A stretch of DNA of 64,000 nt from Phycisphaeraceae bacterium (GTDB lineage Bacteria > Planctomycetota > Phycisphaerae > Phycisphaerales > Phycisphaeraceae): assembly GCA_963674705.1 (NCBI GenBank), contig OY771506.1, forward strand, positions 3,328,001 through 3,392,000, read 5' to 3'. The position numbers and the translations under genes are program-made. The notes beneath the pieces were generated by a model. The model did no database searches, was not told where the DNA came from, and was given only the letters and a program-made list of their open reading frames with translations. This document shows, in pieces, positions 1 through 64,000 of the stretch. The number at the start of each line of letters is the position of its first letter. Positions within the stretch are counted from its first letter, which is position 1.

Positions 1-558
1 CGGTAGATGTAACACGGGCTTACATACGAGATGCGTCGCAAAGATCGGCATGTCGGTTTCCATCGCCAGGCCGATGATTCCGGGTTTCATGATGCGTGCC
101 GGGCCGTGCGAGCCGTCGACGGTCAGGGCGAGAACGACCTCCTTGCGTTTTTTCAGGTAGCTGACAAGTTGTTGGAGTATCGGCGTTCGACGGCTCTTGC
201 CACGTGATGAGCCGCCGCGAAACACGTGATACTTTTGAAGATTTAATACAGCCGTGATGACCTCGCCGATATCGCTTCGGCTGGCGAGCGTGGTGGGGCG
301 CAGTTCGCGGCAGCATCGGCCGGCAAGGATCGCGTTGTCGTGCCAGATGGCGACGACGACGTTGCCATGCTTTAAGACCGCTCTAACACCCCGGCCCATG
401 CCATAACTCTCGACCCGGCTCGTGTGCCAGACCAGGCCCATGTACAGGTAATAAAGCAGGCCGATCACGCGCGCCGTGACCCACACAGCAGGCTTACTGA
501 GCTTTTTACGCGTTTGCCGCGAGTGATACTTGATGTGCCAGAAGATTCTTGGAGCCAT
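1..558 (-). CDS. DUF374-like lysophospholipid acyltransferase family protein (runs off window start)
   Basis: Translated by hand (not in ORF track): MAPRIFWHIKY...VVAIWHDNAIL...LASRSDIGEVI...FRGGSSRG...LALTVDGSHGPARIMKPGIIGLA; WH, SxSxxG, RGxSS and TxDGxxGP motifs fit this family. Confidence 0.75.
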   Translation of the reverse strand, partial: MAPRIFWHIKYHSRQTRKKLSKPAVWVTARVIGLLYYLYMGLVWHTSRVESYGMGRGVRAVLKHGNVVVAIWHDNAILAGRCCRELRPTTLASRSDIGEVITAVLNLQKYHVFRGGSSRGKSRRTPILQQLVSYLKKRKEVVLALTVDGSHGPARIMKPGIIGLAMETDMPIFATHLVCKPVLHLP

Positions 559-580
559 GAGTGTGCCGGGAAAAACTCAC

Positions 581-696
581 TCCTTCTCCCCTTGGGAGAG
601 GGCCGGGGTGAGGACCTCTGTTCGTTGTTTGCCGGGAGAGAATACGATCACGCAATCCACCCGGCCCTCACCCTAATCCTCTCCCGGGGGGAGAGT
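581..696. repeat. Palindromic repeat family A, inverted pair
   Basis: CCTTCTCCCCTTGGGAGAGGGCCGGGGTGAGG at 582-613 and a reverse-oriented copy at ~660-696. Confidence 0.85.
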
Positions 697-717
697 GGAT
701 AAGGCAAATGATAACGC

Positions 718-749
718 AAAAAAAACAACCCGGCCTTTCGGCCGGGTTG
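718..749 (-). terminator. Intrinsic terminator after gap
   Basis: Stem CAACCCGGCC/GGCCGGGTTG (726-749) with an A-run at 718-725, i.e. a U-tail on the minus strand. Confidence 0.85.
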
Positions 750-775
750 CGTGGTGTGCTTGATCGGGGGATCGA

Positions 776-1984
<1,209 letters not shown>

Positions 1985-2042
1985 TCAAGACGTGATGTAA
2001 CGCTAGACTCAGCCGTCCATAATTCTATAAGAGGCGCGTAGT

Positions 2043-3098
2043 ATGCCACGACGATTAGTACTGTTAACTGAAGGTTCGGCCCGGACGCTGCGGGCGAAGA
2101 CGGCTGTAAGTCTTTTGCGATACAGGCCCCAGCAGGTGGTTGCTGTGCTCGACGCCGAGGAAGCCGGCCAGACCGCTCAGCAGCTGTTCGATGTCGGCGG
2201 GGATATTCCCGTGGTCGGGTCGCTGGACGAGGTGCAAGGTGCTGACACACTTTTAATAGGAATTGCCACGCCCGGCGGATTCCTGCCCGAACCAATGCGG
2301 GCCGTGATCCTCGATGCCATCAGCCGGGGCCTGAACGTCGAGGCCGGACTGCACGCATTCTTGAGTGACGATCCGGAGATATCTCAGGCCGCTTATGCTG
2401 CGGGTGTCACGCTCAAGGATGTACGAAAGAACCAGGAAAGGCGCGTCACCTCCCGCACGGAGTTGAACGATACCTGCCTGCGGCTGCACACCGTGGGCCA
2501 CGACTGCTCCGTCGGCAAGATGATCGTTTCGATCGAGTTGACCAACGCTCTCAAGAAGGCGGGCCACGATGCCAAGTTCGTCGCCACTGGGCAGACGGGC
2601 ATCATGATCGAGGGCGACGGCATCCCGATCGACTGTGTCGTCGCCGACTTCATTAACGGAGCGGCCGAGAAACTCGTGCTCGATCACCAGCATCATGAGA
2701 TGATCCTCATCGAGGGCCAGGGCAGCCTCGTCCAGCCACGTTACAGTTCCGTCACGATGGGTCTGCTGCACGGCTCAGCGCCGCACGGGCTTATCATGTG
2801 TTACGAAATGGGCCGAGAGAAAGTCTACGGCATGGACCACCTGACCATCCCGCCGCTGGCGGAGATCATGAAGCGGTTTGAGTGTGCTGCGGACTACGAC
2901 TACCCGACGAAGTTCATCGGCATCGCGATGAATACCAAGAATGTCAAGAACCTCGACGCGATCGAAGACGAACGCAAACGCTTGCGGGATCAGTTCGGCC
3001 TGCCGGTGTGTGATGTGATCCGTCACGGCTGCGATGAACTGATCGAGGCAGCACGTAAACTGCAGAAAGAACTACGAGGTAGTGGGGTGCTCAAGTGA
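2043..3098 (+). CDS. DUF1611 family protein (DgcN-like, P-loop-like)
   Basis: GIATPGG, GLHAFLSDDPE, VGHDCSVGKM, ATGQTGIMI, DFINGA, IEGQGSL, LLHGSAP motifs. Confidence 0.88.
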   Translation: MPRRLVLLTEGSARTLRAKTAVSLLRYRPQQVVAVLDAEEAGQTAQQLFDVGGDIPVVGSLDEVQGADTLLIGIATPGGFLPEPMRAVILDAISRGLNVEAGLHAFLSDDPEISQAAYAAGVTLKDVRKNQERRVTSRTELNDTCLRLHTVGHDCSVGKMIVSIELTNALKKAGHDAKFVATGQTGIMIEGDGIPIDCVVADFINGAAEKLVLDHQHHEMILIEGQGSLVQPRYSSVTMGLLHGSAPHGLIMCYEMGREKVYGMDHLTIPPLAEIMKRFECAADYDYPTKFIGIAMNTKNVKNLDAIEDERKRLRDQFGLPVCDVIRHGCDELIEAARKLQKELRGSGVLK

Positions 3099-4123
3099 AA
3101 CTGACGCTGCACGAAGCCAACATCCCGATCCGCCACCCATGGACCACGAGCCACGGCACGCGGACCCATCAACGCAACCTGATCGTCGAACTTTCCGACG
3201 ATGGTCTGAGCGGCTTCGGCGAAGGCGCTTCCATCCCGTACTACGGCGTGACGTACGACACCATGAGCGCTGCGCTTGAAGCTGTTCGCTCAAAGATCGA
3301 AAGCGCGACGATCGATGACCCCGCCAAGTTCTGGGACGTGTTCCACCCGCTATTGAAAGACCAGATGTTCGCGCTGTGCGCCCTGGATGAAGCGGCGACT
3401 GACCTGTGGGGCAAGAAGCAGGGTAAGCGTGTCTACGAGCTTTGGGGCCTGGATATGAGCCTCGCGCCGCTCAGCGACTACACGATCGGCATCGACACGA
3501 TCGAGAAAATGGTCGCGAAGATGCAGGAATTCGCGGGCTGGCCGATCTACAAGATCAAACTCGGTACCGATGAAGACATCGAGATCGTACGTGCCCTGCG
3601 CGAGCAGACTGATGCGGTCTTTCGCATTGATGCCAACTGTGGCTGGAATGCGCAGCAGACGATTGATAATTCCAAGGCTCTGAAGGAGCTGGGCGTGGAG
3701 TTTCTCGAGCAGCCGCTGCCGGCAGATGACTGGGACGGGATGAAAAAGGTCTACGCTGAGTCGGTCCTGCCGATCATCGCGGATGAAAGCTGCATCCTCG
3801 AAGCCGACGTCGCCAGGTGCAAGGGATACTTCCACGGCGTCAACGTCAAACTTACCAAGTGCGGCGGCCAAACCCCCGCCAGACGCATGCTCGCACAGGC
3901 CCGTGAACTGGGCATGAAAACCATGGTCGGCTGCATGACCGAAACCAGCGTCGGGATCAGCGCGATCGCGCAACTGCTGCCCATGCTGGATTACGTTGAT
4001 ATGGATGGCGCTTTGCTGCTTGCCGGCGATGTGGCGGATGGCGTGACGATCGACAAGGGTAAAGTCAGTTTGCCCAATACGCCCGGTAACGGCATCACCT
4101 GGCGCGGCGTACTCGAAGCGTGA
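3095..4123 (+). CDS. Dipeptide epimerase / N-acyl-amino acid racemase (enolase superfamily, DgcA-like)
   Basis: KIKLG, RIDANCGW, LEQP, ADES, NVKLTKCGG, GCMTET, DMDG; 4-bp overlap with the upstream gene. Confidence 0.9.
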   Translation: MKLTLHEANIPIRHPWTTSHGTRTHQRNLIVELSDDGLSGFGEGASIPYYGVTYDTMSAALEAVRSKIESATIDDPAKFWDVFHPLLKDQMFALCALDEAATDLWGKKQGKRVYELWGLDMSLAPLSDYTIGIDTIEKMVAKMQEFAGWPIYKIKLGTDEDIEIVRALREQTDAVFRIDANCGWNAQQTIDNSKALKELGVEFLEQPLPADDWDGMKKVYAESVLPIIADESCILEADVARCKGYFHGVNVKLTKCGGQTPARRMLAQARELGMKTMVGCMTETSVGISAIAQLLPMLDYVDMDGALLLAGDVADGVTIDKGKVSLPNTPGNGITWRGVLEA

Positions 4124-4137
4124 ATATATTCCGGTCC

Positions 4138-4260
4138 GTTCTCCCCTCGGGAGCCCCCGGAGTTGGTTAGGATGAGGGCCGGGTGGATGATGCGATCAAT
4201 CAGGTAAAGATCGCATAAATGACTAGCCCTCACCCCGGCCCTCTCCCAAGTGGAGAGGGG
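4138..4260. repeat. Palindromic repeat family A, inverted pair between convergent genes
   Basis: Degenerate copy at ~4138-4186 and CCCTCACCCCGGCCCTCTCCCAAGTGGAGAGGG at 4227-4259. Confidence 0.8.
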
Positions 4261-4289
4261 GTAAGTGTTACGAACATTTGTGAATGTAA

Positions 4290-5402
4290 TCACACCTGGT
4301 CGAAACGCAATACCAGGTCAAACATCTCTGCGTCGATTTCGTGGCCGACGCCGACGTCTTTGATCATCGCCAATTTCAGACTGTCGCAGGTGAACCTGGC
4401 ATCGTAATTGGTCTCGATTGCCCGGCCCATGCCTTCCAGCACGCACAGGTCCACCTTGCGTCGTGTCACCGCATCTGCAAGGTCCGGGTTGATCTGCATC
4501 AGGTCAATCAGCGGGGCCTTGTTGCCGCTGGTGACCAGCTCCAACTGCTGCGACTTCAGTGCGTCTGCGATGATGGTGTCATACTTTGCGATCTTGTCGA
4601 TCAGTTCAACCAACTCGTCATGCGTGACGTCGTTGAGTGTGGGCGTCTGGTTAGCGGTCAGCACGACGCCGATGTCGGTACGCAATAACTCACGCACAAA
4701 CGGGACCATCCCCAGCAGCACATCCGGTCCGGCATTGTCAACGAACACCACGGCACAGTTGTACTTCGGCCCGTACAGCCAGCGGTCGGTCCATTCATCC
4801 AGGTTGTCATAGAACCACGGCCGATCCTTGAGTTTCTTCAAGGTGACATGGAAGTCGACGCTGTCTTCTTTGAACATTTCGTTGGTCTTGACCGCACCCA
4901 GATCGAAAAGGTTGCCGGCAAAGATGCCGCGCATAATCCGCTCGATGCGGGCATTGCCTTCAAGGGAATCGATCTCTTGAAGCACCTTGGGCAGTAGCGC
5001 CAGCGCGATCTCGTTTTCCTGCTCCTTGGCCAAGCGGTAGGGGTCCGGGATACGGGCGTTTCGCAGGCTGCGTTCGCGGGCGTTGCAGATCGCCAGCACC
5101 GTGAGTCGGCCGAACACATCCGGCTCGGCTTCGATCTGCTTGAGGTACGCACCGAACGAGGCATGGGCCTGGGCGCATTGCGTGTCGGCTTCTTCCCGGG
5201 TCAATCCACGGTCCAAAGCATCGACAACCGCCCGGTCCAGCAGGTCCTTGTAGTGGTCGCGGAACAACTGCAACCAGTATTCTCTTCCCTGGTCTGTGTC
5301 GCACAGATTCAAACTGCAACAGACGTAGTTTTCCGGGTCCGCCAGCAGGGGGAACGCCACGGTCTTATCTTCGGCCTCGCTAGGTACTAATGTTTCAGGC
5401 AT
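4290..5402 (-). CDS. ARMT1/DUF89 damage-control phosphatase (PANK4 C-terminal-like subfamily)
   Basis: DPYRLAKEQEN, AGNLFDLG, FVDNAGPD, LNDVT, LEGMGRAIETN motifs. Confidence 0.85.
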   Translation of the reverse strand: MPETLVPSEAEDKTVAFPLLADPENYVCCSLNLCDTDQGREYWLQLFRDHYKDLLDRAVVDALDRGLTREEADTQCAQAHASFGAYLKQIEAEPDVFGRLTVLAICNARERSLRNARIPDPYRLAKEQENEIALALLPKVLQEIDSLEGNARIERIMRGIFAGNLFDLGAVKTNEMFKEDSVDFHVTLKKLKDRPWFYDNLDEWTDRWLYGPKYNCAVVFVDNAGPDVLLGMVPFVRELLRTDIGVVLTANQTPTLNDVTHDELVELIDKIAKYDTIIADALKSQQLELVTSGNKAPLIDLMQINPDLADAVTRRKVDLCVLEGMGRAIETNYDARFTCDSLKLAMIKDVGVGHEIDAEMFDLVLRFDQV

Positions 5403-5448
5403 GGGGGGAGTTTAGTCGGTAGAGGTTAGTAAGTAGTGAGTGGTGTTT

Positions 5449-5520
5449 GTAAAGCCGCGACCAGTGGTCGCGCTCTGCATAATCACCATACAAACGCGCG
5501 GCCAATGGCCGCGGCAATAC
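5449..5520. repeat. REP-like doublet family B
   Basis: GTAAAGCCGCGACCAGTGGTCGCGC ... GCGCGGCCAATGGCCGCGGCAATAC; a second doublet at 11770-11846. Confidence 0.75.
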
Positions 5521-5535
5521 ATTTATTTATGGGCT

Positions 5536-6177
5536 TTATAAACCCACAAAGTTCGACAGAATCTTCATCCCCACACGTTGGGACTTTTCCGGGTGGAACT
5601 GTGTGGCGAAGATCATATCGCGGTGGACCGAAGCGCAGAAGTCGCCGCCGTAATCGGCCCGGGCCGAGATGTCGGACGTTTCTGCGGGCTGCGCGTAATA
5701 GCTGTGGACGAAGTAGACGGCCGAGCCCTGGTCAAGCCCTTCGAGGATCGGGTCGGGCCGGTCCCACTTCAGCCCGTTCCAGCCCATGTGCGGGACTTTT
5801 ACACGCATTCCGCCTCGTTCATTATCAAACAGCACAACCTTGCCCGGCAAGATCCCCAAGCCCGGCACAAGCCCGTCAGGCGGGGCGTCTTCTTCCGAGC
5901 CCTCGAAAAACAGTTGCATCCCCAGACAGATCCCAAGCAGCGGCTTGCCACTTTTTGCATACGCTCGGATCGGATCGGACAGACCCAACTCATCCAGGAA
6001 CCTGATCCCATCGCCGAACGCACCGACACCCGGCAGGATCAGCTTTTCAGCCTGCTCGATCTGCTGCGGTGTATTGATGATCTGCGCGGCTCCGCCCACA
6101 TGCTCGATCGCCTTCTGGACACTGCGAAGGTTGCCCATGCGGTAATCAATAATGGCGATGGGCGATGAGTCGGCCAT
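5536..6177 (-). CDS. hisH: Imidazole glycerol phosphate synthase glutaminase subunit
   Basis: IIDYRMGNLRSV, LPGVGAF, GICLGMQ, PHMGWN, YFVHSYY, QFHPEKS. Confidence 0.97.
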   Translation of the reverse strand: MADSSPIAIIDYRMGNLRSVQKAIEHVGGAAQIINTPQQIEQAEKLILPGVGAFGDGIRFLDELGLSDPIRAYAKSGKPLLGICLGMQLFFEGSEEDAPPDGLVPGLGILPGKVVLFDNERGGMRVKVPHMGWNGLKWDRPDPILEGLDQGSAVYFVHSYYAQPAETSDISARADYGGDFCASVHRDMIFATQFHPEKSQRVGMKILSNFVGL

Positions 6178-6198
6178 AGGTCTACTGTCTGCTTCTTA

Positions 6199-6357
6199 CT
6201 CCCTCTCCCCTTGAGAGAGGGCGGTGCTATCAATTCTTACTCCCTCTCCCCTTGGGAGAGGGTCGGGGTGAGGGCCAGATTCCTCACGTGCTTGGTGTTA
6301 TTGGGATTACACAATCCACCCGGCCCTCATCCTAACCTTCTCCCGAGGGGAGAAGGG
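6199..6357. repeat. Palindromic repeat family A, partial duplicate plus inverted pair
   Basis: TTCTTACTCCCTCTCCCCTTG occurs twice (~6193 and ~6234); reverse copy at ~6318-6357. Confidence 0.8.
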
Positions 6358-6413
6358 ACCGGAAGGCATATCCCACGTATGTGGTAAGCCGAGTATGTAC
6401 CGGGGGCCGGGGG

Positions 6414-7058
6414 CTACTCATTAAGCACGACGACGATCTCGACGCGTCGGCTCTTGTCTTTGGTCCCGCGCTGGTGGGCTTCGCCGAAGCCGGCAGCGTA
6501 CATATTTTCCGCTGCGATCCCTTGGCTCTGCAATTGCCTGTGCACAGCGGCGGCACGTTGCAGGCTCAACTCGAGGTTGTCTTTCCACTTGCTCTTGCGG
6601 ATCGGGTCCGTATCGGTGTAACCCTCTACACGGATAGTGTTGCCCGAGTATTCGCTGCGGATGACGCCGGCGATCTGGTTGAGCGTGGTCTTGGCTGAAT
6701 TCTTCAGATCAACCTTGCCCGAATCGAAGAGGATGTCGCCGGGTACACGTACGGTGACGGTCCCGCCGGTGTTGTAGGCCTCGACGCCGGGGATATTGTC
6801 GAACGCGGTGCCGACGCCGGGCTGAGGCTGGGCGGCCATCTGATTGCGCAGGCTTTCCAGCTCCGCGAGCAGGGCGGAATTATCCCCGCCGGCACTGAGC
6901 GCGGCACGGGCGCGGTCCAGTTCCGCCTGCAGTTCCTGGTTCTGGGCCCAGAGCGCATCGCGCTCGGCTTTAAGTCGATTCGTACAGCCGGTGAGGGTGG
7001 TGAACCCTAACACAGCCAGCAAGCACAGCTTCAGCATCCGTGTCCATTTGCCGTTCAT
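6414..7058 (-). CDS. OmpA/MotB-family peptidoglycan-binding lipoprotein
   Basis: Lipobox LTGC, coiled coil, ILFDSG, VEGYTD, NLELSLQRA, RRVEIVV. Confidence 0.88.
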   Translation of the reverse strand: MNGKWTRMLKLCLLAVLGFTTLTGCTNRLKAERDALWAQNQELQAELDRARAALSAGGDNSALLAELESLRNQMAAQPQPGVGTAFDNIPGVEAYNTGGTVTVRVPGDILFDSGKVDLKNSAKTTLNQIAGVIRSEYSGNTIRVEGYTDTDPIRKSKWKDNLELSLQRAAAVHRQLQSQGIAAENMYAAGFGEAHQRGTKDKSRRVEIVVVLNE

Positions 7059-7109
7059 GACGTCCCTTTCGCTCGCGATTGATCCCAGGGATGCGGGTTT
7101 ACGGCCGCA

Positions 7110-8339
7110 TCATGTATTCAGGTATACAAGAAAGAGTTTATCAAAAATCTCTAATAAAGGCCTAATGAACTCCATGATCGGTTCCCGCCAGATCATCACG
7201 ACCACCGCCGCCCCCGCCAGGTAAGGCCCATAGGGGATGGGCTGGAAGTGCTTTTTCAAGACTGAGGCGATGCCGTACATCATGATCGCCGCCGTCAAAC
7301 CGAAGAAAGGAGCAATGAAAAAGACCGGGACCGCCTCGCCCGGGCCCAGCACCGCACCAATCGCCGCCAGCAGGTGGACATCCCCGAGGCCCATGGCTTC
7401 CTTGCCGAACAGCAACGAGCCGAAGATTCGTGTAAACCAGACCAGGGCGGCCCCTATCAGGTAGCCCTCAACCACGCCCCCCAACACCAGTAACCACCAG
7501 GGCCAGCCCATCGGGCCGCGCGGCCCCAGCCATGCACCGAGCAGGAACCCGATGGTCGGGAAAAACACAAACAAGCACTCTTTGAGCACCTCACGACGTG
7601 CGTGCGGGTAGTGGAACCACGGCACTTCTTCCGCGTTTTCATGCTCTTTCAAATGCACTTCGTAAAGCTTGTCGTAATCGGCAAAGCTCAGCGGGATGAC
7701 CTTGAGTTTCAACAGGATCAGCGATACAGCCAACCCCAGCAGCCCAGCCCCGGCCGCCGTCGTGCCAAGCGGCGGCGCGATCGGCATCAGTCCGATGACC
7801 AAAGGCGTTCCTTGGAGCCAAGGCGGTAAAGAAGTCTGCTGCTTCGTGTAAATGAACATGAATACCGCCAAAGGCAGCACAATCAACGCAACCACCGTCA
7901 CCACCCACGGGATGATCGGCGGGATGATCGATAACTTCGCATCGATCACCGTAGAAGCCAGCAGCGCCGCCAGCAGGACCAGGTGCACGATGAATACCGG
8001 CCAGGTCGCCGTAAAACCCTGCACGCCGAACTGCGGCCGGAGCATTGTCTGGTAATAGATGACAAACAGCCCCGCGAACATCAGTGCCGTGATCGCCTCA
8101 ATCAGGGGGTACTGGAAGCTGATCGGCTCCTTGCAGTACCGGCACTTGCCCCGAAGCCAAAGCCAGCCGAACACCGGCACGTTGTCGTGCCACGCCAGAC
8201 AGTGCCCGCACTTCGGGCAGCGTGACCGGGGTTTGACGATGCTCTTGCCCTCGGGCAACCGATAGATCACGACATTCAGGAAGCTGCCGACGCAGCCGCC
8301 GTATGCCGCCAGAAAAATGAGCCAGAACCAATTGGGCAC
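7110..8339 (-). CDS. Prepilin peptidase (A24A, PilD-like)
   Basis: GSFLNVVIYRLP, RSRCPKC...GKCRYC Zn motifs, ID, MGLGDVHL, IPYGPYLA. Confidence 0.92.
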   Translation of the reverse strand: MPNWFWLIFLAAYGGCVGSFLNVVIYRLPEGKSIVKPRSRCPKCGHCLAWHDNVPVFGWLWLRGKCRYCKEPISFQYPLIEAITALMFAGLFVIYYQTMLRPQFGVQGFTATWPVFIVHLVLLAALLASTVIDAKLSIIPPIIPWVVTVVALIVLPLAVFMFIYTKQQTSLPPWLQGTPLVIGLMPIAPPLGTTAAGAGLLGLAVSLILLKLKVIPLSFADYDKLYEVHLKEHENAEEVPWFHYPHARREVLKECLFVFFPTIGFLLGAWLGPRGPMGWPWWLLVLGGVVEGYLIGAALVWFTRIFGSLLFGKEAMGLGDVHLLAAIGAVLGPGEAVPVFFIAPFFGLTAAIMMYGIASVLKKHFQPIPYGPYLAGAAVVVMIWREPIMEFIRPLLEIFDKLFLVYLNT

Positions 8340-8435
8340 AATAAAACCGGGATTGAAGGATCAGGGATCGGGGACTGCCGCTTGCGGCTTAGCGTTCAGC
8401 AAGACCAATGAATAACATCACGGCACGCCGCCGAT

Positions 8436-8705
8436 TTATTCATCGGCATCTTCGTCCACTTCACCTTGGTTTTCACCATCCACCGACAAGCCCCCGTCTG
8501 CATCGGCGGTCAATTCCGCGATCTTCGCCTGCGCCCCGTCCAGAATGGCCCGGCAACGCTTGATCAGGGCCGACCCCTGCTCGTATCGCTTCAGCGATTC
8601 CTCCAGCCCAATTTCGCCGGATTCGATCTGTTCGATAAGCTCTTCAAGCTGCTCAATCGCATCCTCAAAGCCCAGTTTGTCAGTTTTTGCTGTACGTTTG
8701 GTCAT
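8436..8705 (-). CDS. xseB: Exodeoxyribonuclease VII small subunit
   Basis: FEDAIEQLEELIEQIESGEIGLEESLKRYEQG...C; downstream of xseA. Confidence 0.95.
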   Translation of the reverse strand: MTKRTAKTDKLGFEDAIEQLEELIEQIESGEIGLEESLKRYEQGSALIKRCRAILDGAQAKIAELTADADGGLSVDGENQGEVDEDADE

Positions 8706-8719
8706 GGTGGTATGGAGGG

Positions 8720-8900
8720 ATCGCTAAATGCTAATCGATAATCGTTAATGTTATTCTCAACGCCGGTTCTGAGCGAAGCGAAGGGCCGGGTATCTTGTGG
8801 GGATTAGGGATTAGGGATTAGGGATTAGGGATCAGATACTATCATTTCCTGCTTTCCTGCTTTCCTGCTTTCCTGCTTTCCTGCTTTTCAGTTTTCCAGC
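8720..8900. repeat. Composite intergenic module: degenerate heptamers, hairpin G (8758-8796), (GGGATTA)x4, (TTTCCTGC)x5
   Basis: Read directly: GGGATTA array 8800-8830, TTTCCTGC array 8845-8884. Confidence 0.85.
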
Positions 8901-8903
8901 TTT

Positions 8904-10232
8904 CTAGCTTTTCCCGTCCCCAAACAACCCCGGACCCTCCGCGGGCTTTTCACGTTTGCGGCGTTTCGGGGCAGGGAGGCTGGGCCGGTCGGCTTCCGGG
9001 ATTACCCCATCCACCACCGACTCCACCCGTCCGTCAGCCAATACCGTTGTCAGCCGATCGCCTGACTTGGCATCGTCTGCATGCCGCAGCAGCTTGCCGG
9101 CCGGCCCGAGCGTGTAGGAATACCCGCGTTCAAGCACGTTCTGCGGGCCCACCGCGTTGAGCTGGCGGGCCAAGGCGTCCAGCCGGTTTTTTTCACTGAC
9201 AAGTCGCCGTGGCATCGCCGCATTCAGTCTGCGTGAAGTCTCGGTCAATCGCTGAGAAGCGGCGTCCACGAGCCTGCCCGGCTGGCGGAACAGCGTATGC
9301 CTCGACGCGGCCGACAGCCGGTGCTCCGCATGCTCCACACGCCTGCGCAGCGTCAACGCCAGACGATGCCCGATCTGATGCACCTGGTGCTCCAGCGATT
9401 CCCGGTCCGGCACCAGCGTCATCGCGGCCTGCGTCGGCGTCGCACAACGCAGGTCAGCCACCAGCTCCGCGACCGTCGTATCCGTCTCATGTCCGATCGC
9501 CGCTACGATCGGCAGCCGACACTTGTATACCGCATCCGCGACGATCCGCTCGTTGAAAGCCCACAAATCTTCGATCGATCCGCCACCGCGCGTCAGGATG
9601 ATGGCATCGATCCCGAGTTTCTTGCCATGTTTCGATAGTTGATTGAGCGCCTTGGCGATTTCCGGCGCTGCCAGTTCTCCCTGTACGCGCACGTCGTAGA
9701 GATAGAGCTGGCAGCCGCACCAGCGTTGATGGGTTGTGTTGATCACATCCTGCAACGCTGCGGCCGAGCGGGATGTCACCACCGCGATTCGCGTCGGCAT
9801 CGTCGGGATCGTGAGTTTATGTTCAAGCTCGAAGTAGCCGAGTTCACGCAATTCTTCGATCATCTGCCGAAGCCGCAGTTCCAGCGCCCCCTGGCCGACC
9901 GGCTCGATCTTCTCGACGTAAAGCTGCACGCTGCCCTGCGCATCGTAGAAGTCGATCCGGCCCGTACACACGACCTGCATCCCGTCACGCATCGCAAAGC
10001 CGACCCGCCTCGCGTTCGTGGCAAAACACACACAACGCATCGCCGCACCGTCATCCTTCAGGCTGAAAAACCAGTGCGTCCGGTCCGAAAGGTTGCTGAC
10101 CTCCCCAACCACACGCACCTTCCCCGGCAAACCATCCGCCAACGCCCGCTTGATCCGCCCAGCCAACTCTCCAACCGTCATAGGACGATCGCTGGGGGGC
10201 GTGGATTCGGTTTGGAAAGGGAGTCTGGACAT
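8904..10232 (-). CDS. xseA: Exodeoxyribonuclease VII large subunit
   Basis: VVGEVSN, HWFFSLKD, RGGGSIEDLWAFNE, SAIGHETD-type motif (AAIGHETD), ATPTQAA. Confidence 0.97.
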   Translation of the reverse strand: MSRLPFQTESTPPSDRPMTVGELAGRIKRALADGLPGKVRVVGEVSNLSDRTHWFFSLKDDGAAMRCVCFATNARRVGFAMRDGMQVVCTGRIDFYDAQGSVQLYVEKIEPVGQGALELRLRQMIEELRELGYFELEHKLTIPTMPTRIAVVTSRSAAALQDVINTTHQRWCGCQLYLYDVRVQGELAAPEIAKALNQLSKHGKKLGIDAIILTRGGGSIEDLWAFNERIVADAVYKCRLPIVAAIGHETDTTVAELVADLRCATPTQAAMTLVPDRESLEHQVHQIGHRLALTLRRRVEHAEHRLSAASRHTLFRQPGRLVDAASQRLTETSRRLNAAMPRRLVSEKNRLDALARQLNAVGPQNVLERGYSYTLGPAGKLLRHADDAKSGDRLTTVLADGRVESVVDGVIPEADRPSLPAPKRRKREKPAEGPGLFGDGKS

Positions 10233-10267
10233 GTATGCATACTATCCGGTTGGGACGGTCTAGGGGC

Positions 10268-10390
10268 AATGTCGAATGACGAATGCGCGAATGACGAAAG
10301 AATGACAAATGTTCAAATACCAAATGACCAAACTCGTCATTCGTCATTTGAACATTGATTCGTCATTCGTGGATTCGTCATTCGTGCATT
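10268..10390. repeat. Inverted degenerate short tandem repeats (GAATGAC / GTCATTC)
   Basis: AATGACG-like units at 10268-10330 mirrored by CGTCATT-like units at 10335-10388. Confidence 0.7.
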
Positions 10391-11277
10391 GCGCACTCTT
10401 TCTCGATCAGTTCCAACAATTCACCCCGTAGCCGCTTCGTCAGTTCACCCGCAACGCCGGCTCCCACTACCGACTTCTCCACCTTCGTCACCGGCAGCAC
10501 CTGCCAGCTTGAATTGGTTAGGAAGACTTCGTCCGCATCGAGCAGGTCGTCGATACCGAGCATCTGCTTCTTGATGGTTACGCCCAGTCCCTCGGCGATC
10601 TCGATCACGGCTGCGCGGGTGATGCCCGGCAGGACCGGGGCGGGCAGGGAATTCTCCACTTCTTCGTCCCGTGCGATCGGCGTCAGCAGTTGGCCGTCCT
10701 TGACCAGGAAGATGTTACTGATGCACCCGCTGGCAAGGTGGTTGGACACGTTCAGCCAGATCGCCTCACCGGCCCCGGCCGTCGCTGCCTGACGCAATGT
10801 CCGCAGCCGCGCCCAGTACGCCAGCGTCTTGTGGCCGGCTAAGGCGTCAAACGGATTCGCGCCTGGTTGAGCGACCAGCACCGTGATCCCTTCCTCGAAG
10901 TAGCGGGGGTCGTACACCGTTGCCTCGGTCGGCTGGATCAGCACCGTGCCGGGGGCGTCGTCGGGTTTGCCCGATGTGGCCAATAGCGACAGGCTGCCGG
11001 GGGTGATGGTCAGGCGGATGCGTGCCCGGTCGATCTGGTTGTGCTCGATCGTCAGACGGACCGCCTCAGCGAGGGCGGTGGCGTTCAGATCGCGTGTCAA
11101 GCCCAGTGAGCGGGCGGAGATGCACAGCCGTTCCAGGTGCTGCTGAAGGCGGAAAACCTGCCCGTTCTGGGCGTGCATGGTTTCGAAAAGCCCCACAGCG
11201 TGCTGGAAACCGGCATCGTCAGCCGCGATCCGGGCTTGGTCGGGGGGGAGTATTTGGCCGTTGAGGAAAATGTTCAT
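10378..11277 (-). CDS. Aminotransferase class IV (IlvE/PabC-like, PLP fold type IV)
   Basis: GLFETM, FRLQQHLERL, HKTLAY (PLP Lys), SNIFLVKDG, LPGITR, ADEVFLTNS. Confidence 0.9.
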   Translation of the reverse strand: MNIFLNGQILPPDQARIAADDAGFQHAVGLFETMHAQNGQVFRLQQHLERLCISARSLGLTRDLNATALAEAVRLTIEHNQIDRARIRLTITPGSLSLLATSGKPDDAPGTVLIQPTEATVYDPRYFEEGITVLVAQPGANPFDALAGHKTLAYWARLRTLRQAATAGAGEAIWLNVSNHLASGCISNIFLVKDGQLLTPIARDEEVENSLPAPVLPGITRAAVIEIAEGLGVTIKKQMLGIDDLLDADEVFLTNSSWQVLPVTKVEKSVVGAGVAGELTKRLRGELLELIEKECAMHE

Positions 11278-11397
11278 GAGGGTTCAGGGTACAGGGTTCT
11301 GGGTTCGGTGGGGGAGTACGGTCTTGTTTGCCCGTGGGGGGTGTGAGTCGTATACTACATGGCTCGACCAAGGGTTCCAGTTATGGTCGAGGACAGG

Positions 11398-11428
11398 CCC
11401 CGAACCCCGAACCCCGAACCCCGAACCC
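11398..11428. repeat. (CCCCGAA)x4 heptamer array, mirrored by degenerate GGGTTCA units at 11279-11308
   Basis: Read directly; brackets a divergent promoter region. Confidence 0.8.
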
Positions 11429-11438
11429 AAGCATAGCC

Positions 11439-11705
11439 ATGAAAAAAGATATCCACCCCGAATACCGACCGGTTGTCTTTCAGGACGTCTCGGCTGACTT
11501 CGCTTTCCTGACACGTTCCACAGCCAAGGGCCACGGCACGATCAAGTGGGAAGACGGCAAAGAGTATCCCTTAATCAAGGTCGATATCTCCAGCCACAGC
11601 CACCCGTTCTTCACCGGCAAGCAGAAGTTCGTCGATACCGCCGGCCGCGTCGAGAAGTTCCAGAAGAAGTTCGCCGGCTCGTACTTCGGCAAGAAGAAGA
11701 GCTAG
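11439..11705 (+). CDS. rpmE2: 50S ribosomal protein L31 type B
   Basis: [16 protein letters not shown]...[26 protein letters not shown]; no Zn-binding Cys; ATG at 11439. Confidence 0.95.
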
Positions 11706-11719
11706 ATACCGTACAAACG

Positions 11720-11752
11720 AAAACCGCAGTGTTTTTCCGCACTGCGGTTTTT
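11720..11752 (+). terminator. Intrinsic terminator after rpmE2
   Basis: AAAACCGCAGTG-loop-CACTGCGGTTTTT. Confidence 0.85.
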
Positions 11753-11769
11753 CGTGCGCGGAGATAACT

Positions 11770-11846
11770 GTAAAGCCGCGACCATCGGTCGCGCTCCCTA
11801 AAACTCCCCAACCAACCAGACGCGCGACCACTGGTCGCGGCTATAC
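11770..11846. repeat. REP-like doublet family B
   Basis: GTAAAGCCGCGACCATCGGTCGCGC ... GCGCGACCACTGGTCGCGGCTATAC. Confidence 0.75.
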
Positions 11847-11851
11847 AAAAG

Positions 11852-12922
11852 ATGTCCAACCTGACCGGGAAACTCGATGAGCTTGCCACCCAGTTCGATG
11901 AGCTGGAAGCTCAATTGCAGGACCCGGCGGTCATCTCGAACCACGAGAAAGTGCGCACGCTCAGCGTCAAACGCTCTGCAATTGCCGGCATCGTCGAACG
12001 CTATCGGCAGTGGCAGTCGCTTACGCAGCAGGCGGATGAGCATCAGCAGATCATTTCTGAAAACGAAGATGCCGAACTGGTCGAACTCGCCAAGGCTGAG
12101 TTGCCCGAGCTGCAATCTCAAGCTGAAAAGCTATTGGAAGAGGTCTCCAACGAACTGGTCACCGCGGACGATCAGGCGGTGGGTTCGGTCATCATGGAAG
12201 TGCGTGCCGGGACCGGCGGCGATGAAGCGGCGCTCTGGGCGGGCGATCTGATCGAGATGTACCAGGCGTTTGCCCGCCAGCGACGGTGGAAGTTCGAGCC
12301 CTTGGAATTCACGCCGGGCGATCAGGGCGGCGTGCGTAGCGCGGTCATTGCATTAAAGGGCGATGCGGTCTGGCAGGGCTTGGGTTACGAGGGCGGCGTC
12401 CACTGCGTGAAGCGCGTGCCCGCCACCGAAACGCAAGGGCGTGTGCACACCAGCACAGCTACGGTAGCGGTCCTGCCTGAGCCGGAAGAGGTCGAGGTCA
12501 ATATCCCCGATAGCGACATCGACATCCACGTCACCACCGCGCAGGGCCCCGGCGGTCAGAACGTGAACAAGGTCGCCACCGCGGTTCACATGGTTCACAA
12601 GCCCACCGGCATCGAGGTGCGGATGCAGGAATCCAAGAGCCAGCACCAGAACCGCGAGAAGGCGATGCAATTGCTGCGTGCCCGCGTGTATGAACGCATG
12701 CAGGCTGAGAAAGATGCTGAATATGCCGAGACGCGCAGCAAGATGATCGGCACCGGCGGGCGATCCGAGCGCGTCCGTACCTACCGCTGGAAAGACAACA
12801 TCGTGGTCGATCACCGCCTGGGCCGATCCTTCAACCTCCAGACGGTCCTGGCCGGCGAAATGTCCGAACTCATCGACGCCCTGATCGCCGAAGACCGCGC
12901 ACAGCGGCTGGCGGCGCTCTGA
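11852..12922 (+). CDS. prfA: Peptide chain release factor 1
   Basis: RAGTGGDEA, RVPATETQGRVHTS (PxT motif), GPGGQNVNK, RSERVRTY. Confidence 0.92.
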   Translation: MSNLTGKLDELATQFDELEAQLQDPAVISNHEKVRTLSVKRSAIAGIVERYRQWQSLTQQADEHQQIISENEDAELVELAKAELPELQSQAEKLLEEVSNELVTADDQAVGSVIMEVRAGTGGDEAALWAGDLIEMYQAFARQRRWKFEPLEFTPGDQGGVRSAVIALKGDAVWQGLGYEGGVHCVKRVPATETQGRVHTSTATVAVLPEPEEVEVNIPDSDIDIHVTTAQGPGGQNVNKVATAVHMVHKPTGIEVRMQESKSQHQNREKAMQLLRARVYERMQAEKDAEYAETRSKMIGTGGRSERVRTYRWKDNIVVDHRLGRSFNLQTVLAGEMSELIDALIAEDRAQRLAAL

Positions 12923-12995
12923 ATCTCGTTTCCTGGTCTCTAAACAGCCCCCCAATGCTCACCTGATCTACCCCCAACAGCCGATAACTCACAAT

Positions 12996-15749
12996 GTGAG
13001 TAGTCACCGGTTGTATTTCCACGCGCGTTTCGGGCTGATCCTGGTCCTGATGTTGCTATGCGCTACCGAAACCGTCTGGGCCCAGTCATCGATCATCCGC
13101 CCACGTCGGCTGGTCAAGCTCTTCGACTTCGAGGAGCCGGACAACTACGAATCCCTGCCCAAGAACTGGTTCATCATCGGCAGGCCCGCCGAGACGACCG
13201 ACAACACCTTCTTCCGCGAGCCGCTGCACCACGAACTGATGGAGCGACCGGGCTATCCGTCATTTACCGAGGTGCGTTTTGATCAGACCCATGCCACGTC
13301 GGGGCAGCGCTGTCTCTACCTCGGGCTCAACGGCGGCAGCGCCGGGGCGTTCCTGGAAGTGGGCACCATCCCCTCCGTCCCGCAGAGTGATTACCTGGTG
13401 ACCGCCGCGGTCCGCACCGAAGATTTGAAGCATGCCTCGGCCTACCTCACAGTGTACTTCGTCGACCGACAGGGCCAGCGCATCGAAGCCAGCGTCACCC
13501 AGAGCCAGCCGATCCGCACGTGGGGCGAATGGACACAGGTTGCCCTGAAGCTGCGAGGCGATATTGAAGGGGCGGTATGGATCGGCATGGAAGCCGAACT
13601 GCGTCAGCCCAAACGCGACCCGGACGACCCACTGGGTGCTCAACGCATCCTGCTCAAGGATATCGAAGGCAAAGTCTGGTTCGACGATATCTCCATCTGG
13701 CAGCTTCCCCGCATCGAAGTTGCTACGCAGAGCAAGGTCAACCTGATACGCGACCCGCAAAAACCCGAACTTGCCATCAGTGTCCGTGACCTGACCGGGC
13801 AGAACCTCTACGTTCAGGTCGTGGCATACGACTATCAACTCAAACCCGCCGCGGTCGATCGCCGTAAACTCGGTGTCGGTGCGCCGAGGTTCTGGACCTG
13901 GCAGCCGGACCTGCCCGGCTACGGCTGGTACCTCGTGGACATGCAGGTGCGTGATGAAAACGCTGCGGCATCCAGCATGCAAACACCTATCGCGCGCACG
14001 TTCGGCGCTTTTGTCTGGCTGCCGCCGAACGATGCGCTGAACCCGGTGGACGCCCAGCGATTCAAGCTGATTGCTTCGGACCTGTCTGACGAGCAGATGA
14101 ACTTTCTGCCGCAATTGCTGGAAGGCTCCGGCATACGCTCGACGGTGCTCAGTGTCTGGGAGCGGTCCACAACATTATCCGGCGTAGAAAAACGAAAAGA
14201 CCGCCTCGATGAGATGATGCAGTGGCTGTATCTGAGCGGGCGCAGTGCTGCGTTATCGCTTGATCCCGTGCCCAGGTCACTTGCCGATGCGGTCAATATG
14301 CCGTCGGTCGATCCGCTTTCCCTGCTTGGCACGGACCGATCGCAGTGGCTTGCTTATCTCACACCCACCTTGCTCAGCCATGGCCAGCGCATCCATCGCT
14401 GGTGTCTCGGTTCGCCCGATCAGGCATATGCCTTTTACGATCAGGACCTGCCTGAGATGCTCGACGAAGTTTACGTTCAGTTCTCAACGCTCGCGCCCTC
14501 GCCGGAACTGGTCATCCCATGGCGTGCGGACCAGGCCCGACGAAGCGATATGCCCGAATCGACGTACTACCTGATGGACGTCCCTCCGAGCATCGTTGCC
14601 GAAGAGTTGCCCACCCATTTAGAGCAGTGGCGCGACATCAAGGACCGATTGACATTGCACCTGCGCGAGCCGCCTGCCAACCATGTATCGCACGCACGCC
14701 GGGTCACCGATATGGCCATCCGGATGATGATGGCATGGGAATATCAACCCGAAACCATCGCGGTATCCAGACTCTGGACGCAAGCCGCTCAGCGCGAAAC
14801 CGCCATCGTGCCGGACCCGCTGCTGGGGGTCTTTGCGAATATGGCCCACGAATTATCCGGCCGACGTGTCATCGGCAAACTCGAACTGGGCGGCGGCCTG
14901 GAAGTACGCATCCTCGACGGCCCGGCCGGCCCCGCACTCGTCACCTGGGCGCAGCAGCCCGGTTCGCCCGAAAGCATCTTGAATCTTTACATGGGGCAAA
15001 ACCCGGTTGCCAAGGATGTCTGGGGCAACCAGTCGCCGATCCCCTTAATCAATGGCAAGCACCAGTTTCAGGTTCCCGAGACGCCGGTCTTTATCACCGG
15101 CATTGATGCCGATCTTGCCATGTTCCGCGCCGGTTTTACGATCGACGAGCCGTTCATCGATTCAACCCGAAGCCTGCACGATCGTGTCTTCACACTCACC
15201 AATCCCTGGTCAAAAACCATCAGCGGATACATGCGTATCACCGGCCCGCAAGGTTGGGAGTCCAGACCGACCCGTCATTACTTCTCGATACCCGCCGGGC
15301 GCAGCATGACCCTGCCCACCGCTTTGACGTTCCCCGTATCCGAAGTCGCCGGGCATCATACGATCACCGCACGCTTCGAATTCAACGCCGACGAACCGAT
15401 GGAGATCGACATGTCATTGCCGGTTGAAGTCGGCTTGAAGGATGTGCGTTTCAACGGCACGGTTGCGCTCAATCCGGGCGAAGAACCGGGTACCGAAGAC
15501 GCGACCGCCTCGGCTGTCGTCACCAATACCGGAAGCCAGAAGCTGTCGCTTTACGTCTTCGCCAATCTGCCCGGCCACCCGATCCAGGAACGCATCGTCG
15601 CCGAACTCGATCCGGGTGAATCCGCCGTACGCCACTTCCGTTTCCCCGGCGCAGGCCAGGCCCTGCGCGATAACGCCATGCGATTAGGCGTCCGCGAAGT
15701 CGACGGCCCAAGAATGCTCAACCAACGTTTCACGATCAGCGAAGAGTAA
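12996..15749 (+). CDS. Large secreted hypothetical protein (possible N-terminal carbohydrate-binding jelly-roll and C-terminal Ig/NEW3-like domains)
   Basis: 917-aa ORF with signal peptide, FDFEE...VWFDDISI jelly-roll-like segment and beta-rich C-terminus; domain calls tentative. Confidence 0.75.
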   Translation: MSSHRLYFHARFGLILVLMLLCATETVWAQSSIIRPRRLVKLFDFEEPDNYESLPKNWFIIGRPAETTDNTFFREPLHHELMERPGYPSFTEVRFDQTHATSGQRCLYLGLNGGSAGAFLEVGTIPSVPQSDYLVTAAVRTEDLKHASAYLTVYFVDRQGQRIEASVTQSQPIRTWGEWTQVALKLRGDIEGAVWIGMEAELRQPKRDPDDPLGAQRILLKDIEGKVWFDDISIWQLPRIEVATQSKVNLIRDPQKPELAISVRDLTGQNLYVQVVAYDYQLKPAAVDRRKLGVGAPRFWTWQPDLPGYGWYLVDMQVRDENAAASSMQTPIARTFGAFVWLPPNDALNPVDAQRFKLIASDLSDEQMNFLPQLLEGSGIRSTVLSVWERSTTLSGVEKRKDRLDEMMQWLYLSGRSAALSLDPVPRSLADAVNMPSVDPLSLLGTDRSQWLAYLTPTLLSHGQRIHRWCLGSPDQAYAFYDQDLPEMLDEVYVQFSTLAPSPELVIPWRADQARRSDMPESTYYLMDVPPSIVAEELPTHLEQWRDIKDRLTLHLREPPANHVSHARRVTDMAIRMMMAWEYQPETIAVSRLWTQAAQRETAIVPDPLLGVFANMAHELSGRRVIGKLELGGGLEVRILDGPAGPALVTWAQQPGSPESILNLYMGQNPVAKDVWGNQSPIPLINGKHQFQVPETPVFITGIDADLAMFRAGFTIDEPFIDSTRSLHDRVFTLTNPWSKTISGYMRITGPQGWESRPTRHYFSIPAGRSMTLPTALTFPVSEVAGHHTITARFEFNADEPMEIDMSLPVEVGLKDVRFNGTVALNPGEEPGTEDATASAVVTNTGSQKLSLYVFANLPGHPIQERIVAELDPGESAVRHFRFPGAGQALRDNAMRLGVREVDGPRMLNQRFTISEE

Positions 15750-15763
15750 GTCGCATATCTTTA

Positions 15764-15810
15764 CCCCATCTCCCTCCGGGAGAGGGCCGGGGTGAGGGCC
15801 GGATTGATTA
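15764..15810. repeat. Palindromic repeat family A
   Basis: CCCCATCTCCCTCCGGGAGAGGGCCGGGGTGAGGGCCGGATTGATTA. Confidence 0.85.
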
Positions 15811-15949
15811 TGCGTCATGTTTGTAATTGATTGCACGATCAATTCGGTCTTCACAATTCACACAAAAAAACAACGCCGAACCCTGACTGCGGTGCGGGTC
15901 CGGCGTTGGCCGTGTTGTTTACAGTGTGTGAGTTTCTTTCGTATGCAGT

Positions 15950-16198
15950 TTATGTCTGACGTTTACGCATGATCAGGAGTGCCAGGCCTTGCGGCGCCCC
16001 CAGTAGTAACGCCGTGGGTTCGGGGATGGATTGCATCACGTTATCCTCGCCATCTTCTTCACTATTCAGGGCGGTGCCGTCATCGATGCCGGGCTCGGTT
16101 GCGGTCGTTTACGCTTGAGCCGTTGCTGTATTAACCATACTAAGCAGTCCCGCCAGACCGATCGCGCCTACTGATTGATGCAGCTTTCTCCTCTTCAC
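15950..16198 (-). pseudogene. Minimal PEP-CTERM protein interrupted by an in-frame TAA
   Basis: Hand translation: VKRRKLHQSVGAIGLAGLLSMVNTATAQA*TTATEPGIDDGTALNSEEDGEDNVMQSIPEPTALLLGAPQGLALLIMRKRQT*; internal stop at 16109-16111. Confidence 0.75.
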
Positions 16199-16428
16199 AT
16201 CTCCCACGGCATCGTGGGTTATTTAAAGTGGGCTTGCGTGGCTCGCAACGACACGGCCACGCAAGGGCCCGTTCCGGGGTCGCCCCAGTGGGGGTAAAGG
16301 GCTTGTCCGGTTACCTGTTAGTCGTTCTGGAGGGGGGGACAACAAGGCGGGTTGTGAAAAAAGAAATAAACACCTTGATCGGTTCGTTATATTGGCACAC
16401 AATTGGGAGTGGAATCACATGGGGCCCA

Positions 16429-18555
16429 ATGACTGACGAACAAGCCCTACGAGCTTTGGTGGAAGAGAACTGCTGCAAGGCCTTTGCTGCGCTTGTAGAC
16501 AGGTACTATCGCCAGGTCTTCTCGATCTGCTATCGGCGGCTGAATAACCGTGCGGACGCCGAGGACGCCACACAGGACGTCTTCCGCAAGCTGATCGAAT
16601 CCTCCGACGAAATCGAACGCGACCTGGGCGGCTGGCTGCGGAGCTGTGCCGTCAATACCAGCATCAGTATGATCCGCTCGTCCTCGGCCCGCCGGCGTCG
16701 TGAGAATGCTTGTGACAACGAAGAGTGCTGTGCCGAATCTACCGAACATATCGACCGGGTTGAGTTGGTAAACCGCATGCTCAGCGAGCTGGACGATCAG
16801 CAGCGCGAATTGTTGATCCGGCACGTGGTCGGCGGGGTATCCCAATCCGCATTGGCTCAGGAACTGGGCGTCACCCAGCAGGCGGTGGCTTCACGAATAA
16901 CGACCATCCGCAACCGGCTGCGGGGCTGGCTTGACCTGCGCCAGATCACACTCGGCCTGGGCTTCCTGGTCACGGGCTGGTGGTCCACCGCCAAAGCCGC
17001 TGTCATCCGCACCGCGACATCACTGGGCCTGCCCACGACAGGCGGCGGTGTCGGCGTCGTCGGCGCTTCAGCAGGTAAAGGCACGATCGCGACCGCGGTT
17101 GCTGTCAGCGTGATCTGCTTATTACCCGGTGACGATCCGCAAGTCCTCACTCAACAGCACAACCGGCCTGATCGCAATACCCAGGCTCGCGCAACAACAT
17201 ACAGCCCGGCAGATTCCCAAACGCGGAACGCGGCTAATAGCTCAGCAACGATCGATCCCAACTTGCTGCTTGTCAATGACAACACATCAAGTTCAGCCGG
17301 CCGTTCACTCAGCAGTTTGATGGCAAACGCGGCGGACGTCTCGTTGTATCCACGTACCGTGACAGACCCGCTCCAGTACAACAACACGCAAGTCAGCGAG
17401 CCACTGGTAAACGCCGCTTCGACCTCGCCGGTAGCAGCAGCAACGCCCGTAATGACGGTGCCTGCCGCTCAACCCTTTACTTCGAATAACAGCACGTCAC
17501 TTGCGATCGCAACACCAAACCGGGTCACGCGGGATTCGGATCTATCAGCCGATACGACCGAGACGCGTGAACTCTCGAGCGTCGCTATTACACCCACTAC
17601 GCCGTCAACGGCCGAGCAGCCGGAAGCCGATATGCCCGTCGAGGTGGTGGATGCTGAAGAAGACATCCCCGCTGTCGGTGGCGGCGCTCATAAAGTGGTT
17701 GTTGTTGCAAAGGTCAACCCACACTATGGCGGCGGTCATGCCATGACCTGGCAAATGAATCCCGACCATGCGTTTGTGATCGACAAGATACAGCAATGGG
17801 CTGATGCGCGATGGGACCGAACCCAGGCGACCCAGCAGTGGCAGCCGACGATCCCAACTGAACACGTCGATGATGTATCGGCGCTTGCGGGAACCGTCGA
17901 CTTCAACGAACCGAACGAGCCGGCAGAGCACACCGAACCTTCAAACGATGCCGAATACGCCGACGCCGATGCGCCGTTTGACTTCAAACCCTTCAAGCGA
18001 CCGCCCCGCGACATGCGCTGGGAGGAAGACCGGCCGATCTTCGCGGATGGTTTTCCTGAGCCCGGGCCGTTTGATGATTTTGACCCGCAGCACGCAATGA
18101 CGCCGCCGGACTTCGAGCCGTTGACACAATTTGATGGCGAGTATCATCCGTTCGAGCAATCCACCACCTTTGCGGCCATCCTCCCCAACGGTGATAAGCC
18201 TGCTGAGCCCGACGCGGTAATCGGTGAAGTGTGGATGCCGATCATGCCTGTTCCCGATGTCATTGCCATCATCAACGCTACTGCCGAACACGACAACGTG
18301 CCGGATGTATCGGCAGGCGACGTATCGGATGGATGGGGAGATTCAGAGGACTTAACTGATATTGATCTGGCGGCCGTCATCATCCCCGTCGCGACGACTT
18401 TCTCCTTTACCTATCAGCCGGTGATCGTCCCGATGAGCTTCGCCGCCGATTCCGAGCGGTTGGCGTTGAACCAGACGCCGGCGACCCCACTGCCCGAACC
18501 GGCGGGCATCCTGCTGCTGGGCCTCGGCTCGACGCTGCTGCTGCGCCGGTCCTGA
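16429..18555 (+). CDS. ECF sigma-70 factor with long C-terminal extension ending in a PEP-CTERM signal
   Basis: Region 2: AFAALVDRY...DAEDATQDVF...GWLRSCAVN; region 4: LSELDDQQRELL...SQSALAQELGVTQQAVASRI; C-terminus LPEPAGILLLGLGSTLLLRRS; start set at ATG 16429. Confidence 0.85.
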   Translation: MTDEQALRALVEENCCKAFAALVDRYYRQVFSICYRRLNNRADAEDATQDVFRKLIESSDEIERDLGGWLRSCAVNTSISMIRSSSARRRRENACDNEECCAESTEHIDRVELVNRMLSELDDQQRELLIRHVVGGVSQSALAQELGVTQQAVASRITTIRNRLRGWLDLRQITLGLGFLVTGWWSTAKAAVIRTATSLGLPTTGGGVGVVGASAGKGTIATAVAVSVICLLPGDDPQVLTQQHNRPDRNTQARATTYSPADSQTRNAANSSATIDPNLLLVNDNTSSSAGRSLSSLMANAADVSLYPRTVTDPLQYNNTQVSEPLVNAASTSPVAAATPVMTVPAAQPFTSNNSTSLAIATPNRVTRDSDLSADTTETRELSSVAITPTTPSTAEQPEADMPVEVVDAEEDIPAVGGGAHKVVVVAKVNPHYGGGHAMTWQMNPDHAFVIDKIQQWADARWDRTQATQQWQPTIPTEHVDDVSALAGTVDFNEPNEPAEHTEPSNDAEYADADAPFDFKPFKRPPRDMRWEEDRPIFADGFPEPGPFDDFDPQHAMTPPDFEPLTQFDGEYHPFEQSTTFAAILPNGDKPAEPDAVIGEVWMPIMPVPDVIAIINATAEHDNVPDVSAGDVSDGWGDSEDLTDIDLAAVIIPVATTFSFTYQPVIVPMSFAADSERLALNQTPATPLPEPAGILLLGLGSTLLLRRS

Positions 18556-18706
18556 ACAGCACATCCAATACTCAAGCAGATCAAACCACCGGGGCACTAC
18601 GTAAGTTTGCTGTCAATCCACCGGCCGCGTAGATGATGGCCGCGCTGGCTGTTGGTACACTCTTGGCATGGTTAACCGGGGGTGAACTACGTACAGGGAA
18701 TTCAAC

Positions 18707-20713
18707 ATGCATCCAACGATCCGTCGCAGCCTTTATGTTCTGCTCTTCATCGTCGCACTGATCCCGGCCAAAACATTCGCACAGGCTACCGCGCCGGTCA
18801 CCAACCACCGCCACGAACATCATCACAATGACAAGCACCCGGTCGTCACCGACCAGAAGCTGATCTATACCAACCGCCAAGGCGCCGAACTCGACCTGCC
18901 GACAGATGAGCCGATGTTCACCTTCGTCGTCTTCGGCGACCGCACCGGCGGGCCCAAGGAAGGGATCGATGTCCTCGCCGATGCTGTCGCGGACGCCAAC
19001 CTGCTCGAGCCGGACCTTGTTATGACCGTCGGCGATATGGTGAACGGATACAACACCACGCCCGACTGGTTGGAGCAGATGACTCAGTACAAGCAGGTCA
19101 TGAACGAATTGCGCTGCCCATGGATGCCCGTGGCCGGCAACCACGACATCTACTGGCGCGGCGAAGGAAAGAAGCCGGAGGGTGAAAACGAATCCAATTA
19201 CGAAGCGCACTTCGGCCCGCTCTGGTACGCATTCGAACACAAGAACTGTTTCTTCATCGTGCTCTACACCGATGAAGGCAATCCCAAGACCGGCAACAAA
19301 ACCTACACCAAGCCCGAAGCACAAAAAATGAGCCCCGAACAGTTCGAATGGCTCAAGAGTATGCTCGAGAAAGCCAAGGACGCCGACCACGTCTTCCTGT
19401 TCATGCATCACCCGCGCTGGCATGGCAGGCAATACGGCGACGACTGGGAAAAGGTCCACAAAGAACTCGTCAAGGCCGGCAACGTCACCGCCGTCTTCGC
19501 CGGACACATCCACTTCATGACATACGATCAGCGCGACGGCATCGAGTATGTCGCGCTGGCGACAGTGGGGGGGAGTCAGGCCGGTACCGTCCCCGAGGCT
19601 GGTTCCCTGCATGAATTCCACCACGTCACCGTACGTAAAAACCAGATCGCATTGGCGTCGATACCGGTCGGGGAGGCGATGGACGTGCGCTTGATTACAT
19701 CTGACGTTGTCAAAATGGCAAGAGACCTCGCAGGCGTCCATCCCAACTTCGATAACGTGATCGAGGTCGGTGACGACGGATCGGCCATGACGGAGTTTAC
19801 CGTCACGGTCGACAATCCCGTAAAGTCCGACATACAGATCGAAGTGATGCCTTTCAGTGCCGACAGCCGTTGGGTCGTTACACCTGACCACGCCCACGCA
19901 CAGGTGCCCGGCAACGGTCAAATGAAACTGCGCTTCCAGGCCTTCCGTCCGGATGATTCGCTTGATGAATACACACGTCCGTTGGATGTCACCTTATCGA
20001 TGGATTTGCTGACAGACACAGCTCGTTACGCCATCCCCGACAAAACGCAAGTACTGCCCGGCTCGGTCGCGCTGCCTTACCCGCCACAAATGAAAGGTGA
20101 AGCGGTTCTGTATCTTGACGGCAACCGCGGCGCAGCCGTCGTCAATCCACGACTGGTCAAACTCGGCGGCGGCCCGTTCACCTTCGAGTGCTGGGTGAAA
20201 CCCGAATCCTTCGCCGAACGCACAGGCGTCATGGGCGCGCCAGGCTTCGGCATCTGGTTCGACAACGGCCGGCCCGTCTGCTACGTCTACAACGGCAAAG
20301 AGTGGTTCAACGTCTCCACCGACGACGGCAAAAAACTCGAACCCGGTAAAGCCTACCACCTTGCAGGCGTCTACAACGGCCGGCAACTACGCTTCTACAT
20401 CGACGGCATGCTTATCGGCCAGAAGAACGTCGACGGCAAGATCAAACTCGCCGGCGATCCGCTAACCTTCGGCGCCGAAACCACGCCCGGCGGCGAAACC
20501 AACACTCTCAACGGCTGGGTCGACGATGTGCGTCTCTCCAACTTCGCCCGTTACCAGGGTGAAAGCTTCAAACCCATCCGCCGACCCCAGACCGACGACC
20601 ACACCGTCCTGCTCCTTCACATGGACGCCGACCAGAACGGCTACATCTACGATGAGTCGGGCCACAAAGCCCACGCCGAGCTGCGTAAACCCGCGAAGAT
20701 CGATAGCGAATAA
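18707..20713 (+). CDS. Secreted calcineurin-like metallophosphoesterase with C-terminal LamG/ConA-like domain
   Basis: FGD, VGDMV, GNHD, HHP, FAGHIH; LamG-type FTFECWVKP...HLAGVYNG...FYIDG...WVDDVRLS. Confidence 0.88.
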   Translation: MHPTIRRSLYVLLFIVALIPAKTFAQATAPVTNHRHEHHHNDKHPVVTDQKLIYTNRQGAELDLPTDEPMFTFVVFGDRTGGPKEGIDVLADAVADANLLEPDLVMTVGDMVNGYNTTPDWLEQMTQYKQVMNELRCPWMPVAGNHDIYWRGEGKKPEGENESNYEAHFGPLWYAFEHKNCFFIVLYTDEGNPKTGNKTYTKPEAQKMSPEQFEWLKSMLEKAKDADHVFLFMHHPRWHGRQYGDDWEKVHKELVKAGNVTAVFAGHIHFMTYDQRDGIEYVALATVGGSQAGTVPEAGSLHEFHHVTVRKNQIALASIPVGEAMDVRLITSDVVKMARDLAGVHPNFDNVIEVGDDGSAMTEFTVTVDNPVKSDIQIEVMPFSADSRWVVTPDHAHAQVPGNGQMKLRFQAFRPDDSLDEYTRPLDVTLSMDLLTDTARYAIPDKTQVLPGSVALPYPPQMKGEAVLYLDGNRGAAVVNPRLVKLGGGPFTFECWVKPESFAERTGVMGAPGFGIWFDNGRPVCYVYNGKEWFNVSTDDGKKLEPGKAYHLAGVYNGRQLRFYIDGMLIGQKNVDGKIKLAGDPLTFGAETTPGGETNTLNGWVDDVRLSNFARYQGESFKPIRRPQTDDHTVLLLHMDADQNGYIYDESGHKAHAELRKPAKIDSE

Positions 20714-20806
20714 TCCTACCCCCTCTCCCCTCGGGAAAGGGCCGGGGTGAGGGCCGGATTCATTACGTGATTGACAGACACCATATAGCTCGACCATCCT
20801 GGTCGA
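20712..20806. repeat. Palindromic repeat family A, extended form shared with 28006-28101
   Basis: AATCCTACCCCCTCTCCCCTCGGGA(A/G)AGGGCCGGGGTGAGGGCCGGATT(C/G)ATTACGTG then TTGACA and CGACCATCCT in both copies. Confidence 0.85.
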
Positions 20807-20827
20807 GTTATTGCTTGATGCACGGGA

Positions 20828-21919
20828 TTACCGCCACGCTTTAATGCGCATCATCTTCCCGTCTTCCTTCGCCGAGCGCTCGCACGCATCGAGATATGCC
20901 TGGATCTGTGCGCCGCGGACAAGGTCCGGCTGATCGTTCTTGCCCGTGCGGATCGATCTGATAAACCGCTGATAAATCGTCGGCGTTGCCTTGATCACGC
21001 GCGTCTTCCACTGCACCTTCTTCACATCGCGCCCAAGACACACGCGCAGGTGGTTGTAGTCCGTATCCAGATCGATCGCCAGCGCGCCGTCCGTGCCGTG
21101 CACCTCAAGCGCCACGCTGTTGGCATACCCCGTCGCCCAGCGTGTCGTGTTCGCCTGGCCGACCGCGCCGTTGACGAACGACATTTCGATCATCGCTGTA
21201 TCGTTGGCGTCGAGCTTTTTGCCCCGGTACTTCGCGATGTATGCTTTTTCATTCGGGTCATACTTCAGGAACGTGTGCAACCGGCAACCGAGTTTATCGA
21301 CATCGCCCGCCACGCCCGTGATAAAGTCCAGCAGGTGGCAGCCGATATCACCGAGCACGCCGCCCGATCCCGCCGCGGTCTGCAACCGCCACAGCCACGC
21401 CTCGCCCGTCCAGTGCCCCCAATTACCCGATGAAAGCCAGGACTGAAGGTATCGCCCGCGCACGTGCCTGATTTCGCCCAGCTTCCCGCTCGCCACCAGC
21501 TTCGCCGCCGCATGGAACGCCGCCGAATTGCGGTAGCTGAAGTTGATCATGTGGATGATGCCTTGATCGCTTGCTTTGGCAGCAGCCTTCGCCGCCTTCT
21601 TCGCATCCGCCAGCGACAGCCCCAAAGGCTTCTCGCACAGGATATGCTTACCCGCCTTCATCGCCCGGATCGCCTGCTCCACATGGAACTTATCCGGTGT
21701 CACGATCGACAGTGCATCCACCGCATCCAGCAGATCGTCCGGATCGCTGAACACGTGCTTGAACCCATGGTTTTGCGCATAGGTTTTCGCTCGCTCGTGG
21801 TTCACATCCATGCAGCCGACGAACTCGACGCCCCGGATCTTCTTGAACTCCATCGCGTGCAGGTTCGCCATGCCCCCGGTCCCGAGGACGCCCAGCCTGA
21901 TCTTGTTTGATTTTGCCAT
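20828..21919 (-). CDS. Gfo/Idh/MocA family oxidoreductase
   Basis: LGVLGTGGMA, HILCEKPL, GGVLGDIGCH. Confidence 0.92.
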   Translation of the reverse strand: MAKSNKIRLGVLGTGGMANLHAMEFKKIRGVEFVGCMDVNHERAKTYAQNHGFKHVFSDPDDLLDAVDALSIVTPDKFHVEQAIRAMKAGKHILCEKPLGLSLADAKKAAKAAAKASDQGIIHMINFSYRNSAAFHAAAKLVASGKLGEIRHVRGRYLQSWLSSGNWGHWTGEAWLWRLQTAAGSGGVLGDIGCHLLDFITGVAGDVDKLGCRLHTFLKYDPNEKAYIAKYRGKKLDANDTAMIEMSFVNGAVGQANTTRWATGYANSVALEVHGTDGALAIDLDTDYNHLRVCLGRDVKKVQWKTRVIKATPTIYQRFIRSIRTGKNDQPDLVRGAQIQAYLDACERSAKEDGKMMRIKAWR

Positions 21920-21976
21920 AGGCAGTTATCGTAGCGAGTTCTTTGGCTGCGTCATGTTTGGACCTATACTGTTCTG

Positions 21977-23590
21977 ATGATCCGTTATCTGAAGTTTATG
22001 ACGGCAATCCTGTTGTTTGCCATCGCGACGGTACTTTCCGGGGCATCCGGAGTGTCCGAGGCCTATGGGGATACAGGGGGTTCCGGGGCTGATGATGCCG
22101 AAACGTACGAGCTATTTGTGTCACACGCCGAACCCGAAGCGATCGCCGGCGCGAAGCTGAGCGTGCTTTCCTACAACGCCGACATCAATGGCTTTCGCAC
22201 GGTGGGGGGGATCGATGCCGTGTTTGATCAACAAGCCCGTTGCAACGTCAACCTGCCGCCAGGCCGGTATATCTTTGAAGTCCTGAGCAACCATCAACCG
22301 GACACCATCGTTGCCTTGCGCTCAAACCCAATGGCGCTGCGTCGTGGCAGAAAGATCGAAGTCATCGCGAGCCAGCCCGTCCCGCTTGAGGTGCTTGTCG
22401 AGCGTAAGCCGGTCACACTGGAAACGGTCATGGTCCGCTCAGCCGCAACCGAAGGCGCATTGAAGTGGCAAGCCAAAGAAGATCAGCAAACACTATCCCT
22501 GATCCTGACGCCGAACGAAAACTATCGCCTTGCGATCTTCGCCAATCGAGAAAACCAGCGCTACGCATTCTGGCTAAAGAGCCGATCGCAAGACCTGAAA
22601 ACCGTCACGCTGCCGATGGATAAGGCCCGACGTCTGAAGTTCACCTGGCGCGATGGCGGCGAGCCGCGTGACGAATCCAAGCCCGCGCATGTCACGCTGT
22701 TCTTCCCGGATAACACCTGGCGTCTTGCCCTCGAACCTGATCTTGAGATCTACACCAACCGCCGATACATGGAGATGGCCTACAGCTACCCGACCCCACG
22801 CGGAACGTCCATGTACTTCCATCAAAAAGGCTACCTTCTTGAGAAGGACGGCACGATCGAGATCGGCGGGCCGGTCAAAGCGTACGCCTTCATCGCGGTG
22901 CAAAAAACCTATCAGTCACATGTCCGATACGAGCCCATGCTCTACCACCATGTCTGGCTGGCAGACGAATCGCAGCACCAGCTCAATCCGGTCGAATCCA
23001 AAGCCAACCTTAAATCCGTCCTGCATCGCATCGATGGAAAGGAAGTACCGAGTAATCCATTGCCAGCCGGCTCATTGGATAACCTGCGGCCATTATCCGA
23101 ACACTTCTACGTCGACATCTCCTACGACCTGGGAACCCCGCAGCAAATCGAACTCGCTCCGGTCGAACCGGTCGAAGTGCATTCCGCACACTTTGTGATG
23201 CCTGCCGTCCCCGGCTGGGAATGGCGCACCAAGGTCTATCTTTTACGAGCAGAACGCGCCTATCAGATGTTAGGGCCGGTAAGTGAATTCCCCGCCTCAT
23301 CCAACGTCATCATCGGATTCATGACCGACACAAGCCGGGCACGAGGCGGATGGAAAGGCAAACGCCGGGGAAGCAAACGCGGCCACATCAATATGCCGTT
23401 CCGCCATTACGTTCACGGCTTCGACGCCTTTGCACATACCAAGTTCCTCGTGCATGAAGTCGCTCATACCTACGGCTATCCCCACGGCGAAGCCATGAGC
23501 GCCACTCAACATGAGGCCGAACGACGTTACCACGAACACCGCTGGTTTGCCGCGGATAATCCCGATTACATCCCAAGCATCGCCTGGTAG
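21977..23590 (+). CDS. Secreted hypothetical protein with C-terminal zincin motif
   Basis: Signal peptide; HEVAHTYGYPH matches HExxHxxGxxH. Confidence 0.7.
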   Translation: MIRYLKFMTAILLFAIATVLSGASGVSEAYGDTGGSGADDAETYELFVSHAEPEAIAGAKLSVLSYNADINGFRTVGGIDAVFDQQARCNVNLPPGRYIFEVLSNHQPDTIVALRSNPMALRRGRKIEVIASQPVPLEVLVERKPVTLETVMVRSAATEGALKWQAKEDQQTLSLILTPNENYRLAIFANRENQRYAFWLKSRSQDLKTVTLPMDKARRLKFTWRDGGEPRDESKPAHVTLFFPDNTWRLALEPDLEIYTNRRYMEMAYSYPTPRGTSMYFHQKGYLLEKDGTIEIGGPVKAYAFIAVQKTYQSHVRYEPMLYHHVWLADESQHQLNPVESKANLKSVLHRIDGKEVPSNPLPAGSLDNLRPLSEHFYVDISYDLGTPQQIELAPVEPVEVHSAHFVMPAVPGWEWRTKVYLLRAERAYQMLGPVSEFPASSNVIIGFMTDTSRARGGWKGKRRGSKRGHINMPFRHYVHGFDAFAHTKFLVHEVAHTYGYPHGEAMSATQHEAERRYHEHRWFAADNPDYIPSIAW

Positions 23591-23605
23591 CTATAATGAC
23601 TGACC

Positions 23606-25051
23606 ATGTGGCGAGGCAATACCATAATCAAACCGAGCGTGAATCGTTGGCAATTCATCCTGCAGCTTGCGTTACTCCTGCCATGCTTGCTGCTGGGAAG
23701 TTGCGATGAGAAAGACATCACGCAAAAGACCCTGCCGGAACCGCAAGTCACCGTTATCAAACTCGACATGACACGTCCCGCAGACGCTGACGATTCCGCG
23801 GGTGGTCTGACCGTCGCCGATGTCAATGATGATGGGTTGATGGACTACCTTGTGACCATGCCCGGCCGACTTGTCGTATACGAAAACAACGGCAGCAAGC
23901 TTTGGGCGATCGATGCCGATATCGTCGTCAGCGCGCAGAGCGAAACCGACGGCCTGCCCGGGCATCACGGGCCCGGCGTCGCTGCGGGTGATGTCGATGG
24001 CGACGGGTCATGCGAAGTCATATTCCTTTCACGTGACGGCACGCTCCATGTCTATAACGGCGCAACGGGTAAAACCGACGCCACCGCCAAACCGCCCGTC
24101 CCCGAAGGCGCTGAACGCTGGGAACTGGCGATGATCGCCGACCTGCGCGGCAAAGGCGACGATCGCGACATCATCCTCCAGGCTACCAACACCGGCGACT
24201 ATCGCATAGGCAAGTTCATGGCTGCGTACGCATACGAAGACCTGATCGCCGGCAAACAACCGCTCTGGCAAACCGATACCTTCGATCCCTGTTATCACAA
24301 CGGCGCTCGACCCGCCGACATCGACGGCGACGGCCGGGATGAAGTGGTCGGCCGTGTCATCCTTAATGAAGATGGTAGCGTCCTGACGCACGCATTACAT
24401 TCAAAAAGCCACGGCGACGCCATCGCCATCGCGGATGTTCGCCCTGATCTGCCCGGGCTCGAAGTCGTCATGCCGGAGGAAGGCGTCAACCACATCCAAC
24501 TCATCAGCGTCGCCGGCCCTGTCTGGCGTGTGCACTACAAACACGAGGAGCCGCAAAACATCGCGGTCGGCCGATTCAATCCCGAATCCGATGCGCTCTA
24601 CATCTGGTGTCGATCGCGCTTCAAGACACATCAAAAACCGTTCGTCTTCGATGCCTACGGCGCATTGGTTACCGAATACGAGATGGATGATGTCAAACCG
24701 CGCGGCTGGACCGACAGCGGTGTTGAGGTCATCCATACAATCGACTGGACTGGGCAGTCCACACAACTCGCCTGTGCCAAGGAACGACACGAAGCCGGCG
24801 ACGTCGCGCTGTTCGAGCCATTAACCGGTCGCTTCGTGTTGCACATCCCCGAACAGGCAGACCGCCTGTATGTCGCGGATGTAAGCGGCGACTGGCGCGA
24901 GGAGATCATCGTGCTGTCGCACCTGTCAACCGGAAGCGAGCTTCACATCTACACCAATCCCGCCGAAAATCCGCAACCGGATCGCCCTTCACTTTGGCAG
25001 GATCGCAACTATCGAAGACTCAAGCAATGTCACAATTACTACTCGCCCTGA
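23606..25051 (+). CDS. FG-GAP/VCBS-repeat beta-propeller lipoprotein (rhamnogalacturonan lyase PL11-like C-terminus)
   Basis: Lipobox LGSC; repeated DVNDDG, DVDGDG, DIDGDGRDE; HGDA; ADVSGDWREEII. Confidence 0.7.
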   Translation: MWRGNTIIKPSVNRWQFILQLALLLPCLLLGSCDEKDITQKTLPEPQVTVIKLDMTRPADADDSAGGLTVADVNDDGLMDYLVTMPGRLVVYENNGSKLWAIDADIVVSAQSETDGLPGHHGPGVAAGDVDGDGSCEVIFLSRDGTLHVYNGATGKTDATAKPPVPEGAERWELAMIADLRGKGDDRDIILQATNTGDYRIGKFMAAYAYEDLIAGKQPLWQTDTFDPCYHNGARPADIDGDGRDEVVGRVILNEDGSVLTHALHSKSHGDAIAIADVRPDLPGLEVVMPEEGVNHIQLISVAGPVWRVHYKHEEPQNIAVGRFNPESDALYIWCRSRFKTHQKPFVFDAYGALVTEYEMDDVKPRGWTDSGVEVIHTIDWTGQSTQLACAKERHEAGDVALFEPLTGRFVLHIPEQADRLYVADVSGDWREEIIVLSHLSTGSELHIYTNPAENPQPDRPSLWQDRNYRRLKQCHNYYSP

Positions 25052-25183
25052 TGCGTGCGAATCAGTCTGTGGCGCTGTGAAACAAGTTACTTTTCATAAA
25101 AATGCGTATGCCGGCTTGCGTTAACGCGTCGCATCCGAGATAACAGGCAGCACGATCTTGAATCTCATGTCAGGGAGGTTGCT

Positions 25184-26779
25184 ATGCGTTTCCTTTCCGC
25201 TGCTCTCTTCGTCGTGTTCAGTTTCTGTTTGCTATCAACACAAGCACAAGCCGAACAAGCGCCTTCGGTCGGGATACACGCGGCTGTTCTGCAAGGCAAC
25301 CTTGATGCGGTTAAGCAACACATCGAAGCCGGCACCGACCTGAACCAGAAAGATGCGTTCGGCTCATGCCCGCTCATTCTCGCGGCCGTCTTCGATAAGA
25401 CCGACATCGCTAAAACGCTCATCGATGCAGGCGCAGACCTGGGCATCCGTAACAACAACGGCGGCACACCCCTGCACGTCGCGGCGTTTCTATGCAGAAC
25501 CGATATCGTCCAGGCCTTGCTGGATCACGGGGCCGACCGACACCTGCGTGATAACTTCGCGAACACGCCCGCCGATTCCGTCGCTGCGCCTTTTGAAGAA
25601 GTCAAACCCGTCTACGACAGCATGGCCCGGTCGCTTGCGCCGCTCGGCCTGCAACTCGATTACGAATACATCCAGCAGACCCGCCCGAAGATCATCCAGA
25701 TGCTGCGGCCAAGCGCGGACGAACTGGCAAAGATCGACTACACGCCACAAGCCGTTGACGGTTGGGAAATCTCCACGCCTGAAGAGCAAGGGCTCGATCC
25801 GCAGCTTGTTGCAGAGCTTTACGATGATGCCGCCGCGATGCCCAAACTCTACAGCCTCATCATCATCAAGAACGACAAAATCGTCGCCGAACAATACTAC
25901 AACGGCGCAACGATTGACCGTAAGACACGCCTCGCTTCGGTAACTAAAAGCTTCACCTCCGCGCTGACCGCCATCGCACTTGAAAAGGGGATCCTTAAAA
26001 ACATCGATCAGAAAATGATCGACTCGTTCCCTGAAGTGACGGACACCATTACCGACCCACGCAAGAAACAGATCACGATCAAGCACCTATTGCAGATGCG
26101 AGCCGGCTTCCCTTGGGAAGAAATGAAGCAAGAATACTGGGACGGCATCCTGTCCGGCGACTACGTCCCGCTCATCGAAAAGACGCCGCTGCTCGGCGAC
26201 CCCGGCTCGCAGTTCAACTACAGCAACCTCTCCTCCAACTGGTTAGGGATTATCATCGCCCGCGCCGCCGACACCAACCTCAAAACCTTCGCGCAAGACA
26301 ATCTCTTTAACCAGATCGACATCGAGTGCGGCGAATGGAGCACCGACGCCCACGGCAACAACAACGGTTGCGGCAACCTCCATCTGACCGCACGAGGCGC
26401 CGCAAAACTCGGCCTGGTCTATCTCAACAACGGCCAATACAACGGCAAGCAGATCATCCCCGCCGATTGGGTCGAAGCCTCTTTAGCAAACTATTCTCCC
26501 GACGCGTGGATCACCAGGGACAAGGTCAACCACATCGGCCCATACTTCCGCGACCTCGGCTACGGCTACCAGTGGTGGTCCGCACAAGTCGGCGACCACG
26601 ACATCGACTTCGCCTGGGGACACGGCGGCCAACTCGTCATCCTCCTGCACGATAAGAACATGATCGTCGCCACTACCACCGACGCTTTCTTCCTCCAACA
26701 CGACGACGAAGCCTGGTGGCACGAAAAGTCCACGATCAACATGGTCGGCAAGTTTATAAAGGCTTTGCCGGCGAAATAA
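25184..26779 (+). CDS. Ankyrin-repeat / serine beta-lactamase-like hydrolase fusion
   Basis: Signal peptide; ankyrin GGTPLHVAA...LLDHGAD; SVTK (SxxK), YSN (YxN), YGYQWW, WGHGGQ. Confidence 0.88.
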   Translation: MRFLSAALFVVFSFCLLSTQAQAEQAPSVGIHAAVLQGNLDAVKQHIEAGTDLNQKDAFGSCPLILAAVFDKTDIAKTLIDAGADLGIRNNNGGTPLHVAAFLCRTDIVQALLDHGADRHLRDNFANTPADSVAAPFEEVKPVYDSMARSLAPLGLQLDYEYIQQTRPKIIQMLRPSADELAKIDYTPQAVDGWEISTPEEQGLDPQLVAELYDDAAAMPKLYSLIIIKNDKIVAEQYYNGATIDRKTRLASVTKSFTSALTAIALEKGILKNIDQKMIDSFPEVTDTITDPRKKQITIKHLLQMRAGFPWEEMKQEYWDGILSGDYVPLIEKTPLLGDPGSQFNYSNLSSNWLGIIIARAADTNLKTFAQDNLFNQIDIECGEWSTDAHGNNNGCGNLHLTARGAAKLGLVYLNNGQYNGKQIIPADWVEASLANYSPDAWITRDKVNHIGPYFRDLGYGYQWWSAQVGDHDIDFAWGHGGQLVILLHDKNMIVATTTDAFFLQHDDEAWWHEKSTINMVGKFIKALPAK

Positions 26780-26874
26780 GATCAGTAGATAACAATAAAT
26801 GTATGAATGGCTAGATATCGCATCATTTATGAAAACTGGTGATAAGGTATATCAAGATTAGCCGACATAACAAT

Positions 26875-27984
26875 ATGCATGGTATCCACAGAATTTGTGT
26901 GGCCCTTATCCTGCTTGCCGCTGCGGCGCCGGTCCTCGCAGGATTCAAACCAGCTTTCAGTTTAGGCTACTCACTTCAACACGCCACACACATCGTGCTC
27001 GTGACCGAAGGCGATGTGGTGGATGGGAACCTGGAAGTTATCGAGTCTTGGCGTGGTGACCTCAAGCCGAAGGCGATGATCAACATTCCTGATCTGGCGC
27101 AAATGGCTGATGAGAAACTGAACGAAGTCCAATGGTTTAGAGAAGACCTGGTTCATGCGCCTTATGTCCGCAAGGTCACGGGGCAAAGGATCGTGCTTTT
27201 TCTGATAGACAAGGATAAAGCGCAGAACGTGCATGATTCGGTAAAGCCGGCCGGCGACTGGTTGCCCGCCAGTTACTATGGTCTCGGTGGATTCAAGACG
27301 TCCGCCCTGTGGTTGGAAAACGGTGAAGCTTATGGCTTCTTGCAGGTATTCAATCCGGGCCCCAGCGAGCTACGCCACACATATACCGAAGTTGAAGTCA
27401 AAGCCCGCATCTTCGGAAGTAATGTCATAAAGGATGAGTTTGTCAAAGCTGTTGAGCAGAGCGATCCTATCCGCCTCGTCCAGGCAATGACCGCGTATAA
27501 ACACTCCCGGGACTATGAAGGCATGTTTGCATGCACAAAATCGCTCGGGCATATGGGTGATGTTGCTTTGCCATCGCTACGAAAGTTATTAATGGACCGC
27601 ACGTACAGCTCATCGCATCCTAAGATCATTCATGCGCTTGCAGAAGCGGGGGGGATTGATGCCGCGCCGGACCTGACATCGCTTCTAAATGAAGAAGTAT
27701 CATTCTGGAAAGCGCATCCTCCGGATAAGGAAGTTGGCTGGTGGAATAGCACCGCGGAGAAACAGGAACAGCAGATTCAGTGGTACAAGTACCAGCAAGG
27801 GATTCAACTTGAAGCACTGCGTGCCCTGAGGCCACTACGCTATGAACCAGCACGCGAAGTCGTGGTCACTTGCAGAGACCTGTGGCAAAAGAACGAAGTA
27901 CTGAGTGAAATGGGCGGCGACCAGATAGTCGATGCCTGCAACAGCGTGCTGAGAAACCTGGGTACGATCGCAACCGCCGAATAA
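26875..27984 (+). CDS. Secreted hypothetical protein with HEAT-like helices
   Basis: Signal peptide; LGHMGDVALPSLRKLL...ALAEAGGIDAAPDLTSLL; lower GC than core genes. Confidence 0.7.
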   Translation: MHGIHRICVALILLAAAAPVLAGFKPAFSLGYSLQHATHIVLVTEGDVVDGNLEVIESWRGDLKPKAMINIPDLAQMADEKLNEVQWFREDLVHAPYVRKVTGQRIVLFLIDKDKAQNVHDSVKPAGDWLPASYYGLGGFKTSALWLENGEAYGFLQVFNPGPSELRHTYTEVEVKARIFGSNVIKDEFVKAVEQSDPIRLVQAMTAYKHSRDYEGMFACTKSLGHMGDVALPSLRKLLMDRTYSSSHPKIIHALAEAGGIDAAPDLTSLLNEEVSFWKAHPPDKEVGWWNSTAEKQEQQIQWYKYQQGIQLEALRALRPLRYEPAREVVVTCRDLWQKNEVLSEMGGDQIVDACNSVLRNLGTIATAE

Positions 27985-28005
27985 CATGCCATCAGTTCAA
28001 TACGC

Positions 28006-28101
28006 AATCCTACCCCCTCTCCCCTCGGGAGAGGGCCGGGGTGAGGGCCGGATTGATTACGTGCTAAGCTTGACAACCAATAAACCGACCATCCTAATCG
28101 G
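28006..28101. repeat. Palindromic repeat family A, extended form
   Basis: Near-identical to 20712-20768; lies between convergent genes. Confidence 0.85.
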
Positions 28102-28113
28102 GTGTATTGTGTA

Positions 28114-28968
28114 TCAATTCCCAGCTTCAGTTTTGTTACGAACTTTCAACTGCGAATCGGAATACGGTTGACGCGGTGATTGCATCAGCTTATCAACAAT
28201 CGCTTGTTCATCCGGGTCTAAAAGAATGCTCTTTAGCATGTCTAGCGCATTGTTAGCCGTCTCACGATCGTCTTCTTTCATCGCCCATAGCAGATGTGTG
28301 AGTGGTTCCTGGCAGTCTCTTAAGATCTTTGAACGAAGGTCCTGGAAACGCCAGCCGGGATTGATTGTCACAAGGATCATCGCGTTGGTGGTGGGGCCTG
28401 ATACAGTCAATAACTTGACGTAATTAGTTAGTTGCTCGTCCGTCCACGTGCTTGGATCTTTCTTGATGATGTCACCCGTCAATAAACGAATCGCTTTGAT
28501 TTGCATCCCCTGATTGTTAATAACCAAAGGTAGCAGTGTTAATACTTCACGTTCATATATGATGTTGAACCGGTTATTTGCGACACCGTAAGCCCCAAAA
28601 ATCGGCATAAGGACTTCGTTGTTAAACGCTACACGTCCCTCTGCATCTTCAATGTAAGTCTGTTGCCAGTCCGGCTGATCGGTGATGTCCGCGTTATCTG
28701 CAATGCGCTTGAGGTTCTTGACGACAGATTTGAATCGGCCGTCTTCATCATCGATCTTTGGGAGATTGTCCCGGTCAGTCTTGGATAGATACGTTAAGTA
28801 TAAAGCTGCCGCCTTATAGTCCTTCGCGGCCCACTGCTCCGCCGTCGGGAACATGGGCGGTTCTGTCTGAGTTTCCTCTGCAAGTACAGAAGTACAAGGC
28901 AGGCAAAGAAACAGTAACACAAGCAGAAGTGTATTAGCCTTGACCGGAACGCTATGAATGGTAATCAT
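28114..28968 (-). CDS. Secreted hypothetical protein (AT-richer)
   Basis: ORF of ~284 aa with signal peptide LLLVLLFLCLPCTSVLA. Confidence 0.7.
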   Translation of the reverse strand: MITIHSVPVKANTLLLVLLFLCLPCTSVLAEETQTEPPMFPTAEQWAAKDYKAAALYLTYLSKTDRDNLPKIDDEDGRFKSVVKNLKRIADNADITDQPDWQQTYIEDAEGRVAFNNEVLMPIFGAYGVANNRFNIIYEREVLTLLPLVINNQGMQIKAIRLLTGDIIKKDPSTWTDEQLTNYVKLLTVSGPTTNAMILVTINPGWRFQDLRSKILRDCQEPLTHLLWAMKEDDRETANNALDMLKSILLDPDEQAIVDKLMQSPRQPYSDSQLKVRNKTEAGN

Positions 28969-29084
28969 GGATAACAAGTATAGGAACTTGAAGCAGTCGT
29001 TGGAAGTGCAAGGTTGGGATTATTGTGTGATGATTTAACCAATATCGTGATGTGTACGATCAAACATACGAATGTCGAAAAACA

Positions 29085-29285
29085 TCAATCGCTTGATTGT
29101 TCGGGTTCGCTTTTTGGTTTATAGGTGCGACGCGCTTCAAGTTCAGCGACGCGCTGCTCGGGCGGGACAGCAAAGCGCAGGTTCTTCGGCAACACGCAGC
29201 CTTTGCGCCCGGGCACGCAATCCGTCTTCAACCGACGGCAGTACTCAGCTTGTTCATCAAAATGCGGACACGACCAGGAACTCAT
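29085..29285 (-). CDS. Small four-cysteine protein
   Basis: MSSWSCPHFDEQAEYCRRLKTDCVPGRKGCVL; RBS AAAGGA upstream of ATG 29285. Confidence 0.7.
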   Translation of the reverse strand: MSSWSCPHFDEQAEYCRRLKTDCVPGRKGCVLPKNLRFAVPPEQRVAELEARRTYKPKSEPEQSSD

Positions 29286-29551
29286 GGGTTCATCCTTTCG
29301 ATCATGCCCATTATAGCCGGGCTGAAACACCACGCATCGGCTGTCTGAATCTTATCAAGGTTAACACCAGAGTCCGCCTAAACCGATTAACGCCATCATG
29401 CAAATCGACAGTATGTACTATGTCAGTTTTCCACCACTCGATCGGCGCACAACCCTGTCGTGAATTGCACTCGTGCGCACGGACCCGGTATTTGCCGGCT
29501 GTCATCTCAGGCCTGATGAGCCTTGTGCGCATCAACAAGACTATGGCATCA

Positions 29552-30607
29552 CTATTTCTTTCGGTGCCAGCCCTCGAACGCCGCGCCGTCGCCCGGGCCG
29601 GGTAGCTTCGGCCAGCCGTCTGCATCCCATTGCAGTTCGCGGATGGCGAGCATGGGTTTGCCATCCTGCGATCCGTCATAGAAGTGGACACTGACGTACT
29701 GCTTGCCATCAACATCGTTAAGTACGCCGACGTGTCCCGGACCGATGAAGTTTGGTTCTTCAGTACCGAGGAAAGGCGAGCCTTCGCCGTCGATCAGCTT
29801 CTTGCCGTCATTGTCGATGTAAGGCCCGGTGATGTCGCGGCTGCGGCCGACACGGATGTTGTACGTGCTTTCCATCCCGCTGCAACATCGGCCCCAGTTG
29901 ACGAAGAGATAGTAGTAACCATCGTGGAAAGTCATCGCTGCGGCTTCGATGGATTGGTACCACGCCAGCGCGTGCATGGGCGAATCTTCCGCGATACGTT
30001 TGCCGGTCTTCGGATCGAGTTCGATGAGTTTGATGCCGGACCAGAACGAGCCGAACACCATCCACATGCGGCCATCTTGATCGAAGAGGATCGCCGGGTC
30101 GATCGCGTTGTAGTCGTTTGCTTCAGTGGTCTGGATGACGATACCTTCATCGGTCCAGCCGAAGTTGTCTGCTTCGGTGTCGAGCGTAGGCGAAGTAGCC
30201 AGCGCGATGGCGGAGGTACGCTTGCCCATCGCGGAGACGGAGTAGTACACCATGTACTTGCCATCATGGTAGATCACATCCGGTGCCCAGAAGAAGCCTT
30301 TCTGACTCGGCACGACATCGGTGATCCACTTGGGGTATTCACCTTTCTTGAAGATCGAGCCGGCGCGATGCCAATGAATAAGATCATCGGAGTAAGCGAC
30401 GATCACGCCGGGCCCCGTACCGAAGACCCAGTACCGATCGCCTTGCTTGATGATGGTGGACGGGTCGTGGATGCCCAGGTCGACCTTACCCGCCTTGGCG
30501 AGTTGTTCGCTGACGTCGTCCGCATTGGAAGGCTCGGCCGCACTCGCGAGGCTCATGATACAAAAGGCGATTGGCAAGATCAGGGCGATGTGGGTGAGGA
30601 TGGTCAT
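29552..30607 (-). CDS. GH43 endo-1,5-alpha-L-arabinanase-like glycoside hydrolase
   Basis: Signal peptide; IHDPS, WAPDV, NAIDP, FGSFWSGI, IEAA, GRCCSG, GPGH. Confidence 0.9.
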   Translation of the reverse strand: MTILTHIALILPIAFCIMSLASAAEPSNADDVSEQLAKAGKVDLGIHDPSTIIKQGDRYWVFGTGPGVIVAYSDDLIHWHRAGSIFKKGEYPKWITDVVPSQKGFFWAPDVIYHDGKYMVYYSVSAMGKRTSAIALATSPTLDTEADNFGWTDEGIVIQTTEANDYNAIDPAILFDQDGRMWMVFGSFWSGIKLIELDPKTGKRIAEDSPMHALAWYQSIEAAAMTFHDGYYYLFVNWGRCCSGMESTYNIRVGRSRDITGPYIDNDGKKLIDGEGSPFLGTEEPNFIGPGHVGVLNDVDGKQYVSVHFYDGSQDGKPMLAIRELQWDADGWPKLPGPGDGAAFEGWHRKK

Positions 30608-30761
30608 CGTGCGGTTATTCCTGATGTATTTGCCTATGACAAAGTTGCGATGCACTACCACTGCGCTTGTGCAACAGTGTATCACGCCACGATGTAAAGA
30701 AGCGTTTCAGGCTACGGATATTGAGGTAAAAGGTGTCTGCCTCTTGTGTGATCGTTTGTCA

Positions 30762-31667
30762 TCAACCACCAGCGAATACCGTATCCAGATACAGCTTGCG
30801 TACATCTTCGGCTTTGATGTCCGTCGTGACTTCGATGTGCGGCGCATCTGCTGTGGTGATGGTCATGCCACGGGTGTAATCTCCGCGGGTCTCGACACGG
30901 ACGGGCATCATCTGCGTGACATAAAGCGAGTTGTCCAGCGCCCATGCAAAGGGGAACATGTCGTACATCACCGGCCCGGGTTTACGGCTTTGCGCCGGGT
31001 GCCAGAGATCGATGGCTTTACCAAGTGCCCGGCAAACTTCGGACGCGTGATTGCGGAAGATGTCGCATTCCTTCATGGTGAAGAAGAACTGTTTGGTAAC
31101 GCTCCACGTGCCCATGGTGATGGGGATGCCGCTGGTCAGGACGATGTCGGAAGCGGTGGCGTCTGAGCCGACGTTGTACTCGATCATGTTCAACGACAGT
31201 TCACCGCCCATCATATAGATGGCTTTGATCTTCGATGCGATCTGCGGTTTGCGACGTAATGCGCAGGCGATATTGGTCAGCGGTGCGATGCATGCAAGGA
31301 TGATCTGGCTGGGATATTCTTCGACGGTGCGGATGATCAGGTCGATCGCGTCGCTGGCATCCGGCGTTTCGGGGATGTCCGGGCCGGCAAAGGCGTCGTG
31401 ATTCATGTACACCTTCATGTCGTGATGTCTGCGCATCTCTTCATCACTGACATGTCGCAAAGGGAACTGCATGCCCGCAGCGACGGGGATGTCTTCGCGT
31501 TGCTCGTAACGCAGCAACTGTTTGATCAGCCGAACGCGCCGATCGCTGGGCCAGGTCACGGTAGTGATCGCCTTGATATCAAGCTCTGGCCGACGCAATG
31601 CAAACAGGATCGCAAGCAGATCATCGATGTCGGTTCCCGGGTCGGTGTCGATCAGCAGTTTAGGCAT
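30762..31667 (-). CDS. Nucleoside hydrolase (IU-NH family)
   Basis: IDTDPGTDIDD, IAPLTNIA, MGG, EYNV..D. Confidence 0.9.
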   Translation of the reverse strand: MPKLLIDTDPGTDIDDLLAILFALRRPELDIKAITTVTWPSDRRVRLIKQLLRYEQREDIPVAAGMQFPLRHVSDEEMRRHHDMKVYMNHDAFAGPDIPETPDASDAIDLIIRTVEEYPSQIILACIAPLTNIACALRRKPQIASKIKAIYMMGGELSLNMIEYNVGSDATASDIVLTSGIPITMGTWSVTKQFFFTMKECDIFRNHASEVCRALGKAIDLWHPAQSRKPGPVMYDMFPFAWALDNSLYVTQMMPVRVETRGDYTRGMTITTADAPHIEVTTDIKAEDVRKLYLDTVFAGG

Positions 31668-32436
31668 AACGTTTATCCTTCTGTATATTCACCCCGATTG
31701 TATGCTTCGAGTAAAAGGGCTCAAAGTGCAGTTACTTTTGGTGTAAGCTGATCCTCGATCATTCAGGACAAGAGACAAGAACGAACCAGAAGAATGCGAC
31801 AACTTGGGGTATCTGCTCCAGACAGAATCTTCGATGGACGGCCAAGGTGTGATTGCACAGAATCTGCAGCGCAAGAAGTGCGGTATCGTCGAACGGTGTG
31901 CATGATAGAGCGTGGTTCATGTAACAACATTTACATCCTATTGCGTGTTTCAGGCGTCTCTACTAAACACTGAATATCCTGCGGCAAACAAAGTATTGCG
32001 TGTAACAAATCATCCTAAGCGCGATGTATTCTTTGAATACAATGCATGTGTTGTCGAATAACGATATGGAGTGAGTGTTACGTATTCTTAGTATTTACAG
32101 TGATTTACCCCTTGACGTTGTCCGCTCGCCGGGTTAACTTTTTCAATGGCCGTGAACACGATGAAGCTGATGCGCTTCGCGGCGCAGTTGGTTCTTCGTG
32201 TATCTGTGATGCGTTTAAGCTGCGAAAGCAGATCGGCATTGGCTAGGTGTTGTACCGATGGCTGTGAACACATGATCTATACTGTCAGCACCGGGTGGGG
32301 AGATTGAATCCACACTTAAAACTTACGTTTCATTCTTGATTGAATGGTTGTTTAGCGTCCGGCGCTTGTTGTGTCCGGATGCTTGAACGCGGGATGACTT
32401 TCCTTGTTTGTTTTATATTAACTGGAGGACCTGATC

Positions 32437-33099
32437 GTGAAACGAATCAACCAAGCGCTAGTTGCCTGTGGCGTCGCTGCGCTGCTGGCGGGATCGGCTT
32501 CGGGCAATATTCTTTTGAATCCGGGTTTCGAATTGGGCAGTGGCGCGGATGCGGCCGACTGGTTGGAACTGACCGGCGCCAGCGGCTCTGTCGAGCGCAG
32601 CACCGTTTCGCCACACAGCGGTGACTACCACATGTACCTGTCGTTCGATCACTTCCTCAATCCGCCGGCCGGCGCTGCTTACTTCATCGAACAGAACCAG
32701 GGCGCGAACACGATCGATAACGCAGACAACTTCAATGTCTCGTTCTATGCCAAGACGGACACGATGGACTTCACCGGCCTGAATATGTTCTTCCAGGTGC
32801 TCTGGCTCGATCAAGATGGCAGTGATGGCGGCGGCGTCAAGGGGGAGTCTCTGACATATCTCATACCCCTTGGCATCAACACAACCTACCAGCAGTTCGG
32901 CCTGAGTGATATGGATGCGCCCGATGGTTCTGACTCGTTCCTGCTGCGTATCCAACTCTCCGCCGGTGCGGTTGCTGATATCGCACAAGGTCTGTATGTC
33001 GACGATGTCGTCTTCGAGAAAGTCATCCCCGAACCGGGCACCTTCGGCCTGCTCGGGATGGGCGTGCTGGCGATGTTTACCCGTCGCCGCGGAGCATAA
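32437..33099 (+). CDS. PEP-CTERM sorting domain protein (CBM-like)
   Basis: Signal peptide, NILLNPGFE, YVDDV, C-terminal IPEPGTFGLLGMGVLAMFTRRR; RBS GGAGG. Confidence 0.9.
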   Translation: MKRINQALVACGVAALLAGSASGNILLNPGFELGSGADAADWLELTGASGSVERSTVSPHSGDYHMYLSFDHFLNPPAGAAYFIEQNQGANTIDNADNFNVSFYAKTDTMDFTGLNMFFQVLWLDQDGSDGGGVKGESLTYLIPLGINTTYQQFGLSDMDAPDGSDSFLLRIQLSAGAVADIAQGLYVDDVVFEKVIPEPGTFGLLGMGVLAMFTRRRGA

Positions 33100-33180
33100 G
33101 CAATGACACCTTCTCAGCCGATGGCTTGACGGCTGTCGGTTGAATTCAAATTGATGTTCTCCGGTTGGGTGTTCGGTCTT

Positions 33181-33221
33181 GTGTCAACCGTCTTTGCACT
33201 TCGGGTCAAAGACGGGCACCC
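33181..33221. repeat. Hairpin family D (second copy 37394-37434)
   Basis: GTGTCAACCG(T/C)CTTTGC(A/C)CTTCGGGTCAAAG(A/G)CGGGCACCC with a compensatory T-A/C-G stem change. Confidence 0.8.
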
Positions 33222-33575
33222 TGCAAGATAATCATGCGGATAGCACATCGTCAGGAGCATCGCTGATGCTTCTTTGCTGGCTGCATGACAACACAACGCT
33301 TGGCTCGCATTGCGTCGCGATGCGGCTATTAAAATGCGACGTGACAGCCGGGCCACGAGATAACGGGGGCTGGCGCCGTTTCACACACCTGACCCCGTTT
33401 CACACCTTGATCCCGTTTCACACATGCGCGCAGGCGGGGATCTGCGTACAGGGATTCATTGGGCGCGTGGATTTCCGCATGTGCGGGAATGACGGACAGA
33501 AATCATGCGAACTGCTTTGGAGGCTTGTCTCTGTTCGTGCCTATGTGGGATTCGTTTTGAATATGCGCGAAAATC

Positions 33576-34382
33576 TCACCTTCGCGATCGTAAGATGGCC
33601 AGACTGCCGAGGCTCAGCAACATCAGGGACGCGGGTTCGGGGACGGGGGACTTGAAGGCGAGGCCTTGCACACTTACACCCAAGGAGCCGACCACGGTAG
33701 CATGGCCGGTGGTGGTATTGATCGTATACAACTTGTTATCCGGTGTCTGTGATGTTTGCGCCTCAACCAAGTAGAGAATGTTGTTTCCGTTATCAAACGC
33801 CAGCCCGTTATCAACGGTTATGATACCGAGACTGCCGACCAGTGTTGCATGACCGGTGGTTGTGTCGATGGTATATAGCGAATTGGTACGGCTGTCCGAG
33901 CCATAAAGCGTGTTGGTGTTCCAGTCATACGCAAGACCCTGCATGTAACCGTTGGGCACATCGTGTGGGCCGATCAGCGTCGCTGCGCCGGTAATTTTGT
34001 CGACCTTGTAGATATTGCGATCGGTGAAACATGAGAAGTAAATCGTGTCGGTCAGGACATCGTAAGTCAGTCCGGCGGCAGAGGTGCTGACGCCCAGTGG
34101 TCCGACAGTGTGAGCGAACCCGGTGACGGTGCTGATCTTTACCAGCGTATCATCATCGCGGTCCAGGCCGTAGAGCCTGTCGCGAGCAGGGTCGTAGCAT
34201 AAGCCGGAGATACCGTAGGACCTGAACGCCCCAACCACGGTGGCTGCGCCCGTCGTCGTATCGATTTCAACTAAATTCCCGTCATGAATGGATGATCCCC
34301 ACAACACACTCGCCGAAGCAGTGGAGGATGTGACCGTGAACATAAGCATGACACAAGCCGCAGATAAAAGCATGGATTTCAT
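33576..34382 (-). CDS. PEP-CTERM sorting domain protein with beta-propeller repeats
   Basis: Repeats IDTTTGxATxVG..GLAYD; C-terminal VPEPASLMLLSLGSLAILRSRR. Confidence 0.9.
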   Translation of the reverse strand: MKSMLLSAACVMLMFTVTSSTASASVLWGSSIHDGNLVEIDTTTGAATVVGAFRSYGISGLCYDPARDRLYGLDRDDDTLVKISTVTGFAHTVGPLGVSTSAAGLTYDVLTDTIYFSCFTDRNIYKVDKITGAATLIGPHDVPNGYMQGLAYDWNTNTLYGSDSRTNSLYTIDTTTGHATLVGSLGIITVDNGLAFDNGNNILYLVEAQTSQTPDNKLYTINTTTGHATVVGSLGVSVQGLAFKSPVPEPASLMLLSLGSLAILRSRR

Positions 34383-34611
34383 AAGTCTCACTCCCCATTA
34401 GAATTGAATCAATCGCTTTTAAATCCTGAAACCGAATCACGCGGAAAAGACGCGGTAAAGGAAAGCAGGATATATGTTCATACCACAGTGTATGAATATA
34501 GTCAAGGATAATTTGCGTTCGGTATGCGCAAGGTATAATGATGCGATATGGTCGCGGCAGCGTGGCCGTGACAGGTCGGGCGGGACACTTCGGATCAGGG
34601 AGAAACCCATC

Positions 34612-35271
34612 ATGCTGGCAATGGTAAAAAGGTTGGCGGCGGTCGTTCTCGTCTTTGTATTCACAGCTTCAAGTAACGCGGCGTACTTCTCTGGCAATGC
34701 TTATTTTTCACAAGCGCCCACGAGTCAGATGGGGCCGGTCGTTTTTAACAATCTCGTGATTAATAACGGGGCTTTCAGTTTTACGGTTTCGGGGGTTCTT
34801 CAGGTGCAGGTGCCGCCGGGCGCGGTGTCGGGCACGCTGATCGAGTGGACGGTCGATCGCCCACTGGACCCGACCTATGGCAGCTCGAACATGATCACGA
34901 CCACCACGCTCAGCGGCTTCTCGCAGCCGCCGGCCTTCGGCAGCTACGGCAACACGCTGGGCAGCAGCTACAGCTACCTGGATCAGTATCCGGGCGTGTC
35001 ACAATCAACGATCCCGCTTTCCTTGACAAACGGTGCTGCTACCTGGAACCAGATCACGGTGCAGAGCACAACATTCCCGTACACATCAGCCAACGGTTTG
35101 CATTATCTGCGCCAACGGTTTGAACTGGATGGCGTGCAGTTCTCCGGTATCGGCGGCAATTGGATCATCGACCTGCCGTTGGAGACGAAGGTGGAAGTGA
35201 TCCCCGAACCGGCGACGCTGGGGGTCTTTGCGTTCGGTGTCATGGGGATGCTGTGTCGGCGGCGCAAGTAA
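34612..35271 (+). CDS. PEP-CTERM sorting domain protein
   Basis: Signal peptide; C-terminal IPEPATLGVFAFGVMGMLCRRRK; RBS GGAG upstream of ATG 34612. Confidence 0.9.
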   Translation: MLAMVKRLAAVVLVFVFTASSNAAYFSGNAYFSQAPTSQMGPVVFNNLVINNGAFSFTVSGVLQVQVPPGAVSGTLIEWTVDRPLDPTYGSSNMITTTTLSGFSQPPAFGSYGNTLGSSYSYLDQYPGVSQSTIPLSLTNGAATWNQITVQSTTFPYTSANGLHYLRQRFELDGVQFSGIGGNWIIDLPLETKVEVIPEPATLGVFAFGVMGMLCRRRK

Positions 35272-35384
35272 TCGGTTATAGATTGACAAACAGTTAATCA
35301 AGGCGGGGCCGGCCAACACCGGCTCCGCTTTGTTTATTGGTAGTTGAGCGAAAGGGGGGAGAGAACCTGATTGCTGGATCAGAT

Positions 35385-35453
35385 GTAGGTCCGGGCCTGC
35401 CCGGACAAGTATCCATCAACCTTACACCTGTGTCCGGGCAGGCCCAGACCTAC
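35385..35453. repeat. GTAG-type REP doublet (family E)
   Basis: GTAGGTCCGGGCCTGCCCGGACA ... TGTCCGGGCAGGCCCAGACCTAC. Confidence 0.85.
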
Positions 35454-35494
35454 GGAACCGCTTACTGTTGAGAGTATCGCGGATTATTCTGTGA

Positions 35495-35545
35495 TAGCTG
35501 CGTTGGGATGCATCGCAGGGTCCGCATTGCGTCGTAATATGGCTG
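35495..35545. repeat. Double-hairpin family C (other copies 33278-33328, 36127-36177)
   Basis: TAGCTGCGTTG(G/C)GA(T/C)GCA(T/A)CGCAGGG(T/C)CCGCATTGCGTCG(T/C)AAT..GGCTG. Confidence 0.8.
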
Positions 35546-35715
35546 TTATTTTGTCAGGGGGGCGGTTAAGTGATGCCGCAGACCATGCTATTTGCTATCG
35601 CATTGGAGGAGGTTATGATACGGCGTCCCGGCCTGAGCTGGGATAAGAACCGAGACGCTCGCGAAGCTCCATTGTCTGGCAGCCGACACGTCCGACTCTC
35701 ACCAGGAGTTTCATT

Positions 35716-36042
35716 GTGAAAATTTATGTAGGAAACCTCAGCTTTAACACCACGCAGGAAACCCTCGAAGACCTGTTCAGCCAGTTCGGCGAGGTCAGCG
35801 AAGTGGCGGTTGTGACAGACCGCGAGACCGGCCGGCCGCGCGGCTTCGCGTTCGTCACCATGGATGATGAAGGCGCCAAGAAGGCGATCGAAGAACTCAA
35901 CGGCAACGAGTTTGAGGGCCGCAGCCTCAACGTCAACGAAGCCAAGCCCCGCGAGCCCCGCTCCGGTGGCGGTGGCGGCGGGCGAGGCGGTTACGGCGGC
36001 GGTCGCGGCGGCGGCAACCGTGGCGGCGGCGGTCGTTATTAA
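35716..36042 (+). CDS. RRM (RNP-1) RNA-binding protein with Gly-rich tail
   Basis: KIYVGNL (RNP2), RGFAFVTM (RNP1), GGGRGGY tail; RBS AGGAG. Confidence 0.95.
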
Positions 36043-36069
36043 TCCGCGATAATCATTGCACAACATGTT

Positions 36070-36101
36070 GCCCGTCACTTGTTAGAGTGGCGGGTATTTT
36101 C
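36070..36101 (+). terminator. Probable terminator after RRM gene
   Basis: GCCCGTCACT-loop-AGTGGCGGGT followed by ATTTT. Confidence 0.6.
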
Positions 36102-36188
36102 ATGCGCGTTATGCCATCTGCTTTCATAGCTGCGTTGCGACGCAACGCAGGGCCCGCATTGCGTCGCAATGCGGCTGGTAAATGCATA

Positions 36189-36854
36189 TTATCCGCGCCG
36201 CCAGCCCGGTCCTGCGCAGGGGGGACGTTTTCGATTGTCTTGTTGAGGATAATAAAAGACGTTTGACCATTTGGCGGGAGGTTTGGCAAGCTCCGCTATT
36301 GTTACCTTGACGGCGGACTCGGCGTCAGCGTGATTCCATGGGAGGTGGACCAGAACCTGGTACTGTGAATTCAGGTTCAGGCTAATGGAAATGCTTTGAG
36401 CGTCGATTCGGCCGGATGCCCAGGAAAACGCGAGGCCGTGTTCTTGAAGATGAGAGAAGTCGATATCTCCTATAAGCCGTTCGGCGGTTCGCTCGGTCGT
36501 TTCCCAGTCATGGTTATTCATTGCATCCGCGACAGCGGAATCGTATTGTGAACGAGAAAATGTCAGTGAGTCGACGCCACCTGTTTGGGGGTTGAAGTGA
36601 TCCCAGGTAACTGTCGTTTTATCACGCATCACATTAACGGTTGCATCACCACAACCAATGACACCACAGCCGCAGCGAGCGATTGTCAGTTCGCCGGAAC
36701 CCAGTAACGTGCTGTATTCAAAAAATTCAGGTGGGTCTATCCCCAGCATTTCACGATCGATCTGCTCAATGATATCGCGTCCGTCAACGATGATCCTGAC
36801 TTCATGATCGTTTGTCTCTTCACTGGGACGTATTGTGAATGCGATTTCATTCAT
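36189..36854 (-). CDS. Hypothetical protein with CGCGxxGC motif
   Basis: 221-aa ORF, RCGCGVIGCG; lower GC. Confidence 0.7.
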   Translation of the reverse strand: MNEIAFTIRPSEETNDHEVRIIVDGRDIIEQIDREMLGIDPPEFFEYSTLLGSGELTIARCGCGVIGCGDATVNVMRDKTTVTWDHFNPQTGGVDSLTFSRSQYDSAVADAMNNHDWETTERTAERLIGDIDFSHLQEHGLAFSWASGRIDAQSISISLNLNSQYQVLVHLPWNHADAESAVKVTIAELAKPPAKWSNVFYYPQQDNRKRPPCAGPGWRRG

Positions 36855-36964
36855 GATCGGTCAATCATTGGGTAGCCGGGGATGTTGTGATGCACATAAA
36901 TCGCTGCACGGTAGAGAGGGTATTGTAAGCGCATGATTTAAGGTTCCTGACACCTTTTCTGACC

Positions 36965-37349
36965 CGTACGTAGATCCGTCGGGATGATACGGGGCGTGTG
37001 CCGCAGAGGAATAGAAGCGATGAGGTCGAACAATGACGAGTATTGGTGGCGATACGCGCGGTTATCGGTGAATGACGGTGTGGCGCGTCAATGTGTGGCC
37101 GTGGTGGGTTGCGCTGAGAAGTATGCATTTCGTAGGGTGGGTTAAGCGAAGCGCAACCCACCAGCGTGAAGCAGTGGCGAACGTACGTAGATGTTTCGAG
37201 ATAATGCGAGGCGGGTGCCGCAGAGGAATAATGCGATGTTGTTGAACAAGGATGAGGTTTGGTTGCGAATCTCGCGGTTATCGGTGAATGACGGTGTGGC
37301 GCGTCAATGTGTGGCCGTGGTGGGTTGCGCTGCGCTTAACCCACCCTAC
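36965..37349. repeat. ~216-bp-period tandem duplication with GTAG-type REP pair (family F)
   Basis: 37057-37116 identical to 37273-37332; GTAGGGTGGGTTAAGCGAAGCGCAACCCACC at 37132-37162 with an inverted copy at 37319-37349. Confidence 0.85.
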
Positions 37350-37436
37350 AGTCGAATGAAACCCACGCTACTTGCTGTTTTGGGGGTGAGTCCGTGTCAA
37401 CCGCCTTTGCCCTTCGGGTCAAAGGCGGGCACCCGG

Positions 37437-37814
37437 CTATTTGGCATGGGAGATTAACTGTGTAAGGATTTTCTTTGTTCGAGATGACGATAGTGTCCTC
37501 TTGAGGACAGCAACAAACTTTTGTTCCGAATCGCATTGCAGTCGGCCTGGCCTTCCAGGAACACTAATTTTTAGCGGATATATATCGATTTTGTTAAAAA
37601 CTGATATCAATGTGTACTCATAATTGTTTAAACGTGGTACACGCACTACTAGTTCTGTTACAAAATCTCCATCAATTTCTTCATTTGTTACTTTACCAAT
37701 TAATAATCCATTTGTTGCTGTAGATAAAAAGTTAGCCTGTTCCTGTAATATTTGTTTTGGCGTACGGATGGGTTCAATATTGCTAAGATCACCCCACAGG
37801 TTGTTAATCGTCAT
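37437..37814 (-). CDS. Small hypothetical protein, partner of the EEP nuclease
   Basis: MTINNLWGD...TPKQILQEQANFL; AT-rich; 11-bp overlap with the upstream gene. Confidence 0.8.
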   Translation of the reverse strand: MTINNLWGDLSNIEPIRTPKQILQEQANFLSTATNGLLIGKVTNEEIDGDFVTELVVRVPRLNNYEYTLISVFNKIDIYPLKISVPGRPGRLQCDSEQKFVAVLKRTLSSSRTKKILTQLISHAK

Positions 37815-38643
37815 TTGTATTCTCCAGTAGTACGTCGAGATTGCAGATTATTGGCAAATGGTCAGATAGATCCTTTTTGTTTGGCCTGCCTGATTGCGCA
37901 AGTAGCGTATTTCCTTGGATATTCGTTATAATCTGAACGGAGTCATTTCGTAGGAAATTTAATAGTGAAGGGCGAATTATAACTTGATCAAATACATTCC
38001 AATAGTAATTTAATTCGTTGCCAGAGTTGTAAAAATATGTTCCCTGGGGAGAATTGTCATCACTACTACTGTATGCAAACCACATTGGATTATACATGAA
38101 AGTGTAAGTTTCGCCGCTAATATTACGAGATGAAGTTGCAGCGATACGTCTGTCCATGACAGCATGAAGACCTTCGGCTCCGACTATACCACTTGCAAAA
38201 GGATTCATGTTGAAATCGCCCATGATAATTGTTCTTGTGTGGCCGACTATTGCTTCTGCTTCACGCACATATCGGGCAATACGTGTACAAATATGAGTTT
38301 GATCTCTAGTGTCTTTCCAAAGCAAGCTCGATAGATGTACGCCTACAAATAAGATGCTTTCTCCTAAAGGCATATTGTAGTGCCGTATTGAAAAATGAGG
38401 CTTATCCATTATTAGCATAGTTTTTTCGATATTGAATCGTGTCAGGATCGTAAGTCTGTCTGAGATACCAATATCATTGAAATAAATTCGATCAGTATTT
38501 TGATTTATAGAATCTGTGAGATCGTGAGTTGGTATTTTGCTTTCAGCTAAAGCAAGTACATCAACGTCATGTTCTAGAGCAAACGCTGATATATGCTCAA
38601 TGGATACGTTGTTTGAAATGTTCCAGAAAGCGAATGTTGGCAT
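37804..38643 (-). CDS. Endonuclease/exonuclease/phosphatase (EEP, DNase I-like) family protein
   Basis: FWNI, LAES, VHL, MGDFN, FDQV, SDHLPI catalytic motifs; AT-rich. Confidence 0.88.
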   Translation of the reverse strand: MPTFAFWNISNNVSIEHISAFALEHDVDVLALAESKIPTHDLTDSINQNTDRIYFNDIGISDRLTILTRFNIEKTMLIMDKPHFSIRHYNMPLGESILFVGVHLSSLLWKDTRDQTHICTRIARYVREAEAIVGHTRTIIMGDFNMNPFASGIVGAEGLHAVMDRRIAATSSRNISGETYTFMYNPMWFAYSSSDDNSPQGTYFYNSGNELNYYWNVFDQVIIRPSLLNFLRNDSVQIITNIQGNTLLAQSGRPNKKDLSDHLPIICNLDVLLENTNDD

Positions 38644-38691
38644 ATTGCTGCCAGTATAATTAGTATGTTTGATATTATAACGTAGGAATAA

Positions 38692-39945
38692 CTATTGTTT
38701 TTCTGTTTTATTAAGTTCAAGCAACCTCATCGCCTCATCCAAATCCTTATCCCCACGCCCTGAAAGATTGATGACAATCGTCTGATCTTCCGGCATTTCG
38801 CGGGCCAACTTCAATGCATAAGCGACGGCGTGGGAGCTTTCTAACGCCGGGATGATGCCTTCGGTTCTTGTGAGGGTGGTGAAGGCTTTGAGGGCTTGGG
38901 CGTCGTTGGATTCGGTGTAGTGGACGCGGTGGGTGTCGTGCCAGTAGGAATGTTCGGGGCCTACGCCGGGGTAGTCTAGGCCGGCGGAGATGGAGTGGAC
39001 GGGGGCGGTTTGGCCGTCTTCGTTTTGCATGACGTAGGAGAGTGAGCCGTGGAGGACGCCGGGGGAGCCGTAGTTGATGGGGGCGGCGTGCTGGCCGTAG
39101 GCGGTGCCGCGGCCGCCGGCTTCGACGCCGGTCATTTTGACGGATTCGTCTGCGATGAAGGGGTAGAACATGCCGGCCGCGTTGGAGCCGCCGCCGACGC
39201 AGGCGACGAGGTGGTCGGGGAGTTTGCCCATCTGGTCGAGGCACTGCGCGCGGCATTCCTTGCCGATGACGGACTGGAAGTCACGGACGATCATGGGGAA
39301 GGGGTGGGGGCCGACGACGGAGCCGATGATGTAGTGCGTGGTTTCGCTGGTGGCCATCCAGTCGCGCATGGCGGCGTTGGTGGCGTCCTTGAGTGTGCAT
39401 GAGCCTGACGTGACGGGGACGACGCGCGTGCCGAGCAGTTCCATGCGTTTGACGTTGGGCTGTTGTCGGCGGATGTCTTCGGTGCCCATGAAGACATCGC
39501 ACTCGAGGCCGAGGAACGCGGCGGCGGTGGCGCTGGCGACGCCGTGCTGGCCTGCGCCGGTCTCGGCGATGATGCGCTTCTTGCCCATGCGCAGGGTAAG
39601 CAGGGCCTGGCCTAGCGAGTTGTTGATCTTATGAGCGCCGGTGTGGGCGAGGTCTTCACGTTTGAGCCAGATATTGGCCCCCTTACCTTTGGGGCAGTCG
39701 GAAGAGTTGCGGACGTACTCGGTGAGGCGCTTGGCGTGTTGCAGCGGCGTCGCGCGGCCGACGTAATCGCGCAGCAGCAGGTCGAACTCTTTCTGGAAGG
39801 AAGGATCGGCCTTGGCGTCGGCGTAGGCATGGGAAAGCTGCTCGATGGCGTGTTGGAGCGTTTCGGGGGTAAAGACGCCGCCGTAGTCGCCGAAGTAGCC
39901 GGCGGCGTTGGGGACGGATTGTAGTGTGGGTGTTTGGGTGCTCAT
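38692..39945 (-). CDS. trpB: Tryptophan synthase beta chain
   Basis: [57 protein letters not shown]. Confidence 0.98.
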
Positions 39946-39957
39946 GGGGGAATGATA

Positions 39958-40330
39958 TAGGGTTTAGGGTGTAGGGTGTAGGGTGTAGGGTTAAAAAGCG
40001 GGAAATCAGAAAAGCAGGAAAGCAGAAAAGCAGAAAAGCAAAAAATAGAATCCCGATACCCGATACCCGATACCCGATACCCGATACCCGATACCCGATA
40101 CCCGATACCCGGGAAGATACCCGGACCTTCGCTTTGCTCAGGACCGGCGTTGGGGGAGAGAAAGCCATTAGCCTTTAGCGATTAGCCATTAGCAATAACA
40201 TTCCTACACCCTACACCCTACACCCTACACCCTACACCCTACACCTAAATCCACCCGGACCTTCGCTTTGCTCAGGACCGGCGTTGGGGGGAGAGAAAGC
40301 CATTAGCGATTAACGATTAAAAATTAGCGA
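39958..40330. repeat. Large composite repeat region: ~(TAGGGTG)x5, AGCAG(G/A)AA 8-mers, (CCCGATA)x8, hairpin G x2, (CCTACAC)x6, TTAGC(C/G)A heptamers
   Basis: Read directly: CCCGATA 40052-40107; CCTACAC 40203-40244; ACCCGGACCTTCGCTTTGCTCAGGACCGGCGTTG at 40119 and 40253. Confidence 0.9.
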
Positions 40331-40350
40331 TTTTCATCGCTACACCCGAA

Positions 40351-41292
40351 CTACCTTCTGCGTTCCATCGCCTGGCGGGCGGCGGCTTCGCGTTTGAGGG
40401 CGTCTTTGAAGACGGGGCTTTCGGGGGCGGGGTAGAAGTTGCGGAGGTCTTTGAAGGCTTCGTCGGCGGCTTTGAATTGACCGCTCTGGAAGCGGAGGAT
40501 GGCGTCTTCGTATTTTTCGCTGACGCCTTCGGCGAGTCGCTTCTGGAGGATGAAGTATTGGCGCTGGTCGGTGGCGTCGGGCAGGGCGTCGGCGGCGGTG
40601 TAGGTCAGGGCGTTGCGGTAGGCTTCGTAAGCGCGGTAGAGCGCATCGGTGCGGCGGTCGATTAAGGCGTAAGACTCGCGTGCCTGGGCGACGGCGGTGT
40701 CGGCTTTGCGTTGATCGGGCGGCTGCTTATCGATGGGTCGGTGGATGTAGCCTTCGATCTTTTCGGCGCTGATTGGTTGGGGGAGGTTGTCGCCGGGGCT
40801 GGTGGTTGTGGGGTTGGATTGATTGAGCAGGCTGAAGGCAATGAGGCCCAGCGCGACGGCCCAGAAGACGGCGATGCCGATCCATAGCTTGGTGCGGCCG
40901 CCGGCGCTTGAGTGGACGGCTGGTTCGGGTGTTGCGGTAGCGGTTGTGTCTGTTATTGGTTGTTCGGCAGCAGCGTGGAGGTCGGCTTCATCAACGATGG
41001 GGCTGACGCGGAAGACATCGGTGTCGCCGATGGTGACGGTGGCATTGGCTTTGATGGGTCGCGGCTTCTTGGTGATGCGCTTACCGTTGAGGATGGTGCC
41101 GTTGGGCGAGTGATTGACGAGTTGCCATTGGCCTTGCTCGAAAGCGAATTCACCATGCTCGCGCGAGATGAAGGGCTGGTCGACAGGCAGGACACGGTCG
41201 GTGCTGCGTCCGAAGCTGATGCGCGTCTGGCGTATCAGCAGTTTACGCCCGGCGTTGGGCCCGATGAGATATTCGACCTGAAGCGCGATCAA
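40351..41292 (-). CDS. FHA-domain single-pass membrane protein with TPR-like C-terminus
   Basis: FHA: FGRS...ISREHG...SPNGTILNG...TIG; TM WIGIAVFWAVALGLIAFSLL; overlaps the tadC stop. Confidence 0.85.
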   Translation of the reverse strand: MIALQVEYLIGPNAGRKLLIRQTRISFGRSTDRVLPVDQPFISREHGEFAFEQGQWQLVNHSPNGTILNGKRITKKPRPIKANATVTIGDTDVFRVSPIVDEADLHAAAEQPITDTTATATPEPAVHSSAGGRTKLWIGIAVFWAVALGLIAFSLLNQSNPTTTSPGDNLPQPISAEKIEGYIHRPIDKQPPDQRKADTAVAQARESYALIDRRTDALYRAYEAYRNALTYTAADALPDATDQRQYFILQKRLAEGVSEKYEDAILRFQSGQFKAADEAFKDLRNFYPAPESPVFKDALKREAAARQAMERRR

Positions 41293-42191
41293 AACAGACT
41301 CCCCTGCATGCCACGGATAATCATGGGTGCGAAAACGATGATAACGACGGCGACGAGGATCAGCATGGACGGCACGAGGATGCGGAGGCTGGCGGAGGCG
41401 GAGAGTTTCTCGGCCTGCACGCCGCGGTGCATCCGGAGCATGTCGGATTGCAGTTTGAGGATGGTCGACAAAGGTGTGCCGAGGGTTTCAGCTTGATTGA
41501 CAGCGCCGACGATGGAGCGGAGCGATTCGAGCGGGATGCGGTCTGCCATGTGTGCGAGGGCAGCGGCGCGGGGCGTGCCGAGTTCGACTTCGCTTAAGAC
41601 GAGGGCGAGTTCCTGGTTGAGGTCGTCTTCCGGATCGTCGCGGATCAGCGTCTGGACGGCTTCGGTGAAGGTGGAGCCGGCGGCCATGGTCAGCGCGACG
41701 AGGTCGAGCGTGTAGGGCAGTTGCTTGCCGATCTTTCGGCAGCGTCGCATGCCGGCATCCTGCAATGCGTAGATGGGGACAAGGAAGCCGACGACGGTCA
41801 TGACGGGTCCGACGAATAGCGCGAGCGCACTATCTGCGGCGAAGACGAGCATGACGGAAACGAGCCCGAGTATGGCGGCGCTGACGATGCAGATGGCGAG
41901 GTATTCCTGGACGCTGTAGCCGGAGGGGTTGCCGGTGGCGTCGAGGTATTGTCGGATCTTGGCGCGCGTGCCGGGCATGTTCAGGCGGGCGGTGAGCGCG
42001 AGGCCGAGGTTCATGATCGGTGCGAGCAGTTGGTTTTCGAAGATGGTTTCTCGATCGACGCCCAGCGCCTTGGCGAAGCGCCGGTGGACCGGGGGCTCTG
42101 CGGGCACGGGATAAAGGAACAGCGCGTAGATCGGCAGGGCCACACCGATGAAGATGAACAGACTCACCAGGATTTGAAGGAGTATGTCCAT
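41289..42191 (-). CDS. tadC: Tad pilus platform protein TadC (T2SS F family)
   Basis: LPYTLDLVALTMAAG, ELGTPRAAAL, QAETLGTPLSTIL; start set at ATG 42191. Confidence 0.88.
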   Translation of the reverse strand: MDILLQILVSLFIFIGVALPIYALFLYPVPAEPPVHRRFAKALGVDRETIFENQLLAPIMNLGLALTARLNMPGTRAKIRQYLDATGNPSGYSVQEYLAICIVSAAILGLVSVMLVFAADSALALFVGPVMTVVGFLVPIYALQDAGMRRCRKIGKQLPYTLDLVALTMAAGSTFTEAVQTLIRDDPEDDLNQELALVLSEVELGTPRAAALAHMADRIPLESLRSIVGAVNQAETLGTPLSTILKLQSDMLRMHRGVQAEKLSASASLRILVPSMLILVAVVIIVFAPMIIRGMQGSLF

Positions 42192-42199
42192 GAGAAACC

Positions 42200-43051
42200 T
42201 TAGATATCCACCGCCATGATCTTGCGAATCCAGAAGAAAGCAACCGTGATGAGTACGGCGACGGTCAAAAGCAGCATGCGACCGGCCGGTTCTGCAAACA
42301 AGAGCGAGACGCCCTGCGAATCGATCGTCCACAACAGGGCGAGGAAGACGAAGGGCATCAACGCCATGAACAGCGCCTGGTAGCGTGCCTGGCTGGTGAG
42401 CGCATCGAGTTTGCCTTCGAGCCTGCTGATGTCGCGGATGGATTCGGCGATGCGGTCGAGGCTTTGTGCGGTGTCGCCGCCGCGCAGGCGGTGCATCTGG
42501 ATGGCGGTGAAGGTGAGGCGGTAGAGCTGCGAGCCGATGCGGTTGCTCGCGTTTTGCATGGCCTGGTTAAGGTCCATGCCGAGGCGGTATTCGCGGAGCA
42601 GTTGGCCGATTTCCTGTTTGATCGGGCCGACGCTGTTTTGTTCGAGCAGTTCCATGGACTGGACGAGGTTGAGTCCGGCGCGGGCGGCGGCGGCGAGGGT
42701 GGTCAGGCCGTCGACGAGCTGGCTTTCGAGTTTGCGTAAGCGCTGCGACTCGAGGTGGCGGATGTACATGTTGGGCAAAAGCATCGCGATCGCGCCGCAG
42801 GCGAGTGCAGCGATGACGGACATCGTGATGAGGAAAACGAAGAGGGCGACACCTATGACAAGTCCGGCCGAACCCAGTAGCGCGGTGCGCGGTTCGATGT
42901 CCATCAATAGTTGTTGACGCAGCACGCGGTCGTAGGCTTGCTCCTGTCTTGCGATCATTGCGAGCGACCATGCGTAGCCGTAGCGCACAAACATGTAGAC
43001 CGATGTGAAGGTCAGGACGCAGGCGATGATTAGCAGGAGGGTGGGGGGCAT
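42200..43051 (-). CDS. tadB: Tad pilus platform protein TadB (T2SS F family)
   Basis: QLVDGLTTLAAAARAG, GGDTAQSLDRIAESIR, ALTSQAR. Confidence 0.88.
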   Translation of the reverse strand: MPPTLLLIIACVLTFTSVYMFVRYGYAWSLAMIARQEQAYDRVLRQQLLMDIEPRTALLGSAGLVIGVALFVFLITMSVIAALACGAIAMLLPNMYIRHLESQRLRKLESQLVDGLTTLAAAARAGLNLVQSMELLEQNSVGPIKQEIGQLLREYRLGMDLNQAMQNASNRIGSQLYRLTFTAIQMHRLRGGDTAQSLDRIAESIRDISRLEGKLDALTSQARYQALFMALMPFVFLALLWTIDSQGVSLLFAEPAGRMLLLTVAVLITVAFFWIRKIMAVDI

Positions 43052-43125
43052 GGGGGGGGTGTGAGTGAAGGTTAGTTAGTAGGACGCCCACGTTCGGCGA
43101 ACGTGGGCTTCGGGGGGTGGCGCTT

Positions 43126-44985
43126 TTATAAGAATACGCCGACGTCGAGGATTTTCCTTTCGATGAGTTCTTCGGCGAAGGTTGGGATGTAGCCTGTGTG
43201 TCGCAGGCGCGGTTGTTTGGGGTTACGCAGGGTGTAGATGTCTTCCAGACATAGCTGGTGTGTTTCGGGATCGATCTCGGTGGCTTCACAGATGCGCGTG
43301 ACGCGGCGGCGGCCGTCGGCGAAACGCGCGACCTGCACGACGATGTCGACGGCGGTGTGGATCTGCTCGCGGATAGCGCGGACGGGCATGTCGACAGCCA
43401 TGAGCACGAGGGTTTCCAGGCGTTTCATCGCGTCGGAGGGTGTGTTGGCGTGGAGCGTGGAGAGCGAACCGTCGTGTCCGGTGTTCATAGCCTGGAGCAT
43501 GTCGAGCGCTTCGGGGCCGCGCACTTCGCCGACGATGATGCGGTCGGGCCGCATGCGCAGGGCGTTGCGAACCAGTTCACGGATGGTGTACGCGCCGCGT
43601 CCTTCGATATTCGCTGGGCGTCCTTCGAGGCTGACGACGTGCGGTTGCGGCAGCTTCAGTTCGGCGGATTCCTCGACCGTGATGATACGTTCATCCGGGC
43701 GGGCGTAAGCGCCGAGCACGTTCAGGAGCGTTGTCTTACCTGAACCGGTGCCGCCTGAGATGATGATGTTCTGGCGACCGATGACGCAGCCCTGCAGGAA
43801 TGCGGCGCAGGTTTCGCTTAGGGAGCCGCGTTCGATCAGGTCGTCCATGGTGAACGGGATCCAGCCGAACTTGCGGATCGTCATGCACGGGCCGACCAGT
43901 GACAGCGGACTGATGACGACGTTGACGCGGCTACCGTCGGGCAAACGTGCATCGACAAGCGGTGTGGATGTATCGACGCGTCGACCGACCGGTGAAAGGA
44001 TGCGCTCGATGATCGACATCAACACTTCGTCGGAGAAGAACGTGCGCGAGGTGGGTTGGATGACGCCGTTCTTTTCGATGTAGATGCGGTCCTTGCCGAC
44101 GACCATGATCTCGCTGACGCTGGGCATTTCCAGCAGGTCCTGCAGCGGACCGAGCCCAAGGAGGATGTCCTGGATATCTTTGGACACGCTGCGGCGGACG
44201 ATGTAGCGGGCGAGTTCTTTGGGGATCGAATCGGATTGCTGTTTGTATAAACCGTCGAAAGCTTCTTCAGCCACCGCGAGGTCTTCGCCGACACTGGTCG
44301 GGTCGAAGAGCAGCGGCATCATGTCGACCATCGTCGTGACGAGTTCGGTGATCTGCTGCTGACGTCGTGGATCGAGCAGGGCGTCTTCAGCTTCTTTGTA
44401 GTCGGTTTGGACTTTACCCTGGCATTGCCGAACAACTTCCGCGTTGATCAGGCGCGACAGGTGCTGACGTACGGCGTGGTCGAGGACTTTTTCATCCAGC
44501 GTCTCGACGCGCTTGGTGAGGACCTGGTCCAGATGATGGAGCATCTGCGAGACGAATGCCTGGTCGGACTTATTGATCCTGCCGGTGACGCGCAGGTTCA
44601 TACGGTCGAGCAGTTCGGCGTGGACCTGCTGCTCAAGCTCCATGAGCTTGGCTTGGAGTTCTTCAGACTCATTACCGATGACGCCGGTGCGGTCTTTGCC
44701 GACAGGCGCGAGTGAGAACTGGCCGATCTGCACTTCATCACCGAAGTCGAGGCGTGCTGATTTACCCATCGCGACTTCACGATTGGCAACGCGCGTGCCT
44801 GCACGGCTAAGCGCCTCGACGAACATCTGGTTGCCCTTGAGGACGATGCGCGCGTGGCGGCGGGCGACGAACGGGCTCTTGAGTACGATCGCGCAGGAAT
44901 CATCGCGGCCGATCGTGATGGATGAACCCTCGGCCTGGAGGGTTGAACGCTCGTTCGTGCTGTGATCGTAGAGCCAGAATTCCAT
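43126..44985 (-). CDS. cpaF: FHA-domain-fused TadA/CpaF ATPase
   Basis: N-terminal FHA-like IGRDD...VARRHA...[25 protein letters not shown], Walker [35 protein letters not shown]. Confidence 0.92.
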
Positions 44986-44992
44986 GCGGGGC

Positions 44993-45778
44993 TTATCTCT
45001 CGGGTGCGACGACGCCGCGGTCGATCAGTCGAAGGACCTGCGGGTTGATGCCGCCTTCAGGAATCTTGGGCGTGGTGTTATCGTTGGGATTACGCAGTTG
45101 AATTTCGAAGTCGCCGATGACCATCTTCTTGATCTTGGCGAGCAGCGTGGCTTCTTCGGGCGTGACCTGGATGCTGATGTTGTCGAACCGGTCGCGGCCG
45201 CGCCGGGTTTCCTCATCGGCGATGCTGCGTGTGCCGACGGCGAAGACCTCGACGTTTTCGAGGATCGGCAGGATGTTGACGACGCCGCCGGGGAACTGGG
45301 CTTCGATATCAACGCTCATGCCGGGCACGAGGCTGCCGGGCAGCGTTCGGGCGTTGACCGGCAGGGCGATCAGCCGCATGTTGGGATCGATGCGTGTGTC
45401 GAGTTCGGTATCGTTCGGGTTATTGAACATATCGAAGACGAGGAACTGGTTGCGCTTGGCGATCTTTTCGATGGGCGTGCCGATGTAGGCGGTCAGCGAC
45501 GCGTTGCCCCTGCCGGATTCTTCGACGACGAAACCCTCGAAGGATTTGCTGTAGCTTTTTGGCATGGGGACGGCTTCGACGTCTTTTTCGGAAAGCTTGT
45601 CGCCGGGCTGGAGCGTGGTGGTGAGGCGGTAGACCGTGAAGCGATCTTCGGCGATGTTGCGCTTGATCATGGCCACGTAGAGGTTGACCACGATGACGGC
45701 GGCGACGGCGACCACCGCGGCGATGATGATCAGACGGTTGCTCCCGGGCGGGGCTTGTGTGTTGGGCGTTGCGGCCAT
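44993..45778 (-). CDS. cpaB: Flp pilus assembly protein CpaB/RcpC
   Basis: N-terminal TM, SAF-like segment, MRLIALPV...GSLVPGMSVDI, ILENVEVFAVG, VTPEEA, LRNPND. Confidence 0.85.
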   Translation of the reverse strand: MAATPNTQAPPGSNRLIIIAAVVAVAAVIVVNLYVAMIKRNIAEDRFTVYRLTTTLQPGDKLSEKDVEAVPMPKSYSKSFEGFVVEESGRGNASLTAYIGTPIEKIAKRNQFLVFDMFNNPNDTELDTRIDPNMRLIALPVNARTLPGSLVPGMSVDIEAQFPGGVVNILPILENVEVFAVGTRSIADEETRRGRDRFDNISIQVTPEEATLLAKIKKMVIGDFEIQLRNPNDNTTPKIPEGGINPQVLRLIDRGVVAPER

Positions 45779-45925
45779 GGTTTTGTCACTCGCTTACCGG
45801 GGTGTAACGGCCGGGCGGTGCGTGTAAGCCCGTGCCTGGGTTGATTATAAGGTACTGCATCTATCGGCAAAGCGTCGGACCGGGGGGTTAAAACCCGAGG
45901 TCGGGTTGCGTGCGGAGGGACCGGG

Positions 45926-48472
45926 TCAGGGGGTGGAGCCATTTTCCGCGGCCTGTACCTGTTCGAGCAGCTCGCGCACTTCGTCGGTGGTCCGTATTTC
46001 GGCGGCGATACGCAATTGCGCTCGGGCGCTGGCGTATTCCCCGGCGGCGATGTAGTTGCGGGCCTGGGCGAGCAGGTGATCGAACTCGGCTTCATCCAGG
46101 CGTGCACGGACCTGTGGCGTATCCATCGCTTCCTTGGCGCGGAGGTAGTGGCGTTTGGCTTCGCCGAAGGCGCTGCGGTTGCGGGCCGCGTCGCCGGCGT
46201 TTAGGTGGCGTATGTATTCACCGCGGACTTCGACCTCGTTGCGTACGGCCGCGACGTCGGTGTTGTTCGGTTCGAGTTGGCTTGCCTGGATGATCAGTTC
46301 GTTCGCCTTGTCGATATCCCCGGTTTCCAGCGAGGCGCGGGCCTGCTTGAGAAGGATCTGCACGCGGATGCCGGTGACTTTATCGCTGAGCGGGTTGTCG
46401 GTGCCGAGTTGAAGAGCGTTTTCGTATTGACGCAGCGCGGTATCGTAGTCGCCGTTGGCTGCGGCGGTGTCGCCTGCTTCGATGAAGGCATCACGACGGT
46501 TGGACGAGGCGATGCGTGCCAGGGCGTCGCGTGCCTGCTTGTTGTCAGGATCGTAGCCGAGCGCCTCGGTAAACATCTGGTCTGCGCCGAAGGTGTTGCC
46601 TTGGGCGAGCATACGCAGGCCTTCCTCGACAAGCCAACTGCTGCGCAGCTTGGTGAGTTTGTCTTTTAGTGATTGGTCGTTGGGTAGCGCCTCGATCGCT
46701 TCTTCGTAATGTTGGATAGCCGACTCGGGATCCCCGCGATCGAGCGCGGCCTGCGCCAGAGCGAGCGCCTTGTCGGCGGTCTGCTCGGATTCCAGGCGGT
46801 TGAGGAACTCGGTGACTTCGAGTTTTTGCGGACCAGACTGTAGCAGTTTGATCGCTTCGTTACGGTTACCCGTACGTAATAGATCGTTGGCTTCTCGGAT
46901 CAATTCCTGCACGCGCCAGCGAGCAAGTTGATCTTCAAGCCTCGCGCCTAAGGAGCGCAACGCCTGGTGTTCTTCATCCGATGCCGCGAGGTCGCGCCAC
47001 TCATCCAGTTCTCTGCGGGCCTGGCCGAACGAATGCTCATCGATCAAGGTTTCGATCTGTTCGACGGTTTGCGCGAAGGCTTTGGCTTGCTGGGTTTCGT
47101 CGATAAGGGCACGTGCGTTGTTGCGGTAGTCGTCGCCCAAGTCTGCGGCTTCTGTGTAGGCGCGGATCGCATCGTCGTACTGCTTCTGGTCGAATTTGAT
47201 GTGTCCGCGGGCGAACAGAGCGCCTGCCTGGGCCCGTTTGCCGAACGCCGCCTGGACTTGCTGGTTCTGATCGTTAGCTATCTGATCGAACATGTTCATC
47301 GCGACTTCGTATTTTTCATCGCGATAAGCCTGCATGGCGTCATCCAATGTCTGTCGTGCGGCATCGAGAACGCGCTGACGCTCTGCACGGCTCTGGTTCA
47401 TCATGAAGAGGCCAACACCCGCTGCGGCGAGGATGACGACGGCCGCAGCGATGATGCCGAACTTCATCGCTTTGCCTTTGGTCGGCAGGGCGGTGGTGTC
47501 GCCGGGCGTGGTAGCCTGCGCGGGGACTTCTTCGGGGGGGCCGAAGTCATCGGCGGCGGGGCCTGTGTCTTTACCGTCGAAGTGACGCTTGATCGCGCTG
47601 ATCAGGTCCTTGGCTGAGCCGACGCGCTGATTGGGGTCTTTTTCCATCAAGCGCTGAACGAGATCGGAGATCGGCTGTGGGATATCGGGTAGCAGGTCGG
47701 TTAACGGCGGGGCCTTGGTTTTGGGGTTGGTGTGCCACTTCACCCAGCGCACCGCCTGGTTGCGTTGATCGCGGAGGATGAGTTTGAACGCTTCGTCAAA
47801 CTTCTCCCTGCCGGCGATCATTTCGTAAGCCATCATGCCCAGTGCGTAGAGGTCTGCCCGGCCGTCGACCTTTTTGTTTTCCAGCAGCTCCGGCGACATA
47901 TAGCGGACCGTGCCGGAGGTCGGGCTGGTTTGGTTGTCGATGTCGGTGGCGAGGCCGAAGTCACTGATCTTCAGGCCGCCGGTGCGTGGCATGAGGATGT
48001 TGGCGGGTTTGAGATCGAGGTGGATGATGCCCTGTTTATGGATCGAGTTGAGCGCCTGTGCGGTGGCGGCGATGATGCCCAACGCCTGCTTGAGGTTCAT
48101 CGGCAAGGTGTTCTGGGCAAGGATCTGCTCCAGAGACGGCCCACTGATGTATTCGTTGATCAGCAGCAGGCCATTGGGTGAATCCACGACATCCAGCACC
48201 TGCACGAGCCTGGCCGGGTCTGCCTCGGCCGCCTTCTGGTGCAGCCGCGCCTCGGTCATGATCTTTTCACGCAGTTGCGCTTCATCCTGGTCCGCGTTAA
48301 ATAGAAACTGCTTGATCGCGACCTTCTTACCGAGCAGGTCGTCGACGGCTTTGTAGACGACGGATTGGCCGCCCGAGCCGATCTGCTGCTTGATGACGTA
48401 AGGCTCGACGTGATCGCCCGGCCGCAGGGCTGCGCCGTGGTTTGAAGACGGGTTGGAAGTCGGATCGGTCAT
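45926..48472 (-). CDS. Membrane Hanks-type Ser/Thr protein kinase with extracytoplasmic TPR repeats
   Basis: IGSGGQSVVY, VAIK, HLDLKPANIL, DFGLA, GTVRYMSPE, DLYALG; TM FGIIAAAVVILAAAGVGLF; TPR-like repeats. Confidence 0.92.
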   Translation of the reverse strand: MTDPTSNPSSNHGAALRPGDHVEPYVIKQQIGSGGQSVVYKAVDDLLGKKVAIKQFLFNADQDEAQLREKIMTEARLHQKAAEADPARLVQVLDVVDSPNGLLLINEYISGPSLEQILAQNTLPMNLKQALGIIAATAQALNSIHKQGIIHLDLKPANILMPRTGGLKISDFGLATDIDNQTSPTSGTVRYMSPELLENKKVDGRADLYALGMMAYEMIAGREKFDEAFKLILRDQRNQAVRWVKWHTNPKTKAPPLTDLLPDIPQPISDLVQRLMEKDPNQRVGSAKDLISAIKRHFDGKDTGPAADDFGPPEEVPAQATTPGDTTALPTKGKAMKFGIIAAAVVILAAAGVGLFMMNQSRAERQRVLDAARQTLDDAMQAYRDEKYEVAMNMFDQIANDQNQQVQAAFGKRAQAGALFARGHIKFDQKQYDDAIRAYTEAADLGDDYRNNARALIDETQQAKAFAQTVEQIETLIDEHSFGQARRELDEWRDLAASDEEHQALRSLGARLEDQLARWRVQELIREANDLLRTGNRNEAIKLLQSGPQKLEVTEFLNRLESEQTADKALALAQAALDRGDPESAIQHYEEAIEALPNDQSLKDKLTKLRSSWLVEEGLRMLAQGNTFGADQMFTEALGYDPDNKQARDALARIASSNRRDAFIEAGDTAAANGDYDTALRQYENALQLGTDNPLSDKVTGIRVQILLKQARASLETGDIDKANELIIQASQLEPNNTDVAAVRNEVEVRGEYIRHLNAGDAARNRSAFGEAKRHYLRAKEAMDTPQVRARLDEAEFDHLLAQARNYIAAGEYASARAQLRIAAEIRTTDEVRELLEQVQAAENGSTP

Positions 48473-48534
48473 GCGTTCGGGGGTTTCGTGGTAGCGGGGG
48501 TGTATTTTAGCCTATTTAGGAGGGGGGAGTTGGA

Positions 48535-48616
48535 GCCGTTAGCCATTAGCCTTTAGCCATTAGCTATGAAAAAATGGTCCTTTACGATTCAACATTGCAC
48601 ATTGAACATTGAACAT
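48535..48616. repeat. Degenerate heptamer arrays (TTAGCCA; ATTGAAC)
   Basis: Read directly. Confidence 0.7.
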
Positions 48617-48621
48617 CCCCC

Positions 48622-49161
48622 TTATGTCCATGGCAATTGCAGGCCCAGCAGGTGTTCTGCGGCGGCGAGGATACCGCCGAGGGCGACGGCTGTGCCGAAG
48701 GGGACGGTATGTTTTTCGTTTTCCAGATCGGGTTTGACCCTTGCGGCGGCGGAGAGGATCGCGCCGAAGATTCGGCTGAAGGTCTGCTTGATCAGGCCGT
48801 GATGGATCATGAGGTAGATGGCCATGAGCATTGCGACGATCAGGCCGTAGAACGCGGTACCGAGCACGACCTGCCAGCTTGCACTGATCGCGCCGACGGC
48901 TCCCATGAGTTTTGCATCGCCACCACCGAGCCAGCCTCGCAATGCCATGAGACTGAACGGGACAAGTCCGCAGAGCAATGTGAGGAAGGAGGTGCCGATG
49001 CCTTTGTCGCTGCCGATAAAGCCGGCGAGGAACCAAAAAAGAAGCCCGCAGAGCATCGCGGGCAGGGTAAGCCAGTTGTAGATTTTGCCATGCTTGAAGT
49101 CGGTCACCGCTGCAACAAGCAGGACGAGAACAAGCATGCTAAAGGCGATGATTGCAAGCAC
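48622..49161 (-). CDS. cpaA: Prepilin peptidase CpaA/TadV (A24)
   Basis: TDFKHGKIYNWLT, GGGDAKL, VPFGTAV. Confidence 0.88.
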   Translation of the reverse strand: MLAIIAFSMLVLVLLVAAVTDFKHGKIYNWLTLPAMLCGLLFWFLAGFIGSDKGIGTSFLTLLCGLVPFSLMALRGWLGGGDAKLMGAVGAISASWQVVLGTAFYGLIVAMLMAIYLMIHHGLIKQTFSRIFGAILSAAARVKPDLENEKHTVPFGTAVALGGILAAAEHLLGLQLPWT

Positions 49162-49236
49162 ATTTACCCATCTTCAGCATAATCCGGAAGGACCCCAAAC
49201 CCATAAGGAAACGAAAGACCGCCAACCACGTTCTAA

Positions 49237-49467
49237 TTAATCGAAGGGGCTGGTGTCGTTATTTTCCGCGTCGCTGCTGACATCACTCCACGCGCCCCGG
49301 ACCCATTCATTGAGCCTGTCACGGAAGACGATGAGCACGGCCAGCAGGGGGATGACGATTGCGCCGATGATCAGCAGTTTTTCCAGGCCTTCAGCGCCCT
49401 TTTCGCAGTGGTACAGACGCTTGAGCGCGTCGGCGGTTTTGGTCAGGCGTGATTTGAGCTGTGTCAT
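49237..49467 (-). CDS. Flp-type pilin
   Basis: G|AEGLE (Glu+5) followed by a hydrophobic helix; RBS GAGG; upstream of cpaA. Confidence 0.8.
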   Translation of the reverse strand: MTQLKSRLTKTADALKRLYHCEKGAEGLEKLLIIGAIVIPLLAVLIVFRDRLNEWVRGAWSDVSSDAENNDTSPFD

Positions 49468-49551
49468 GGGTAGGTCCTCGTTTTAGTGACGGCGGCTAAA
49501 GCCACCTCCGCCGAGGCGGTACAAATTTGTGGGTACGGGCTGGTTTACTTT

Positions 49552-49755
49552 TTACGGAAACGGCAGGGCGTTGAGTGTGGTGATCATCTGGTAGTGCGCC
49601 ATCAACGTATTCAGCGCCATCAGGATGATAAAGTAGCTGGGGATGGCAATGGCTCCCAGCAGCAGGGCCCATTCGATGGTGGTCGCCCCGTTTTGGTCGC
49701 TCAGCAGCTTCCTCAGGTGCTTCCCATATCGGGTTGCCGGCCGGCTACGTTTCAT
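49552..49755 (-). CDS. Flp-type pilin
   Basis: DQNG|ATTIEWALLLGAIAI. Confidence 0.82.
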   Translation of the reverse strand: MKRSRPATRYGKHLRKLLSDQNGATTIEWALLLGAIAIPSYFIILMALNTLMAHYQMITTLNALPFP

Positions 49756-49784
49756 ATCGTCCTATTCTACGCTCGGTTAACAGT

Positions 49785-50894
49785 TTATTCCATCCCCAAA
49801 ATTGGCTTGATCCGGTCGGTAATCAGGCTTCTGTGGTCCGAGCCGAGTCGGCCGCCAAGAGCAGAACGCTCGCCGGTCCAGGCTAATTGCATCTGTTTGT
49901 CCTTGTTGTCGTCTTCGGTCTGCTTGAGGACGAATATATCTCGCAGTTGGTATCGGCCTGCGTCGTCGACCTGCTCGACCTCGCTGATCTGGGTGACCAG
50001 CCGACGGCCGCCGATGTGTCGGCTCATATGTACGACCAGGTCCACCGCCGAGGCGATCTGGCTCCGCAGGGCGAACAGGGGCAACTCGACCTTGCTCATC
50101 AGGGCCATGGTCTCGAGGCGGTTGAGCGTATCGGCGGGGCTGTTGGCGTGGAGGGTGCCCATCGACCCGCCGTGGCCGCTGGTCATCGCCTGGATCATGT
50201 CCAGGGCCTCGCCACCGCGGACCTCACCGATGATGATCCGGTCGGGCCTCAGACGCAGGCTGGAGCGGAACAGTTCCCGGATGGAGACAGCGCCTCGGCC
50301 GTATCGGTCGGGCTGCTGGGCCTCGAGCGAGATCATGTGGGTTTTTTGAAGCTGAAGCTCGGCCGAGTCCTCGATGACGACGATCCGCTGCTCATCCGGG
50401 ATGAAACTGGACAGGGCGTTGAGCAGGCTGGTTTTCCCGGAGCTGGTGCCGCCGGCGACGAGCAGGTTCTGCTCCGCGTTAACCGCGAGCTTGAGGTAGT
50501 CCCGGGCCTGGGCGGTGATCGTGCCCAACTCGATCAGCCAGTCGATGTCGAGCACCATCTGGCTGAACTTGCGGATGGCCATGGTCGTGCCGAAACGGGC
50601 GCAGGGGGCCTTGGCGACGTGGACACGCGAGCCGTCGGGCAGGCGGGAATCGACCAGCGGGGTGTTATCGCTGAGCGATCGGCCGGTGAATTGCAGGATG
50701 TTATTGATCGCCGCCTCGTACGCTTCCTGATCGTCGAAACGGGCATCGGTGTGGATGACTTTGCCGTCTTTTTCGATGTAGATTTCGTCGCAGCGGTTGA
50801 TCATGACCTCGGTGACACCGGGATCGTCCAGGTACGCCTTGATCGGCGACAGGTAGTGCTCGACGGTGCGGACGAATAGTTCCTGGGAGGGCAT
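49785..50894 (-). CDS. cpaF: Second TadA/CpaF ATPase (no FHA)
   Basis: [61 protein letters not shown]. Confidence 0.92.
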
Positions 50895-51023
50895 GGGGGT
50901 ATTTTAGCAGTGATCGCGAAAGGGTGATCCCGGGGGATAGAAAAAGACGGAATTGCTGATGTGTAATCGTTAATCGTTAATTTAATCACGATTAGCGATT
51001 AGAGATTCGAGATTAGCGATTAT

Positions 51024-51347
51024 TCAGACCGCTTCGGCGAAGCTCTGGGGGCGGGCGTAGCGGACGGCTACATGCTGGGTGTCGCCGTGGCCGAGGCTGC
51101 GGACGATGGTGGCTTCGACGAAGTCTTCGGTGGTGAGCATGCCACGGGTGGGGTTGGAGACGATACCGATCTGTACCTTCTGGCCGGTGCAGAGCAATCG
51201 TGGGTAATCGAGCATGAGCATGGCCCCGCCGTCGGAGACGTTGTCGGTGGTCCCGGCGATGTACCGGCCAGCGGACTGGTCACACTTGATCTTGACCGGG
51301 TGCTGAGCAGGGATGCGTGGATCTCGGCGTCGTTCAGGCGTGGTCAT
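51024..51347 (-). CDS. Single-domain PilZ protein
   Basis: ERRRDPR (RxxxR) and NVSDGG ((D/N)xSxxG); start set at ATG 51347. Confidence 0.85.
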   Translation of the reverse strand: MTTPERRRDPRIPAQHPVKIKCDQSAGRYIAGTTDNVSDGGAMLMLDYPRLLCTGQKVQIGIVSNPTRGMLTTEDFVEATIVRSLGHGDTQHVAVRYARPQSFAEAV

Positions 51348-51556
51348 AACGGAATCACCCTCATGGTTAAAGCTGTAGTGTCTGTATCGGTTACACCGGT
51401 GATCGGGCTTCAGCGATCGGGGCGGGACCAGCAATGTAGTGAGTGTGAGTCCGATATTATGTGTGTTTTGATGACGACAGCGTCGGGTTGATCTGCGCAA
51501 ATAAAAACCGCGGCCAAGTGACCGCGGTCTTAGGCTGCTGAAGTGGGCTTTGGGTA

Positions 51557-52306
51557 TCAAGCCGCGGCGGTGCGTTTGACGTTGCGGCGTTTGCGGCCGA
51601 CGGTGCGTTGGTCGCTGGTCATGCGGCGTTCGGGGTTCGCCTGCATCTGTTCGACCAGTTCCGTCGGGTCGTTTGCCCAGAGGTCTGCGCCGATTTCTTC
51701 GGCCAGGCCGTCGGCCCGGTTGAAGATGCCGCCGCCCACGATCACCTGCACTTGTTCGTTCGCGCCAATCTCGTGCATGCGGTCGATCAGCAGTCGTGTT
51801 TCGGGCACGGTGCTGGGCACGGCGCCGAAGATCACGAGCTTGTCAGCCTTGAGTTCGGTGAGTTGTTCGACGACTTCATCGTTGGCGATGCCGCCGCCGG
51901 CGTAGAAGACGGTGTAGCCGTCGGCCTCGAGCAGGTCGGCTGCCATCTGGGCGGCCAGTTCTTCAGACTGCTCTGCGCCACTGACCAGCAGCACCTTGAT
52001 ACCCCGGCGGGACGACTGCTCGAGGCGAAGCTGCATCTGATCGACGAGCTGGCGTAGCAGGCGGGTGGCGTAGTTGTAAGCCAGGGGGGTGAGTTGGTCG
52101 TTTCGGTGCAGGTTCTGGAAGTGTTCGAGTGTAGGCCAGAAGAGGTGGCTGAGGATGCGGGTTGCCGGGGCATCGGCTTGCAGGGCCTCGTCGACGATGG
52201 ACCGAGCGGTGATGCGGTCGCCACTGATCAGACTGGTGAAAAAGCGTTCTTGCAGGACGTTACGTCGACTCGCCATGAGGGATACTCCAACGTCGTTCAT
52301 GGTCAT
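51557..52306 (-). CDS. B12-binding-domain-like protein lacking the DxHxxG motif
   Basis: Helical cap plus Rossmann-like ADLLEADGYTVFYAG, VIVGGG, EIGADLWA. Confidence 0.75.
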   Translation of the reverse strand: MTMNDVGVSLMASRRNVLQERFFTSLISGDRITARSIVDEALQADAPATRILSHLFWPTLEHFQNLHRNDQLTPLAYNYATRLLRQLVDQMQLRLEQSSRRGIKVLLVSGAEQSEELAAQMAADLLEADGYTVFYAGGGIANDEVVEQLTELKADKLVIFGAVPSTVPETRLLIDRMHEIGANEQVQVIVGGGIFNRADGLAEEIGADLWANDPTELVEQMQANPERRMTSDQRTVGRKRRNVKRTAAA

Positions 52307-52762
52307 GGCCCGAAGGCCGGTTCGTCGGCAGCACGTCCTTGTGTCTGCGCTGGTCAGTTCACGGTTCGTCAGGGCCTGGGGCCGAAGTCCGCTCCGATGG
52401 GCTTCCCGGGAGACTTCGCTGTTTGCGAGGTTCCTGGCGGCGACCTGTAATTCATCGGTATTGCGGTCAAAATCCTGTATCCGTAGGTACCCTTAGCAGT
52501 GATCGGACCGTAGTTGTTAATTTGTTGTTTTGAAGGGACTTACGATTTGCTTCTTGTCTGATAATCGCTTGGGGTGTTTTTGGATCGGGTTTTGAATGCG
52601 GATTTTTAAATTATGGGACAGCCTCAAGCCAACGATATAAATCACCGAAGGGCAAATTTTGATTTGAAAAAGACAGTTTCCGGACTCACCAGAGAACAAA
52701 CCCTATTCCAATTCGTCTATGCTTATTGCGGACAGGAAGTCTAGTAAGCAAAGAGGCGAAAG

Positions 52763-53647
52763 ATGAATCTATATAGAACTGAAGTCCGTAACCGGTTCCG
52801 AGGTGTGGTCGTGCTTCTGTTGCTTGGCCTGTTCGTGGCAACAGGCTGCACAACCAACCCGGCGACAGGCAAGAAACAACTGAACTGGTTGAGTGCGGAT
52901 CAGGAGAAGGCGCTTGGTGCTGAGGCTGCGCCCGAGTTTGTTCAACAGTACGGCGGGGACATCCCTTCGCAGAAGGTTCAGAAGTATGTCAGCGACCTCG
53001 GGCATCGCCTGGCGGAAGTCAGCGAGCGGCCGGACCTGGATTGGGAGTTCCACGCGGTGAACTCGCCGGTGATCAATGCGTTTGCTCTGCCCGGCGGGAA
53101 AGTCTTTATCACACGCGGCCTGATGGAGAAGCTCAACAGCGAGGCGCAACTGGCGGGTGTTCTCGGACACGAAGTCGGCCACGTTACCGCGCAACACATC
53201 GGCCAACAGATGACGCGCGCGATGATCATCACCGGCGTCGGTGTCGGGATCGGCGTGGTGGGTGAATATAAAGATGAAGATTGGATGAAGGTGTTAGGCG
53301 TGGGGACGGCTGTGGGCGGGGGCGTGTACATGCTCAGCTTCGGCCGGGACCAGGAAACACAGTCCGATGAGCTTGGCGTCCGATACATGACGCGGCTGGG
53401 TTATAACCCGATCGGGCAGGTGCAGGTGATGCAGGTGCTCAAACGCGCCAGCGGCGGGGGCGGCAAGGGGATGGAGTTCCTCTCGACGCACCCTTATCCG
53501 GATACGCGCATCAAGAACCTCAACAAGCTCATCAAAGAGAAGTATCCGGACTACGACGATCCACAGAAGTACCGTATCTATAGAGACAAGTACAAGCGGA
53601 ACGTGCTGGATGAATTGGAGAAGCTGCCTCCGGCGGAGCAGGAATGA
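52763..53647 (+). CDS. M48 family metallopeptidase lipoprotein
   Basis: ATGC lipobox, NAFALPGG, LGHEVGH, ETQSD, FLSTHP. Confidence 0.92.
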   Translation: MNLYRTEVRNRFRGVVVLLLLGLFVATGCTTNPATGKKQLNWLSADQEKALGAEAAPEFVQQYGGDIPSQKVQKYVSDLGHRLAEVSERPDLDWEFHAVNSPVINAFALPGGKVFITRGLMEKLNSEAQLAGVLGHEVGHVTAQHIGQQMTRAMIITGVGVGIGVVGEYKDEDWMKVLGVGTAVGGGVYMLSFGRDQETQSDELGVRYMTRLGYNPIGQVQVMQVLKRASGGGGKGMEFLSTHPYPDTRIKNLNKLIKEKYPDYDDPQKYRIYRDKYKRNVLDELEKLPPAEQE

Positions 53648-53651
53648 GTTG

Positions 53652-53740
53652 GATGTTCAATGTTCGAGGTTCAATGTTCAATGTAAATAAGGGGGCAAAA
53701 CCAGACACATTGAACATTACACATTGAACATCGAACATCA
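53652..53740. repeat. Inverted heptamer arrays (TGTTCAA / TTGAACA)
   Basis: Read directly; the same family occurs at 48588-48616 and 61725-61806. Confidence 0.75.
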
Positions 53741-53761
53741 ATCATCACTACAATCTCCCGC

Positions 53762-54619
53762 ATGCCATCCGAATCCCCTACACCCGCCTGGAGCGATGAC
53801 GACCTTCGGGCAGACGCGAATCCGCATGCTGAGGCCGATAAAGCCAAGCGTGTGGAGCAGATGTTTTCAGCGATCGCGCATGCATATGACCTGAACAATC
53901 GGCTGCACTCGATGTGGCGCGACCAGGCCTGGCGGCGAGCGGCGGTGCGGATGGCGGAATTGAAGCCGGACGATGTGGTGCTGGATGTGGCGTGCGGGAC
54001 GGGTGATCTTACATTTGAGTTTGGTAAAGCTCTGCGTGAGTTAAATAAGCCGGACACATTCGATATGGGGCAGGTGGTCGGAGTTGACTTTACTCATGCG
54101 ATGTTGGTTCATGCCAAGGATAAAGCTAGAAGTATTCCATGGCCATGGCTACCTAAAGTCAGCCTCTCCAATCCTGTGTTGGTAAATCCAGCCAGATTCA
54201 ATACCGCGGTGGGATTAACCCGTGGAGATGCGATGCGCTTACCGGTCGCGGATAAGAGCGTGGACGTCATCAGTATCGCCTTTGGCATCCGCAATGTCGC
54301 TGATCCGTTGGCCGCGATGGGTGAGTTCTATCGCGTGCTTCGGCCGGGCGGGCGTGTGATTATTCTGGAGTTCAGCACGCCGACGAACCCGGTGATTCGT
54401 TTTTTTGATCGGATCTATCGTGAAAAGGTGATGCCGATCACCGCCAGCCTGATCGCGCGCGACAAGAGCGGGGCGTACAAGTACCTGCCCAAGAGCGTCA
54501 GTACGTTCATCGATCGTGCCGGGATGGTGGAGATGATGCAGACGGTGGGTTTCAAGGACCCGACGATCAAACCGCTGACGTTCGGCGTGGCGGTGTGTTA
54601 TCGAGGTATGAAGACGTGA
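53762..54619 (+). CDS. ubiE: UbiE/MenG class I SAM methyltransferase
   Basis: MFSAIAHAYDLNNRLHS, LDVACGTGD, GDAMRLP, AFGIRNV, RVLRPGG, AYKYLPKS. Confidence 0.9.
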   Translation: MPSESPTPAWSDDDLRADANPHAEADKAKRVEQMFSAIAHAYDLNNRLHSMWRDQAWRRAAVRMAELKPDDVVLDVACGTGDLTFEFGKALRELNKPDTFDMGQVVGVDFTHAMLVHAKDKARSIPWPWLPKVSLSNPVLVNPARFNTAVGLTRGDAMRLPVADKSVDVISIAFGIRNVADPLAAMGEFYRVLRPGGRVIILEFSTPTNPVIRFFDRIYREKVMPITASLIARDKSGAYKYLPKSVSTFIDRAGMVEMMQTVGFKDPTIKPLTFGVAVCYRGMKT

Positions 54620-54675
54620 ACCGAGCCGCGTCGCCCTCGACGCGGTCCGCCGTGAGGGCACGGCGGCTCGGACGG
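54619..54675. repeat. Hairpin family H (second copy 55204-55260 with inverted core)
   Basis: AA-CCGAGCCG-[35 nt]-CGGCTCGG-ACGG at both sites. Confidence 0.85.
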
Positions 54676-54803
54676 AACAAGCGTGGCAGGGTGTCGTTAA
54701 GAAGGGTGTAGGGTGAAGAAAGTGAGGGGTTGATTCTTATTCAGATTGGGGGACAATAGAGTCATCGATCTTGTCGGGTCAATTCAAGTAAAGGGGGCAA
54801 ATC

Positions 54804-55160
54804 ATGGGTAGCCGTAAGGAACCGCTGGATACGCACAACGTGGTGTATATGGCGCTGCTGGCAGCGCTGGCGTTTTTCTACATCATTGGGGCAGTGATGT
54901 TTTTGCTTATTGTCCGTAGCTCGGATACCCCACCGGAGTCACGGTGGGTATTTCAGATGACGCTGTTTATGGAGTTCGCATACGTGGCTGCGATGGTGGC
55001 AACGCTGATATTGCGTGGTGTCAGTTCCAAGGTGGGCCGCGTCGCAACCTTGGCGATGAATATCATCCTGTTGCCCTTGATCCCGTTTGGCACGGCCCTG
55101 GGGATTTATGGGCTGTGGAAGGTGGACAAGGTGAGGAAGCAAGCTGAGTTGCCGGGGTGA
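54804..55160 (+). CDS. Small membrane protein (3 predicted TM)
   Basis: 118 aa hydrophobic ORF, PFGTALGIYGLW; RBS AGGGGG. Confidence 0.75.
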   Translation: MGSRKEPLDTHNVVYMALLAALAFFYIIGAVMFLLIVRSSDTPPESRWVFQMTLFMEFAYVAAMVATLILRGVSSKVGRVATLAMNIILLPLIPFGTALGIYGLWKVDKVRKQAELPG

Positions 55161-55360
55161 TGGGGATGATGCAGACGGTGGGTTATCGAGGAATAAAAGC
55201 ATAAACCGAGCCGCCGCGTGCTCACGGCGGACCGCGTCGGGGGCGACGCGGCTCGGACGGGTTATATGTGGTGGTGGGAAGGTGTAGAGTTTGGGGGGGG
55301 GGTAAAGACAGAAAGACATCAATCCGTTTAGCGGGCGATCGTGGATTGCCGGGTGTGGTA

Positions 55361-55684
55361 CTACTTTTCATACGGTGTAAATTGGATCGAGTAAGCATGT
55401 GGCTTATCGCGTGGAGGCTGCTCAGGCTCAGTTTCATACAATTGTATTTTTCCATCGACCTTGAAACCGATTTCAAACCCAATCGTCTTAGCCATATCAA
55501 TTGCTTCATCTTCAGAAGTCGACCACACTTTCATTGCCATCCAAGCACGCCCGGACCGAGATGTAAAACCTTCGGCCATATCCCCCGCGATGCCATCAGC
55601 AATCAGCGTGTAATGGGTATAGGGCGTCTTCAAGCGGCCATACTTCAATTCGAGTTTCCAATGTTGAGCAAATCCGTCAGACAT
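55361..55684 (-). CDS. Hypothetical protein (AT-richer)
   Basis: MSDGFAQHWKLELKYG...; start set at ATG 55684. Confidence 0.65.
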   Translation of the reverse strand: MSDGFAQHWKLELKYGRLKTPYTHYTLIADGIAGDMAEGFTSRSGRAWMAMKVWSTSEDEAIDMAKTIGFEIGFKVDGKIQLYETEPEQPPRDKPHAYSIQFTPYEK

Positions 55685-55835
55685 CGTTGTAAACCAATCA
55701 CTAAAAATGTAATGATGAGATGCTATCAAGTTGAGCAGGATTGCACTGCGCTTCGCTTCGTGGCGCCTTCGGCGTGAACCTGCGGCTGGCGTCGGCTGCG
55801 CCGCCACTCCTCAGAACCGAATCCGTCGCTCAATC

Positions 55836-55874
55836 CATGAAAAAACCCGCCACTTTGGGCGGGCTTTTTTCATG
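55836..55874 (-). terminator. Terminator downstream of tRNA-Pro
   Basis: CATGAAAAAACCCGCC-loop-GGCGGGCTTTTTTCATG. Confidence 0.75.
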
Positions 55875-55876
55875 AA

Positions 55877-55950
55877 TCGGGGCGACAGGATTTGAACCTG
55901 CGGCCTTTCGCCCCCCAGACGAACGCTCTACCAAGCTGAGCTACGCCCCG
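55877..55950 (-). tRNA. tRNA-Pro (GGG)
   Basis: CGGGGCGTAGCTCAGCTTGGTAGAGCG...TTCGT-CTGGGGG-GCGAA...GGTTCAAATCC...CGCCCCGA; CCA not encoded. Confidence 0.95.
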
Positions 55951-56121
55951 TCGGCGTTGAATCTAAGATTTTAGCTGGCCTTGGGGTGTGTCGCAAGCTG
56001 TACGGATTGACCGGAATAGGCTTGGTTCGGCCCCTTCTCCACGAGTGAGTCTCGGAGACTGTTAGGGTGAGGATCGGGTTGATTACGCGCTCGTTGATAA
56101 ACCGGCTACAACCAAGCACTG

Positions 56122-56157
56122 GCCCTCACCCCGGCCCTCTCCCGGGGGGAGAGGGGG
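56122..56157. repeat. Palindromic repeat family A (reverse orientation)
   Basis: GCCCTCACCCCGGCCCTCTCCCGGGGGGAGAGGGGG. Confidence 0.85.
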
Positions 56158-56173
56158 TTAGAATCTTGAAGTC

Positions 56174-57073
56174 TTATAGGTTGCGGAATGCTGCCAGGCT
56201 GTTGACGAAGTCGTCGGGGATACCGAAGTCGTAGCGCTTGGCGTCGGTGACTTCGAGGGCTAAATAACCTTCGCGTTGGCGTTGGAGTTCCTGGGCTCTG
56301 GTGAGTTGGAATTCGCCGTTGTCGCGGGTGTTGTTGCGGATCATTTCTTCGAGGATGTCGTAGATGCTGGGTGCGAGCAGGTGCATGCCGAACCATCCTA
56401 ACCAGGTGTTGGTGGGGAGGTTGTCGACGTGCAGTTTTTGTTTGGCATCTTCGATGGATGGTTTTTCGATGATGAGTGAGATGTCGATCAGTTGGGGATT
56501 GTCGGGGAGGCGGGTGCCGGCGATGGTGCCGTAGCCCTTGAGTTCGTCGGCGCTGATTCGATTGACGGCAGAGACGCTTCGGCCGTTGGAGACAGAGGCC
56601 ATGCTGGCGAGTTGAGCGTAGGGGCTGGTGGTATTGCCGCGGAACAGGTGATCGCCTAGGCAGAGCAGGACGGGGTCGCCATCGGCGAAGCTGTGTGTCT
56701 GGTAGACGGCGTGGCCGTAACCTTCCTGGGTGGTTTGCTCGACGAAGCAGATCATGTCGGCGAACCGACGCATCTGTTTGGCTTCTTCAGCAAGCTCGGG
56801 GTACTTGGCCAAGCGTTTGAGGTAATCGTCACTTGGGCCGTTGAGATAATTGTTGACGAGCTTGTCTTCGCCGGGCTGGACGATGATGCAGATCTTCTCG
56901 ATGCCTGCGGCTTCCATTTCGATCAGGTGGTAATGGAACAGCGCGCGTGCGATGCCATCCTTGCCCACGACGGGGAAGAGTTCTTTCTTGACCGCGTGTG
57001 ATGCGGGGAAGTGTCGCGTTCCGAGGCCCGCGATGGGGATGACGGCTTTTCGGATGATGGATTGTGCTGGCAT
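56174..57073 (-). CDS. Sugar-1-phosphate nucleotidyltransferase (GalU-like)
   Basis: KAVIPIAGLGTRHFPASHAVKKELFP, GYGHAV, LGDHLF, IEKP, GEFQLT, RYDFG. Confidence 0.88.
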   Translation of the reverse strand: MPAQSIIRKAVIPIAGLGTRHFPASHAVKKELFPVVGKDGIARALFHYHLIEMEAAGIEKICIIVQPGEDKLVNNYLNGPSDDYLKRLAKYPELAEEAKQMRRFADMICFVEQTTQEGYGHAVYQTHSFADGDPVLLCLGDHLFRGNTTSPYAQLASMASVSNGRSVSAVNRISADELKGYGTIAGTRLPDNPQLIDISLIIEKPSIEDAKQKLHVDNLPTNTWLGWFGMHLLAPSIYDILEEMIRNNTRDNGEFQLTRAQELQRQREGYLALEVTDAKRYDFGIPDDFVNSLAAFRNL

Positions 57074-57125
57074 GGACGGTTGGGTCTTGCTGAACGTGAT
57101 TGTGTGATGAAAGGCGTGACGCTTC

Positions 57126-58571
57126 TTAGCTCATGCAGCGCCATCCGCTGGCGCCGAACGTGTAGCGCAATGCACCGAACTCCATCGCGCCGGTGGAGGT
57201 GCCTTCGAAGATGTCGGGCATGACGCCGACACGGCGTGAGTACTCGATGGCGATCTTGGGGATCTCAGCCTTGAGTGCATCGAGTTTGCCGAACACCGCG
57301 ACGGTGCCGCCTGTGCCGCCGCCTGTGATTTTTGCGCCGTAGAGCCCGCTTTGAGGGCCGCGTTTGCGGACGGCTTCGACGAGGAAGTCGACGGCTTCGG
57401 TCGACAGGCCGCAGTTGTCGCGGTAGCTGGCGTGTGCGTCGAACATGCATTGTCCTGCGGTGATCAGCGCTTGTTCGTCACCTGTGTTTGCAGCGGTGAT
57501 GGCGTCCATGAATCTGATTACACGGTCATTTTCTTCAACCGGGTGACGCGTCGGGCCAACGACGCGGTAAGTTGCGTCGGGCTGGATGTGTGTGACGGGG
57601 TCGTCATGTGTCTTGTATTGATCGAGGAACTCTGAGCCGACGATTTTTTCGGGCAGGTTCTTTTCGTACTCTTCATGAAAACGTTTAGGCGTCAGCTCGG
57701 TGAGATAATCGAGTGCGCCGCGTCCGGTCTGAGATCGCATGTCATTGATCATGCGCTTGCCGATGAACGCGCCGATGCGTGTGTCGGTGTAGGGGCTTCC
57801 GCCGACGCTGTGTCGGACCATGGAGTTGATGCCGACGAACCCCGTGCCGGGCGGGATCTGTACTTCGCCCTTGACTTCACCGGGCCGGCAGAGGATGTGC
57901 GTGAGGCAACCTTCACGCCCGCTGGTAATCGCGATCTGGTCCATGATGCCGCAGGGCGCGCCGACGACGTGGTTCTCCGCCATCTGTCCGAGTCGTGCGA
58001 TGCGTGACGGATTGAGGTTCAACCCGAGGTAAGCATTGAGGCAGGTAAGCGTGCCGATCTCGACGGCGGCCGAGCTTCCGATGCCGACGTTCATCGGGAC
58101 GGCGCTGAGCAGCAGGAGGTTGAAGCCGTAGGGCAGTTGGATGGATTCTTCTTTGAGCAGCGTGAAGATGCTGCCGCCGATGTAGGACGTCCAGGCGGCG
58201 AGAGGGTTGGCGCTACAGATTTCGCGGATGTCGCTGTAGCTTGCCAAGCCGTCGCCTGAGTAGAAGTAGTCCAAGGCGATGCGTGTTTCGACGGGCAGTG
58301 ATCGTGTCCCGGCCTGCATGGTGCGGATACGCATGGTCCTGTCGGTGCGTGGTTGCAGTGCGAGAAGTACCCCGCGGCCGAGTACGGCTTCACAGACATT
58401 CGCGCCGGAGTAGTCGGCAATACCGCCCATGACATCGAGCCGGGCGGGCACGCGGGTGACCCAGATCTCGCCGCTGGCAAAGAGGCTGGCGAAGCCGGTG
58501 GGATCGCTGTTGGATTTATTGAGCAGGCGCTCAAATTCCTGAGTTTCGTAGGGTAGTTCTGGGCGGTTCAT
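57126..58571 (-). CDS. GHMP sugar kinase (galactokinase / L-arabinokinase-like)
   Basis: RVPARLDVMGGIADYSG, VPMNVGIGSSAA, GAPCGIMDQ, GAKITGGGTGG. Confidence 0.88.
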   Translation of the reverse strand: MNRPELPYETQEFERLLNKSNSDPTGFASLFASGEIWVTRVPARLDVMGGIADYSGANVCEAVLGRGVLLALQPRTDRTMRIRTMQAGTRSLPVETRIALDYFYSGDGLASYSDIREICSANPLAAWTSYIGGSIFTLLKEESIQLPYGFNLLLLSAVPMNVGIGSSAAVEIGTLTCLNAYLGLNLNPSRIARLGQMAENHVVGAPCGIMDQIAITSGREGCLTHILCRPGEVKGEVQIPPGTGFVGINSMVRHSVGGSPYTDTRIGAFIGKRMINDMRSQTGRGALDYLTELTPKRFHEEYEKNLPEKIVGSEFLDQYKTHDDPVTHIQPDATYRVVGPTRHPVEENDRVIRFMDAITAANTGDEQALITAGQCMFDAHASYRDNCGLSTEAVDFLVEAVRKRGPQSGLYGAKITGGGTGGTVAVFGKLDALKAEIPKIAIEYSRRVGVMPDIFEGTSTGAMEFGALRYTFGASGWRCMS

Positions 58572-58680
58572 GGCAACAGTATAAGCAGATACGGGGATTA
58601 CCCAAGTATGTGGCTACAGGCGGCAATCCTTCTTATTACCGGTAGAGAATCAGTATGCGACAAGTTGTCAGGGCTGCGGG

Positions 58681-59346
58681 TCAACTGCCCCAGTGCGTGA
58701 TTTGGTCGCTGTTTCTGCCCGAGGTCTGCACCGCGGCGGCAATAGGCAAAAGTTCACGTACACGCTGAGCCTGCTCGGGGGTGAGATCGACAAACTCAAG
58801 CCCCATGTCGTAGCCGTTTCCGTTCGGTCGTGTCCAGGCGACGCGGGCGGTAATTTGCAGTTTATGATCGAGGCAGTTCAGCTCGATGCCGACACGATCG
58901 TCTGCGGTATGCTTGGGATCACCTTTGCCTAGCACCTTGGCGCCGGAGGCGGACAAGTTGATCACCTCGCCAAACTGGCAGGAGAGCATTTCACAGGCGA
59001 CCCGGCCGTGACGTCGGCGTTGTGGTTGGCCGGTACCTACTGTTTTGCCTTCCTGGATTTGCACTTCATCGGGATTGAACATGAACTGATCGTCGATGCG
59101 AACCCATGCGCTGTCGCTATCGTTGGCTGAACGTTTGAGATAGAAGTCCAAAACCGCGTTTCGAGTCCTTTGCGGGATACGGCTGCGCAAACCGGACCAG
59201 AACTGAAACCGCTCGACTTCCTCAGCGATCTGATGGGAACTGAGCCAACCACTGGGCCACTGCGGGCTCTGCACCAGGTCTTCCATGTCCTGGATGAAGC
59301 TGCTGTGACGGTCCAGGAATTCCAGTACTTCTTTGATGGCGTCCAT
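58681..59346 (-). CDS. Protein with C-terminal PilZ domain
   Basis: QRRRHGR, NLSASG, ARVAW, GLEFVDL. Confidence 0.82.
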   Translation of the reverse strand: MDAIKEVLEFLDRHSSFIQDMEDLVQSPQWPSGWLSSHQIAEEVERFQFWSGLRSRIPQRTRNAVLDFYLKRSANDSDSAWVRIDDQFMFNPDEVQIQEGKTVGTGQPQRRRHGRVACEMLSCQFGEVINLSASGAKVLGKGDPKHTADDRVGIELNCLDHKLQITARVAWTRPNGNGYDMGLEFVDLTPEQAQRVRELLPIAAAVQTSGRNSDQITHWGS

Positions 59347-59623
59347 GGTGTGGCTCTCTGCTGGTGGCCGTTTAGCTGATCAGTCTGTTTGGGATATCGA
59401 CAAAAAAGCAGCGGTGATTGACAGGCAGATATCAGGATGGCTGCGGATGTGCGGCACAAAGACCGGGAGAGAGGCTTTTTATCGGATCGGGGTGCAAAAA
59501 GATGTGATGTGGCTGGAGATATGGTGCAGTGACAGATTGTTGCAGATCGCGTGGTTTATAGCCGGATTGGTGCTTGCAGGCACAATCGGTGTGTGAGTCT
59601 TATCGAGATGTAATCGGCTCGAA

Positions 59624-60571
59624 TCAGGCGGCTTTCGCGCGTTCTTCGAGCGTGACGATCCACTGGTCGACGATCAATACCAGGCTGGGCAGTTCCGGCT
59701 TGGCGATCTGCTGGTCAGCGCCGACGGCTTCGCCCTTATGGCGCGTGTCCTTGGTAATCAGTGAACTGAACAGCAGGACAGGCATCGTCTTGATGCTTGC
59801 GGTTTCGCGCACCTTGCGTGTCAGGTGCAGCCCGTCCATGCGGGGCATTTCGATATCCGTGATGAGGATGTCGGGCTTGGTGCCTTGTCCCTGGGCACCG
59901 GCCTGGATGGCGTCCCAGCAGTCCTGGCCGTTGCTGAACGCGGTAACGTTTGTGTATCCGCTGCTGGTCAGCACGTTGTACATGATTGTGCGGATGAACT
60001 TCGAGTCTTCAGCGATGAAGACATTGACCGAGGAGCGGTCGACGCCGAGTTCGTTATCAACGCTGGTGATGTGCAGTGCGTTCTGCATGGAGACGCTGTC
60101 GAAGATCGATTCGAAGTCGAGCATGAGGATCAGGCGGTCGCCGATTTCGGTGATGCCGGTGACGGCCATGTGATCGCTGCCGGTTTCATCGGGAACGGTT
60201 CGCATTGCCTGCCAGCTCATGCGGTGGATGTGTTCAACACGTTCGACCATGAACGCGGCCTGTTCGCCGTTGAATTCCGTCACGATGATGCGGTGGCTGG
60301 CAGGATCCGTGTTGACAGGTTTGATCTTGAAGTAGCTGTGCAGGTTGACCAGGGGCAGGACGACGCCGCGCAGGTTGAACATACCCATGACGTCGGCGGG
60401 TTGGCCGGGGCTTGCCGCGACGGAGACGGGGAGGATGACCTCACGGACCTTGGCGACGTTGACGCCGTAGGACTGGTCGCCTAATCCGAAGATCAGGACT
60501 TCCAGCTCATTGGTGCCGGATTCCAGCAGGATTTCGTCGCGTGATTTGGGTGTCGGATCATTGGCGGCCAT
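59624..60571 (-). CDS. cheV: Chemotaxis protein CheV (CheW + receiver)
   Basis: ILLESGTNELEV, YGVNVAKVREVI, NLRGVVLP; REC AEDS, TDIEMPRMDG, FSSL, AKP; RBS GGAG, ATG 60571. Confidence 0.92.
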   Translation of the reverse strand: MAANDPTPKSRDEILLESGTNELEVLIFGLGDQSYGVNVAKVREVILPVSVAASPGQPADVMGMFNLRGVVLPLVNLHSYFKIKPVNTDPASHRIIVTEFNGEQAAFMVERVEHIHRMSWQAMRTVPDETGSDHMAVTGITEIGDRLILMLDFESIFDSVSMQNALHITSVDNELGVDRSSVNVFIAEDSKFIRTIMYNVLTSSGYTNVTAFSNGQDCWDAIQAGAQGQGTKPDILITDIEMPRMDGLHLTRKVRETASIKTMPVLLFSSLITKDTRHKGEAVGADQQIAKPELPSLVLIVDQWIVTLEERAKAA

Positions 60572-60724
60572 AGCGTCTCTCCATGGATTGTCGTATATAG
60601 AATCGTCCAACTGGGGATTACGCTTAAGGGGGTGAAATGTGTTATCTTGTGTTATCGGCCGCGTTTGACAGTGCCGAGGGTGCTGCATAATCTGCTGCCG
60701 CAGGGCGAGCCGGCCCTGATTGTT

Positions 60725-60798
60725 GGTGACCATAGCTCAATTGGTAGAGCACCGCGTTGTGGTCGCGGGGGTTGCGGGTTCGAGTCCCGTTGGTCACC
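60725..60798 (+). tRNA. tRNA-His (GTG)
   Basis: G-1 plus GTGACCA/TGGTCAC acceptor stem, CCGCG-TTGTGGT-CGCGG anticodon arm, GGTTCGAGTCC. Confidence 0.95.
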
Positions 60799-60889
60799 CT
60801 TTCTTTTTAATCGATCAGCCGGGATCGGGGGCGGGTGTCCCGGGAACAGGCAGCTGGGATGCCGTCGCCACGAATACGGATATTCGCTG

Positions 60890-61720
60890 ATGCTGGCACA
60901 ACAGATCACAACGATCAACCAACGCTTACTCAGTGACTTACAGGGATTTGGGCACTTCACCCGATTCTGCCTTTCCACGATCGGCTGGTTTCTGCGTGGG
61001 GCAGGGGGCTATGGCCGGTTACAGTTGTTGATCCCCCAACTCTACCAGGTCGGTACCAAGAGCATCCCGGTGGTTGGGCTGGTCGGTGCGTTCGTCGGTG
61101 CGGTGCTGGGTGTAGAGATGTTCGCCCAATTTCAGGCGTTCGGCCAAGAAAGTCGGCTCGGAGGGGTGATCCATATATCCGTGGTTAAGCAGATCGGGCC
61201 GGTACTGGCGGCGGTCATGATCGCTGGCCGGGTCGGTGGGGCGGTCAGCGCCGAGCTGGGGTCCATGAAGGTGACCGAACAACTCGATGCCTTGCGTGTC
61301 ATGGGCAGCGATCCGATCCGGCACCTGGTTGTACCACGCGTACTGGCATGCCTGATCATGGTGCCGATCCTGACGGTGTTCAGCGACCTGTTGGGTATCT
61401 TCGGCAGCTGGCTGGTGGTCGTAAAAGGTTTCGGTGTCGGGTCCAATGAGTATTGGGCCTTTTCCAGCCAGTTTGTCGGTAACTGGGATATCTTCACCGG
61501 CCTGGTCAAGAGCGTTGTCTTCGGCGTCAGTATCGGTCTCATCAGTTGCTACAAGGGATTCAACTGCGGCACGGGCGCGACCGGTGTCGGCCGGGCGGCG
61601 ACGGATTCGTTCGTTGTCAGTTTCATCGTCATCATCATCACCAACTTCTTCCTCGCCAAGTTCATGAACGACCTGTACGGACTGATCTACGGCGCGGGCG
61701 CACTGACGTCGATTGGATGA
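60890..61720 (+). CDS. mlaE: MlaE-family ABC transporter permease
   Basis: GPVLAAVMIAGRVGGAVSAELGSMKVTEQLDAL..MG, LVVPRVLA, GVGRAAT; start set at ATG 60890. Confidence 0.9.
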   Translation: MLAQQITTINQRLLSDLQGFGHFTRFCLSTIGWFLRGAGGYGRLQLLIPQLYQVGTKSIPVVGLVGAFVGAVLGVEMFAQFQAFGQESRLGGVIHISVVKQIGPVLAAVMIAGRVGGAVSAELGSMKVTEQLDALRVMGSDPIRHLVVPRVLACLIMVPILTVFSDLLGIFGSWLVVVKGFGVGSNEYWAFSSQFVGNWDIFTGLVKSVVFGVSIGLISCYKGFNCGTGATGVGRAATDSFVVSFIVIIITNFFLAKFMNDLYGLIYGAGALTSIG

Positions 61721-61805
61721 GGTTGGATGTTCAATGTTCTATGTTCGATGTTCAATGTATTAAGAAGTGTTCGCTTCAGGTAGATTGAAGATTCCACATT
61801 GAACA

Positions 61806-62816
61806 TCACATATCCGGTGACCACAGGTAATAAATCCCAACCGGGGTGTTGAAGCCGGGCATCGTTTCGGTGAGGTTTAACTGCATCAAGTTGATCTGTG
61901 TCGAGGCGGGGGCGGATGGTGAATAGGCGTAGGGGGAGGCGACGTAGTCGAGTCGGCGGTGGTAGATGATCAGGTCGGAATGGTCGATGCCTGCCAGTTT
62001 TTCTGCTTGTCGATGCGCGATGCGGATGTCGCCGACCATGTCAGCGAGCCCCAGGGCTGCTGCCTGTTCGCCACCGAGCACGCGGCCGTCGGTCAGGTCG
62101 GCAAACTTGTCTTCGGGGATGTTCGGCCGGGCTTCACGCACCACATCTACAAAACGCGCATAGAAGTCATCAACCAGACTTTGCAGGACCTGGCGGTGAT
62201 CGTCGGTCAACGTGCTTAAAGGGGAACCGGCCTCTTTGTTTTTGCCACTGGTTAATGCTTCGGCGTGGATCCCGATCTTGGAAAGCGCAGGTTTGACGCT
62301 GATGGTCTGGACGATGACGCCGATGCTGCCGACGACGGAGGTCGGGTAGGCGACGATTCTGTCCGTGGCGCAAGCGATGTAGTACCCGCCGCTGGCGGTG
62401 ACATCCATGGTCAGAGCGATGACGGGTTTTCCAGTCTCTTCACGGAACTGTTTGATCTCGCGGTACATCATGTCGCTGGCGGTCACACCACCGCCGGGTG
62501 TGTTGAGGCGCAGGATGACAGCCTTGACATGTGGGTCGGCGGCAGCGGCTTCGAGCTTTTCATGCAATGCACCGACCGGATTCTCGCCCACCTGGAGCAG
62601 CCCGGGCTTCTCGCCGTTCATGATCAGCCCCGAGACGTCGATGATCGCGACGCGGTCGCTGAACCACCGGCCGTCTCTTGTCACGACCGTTTGGGTAAGG
62701 GCCTGATCCCCCGGGGACGTGCCGACGGTAAAGTGCATCGGGCCACAGCCGGTGACGGCCAACGCCAGGAAAAACAACACAAACCAGCCTCGATTACAGC
62801 GTAGTTGCCCAGTCAT
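61806..62816 (-). CDS. sppA: Signal peptide peptidase SppA (S49), lipoprotein
   Basis: VTGC lipobox, LRLNTPGG, ASGGYY, GSIGV, SGKNK; start set at ATG 62816. Confidence 0.9.
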   Translation of the reverse strand: MTGQLRCNRGWFVLFFLALAVTGCGPMHFTVGTSPGDQALTQTVVTRDGRWFSDRVAIIDVSGLIMNGEKPGLLQVGENPVGALHEKLEAAAADPHVKAVILRLNTPGGGVTASDMMYREIKQFREETGKPVIALTMDVTASGGYYIACATDRIVAYPTSVVGSIGVIVQTISVKPALSKIGIHAEALTSGKNKEAGSPLSTLTDDHRQVLQSLVDDFYARFVDVVREARPNIPEDKFADLTDGRVLGGEQAAALGLADMVGDIRIAHRQAEKLAGIDHSDLIIYHRRLDYVASPYAYSPSAPASTQINLMQLNLTETMPGFNTPVGIYYLWSPDM

Positions 62817-62969
62817 GACGGCTCCTGATCTTATCGGTGACGGTGATTCAGAGCATATCCTAACATTGAGATAACCATTTTTGGATAAAAGCATGGAAAG
62901 CATGTGGATATATGGGTTATAATCCGCTGATTCATGGCAGCGATCACACTGACAACGGGGTAATCTCAT

Positions 62970-64000
62970 ATGTGCAAGATGTACATTTTCGTTCTGATTT
63001 TGATTCTGTGTATCGGAAACTGGACTTCATTCGCGGTTGCGCAAGACACATCGGTCAGCGATACCGATGCCGCCCGTGCTGCACGTCTTGCCGAGCATGA
63101 GAAGCAGGTTGCCGAAGAAAAGGAACAGGCGCAGGCAGCGTACCAGCAGCTTGCGGATGCATATCTGAATAACCAGTGGGACGAGTTGGATGAATTGCTC
63201 CGCACGACGCGGCGGTACCAGCGCTACTTCGACCGCGACCAGCGCATGGACCTGGCTTACATCACGAAGAACCGCAATGACTTTCATCCGAAGTGGTGGG
63301 AGAAGTGTTCCAGCCCGTCCAACATCAGCTTCAACGCCGAGATCTGGAATCGGCCGGTGATGGCAAACTATATGCCCACACGCCACCTTGGTTTCCAGGC
63401 GGTGCAGGCGCAGGTGAAGCGGGGCTTTGACAGGCGGGGGCAATACCAGGAAGAAGTGGTCGGTCTGACGGTCATCTGCTCCTGGCAGCCGGGTATGGTC
63501 AATAGCGATGTGCCTGGTACGGGCAAGCTGGCGGAGATACACAGCCTGACGGAGGGCGATCTTGGCGAGGTGATTGTCTGGCACGAGTTGGGCCATTGTT
63601 ACATCACCAACAACTTGCCCATGGACCACGTTCTGATCCTTTACCGGGACCATCAATTGCTGTTCGAGCATCTGCAGGAGTTCTATGCAGACCTGACGGC
63701 ACTGTATCATGCAAGCCCGCGATCTCGCCGTGTCGCGTTGATGCTTCGGCTTGAAGGGTTGGACCACTACGATGACTCGGAAGCACACTCGCGCGCCTCG
63801 CACGCGATCGGTTCCTTGTTGTTGCATGAAGTGCTGGCGAATCCGGATGATTGGCCGAGCATGCACTTTCCGCCGGCCGTGCCGAAGCAGCAGGTGGAAC
63901 TGAACACAATCATCTACCTGTACGAGCACATGGACCCGAAGTGGTCGGTCAAGGAAGCCCGGGCGTTGCGTGAGATGGCGGGCGACTTCATCAATAAGTC
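62970..64000 (+). CDS. Secreted hypothetical protein with HExxH motif (runs off window end)
   Basis: Hand translation (not in track): MCKMYIFVLILILCIGNWTSFAVAQD...VIVWHELGHCY...LQEFYAD. Confidence 0.7.
   Translation, partial: MCKMYIFVLILILCIGNWTSFAVAQDTSVSDTDAARAARLAEHEKQVAEEKEQAQAAYQQLADAYLNNQWDELDELLRTTRRYQRYFDRDQRMDLAYITKNRNDFHPKWWEKCSSPSNISFNAEIWNRPVMANYMPTRHLGFQAVQAQVKRGFDRRGQYQEEVVGLTVICSWQPGMVNSDVPGTGKLAEIHSLTEGDLGEVIVWHELGHCYITNNLPMDHVLILYRDHQLLFEHLQEFYADLTALYHASPRSRRVALMLRLEGLDHYDDSEAHSRASHAIGSLLLHEVLANPDDWPSMHFPPAVPKQQVELNTIIYLYEHMDPKWSVKEARALREMAGDFINK

Follow-up and report, generated by a model that had tools for sequence, protein, structure and literature searches.

The gene at positions 16429–18555 (+) of the window, as we call the whole stretch of 64,000 nucleotides that was analyzed, encodes a single protein of 708 amino acids in which an ECF sigma factor is followed by a predicted membrane helix, a linker and a PEP-CTERM tail. 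That this sigma/PEP-CTERM fusion is real, and one gene, is confirmed by the frame, the domain matches and related contigs. As the best model for its function we propose a self-tethered sigma factor, capped by its tail, which would be released by exosortase and then by Prc/RseP-type proteases and would serve a regulon centred on an S1 protease. We assign to this model a probability of roughly 0.45.

The frame consists of 708 codons and a stop, and its translation contains no internal stops. An earlier note on this DNA had called for other sequence data as a check that no stop had been lost. The contig from run X2, which may be the source sample, shows no differences from positions 16516–18700, and the X3 and X6 contigs, which come from two other studies and are about 95% alike, cover the whole stretch with in-gene indels of 3 or 6 bases only. 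The related genome G004 holds the same frame at 93% identity. A lost stop, or two genes read as one, was considered and rejected, as X2, X3, X6 and G004 all keep a single frame. When compared to G004, the sigma domain has a dN/dS of 0.14, the membrane region one of 0.13 and the linker one of 0.37, and the tail exhibits four synonymous changes and no non-synonymous one; by sequence comparison the tail is under purifying selection. The start at 16429 yields an MTD(E/D) N-terminus common to P0003, G007 and G021. The public protein record P0002 (698 aa) begins at window position 16459, 10 codons late, and the homologues favour the ATG at 16429.

The earlier claim of one open frame with sigma regions 2 and 4 held. 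Region 2 (residues 22–86; 16492–16686, +) is matched by Sigma70_r2 (PF04542, E 2.9e-13), and region 4 (residues 114–163; 16768–16917, +), which includes the QQAV segment of the clade, by Sigma70_r4_2 (PF08281, E 1.1e-7); TIGR02937 scores 80.7 against a cut-off of 42.9. As in group 4 sigma-70 factors, only regions 2 and 4 are present, joined by a short linker, and region 3 is absent. An AlphaFold model of residues 1–250, made with 70 sequences, has high confidence up to about residue 170 (pLDDT 95–98 in region 2) and resembles ECF structures such as SigW and RpoE, ECF structures being the best Foldseek matches; matches in the ESM Atlas were to generic ECF clusters only (<0.9). Among the 42 members that bear the tail, Q150 and Q151 are present in 100%, and the conserved cysteines, Cys34 and Cys73, both lie in region 2, region 4 having none. 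A search of this genome with this sigma domain gave 16 sigma-like frames, and among them the PEP-CTERM tail is found in the window gene only.

Behind the sigma domain the earlier note had seen two hydrophobic segments. Both were recovered, and the second alone resembles a genuine membrane span, with a 15-residue hydropathy of 2.3 against 1.1 for the first. Helix A (about residues 174–198; 16948–17022, +) is weakly hydrophobic: the median hydropathy over 42 members is 1.63, 14 of them reach 1.8, and there are on average 2.8 K/R ahead of it and as many between helices A and B. It is probably not a span, but cytoplasmic or placed on the membrane surface; the fold model has a pLDDT of 45–62 there. 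Helix B (about residues 218–233; 17080–17127, +), predicted from hydropathy and charge to be a single N-in/C-out span, has a median of 2.03 and reaches 1.8 in 35 of the 42 members. It is preceded by Lys217, conserved in 86% of them, and the 15 residues that follow it are net acidic (1.1 K/R against 2.1 D/E). Basic residues mark the cytoplasmic side of a membrane helix (the positive-inside rule), so that one span at helix B would leave the sigma domain inside and the linker outside. This topology is, in our view, highly likely, and the protein would accordingly be a loop fixed at either end. An alternative with two spans following the sigma domain was also considered and is disfavoured by the charge pattern. 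A PEP-CTERM tail requires the C-terminus outside (PMC1569441), the same orientation as predicted here.

The linker (17128–18489, +) is predicted, from its composition and from the lack of Pfam and BLAST matches, to be periplasmic and disordered. Its description as roughly 450 residues rich in T/S/P and then acidic was borne out: residues 236–420 are 34% T/S/P, and residues 471–600 are 24% D/E. No Pfam domain was matched in the extension, and BLAST of the linker against those of nine other members gave no match; among the 10 members compared, only three that share a PGxSP domain align. Length ranges from 235 to 661 aa across 42 members. Linker length and composition are what the members conserve, and not sequence, and no conserved cleavage site was seen in it.

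The C-terminus reads LPEP-TM-RRS, and the PEP-CTERM tail claimed for it occupies residues 688–708 (18490–18552, +). Its pass with TIGR02595 is only marginal, because the tail scores 17.2 bits when cut to 30 aa and 15.6 when cut to 51 aa, against a cut-off of 16, a scan of the whole 541-aa extension gave no match, and PF07589 fails at 15.5 against 20.7. The tail has the same pattern as 368 PEP-CTERM-like C-termini (a few of them false) that a pattern search finds in this genome, and six of eight homologous tails reach the TIGR02595 cut-off, those of G355 and G695 giving no match. The genome (5.54 Mb, 56.6% GC) encodes three exosortases (PF09721, above cut-off), which makes the window protein a plausible exosortase substrate, and exosortase genes are present in all four of the other sigma carriers tested. 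The N-terminus is the sigma domain instead of a signal peptide; helix B would replace the latter as an internal anchor. With about 370 PEP-CTERM-like proteins, some 9% of its genes, this genome greatly exceeds the 65 that PMC1569441 mentions as a high number.

The neighbours of the gene in the window encode a metallophosphoesterase, release factor 1 and a 917-aa protein; no outer-membrane receptor gene is adjacent, and no sigma-70 promoter was called here. The 917-aa protein (12996–15749, +) and another of 537 aa (21977–23590, +) have no Pfam or NCBIfam match over cut-off. Divergent to the sigma gene lies a mini-PEP-CTERM gene (15950–16192, −) comprising a signal peptide, a short acidic stretch and a PEP-CTERM, which is broken by loss of the start codon and by an internal stop. 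It is intact in G004 (80 aa; L024:8398-8640, −), and X3 and X6 have the letters of G004 at both broken codons, so that it is apparently intact there. At the same place G007 and G021 carry a PEP-CTERM S1 protease gene, and the mini-gene tail is identical to that of the G007 protease at 13 of 24 positions; from these sequences, the window mini gene is likely a remnant of such a protease gene. The 80-aa protein could be a minimal exosortase substrate or a decoy. Its predicted 5′ leader (16205–16320, −) forms two hairpins (z −3.1) of the same shape as in G007 (z −2.8), with no Rfam match near the gathering score. The leader was found in this genome (G000) and in G007, one of matching two-hairpin shape lying at L021:8215-8330 (−).

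Facing the divergent gene is a predicted promoter, CTTGT-N17-CGAC (16321–16346, −), kept in G004, G007 and G021 amid a spacer that cannot be aligned. The motif was derived by aligning the divergent intergenic regions of the window and of these three genomes, and was broadened to [GC]TTGT-N17-C[GA]AC from G164, G103, G380 and G695. In a family-wide comparison, it occurs with spacer 17 before 13 of 21 S1 protease genes, in 13 of 16 sigma-carrying genomes, and before none of 14 such genes in six genomes where the sigma was not found, counts that overstate independence because the genomes are kin; G010 was placed outside both groups, and one of the five proteases of G000 was included. Other spacers from 14 to 20 place at most one site before S1 protease genes. 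Seven genomes were found after the motif had been fixed, and they exhibit six exact sites and one with a single mismatch (G608). We regard the motif as very probably the promoter of this sigma factor.

This genome contains 34 exact CTTGT-N17-CGAC matches, one of which lies about 105 bases before G000:C1:3261272-3262375 (−), encoding an S1 protease (PF00089). Of the five paralogues in this genome, this one comes closest to the G021 protease, and it alone is preceded by the motif. The protease carries the His and Asp motifs as well as GDSGG, together with a dockerin-like repeat, and its residue six before the catalytic Ser is Leu, presumably indicating a non-trypsin pocket. In the window strain the adjacent target gene is broken, and the tail of the remote protease reads PEA, where that of G004 reads PEP. 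The second-best weight-matrix site, G000:C1:3479119 (+), has no sense gene behind it and is followed by an inverted repeat; it may be due to chance or belong to a small RNA.

The motif also precedes the sigma gene itself in G164, G103, G485, G454, G520 and the metagenome contig L035, with a somewhat variable −10 box; in the window, no site was seen before the sigma gene. G103 has CAAC at its local sites and CGAC before its protease. The idea that the −10 box changes strictly in step with the sigma sequence was considered and dropped, because the boxes of G103, G454 and G520 differ between own and protease sites. In G164 the motif is present at a divergent PEP-CTERM cluster that includes another protease-like gene. 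The best-matching proteases of G038 and G164 have no motif site, and no such S1 protease was found in G355. In G038 (L023, about 7440, −) an exact motif lies just past the sigma stop with no protease gene following, as though left over from a tandem layout such as that of G380. In G010 (L026:7468-7730, +) two sites of the motif, along with a PEP-CTERM gene, come after a sigma of the clade that lacks the tail. The predicted sites suggest a small regulon that would include a few PEP-CTERM genes and, above all, one S1 protease.

According to the model that we favour, the tail helix would hide the C-terminus of the periplasmic linker from a tail-specific protease until exosortase cuts. Once the tail is removed, Prc-type and then RseP-type proteases would free the sigma domain, which would transcribe the small regulon centred on the PEP-CTERM-anchored S1 serine protease. 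Among the proteases encoded in the genome are one RseP-like M50 enzyme and four of the S41 (Prc-like) family. In IutY, Prc trims the periplasmic end and RseP then cuts, for release (PMC5411451; PMC8999054), and capping of the C-terminus until removal by exosortase has been proposed for CrtB substrates (PMC12188702). Release of the sigma by intramembrane proteolysis is probable; that exosortase cleavage is the enabling first cut we hold only tentatively. Cleavage by itself would be a poor signal, should exosortase process all its substrates constitutively. It is plausible that the sigma reports on PEP-CTERM processing. That exosortase is in full the site-1 protease of a signalling cascade, with the sigma as its built-in reporter substrate and an output that feeds back on the sorting pathway, seems to us rather doubtful; such output would be the PEP-CTERM protease or, in this genus, the 80-residue decoy-like PEP-CTERM peptide.

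The linker could instead be a bait, whose cutting by the induced S1 protease that shares its tail and location, or by an outside protease, would set off release; the tail would then only co-localise and anchor the protein. A secreted protease is indeed the one conserved predicted target, sigma–protease fusions exist, and a linker kept in length and composition but not in sequence would suit a bait. Yet when four of these fusions were read in the DNA, all held the motif inside the frame, 177–189 bases before the mature protease, and because of this internal promoter and a signal-peptide-like stretch, they may be a simple capture of the downstream target. As the linker also lacks a visible conserved cleavage site, we consider feedback by the protease unlikely.

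The same linkers, 235–661 aa long and without shared sequence, could also act as an RsgI-like gap or force sensor across the envelope, exosortase having attached the C-terminus to an acceptor that is a polysaccharide or part of the outer envelope. Scrambled disordered regions of RsgI still signal (PMC9732909), and a linkage of PEP-CTERM proteins to outer structures has been proposed (PMC12188702). Unlike RsgI, however, the window protein has no conserved juxtamembrane domain after helix B, and the exosortase acceptor is unsettled even in studied systems (PMC12188702). Such a tether appears distinctly unlikely.

How the tail is distributed bears on whether it has any regulatory part. A profile of the first 237 residues was run against two sets of 401 genomes, one from the class and one from the order, and the frames of the best matches were read; 42 class genomes matched at 1e-30 and 26 order genomes at 1e-39. 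A search across the phylum with P0090, run under a stricter filter, gave no match. The earlier note would have given up its reading had no homologue been fused; many are. Complete frames from sigma to PEP-CTERM are present in G000, G004, G038, G103, G164, G355, G380, G454, G574, G608 and G695 (the latter on the same contig as L119) and in L035, that is, in at least 11 of the 401 order genomes among the best matches read, and the family is patchy. The tail is preceded by a whole S1 protease in G485, G520, G531 and G549 and by the PGxSP domain in G103, G164 and L035; the G021 contig ends inside a PGxSP domain. In G007 the frame is split and the downstream frame ends in PEP-CTERM; since the next gene also has out-of-frame stretches, this is likely an assembly error and was not counted as a real loss. 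Of the best 150 representatives after clustering at 50% identity, 41 carry the terminal PEP-CTERM and six hold a whole S1 protease. G009, of the same genus, has exosortases, and this sigma was not found there. A tandem of three related membrane-tethered ECF genes, each with an extension of its own kind, is present on L116 (JBCCCG010000026.1) and G460:C26.

A quick tree of the sigma core (156 rows) places all 42 tailed rows, the query included, on one 53-row side (SH-aLRT 92), in two sister subclades of 45 and four rows (SH-aLRT 88, 99 and 92 reported), which falls short of proving a single origin. The tail is present in 42 of the 49 rows of these subclades, plus one degenerate GEP tail, and in none of the 103 rows on the other side; its labels require eight changes on the tree, against a mean of 37 when shuffled. 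The seven subclade rows without tail are the degenerate GEP, the fragment P0064, the split G007, G010/P0069, P0083, P0104 and P0116. It could be argued that ECF genes have repeatedly been read through into neighbouring PEP-CTERM target genes, leaving a tail without regulatory part: capture of adjacent DNA has been proposed for planctomycete extensions (PMC7671368), the extensions of this family differ (bare linker, PGxSP beta-type domain, S1 protease), and some 9% of the genes in this genome have a PEP-CTERM end. The confinement of the tail to the subclades and its purifying selection stand against such passive capture, as does the fact that most linkers are not remains of recognisable proteins, and we judge it improbable. 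The family argues that at least one class of planctomycete extensions is selected for, rather than randomly captured.

The earlier note had further suggested that the sigma controls the PEP-CTERM regulon. With a roughly drawn gene set for the whole genome, non-coding sites of the exact CGAC form precede only one of 381 PEP-CTERM-like genes and none of 3975 others, which does not support control over the entire PEP-CTERM set. Relaxed forms of the motif at spacer 17 show no PEP-CTERM enrichment (p 0.09–0.65); the relaxed pattern at spacer 20 precedes 7 of 381 against 14 of 3975 genes (p 0.0015), as one of 21 tests, and may reflect chance or the motif of another sigma. A master regulator of the PEP-CTERM protein set is therefore very improbable, even if all predicted targets are PEP-CTERM-type or other secreted proteins and weaker weight-matrix matches occur at a few PEP-CTERM genes; the presence of exosortases in G009, where this sigma was not found, also speaks against it.

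The action of exosortase on PEP-CTERM proteins, and their destination, are largely still proposals, and a tagged transcription factor makes the question testable: a reporter on the 26-base predicted promoter would read out processing of the tail. Should exosortase act as the site-1 protease, a sorting transpeptidase would be coupled directly to transcription, providing a genetic readout of exosortase activity. Wiegand et al. reportedly defined 30 planctomycete ECF groups in 2020. A full-text search of the literature, judged by title and the start of abstracts, yielded no description of a sigma–PEP-CTERM fusion (Wiegand et al., 2020 may cover the clade), and no paper joining exosortase, sigma factor and ECF was found in full text. 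PEP-CTERM is not mentioned in the available parts of the supplements of PMC7826278 and PMC7671368, and the accessible portions of PMC8103513 and PMC8567305 contain nothing on the fusion.

Several known systems share part of this architecture. IutY of Pseudomonas putida (ECF243) likewise combines a cytoplasmic ECF, a membrane helix and a periplasmic extension in one chain, its extension being an anti-sigma domain with a free C-terminus and a paired outer-membrane receptor (PMC5411451; PMC8999054). The window protein, unlike IutY, has a low-complexity extension, a second membrane helix with the exosortase signal and no adjacent receptor gene; its extension, with no Pfam domain, does not present the folded periplasmic anti-sigma and linked receptor of the IutY type. 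SCO4117 of Streptomyces coelicolor (ECF52) also joins a sigma to membrane helices and an outer proline-rich region, with proteolytic activation proposed, but it is actinobacterial, has a zinc-finger anti-sigma domain and a carbohydrate-binding C-terminal domain, and carries no sorting signal in the published description available (PMC8999054). In RsgI/SigI of Bacillus subtilis an extracytoplasmic disordered region also governs intramembrane proteolysis and sigma release; there, however, sigma and anti-sigma are separate, the juxtamembrane domain is conserved and cleaved, the envelope is Gram-positive and the available account describes no C-terminal sorting tail (PMC9732909).

Substrates of the PEP-CTERM/exosortase system resemble the window protein in the PEP-TM-basic tail, the low-complexity body and the exosortase in the genome, but about 97% of them start with a signal peptide (PMC1569441), where here a transcription factor and an internal anchor are found instead. 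In contrast to the PrsK/PrsR/sigma-54 regulon (PMC1569441), the promoter predicted here is of ECF type and precedes a few genes, not most PEP-CTERM genes. ECF57, finally, is like the window protein a planctomycete ECF with two hydrophobic segments and a long extension; release from the membrane has been proposed for it, and it has one cysteine of its pair in region 2 and one in region 4 (PMC7826278); in the window family both are in region 2. Unlike ECF57 as described in the available part of PMC7826278, the window protein is devoid of WD40 or homeodomain-like domains, and its promoter and target can be predicted. The proteins P0008, 9, 12, 14 and 15, which from their sequence we take to be ECF57-type, form a separate long branch on the tree. 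The family is a planctomycete ECF group with a predicted promoter, a feature that the published ECF57 description does not give: a real and conserved self-tethered ECF variant, with predicted promoter and target, that departs from ECF57 in the cysteine pair.

What the first reader, a model, noticed from the sequence alone, without database searches (positions are those of the whole stretch)
40351..50894. Tad/Flp pilus locus with a built-in Ser/Thr kinase-FHA phospho-switch
Seen: one co-oriented run of cpaF, flp, flp, cpaA, a Ser/Thr kinase (TM plus external TPRs), cpaB, FHA-cpaF, tadB, tadC and an FHA-TM-TPR protein. Established: FHA domains bind phosphothreonine, and kinase-FHA pairs control T6SS assembly (PpkA/Fha1); the model Tad loci of Caulobacter and Aggregatibacter lack them. 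Inference: an extracytoplasmic TPR signal is relayed through the kinase to the pilus motor itself.
Basis: partly seen in the sequence, partly recalled or inferred. Interest (0 to 1): 0.85.

Follow-up and report, generated by a model that had tools for sequence, protein, structure and literature searches.

The report
Kinase-wired Tad pilus with swapped reader
This planctomycete's adhesive-pilus gene cluster carries its own membrane kinase, which likely marks one conserved threonine on itself so that a neighbouring membrane protein, rather than the pilus motor whose reader domain has lost two key residues, can dock and likely trigger pilus assembly.

Summary
The gene run is real: cpaF, flp, flp, cpaA, Ser/Thr kinase (TM+TPR), cpaB, FHA-cpaF, tadB, tadC, FHA-TM. 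The lineage is Phycisphaeraceae. In 150 class genomes, 48 have the kinase, 47 the FHA-CpaF, 47 both.

The proposed wiring needs correcting. In this lineage the motor's FHA lacks the phosphate-binding Ser (kept in 3 of 56) and Asn (0 of 56). The FHA-TM protein keeps both in 42 of 42. The kinase has a T-x-x-[LIVM]-P motif just before its membrane helix (Thr326; 70 of 75 and 20 of 20 homologues; shuffles average 2.7 and 0.6), a likely docking site. A catalytically dead kinase copy sits with the displaced minor-pilin genes and keeps the motif.

No PP2C phosphatase was found, so 'switch' is unproven. FHA-CpaF is published (KilF; class III); my searches found no paper on a Tad-operon kinase. This scan reported similar loci in other genomes (14 findings).

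The parts
49785..50894 (-). cpaF1: short CpaF/TadA ATPase (369 aa) without FHA or N-terminal helical bundle
   Evidence: Pfam T2SSE E 1e-53; Walker A Lys, Asp-box Glu/Asp and Walker B Glu invariant in the covered rows of 60 orthologues
49552..49755 (-). flp1 prepilin (67 aa)
   Evidence: Pfam Flp_Fap E 2e-5, below cut-off; prepilin motif and one TM; syntenic
49237..49467 (-). flp2 prepilin (76 aa)
   Evidence: Pfam Flp1_like E 1e-4, below cut-off; prepilin motif and one TM; syntenic
48622..49161 (-). cpaA/tadV prepilin peptidase (179 aa)
   Evidence: NCBIfam FlaK E 5e-6; 4 hydrophobic segments; syntenic
45926..48472 (-). Hanks-type Ser/Thr kinase (848 aa): cytoplasmic kinase aa 25-287, linker, TM aa 340-358, extracytoplasmic TPR array; non-RD (HLD) in this genus
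   Evidence: Pfam Pkinase E 6e-51 and TPRs; K54, E74, D153, K155, N158, D171 conserved; TM
47483..47497 (-). Juxtamembrane motif Thr326-x-x-Leu329-Pro330 of the kinase, predicted phospho-Thr docking site for an FHA domain
   Evidence: Thr in 77 of 80 aligned kinases, never Ser; no other column of aa 300-325 above 38/80; alignment-free test against shuffles
44993..45778 (-). cpaB/rcpC (261 aa)
   Evidence: Pfam RcpC E 8e-8; TIGR03177 E 5e-14, below cut-off
43126..44985 (-). FHA-CpaF motor ATPase (619 aa): FHA aa 1-95, six-helix region aa 103-276 (no long disordered linker in the model), ATPase aa 278-619
   Evidence: Pfam; AlphaFold model; Foldseek top hits are CpaF structures 8rjf and 9e24
44701..44985 (-). 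Non-canonical FHA of the motor: keeps Gly26, Arg27, His44; has Ala41 for Ser and Ala62 for Asn
   Evidence: Alignment to GarA/OdhI; Ser 3/56, Asn 0/56
42200..43051 (-). tadB platform protein
   Evidence: Pfam T2SSF E 1e-14
41289..42191 (-). tadC platform protein (about 300 aa; the listed GTG ORF from 42332 overlaps tadB)
   Evidence: Pfam T2SSF E 1e-12; most orthologues are 300-305 aa
40351..41292 (-). FHA-TM protein (313 aa): canonical cytoplasmic FHA, TM aa 138-156, extracytoplasmic TPR-like helical domain; predicted phospho-Thr reader
   Evidence: Gly28, Arg29, Ser43, Arg44, Asn64, Gly65 in 42/42 and His46 in 41/42; model pLDDT 89.8; VIA Z 15.1, rmsd 1.8, 95 aligned to GarA FHA

Best explanation
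This is a Tad/Flp pilus operon with its own membrane Ser/Thr kinase, which likely phosphorylates a conserved threonine (Thr326) next to its own membrane anchor so that the operon's membrane FHA protein would dock there and likely license assembly of the pilus machine, while the motor's altered FHA is predicted to join without needing the phosphate. Shown: gene content, synteny, intact kinase residues, the invariant Thr motif, an intact FHA on FHA-TM, and a motor FHA lacking Ser and Asn. Inferred: (1) the kinase is active and phosphorylates Thr326, in cis or in trans; (2) in trans it would also mark the same Thr on the dead kinase copy encoded with the minor pilins; (3) pThr326 binds the FHA of FHA-TM; (4) the kinase/FHA-TM pair, with periplasmic TPR and helical domains, organises CpaB, TadB/TadC and the two ATPases; (5) the TPR array senses envelope or assembly state.
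For: Co-occurrence: 47 of 48 kinase-positive genomes among 150 have FHA-CpaF and vice versa 47 of 47; 38 of the 47 lie within 10 kb, 8 on different contigs, 1 far apart on one contig. T-x-x-[LIVM]-P lies within 25 aa of the TM in 70 of 75 kinases with a detected TM (5 of 80 had none; shuffle mean 2.7, max 8), in 20 of 20 from other families (mean 0.6) and in 12 of 12 degenerate kinases (mean 0.5); the Ser version is at background. Thr-only conservation with a +3 aliphatic residue fits FHA ligands (pThr specificity: PMC4238996 passages; the +3 rule is recalled). The five conserved FHA residues G, R, S, H, N and the effect of S-to-A on binding are in PMC4238996 and PMC3953482 (passages). FHA-TM keeps them. 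In every family group examined at least one of the two FHA proteins is largely canonical: FHA-TM in Phycisphaeraceae-type loci; the motor in families f96/f102/f106, where the operon FHA-TM keeps Asn in only 2 of 11 (one unrelated FHA row, L171_14_487, dropped from the call's 12); both in f97/f104 (motor 9/9; displaced FHA-TM 9 of 9 found in 10 genomes). Dead kinase copies keep the Thr: 10 of 10 fetched same-genus copies have Lys-to-Arg and Asp-to-Gly; in G041 it is the operon copy that is dead and the displaced copy intact. Precedent: PknB's juxtamembrane region and the MurJ/MviN pseudokinase both recruit FhaA (PMC6180346 passages).
Against: No phosphorylation or binding was measured. The motor FHA keeps Gly-Arg (56/56) and His (56/56), usually with basic residues after the lost Ser, so weak phosphate binding is possible; single S46A or R30A changes in Agrobacterium Fha only reduced secretion (PMC3953482). 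The loss of Asn maps to one clade (support 100, quick tree), so it is one event, and kin are not independent. FHA-CpaF and cpaF1 also have conserved threonines that could be the target. No PP2C was found; six SpoIIE-type phosphatase domains lie elsewhere. In the divergent locus L035 neither FHA has all five residues. Two of six FHA-cpaF genes outside the class had no tad or kinase neighbour detected (L124, L129), and the kinase beside L125 looks degenerate.
Confidence: 0.58

Rival explanations
1. One reading: the kinase signal is read directly by the motor, because the CpaF FHA still binds phospho-Thr through its remaining Arg residues.
For: Gly26, Arg27 and His44 are invariant in 56 of 56, with Arg/Lys at 42 in 49 of 56. 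The motor FHA is canonical in 19 of 20 loci from five other families, so the ancestral motor was probably a reader.
Against: Ser is kept in 3 of 56 and Asn in 0 of 56 in this lineage, while FHA-TM keeps both in 42 of 42. The other 7 FHA domains of the genome keep the Ser.
Confidence: 0.2
2. The kinase is mainly a structural scaffold: its TPRs bridge the periplasm, and phosphorylation is a one-way assembly mark rather than a signal-driven switch.
For: Dead copies with intact TM, TPR array and Thr motif are kept under selection. The activation segment has no conserved Ser/Thr before the GS/GT motif. No PP2C was found in the genome. The kinase gene sits among the minor-pilin genes in 20 of 20 loci from other families.
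Against: Catalytic residues are invariant in 80 of 80 and 20 of 20 orthologues, and the genomes examined that hold a dead copy also hold an intact one. This rival is compatible with the docking step of the best explanation.
Confidence: 0.15
3. The main substrate is another Tad component (a CpaF or a platform protein), and the juxtamembrane motif is conserved for packing or localisation.
For: In Agrobacterium T6SS, PpkA phosphorylates the core protein TssL, which Fha then binds (PMC3953482). FHA-CpaF has conserved non-catalytic threonines at 134 and 194 (31 of 33).
Against: Those threonines lack a +3 aliphatic-Pro context shared across the class, whereas the kinase motif is Thr-only, lies in a variable linker of 29-101 aa and survives in dead kinases.
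Confidence: 0.07

Closest known systems
Myxococcus xanthus Kil system (PMC8460266: passages and Supplementary file 1 read)
   Same: Tad-like machine with an FHA-fused ATPase (KilF), FHA and FHA+TPR proteins listed next to the platform genes, genes split over two clusters; phospho-signalling was proposed there.
   Different: No kinase domain is listed in the Kil clusters (one FHA+TPR protein carries only a 'Protein kinase G' hit label) and 'kinase' does not occur in the main text. Kil has one ATPase and its own short secretin. This operon has a kinase, two ATPases and no secretin. Prey killing was not tested here.
Class III CpaF (FHA-IDR-3HB-ATPase; PMC12019362: section 10, passages and Supplementary Data 1 rows read)
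   Same: N-terminal FHA fused to a CpaF ATPase.
   Different: Here a helical region, not a long disordered linker, follows the FHA, and the FHA lacks Ser and Asn. The paper's 18 Planctomycetota rows are all class I or II and none is a Phycisphaera-type name. 'Kinase' is absent from its supplements.
T6SS threonine-phosphorylation pathway PpkA / PppA / Fha (PMC3953482 passages)
   Same: A membrane Hanks kinase and an FHA protein are encoded with an envelope machine; pThr-FHA docking activates assembly.
   Different: Different machine; no cognate PP2C here; two FHA proteins, one fused to the motor; the predicted site is on the kinase itself.
Mycobacterial PknB / FhaA / MurJ(MviN) pseudokinase (PMC6180346 passages)
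   Same: The kinase's juxtamembrane region recruits an FHA protein, and a pseudokinase phosphorylated in trans binds the same FHA.
   Different: It controls cell-wall synthesis; PASTA rather than TPR sensor; soluble FhaA rather than a membrane FHA protein.
Sulfolobus ArnA/ArnB archaellum regulators (PMC4858521 passage)
   Same: FHA and Ser/Thr phosphorylation linked to a type IV filament.
   Different: They repress gene expression and are never in the filament locus; here the parts are in the operon and membrane-bound or fused to the motor.

Membership tests
Tad / type IVc (Flp) pilus system | Flp prepilin(s) and a TadV/CpaA peptidase | tested here: met
   hits are below curated cut-offs, but motifs and synteny agree
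Tad / type IVc (Flp) pilus system | CpaF/TadA ATPase and two platform proteins TadB, TadC | tested here: met
   Pfam T2SSE twice and T2SSF twice; Foldseek top hits are CpaF
Tad / type IVc (Flp) pilus system | CpaB/RcpC | tested here: met
   PF16976 above cut-off
Tad / type IVc (Flp) pilus system | Minor pilins TadE/TadG | tested here: met
   Not in the run; two TadE hits at C1:771893 and 777319, in a cassette homologous to the in-operon minor pilins of relatives
Tad / type IVc (Flp) pilus system | RcpA/CpaC-type secretin | tested here: not met
   No PF13629 match in the genome (control rang in Caulobacter); five other secretin genes lie elsewhere
Tad / type IVc (Flp) pilus system | TadZ/CpaE | tested here: inconclusive
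   No such gene in the run; the PF16968 search found nothing but rang in no control genome
Class III CpaF | N-terminal FHA domain on CpaF | tested here: met
Class III CpaF | Intrinsically disordered region between FHA and helical bundle | tested here: not met
   The model shows six helices at aa 103-276 with only short low-confidence gaps
Canonical pThr-binding FHA (motor FHA) | Gly, Arg, Ser, His, Asn | tested here: not met
   Ser 3/56, Asn 0/56; definition from PMC4238996
Canonical pThr-binding FHA (FHA-TM) | Gly, Arg, Ser, His, Asn | tested here: met
   42/42 except His 41/42; fold
Active Hanks-type Ser/Thr kinase | VAIK Lys, alphaC Glu, HxD Asp, DFG Asp | tested here: met
Active Hanks-type Ser/Thr kinase | Measured phosphotransfer | not testable with these tools
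   Needs a kinase assay
Kil system | Contact-dependent prey killing | not testable with these tools
   Phenotype; none available
Kil system | Single ATPase and a cluster-encoded short secretin (KilC) | tested here: not met
   Two CpaF genes; no secretin in the locus
T6SS-type reversible phospho-switch | Cognate PP2C phosphatase | tested here: not met
   No PF13672 or PF00481 match in the 96.6% complete single-contig genome; controls rang in 8 and 7 of 14; SpoIIE-type domains exist elsewhere

The most novel reading that the evidence does not exclude
Phycisphaerae build a Tad machine around a receptor-like kinase whose single juxtamembrane phospho-Thr is the assembly licence. Two alternative FHA readers (on the motor or on a membrane adaptor) have traded that job between lineages. 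After the operon split, a dead kinase twin that travels with the pilus-tip genes is phosphorylated in trans, coupling tip assembly to the two-motor core. If the machine is Kil-like, this is the missing kinase step of contact-triggered Tad assembly.
Probability: 0.3. Interest if true: 0.85.

Novelty: new variant of a known kind. Interest (0 to 1): 0.64.

Why it matters
FHA domains in Tad systems (KilF, class III CpaF) have been proposed to carry a phosphorylation signal, but the papers I read name no kinase or site. This locus supplies a syntenic kinase, a single candidate residue (Thr326) and a residue-level prediction of which FHA reads it, all testable with purified domains and peptides. It also shows that an FHA on a motor cannot be assumed to bind phospho-Thr. 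A cultured relative with the same compact operon exists (Poriferisphaera sp. WC338, locus L058).

Tried and rejected
1) 'FHA-TM is absent where the motor FHA is canonical': the operon ends at tadC in families f97/f104, but the gene was found elsewhere in 9 of 10 such genomes with a canonical FHA; rejected. 2) 'The dead kinase is the recent twin of this genus's operon kinase': in a quick tree of 58 kinases the dead copies form their own branch (support 99) apart from the genus's active kinases (the careful search did not finish), and G016 and G022 have the displaced cassette with no kinase; the duplication is older and retention is patchy. 3) Internal duplication of the helical region of FHA-CpaF: hhalign probability 24%; not claimed. 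4) Complex prediction of kinase aa 14-336 with the FHA-TM FHA: the queue was full and no job ran; no verdict. 5) Expression: no RNA holder listed; uninformative. 6) Promoter and terminator scan at chance level. 7) Plasmid collection: no match reached the FHA part among the 30 of 476 records listed. 8) The scan's sequence look-up with the kinase returned nothing. 9) Literature: searches listed no paper on a Ser/Thr kinase in a Tad operon or on Tad in Phycisphaerae; hits were judged from listings except the papers named as read, and subscription papers are not covered. PMC12075869 has no occurrence of FHA or kinase (term search only). Search 103, for phospho-independent FHA domains, gave nothing useful.


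Full report
Observation. The ten genes are present on the minus strand in the order given. Identities rest on Pfam/NCBIfam hits; the two pilins and the peptidase score below curated cut-offs but have the expected motifs and positions. The TPR label on the last gene is weak; its C-terminus is modelled as helical hairpins. Relatives are titled Phycisphaeraceae / Planctomycetota.

Synteny. All 19 FHA-cpaF loci among 20 fetched regions carry the kinase; a plain-cpaF Tad locus of the same family has none in 20 kb. A scan of species genomes confirmed 444 kinase relatives. Of the best 80, 77 have tad genes, 56 FHA-cpaF and 42 FHA-TM in the DNA held, many being cut by contig ends. In an even sample of 150 class genomes, 48 have the kinase, 47 the FHA-plus-helical part of CpaF and 47 both, 38 of them within 10 kb. 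In a phylum sample of 300, 11 matched. Of the six outside the order, three have a kinase gene downstream of tadC, one ends at a contig edge and two stand alone. The fuller arrangement, seen in 20 loci chosen from 37 kinase-positive genomes of five other families because both genes shared a contig, is cpaF-flp-flp-cpaA-tadE-kinase-tadG-tadE-cpaB-FHAcpaF-tadB-tadC, with FHA-TM following in 11. Here the minor pilins have moved to C1:771140-777612, with a second kinase-like gene between them.

The kinase. K54, E74, D153, K155, N158 and D171 are conserved in all covered rows of 80 orthologues. One TM (aa 340-358) places the kinase inside and the TPRs outside the cytoplasm (periplasmic by inference). 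This genus has HLD where 68 of 80 have HRD. In the variable linker only Thr326 stands out: 77 of 80, never Ser, followed by an aliphatic residue at +3 and Pro at +4. An alignment-free count gave the motif in 70 of 75, 20 of 20 and 12 of 12 proteins, against shuffle means of 2.7, 0.6 and 0.5 (5 proteins without a detected TM were dropped; kin are not independent).

The two FHA domains. The five conserved FHA residues are Gly, Arg, Ser, His and Asn (PMC4238996, passages). FHA-TM has them (42/42, His 41/42). The motor FHA has Gly, Arg and His, but Ser in 3 of 56 and Asn in 0 of 56 (register checked against GarA). It is the only one of eight FHA domains in the genome without the Ser. In the other families the motor FHA is canonical (Ser 20/20, Asn 19/20), the operon FHA-TM keeps Asn in 2 of 11, and families f97/f104 keep both readers intact with FHA-TM displaced. 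The loss on the motor maps to one clade in a quick tree. One distant locus (L128) has a non-FHA N-terminus on the membrane protein and no Thr motif in its kinase; this is a single case.

The dead twin. All 10 other same-genus genomes have two or more kinase matches. The 10 second copies examined (this genome and nine relatives) have Arg for the catalytic Lys and Gly for the catalytic Asp but keep the Thr motif. In G041 the operon copy is the dead one and the displaced copy is intact. G016 and G022 have the displaced cassette without a kinase.

Missing parts. No secretin lies in the run and no RcpA-type N-domain was found in the genome; five secretins lie elsewhere. In a divergent locus (L035) a secretin and a TPR gene precede cpaB. 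Their best matches here (37% and 31%) lie at C1:1.38 Mb beside a PilB-like ATPase, so a shared secretin is possible but not shown. TadZ could not be tested properly. No PP2C was found. The second, short CpaF has intact catalytic motifs in 60 orthologues; its role is open.

Mechanism. Most likely (0.58): the kinase phosphorylates Thr326 on itself and on its dead twin; FHA-TM docks there; the complex licenses assembly, and the motor joins through a phosphate-independent FHA contact. All binding and phosphorylation steps are inferred. Rivals: the motor FHA still reads the phosphate (0.2); the kinase is chiefly a scaffold with a one-way mark (0.15); another Tad protein is the substrate (0.07). Whether the pilus serves adhesion or Kil-like contact killing cannot be told from these data.

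Comparison and novelty. FHA-fused CpaF is in print as KilF (PMC8460266; passages and Supplementary file 1) and class III CpaF (PMC12019362; section 10, passages and supplement rows). A review calls the Kil FHA proteins promising candidates for coupling contact signals (PMC12428579, passages). A review of type IV pilus motor control has no mention of FHA (PMC11656802, passages). Kinase-FHA control of T6SS (PMC3953482, passages) and PknB-FhaA-MurJ (PMC6180346, passages) are the working analogues. Searches listed no paper on a kinase in a Tad operon; subscription papers and bioRxiv supplements were not seen. The scan noted similar loci in at least 12 other genomes (14 findings, 8 shown). The shown summaries treat both FHA domains as phospho-Thr readers and do not mention Thr326 or the dead twin. 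Verdict: a real, conserved, apparently undescribed variant of the Tad system, with the wiring corrected; interest 0.64.

Noticed in passing
G000:C1:771140-777612 (locus L041), minus strand: Displaced cassette tadE - pseudokinase (864 aa, TM, TPR-like C-terminus) - tadG-like (686 aa) - tadE; part of the same system.
   Followed up: yes
window 51024-51347 (-): Stand-alone PilZ gene 130 bp upstream of cpaF1, with RxxxR and DxSxxG motifs (motif meaning recalled); a homologue lies in 22 of 80 kinase loci, so c-di-GMP input is possible.
   Followed up: partly
window 51557-52306 (-): B12-binding-domain protein without an obvious DNA-binding domain upstream of pilZ; a homologue lies in 21 of 80 loci.
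   Followed up: partly
G000:C1:960722-962638 (+): A second FHA-fused secretion ATPase, of PilB/GspE type, with a canonical FHA. The genome has 18 T2SSE-family ATPase matches above cut-off.
   Followed up: no
window 39958-40330: Intergenic cluster of 7- and 8-base tandem repeats and a near-duplicated element of about 55 bases between FHA-TM and trpB; similar heptamer arrays occur in other intergenic gaps, with 14 and 22 arrays of two of the units genome-wide.
   Followed up: partly
L035 (G033:C2:36000-55999): A second, divergent Tad locus in one genome: secretin, TPR protein, cpaB, FHA-cpaF, tadB, tadC, FHA-TM and kinase facing cpaF, flp, cpaA and minor pilins on the other strand.
   Followed up: partly
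L022:4831-5757 (G007): The FHA-TM orthologue loses similarity after about aa 217, suggesting a frameshift or assembly error.
   Followed up: no
L127:13952-17203 and L125:14032-16905: Tad-linked kinases outside the class have a different extracytoplasmic part (repeated beta-rich segments and a C-terminal domain resembling formylglycine-enzyme folds, judged by eye) yet keep a Thr-x-x-aliphatic motif before the TM.
   Followed up: no
window 37437-38643 (-): Low-GC pair downstream of trpB: an exo/endonuclease/phosphatase-family gene and a 125-aa gene without a Pfam hit; possibly acquired.
   Followed up: no
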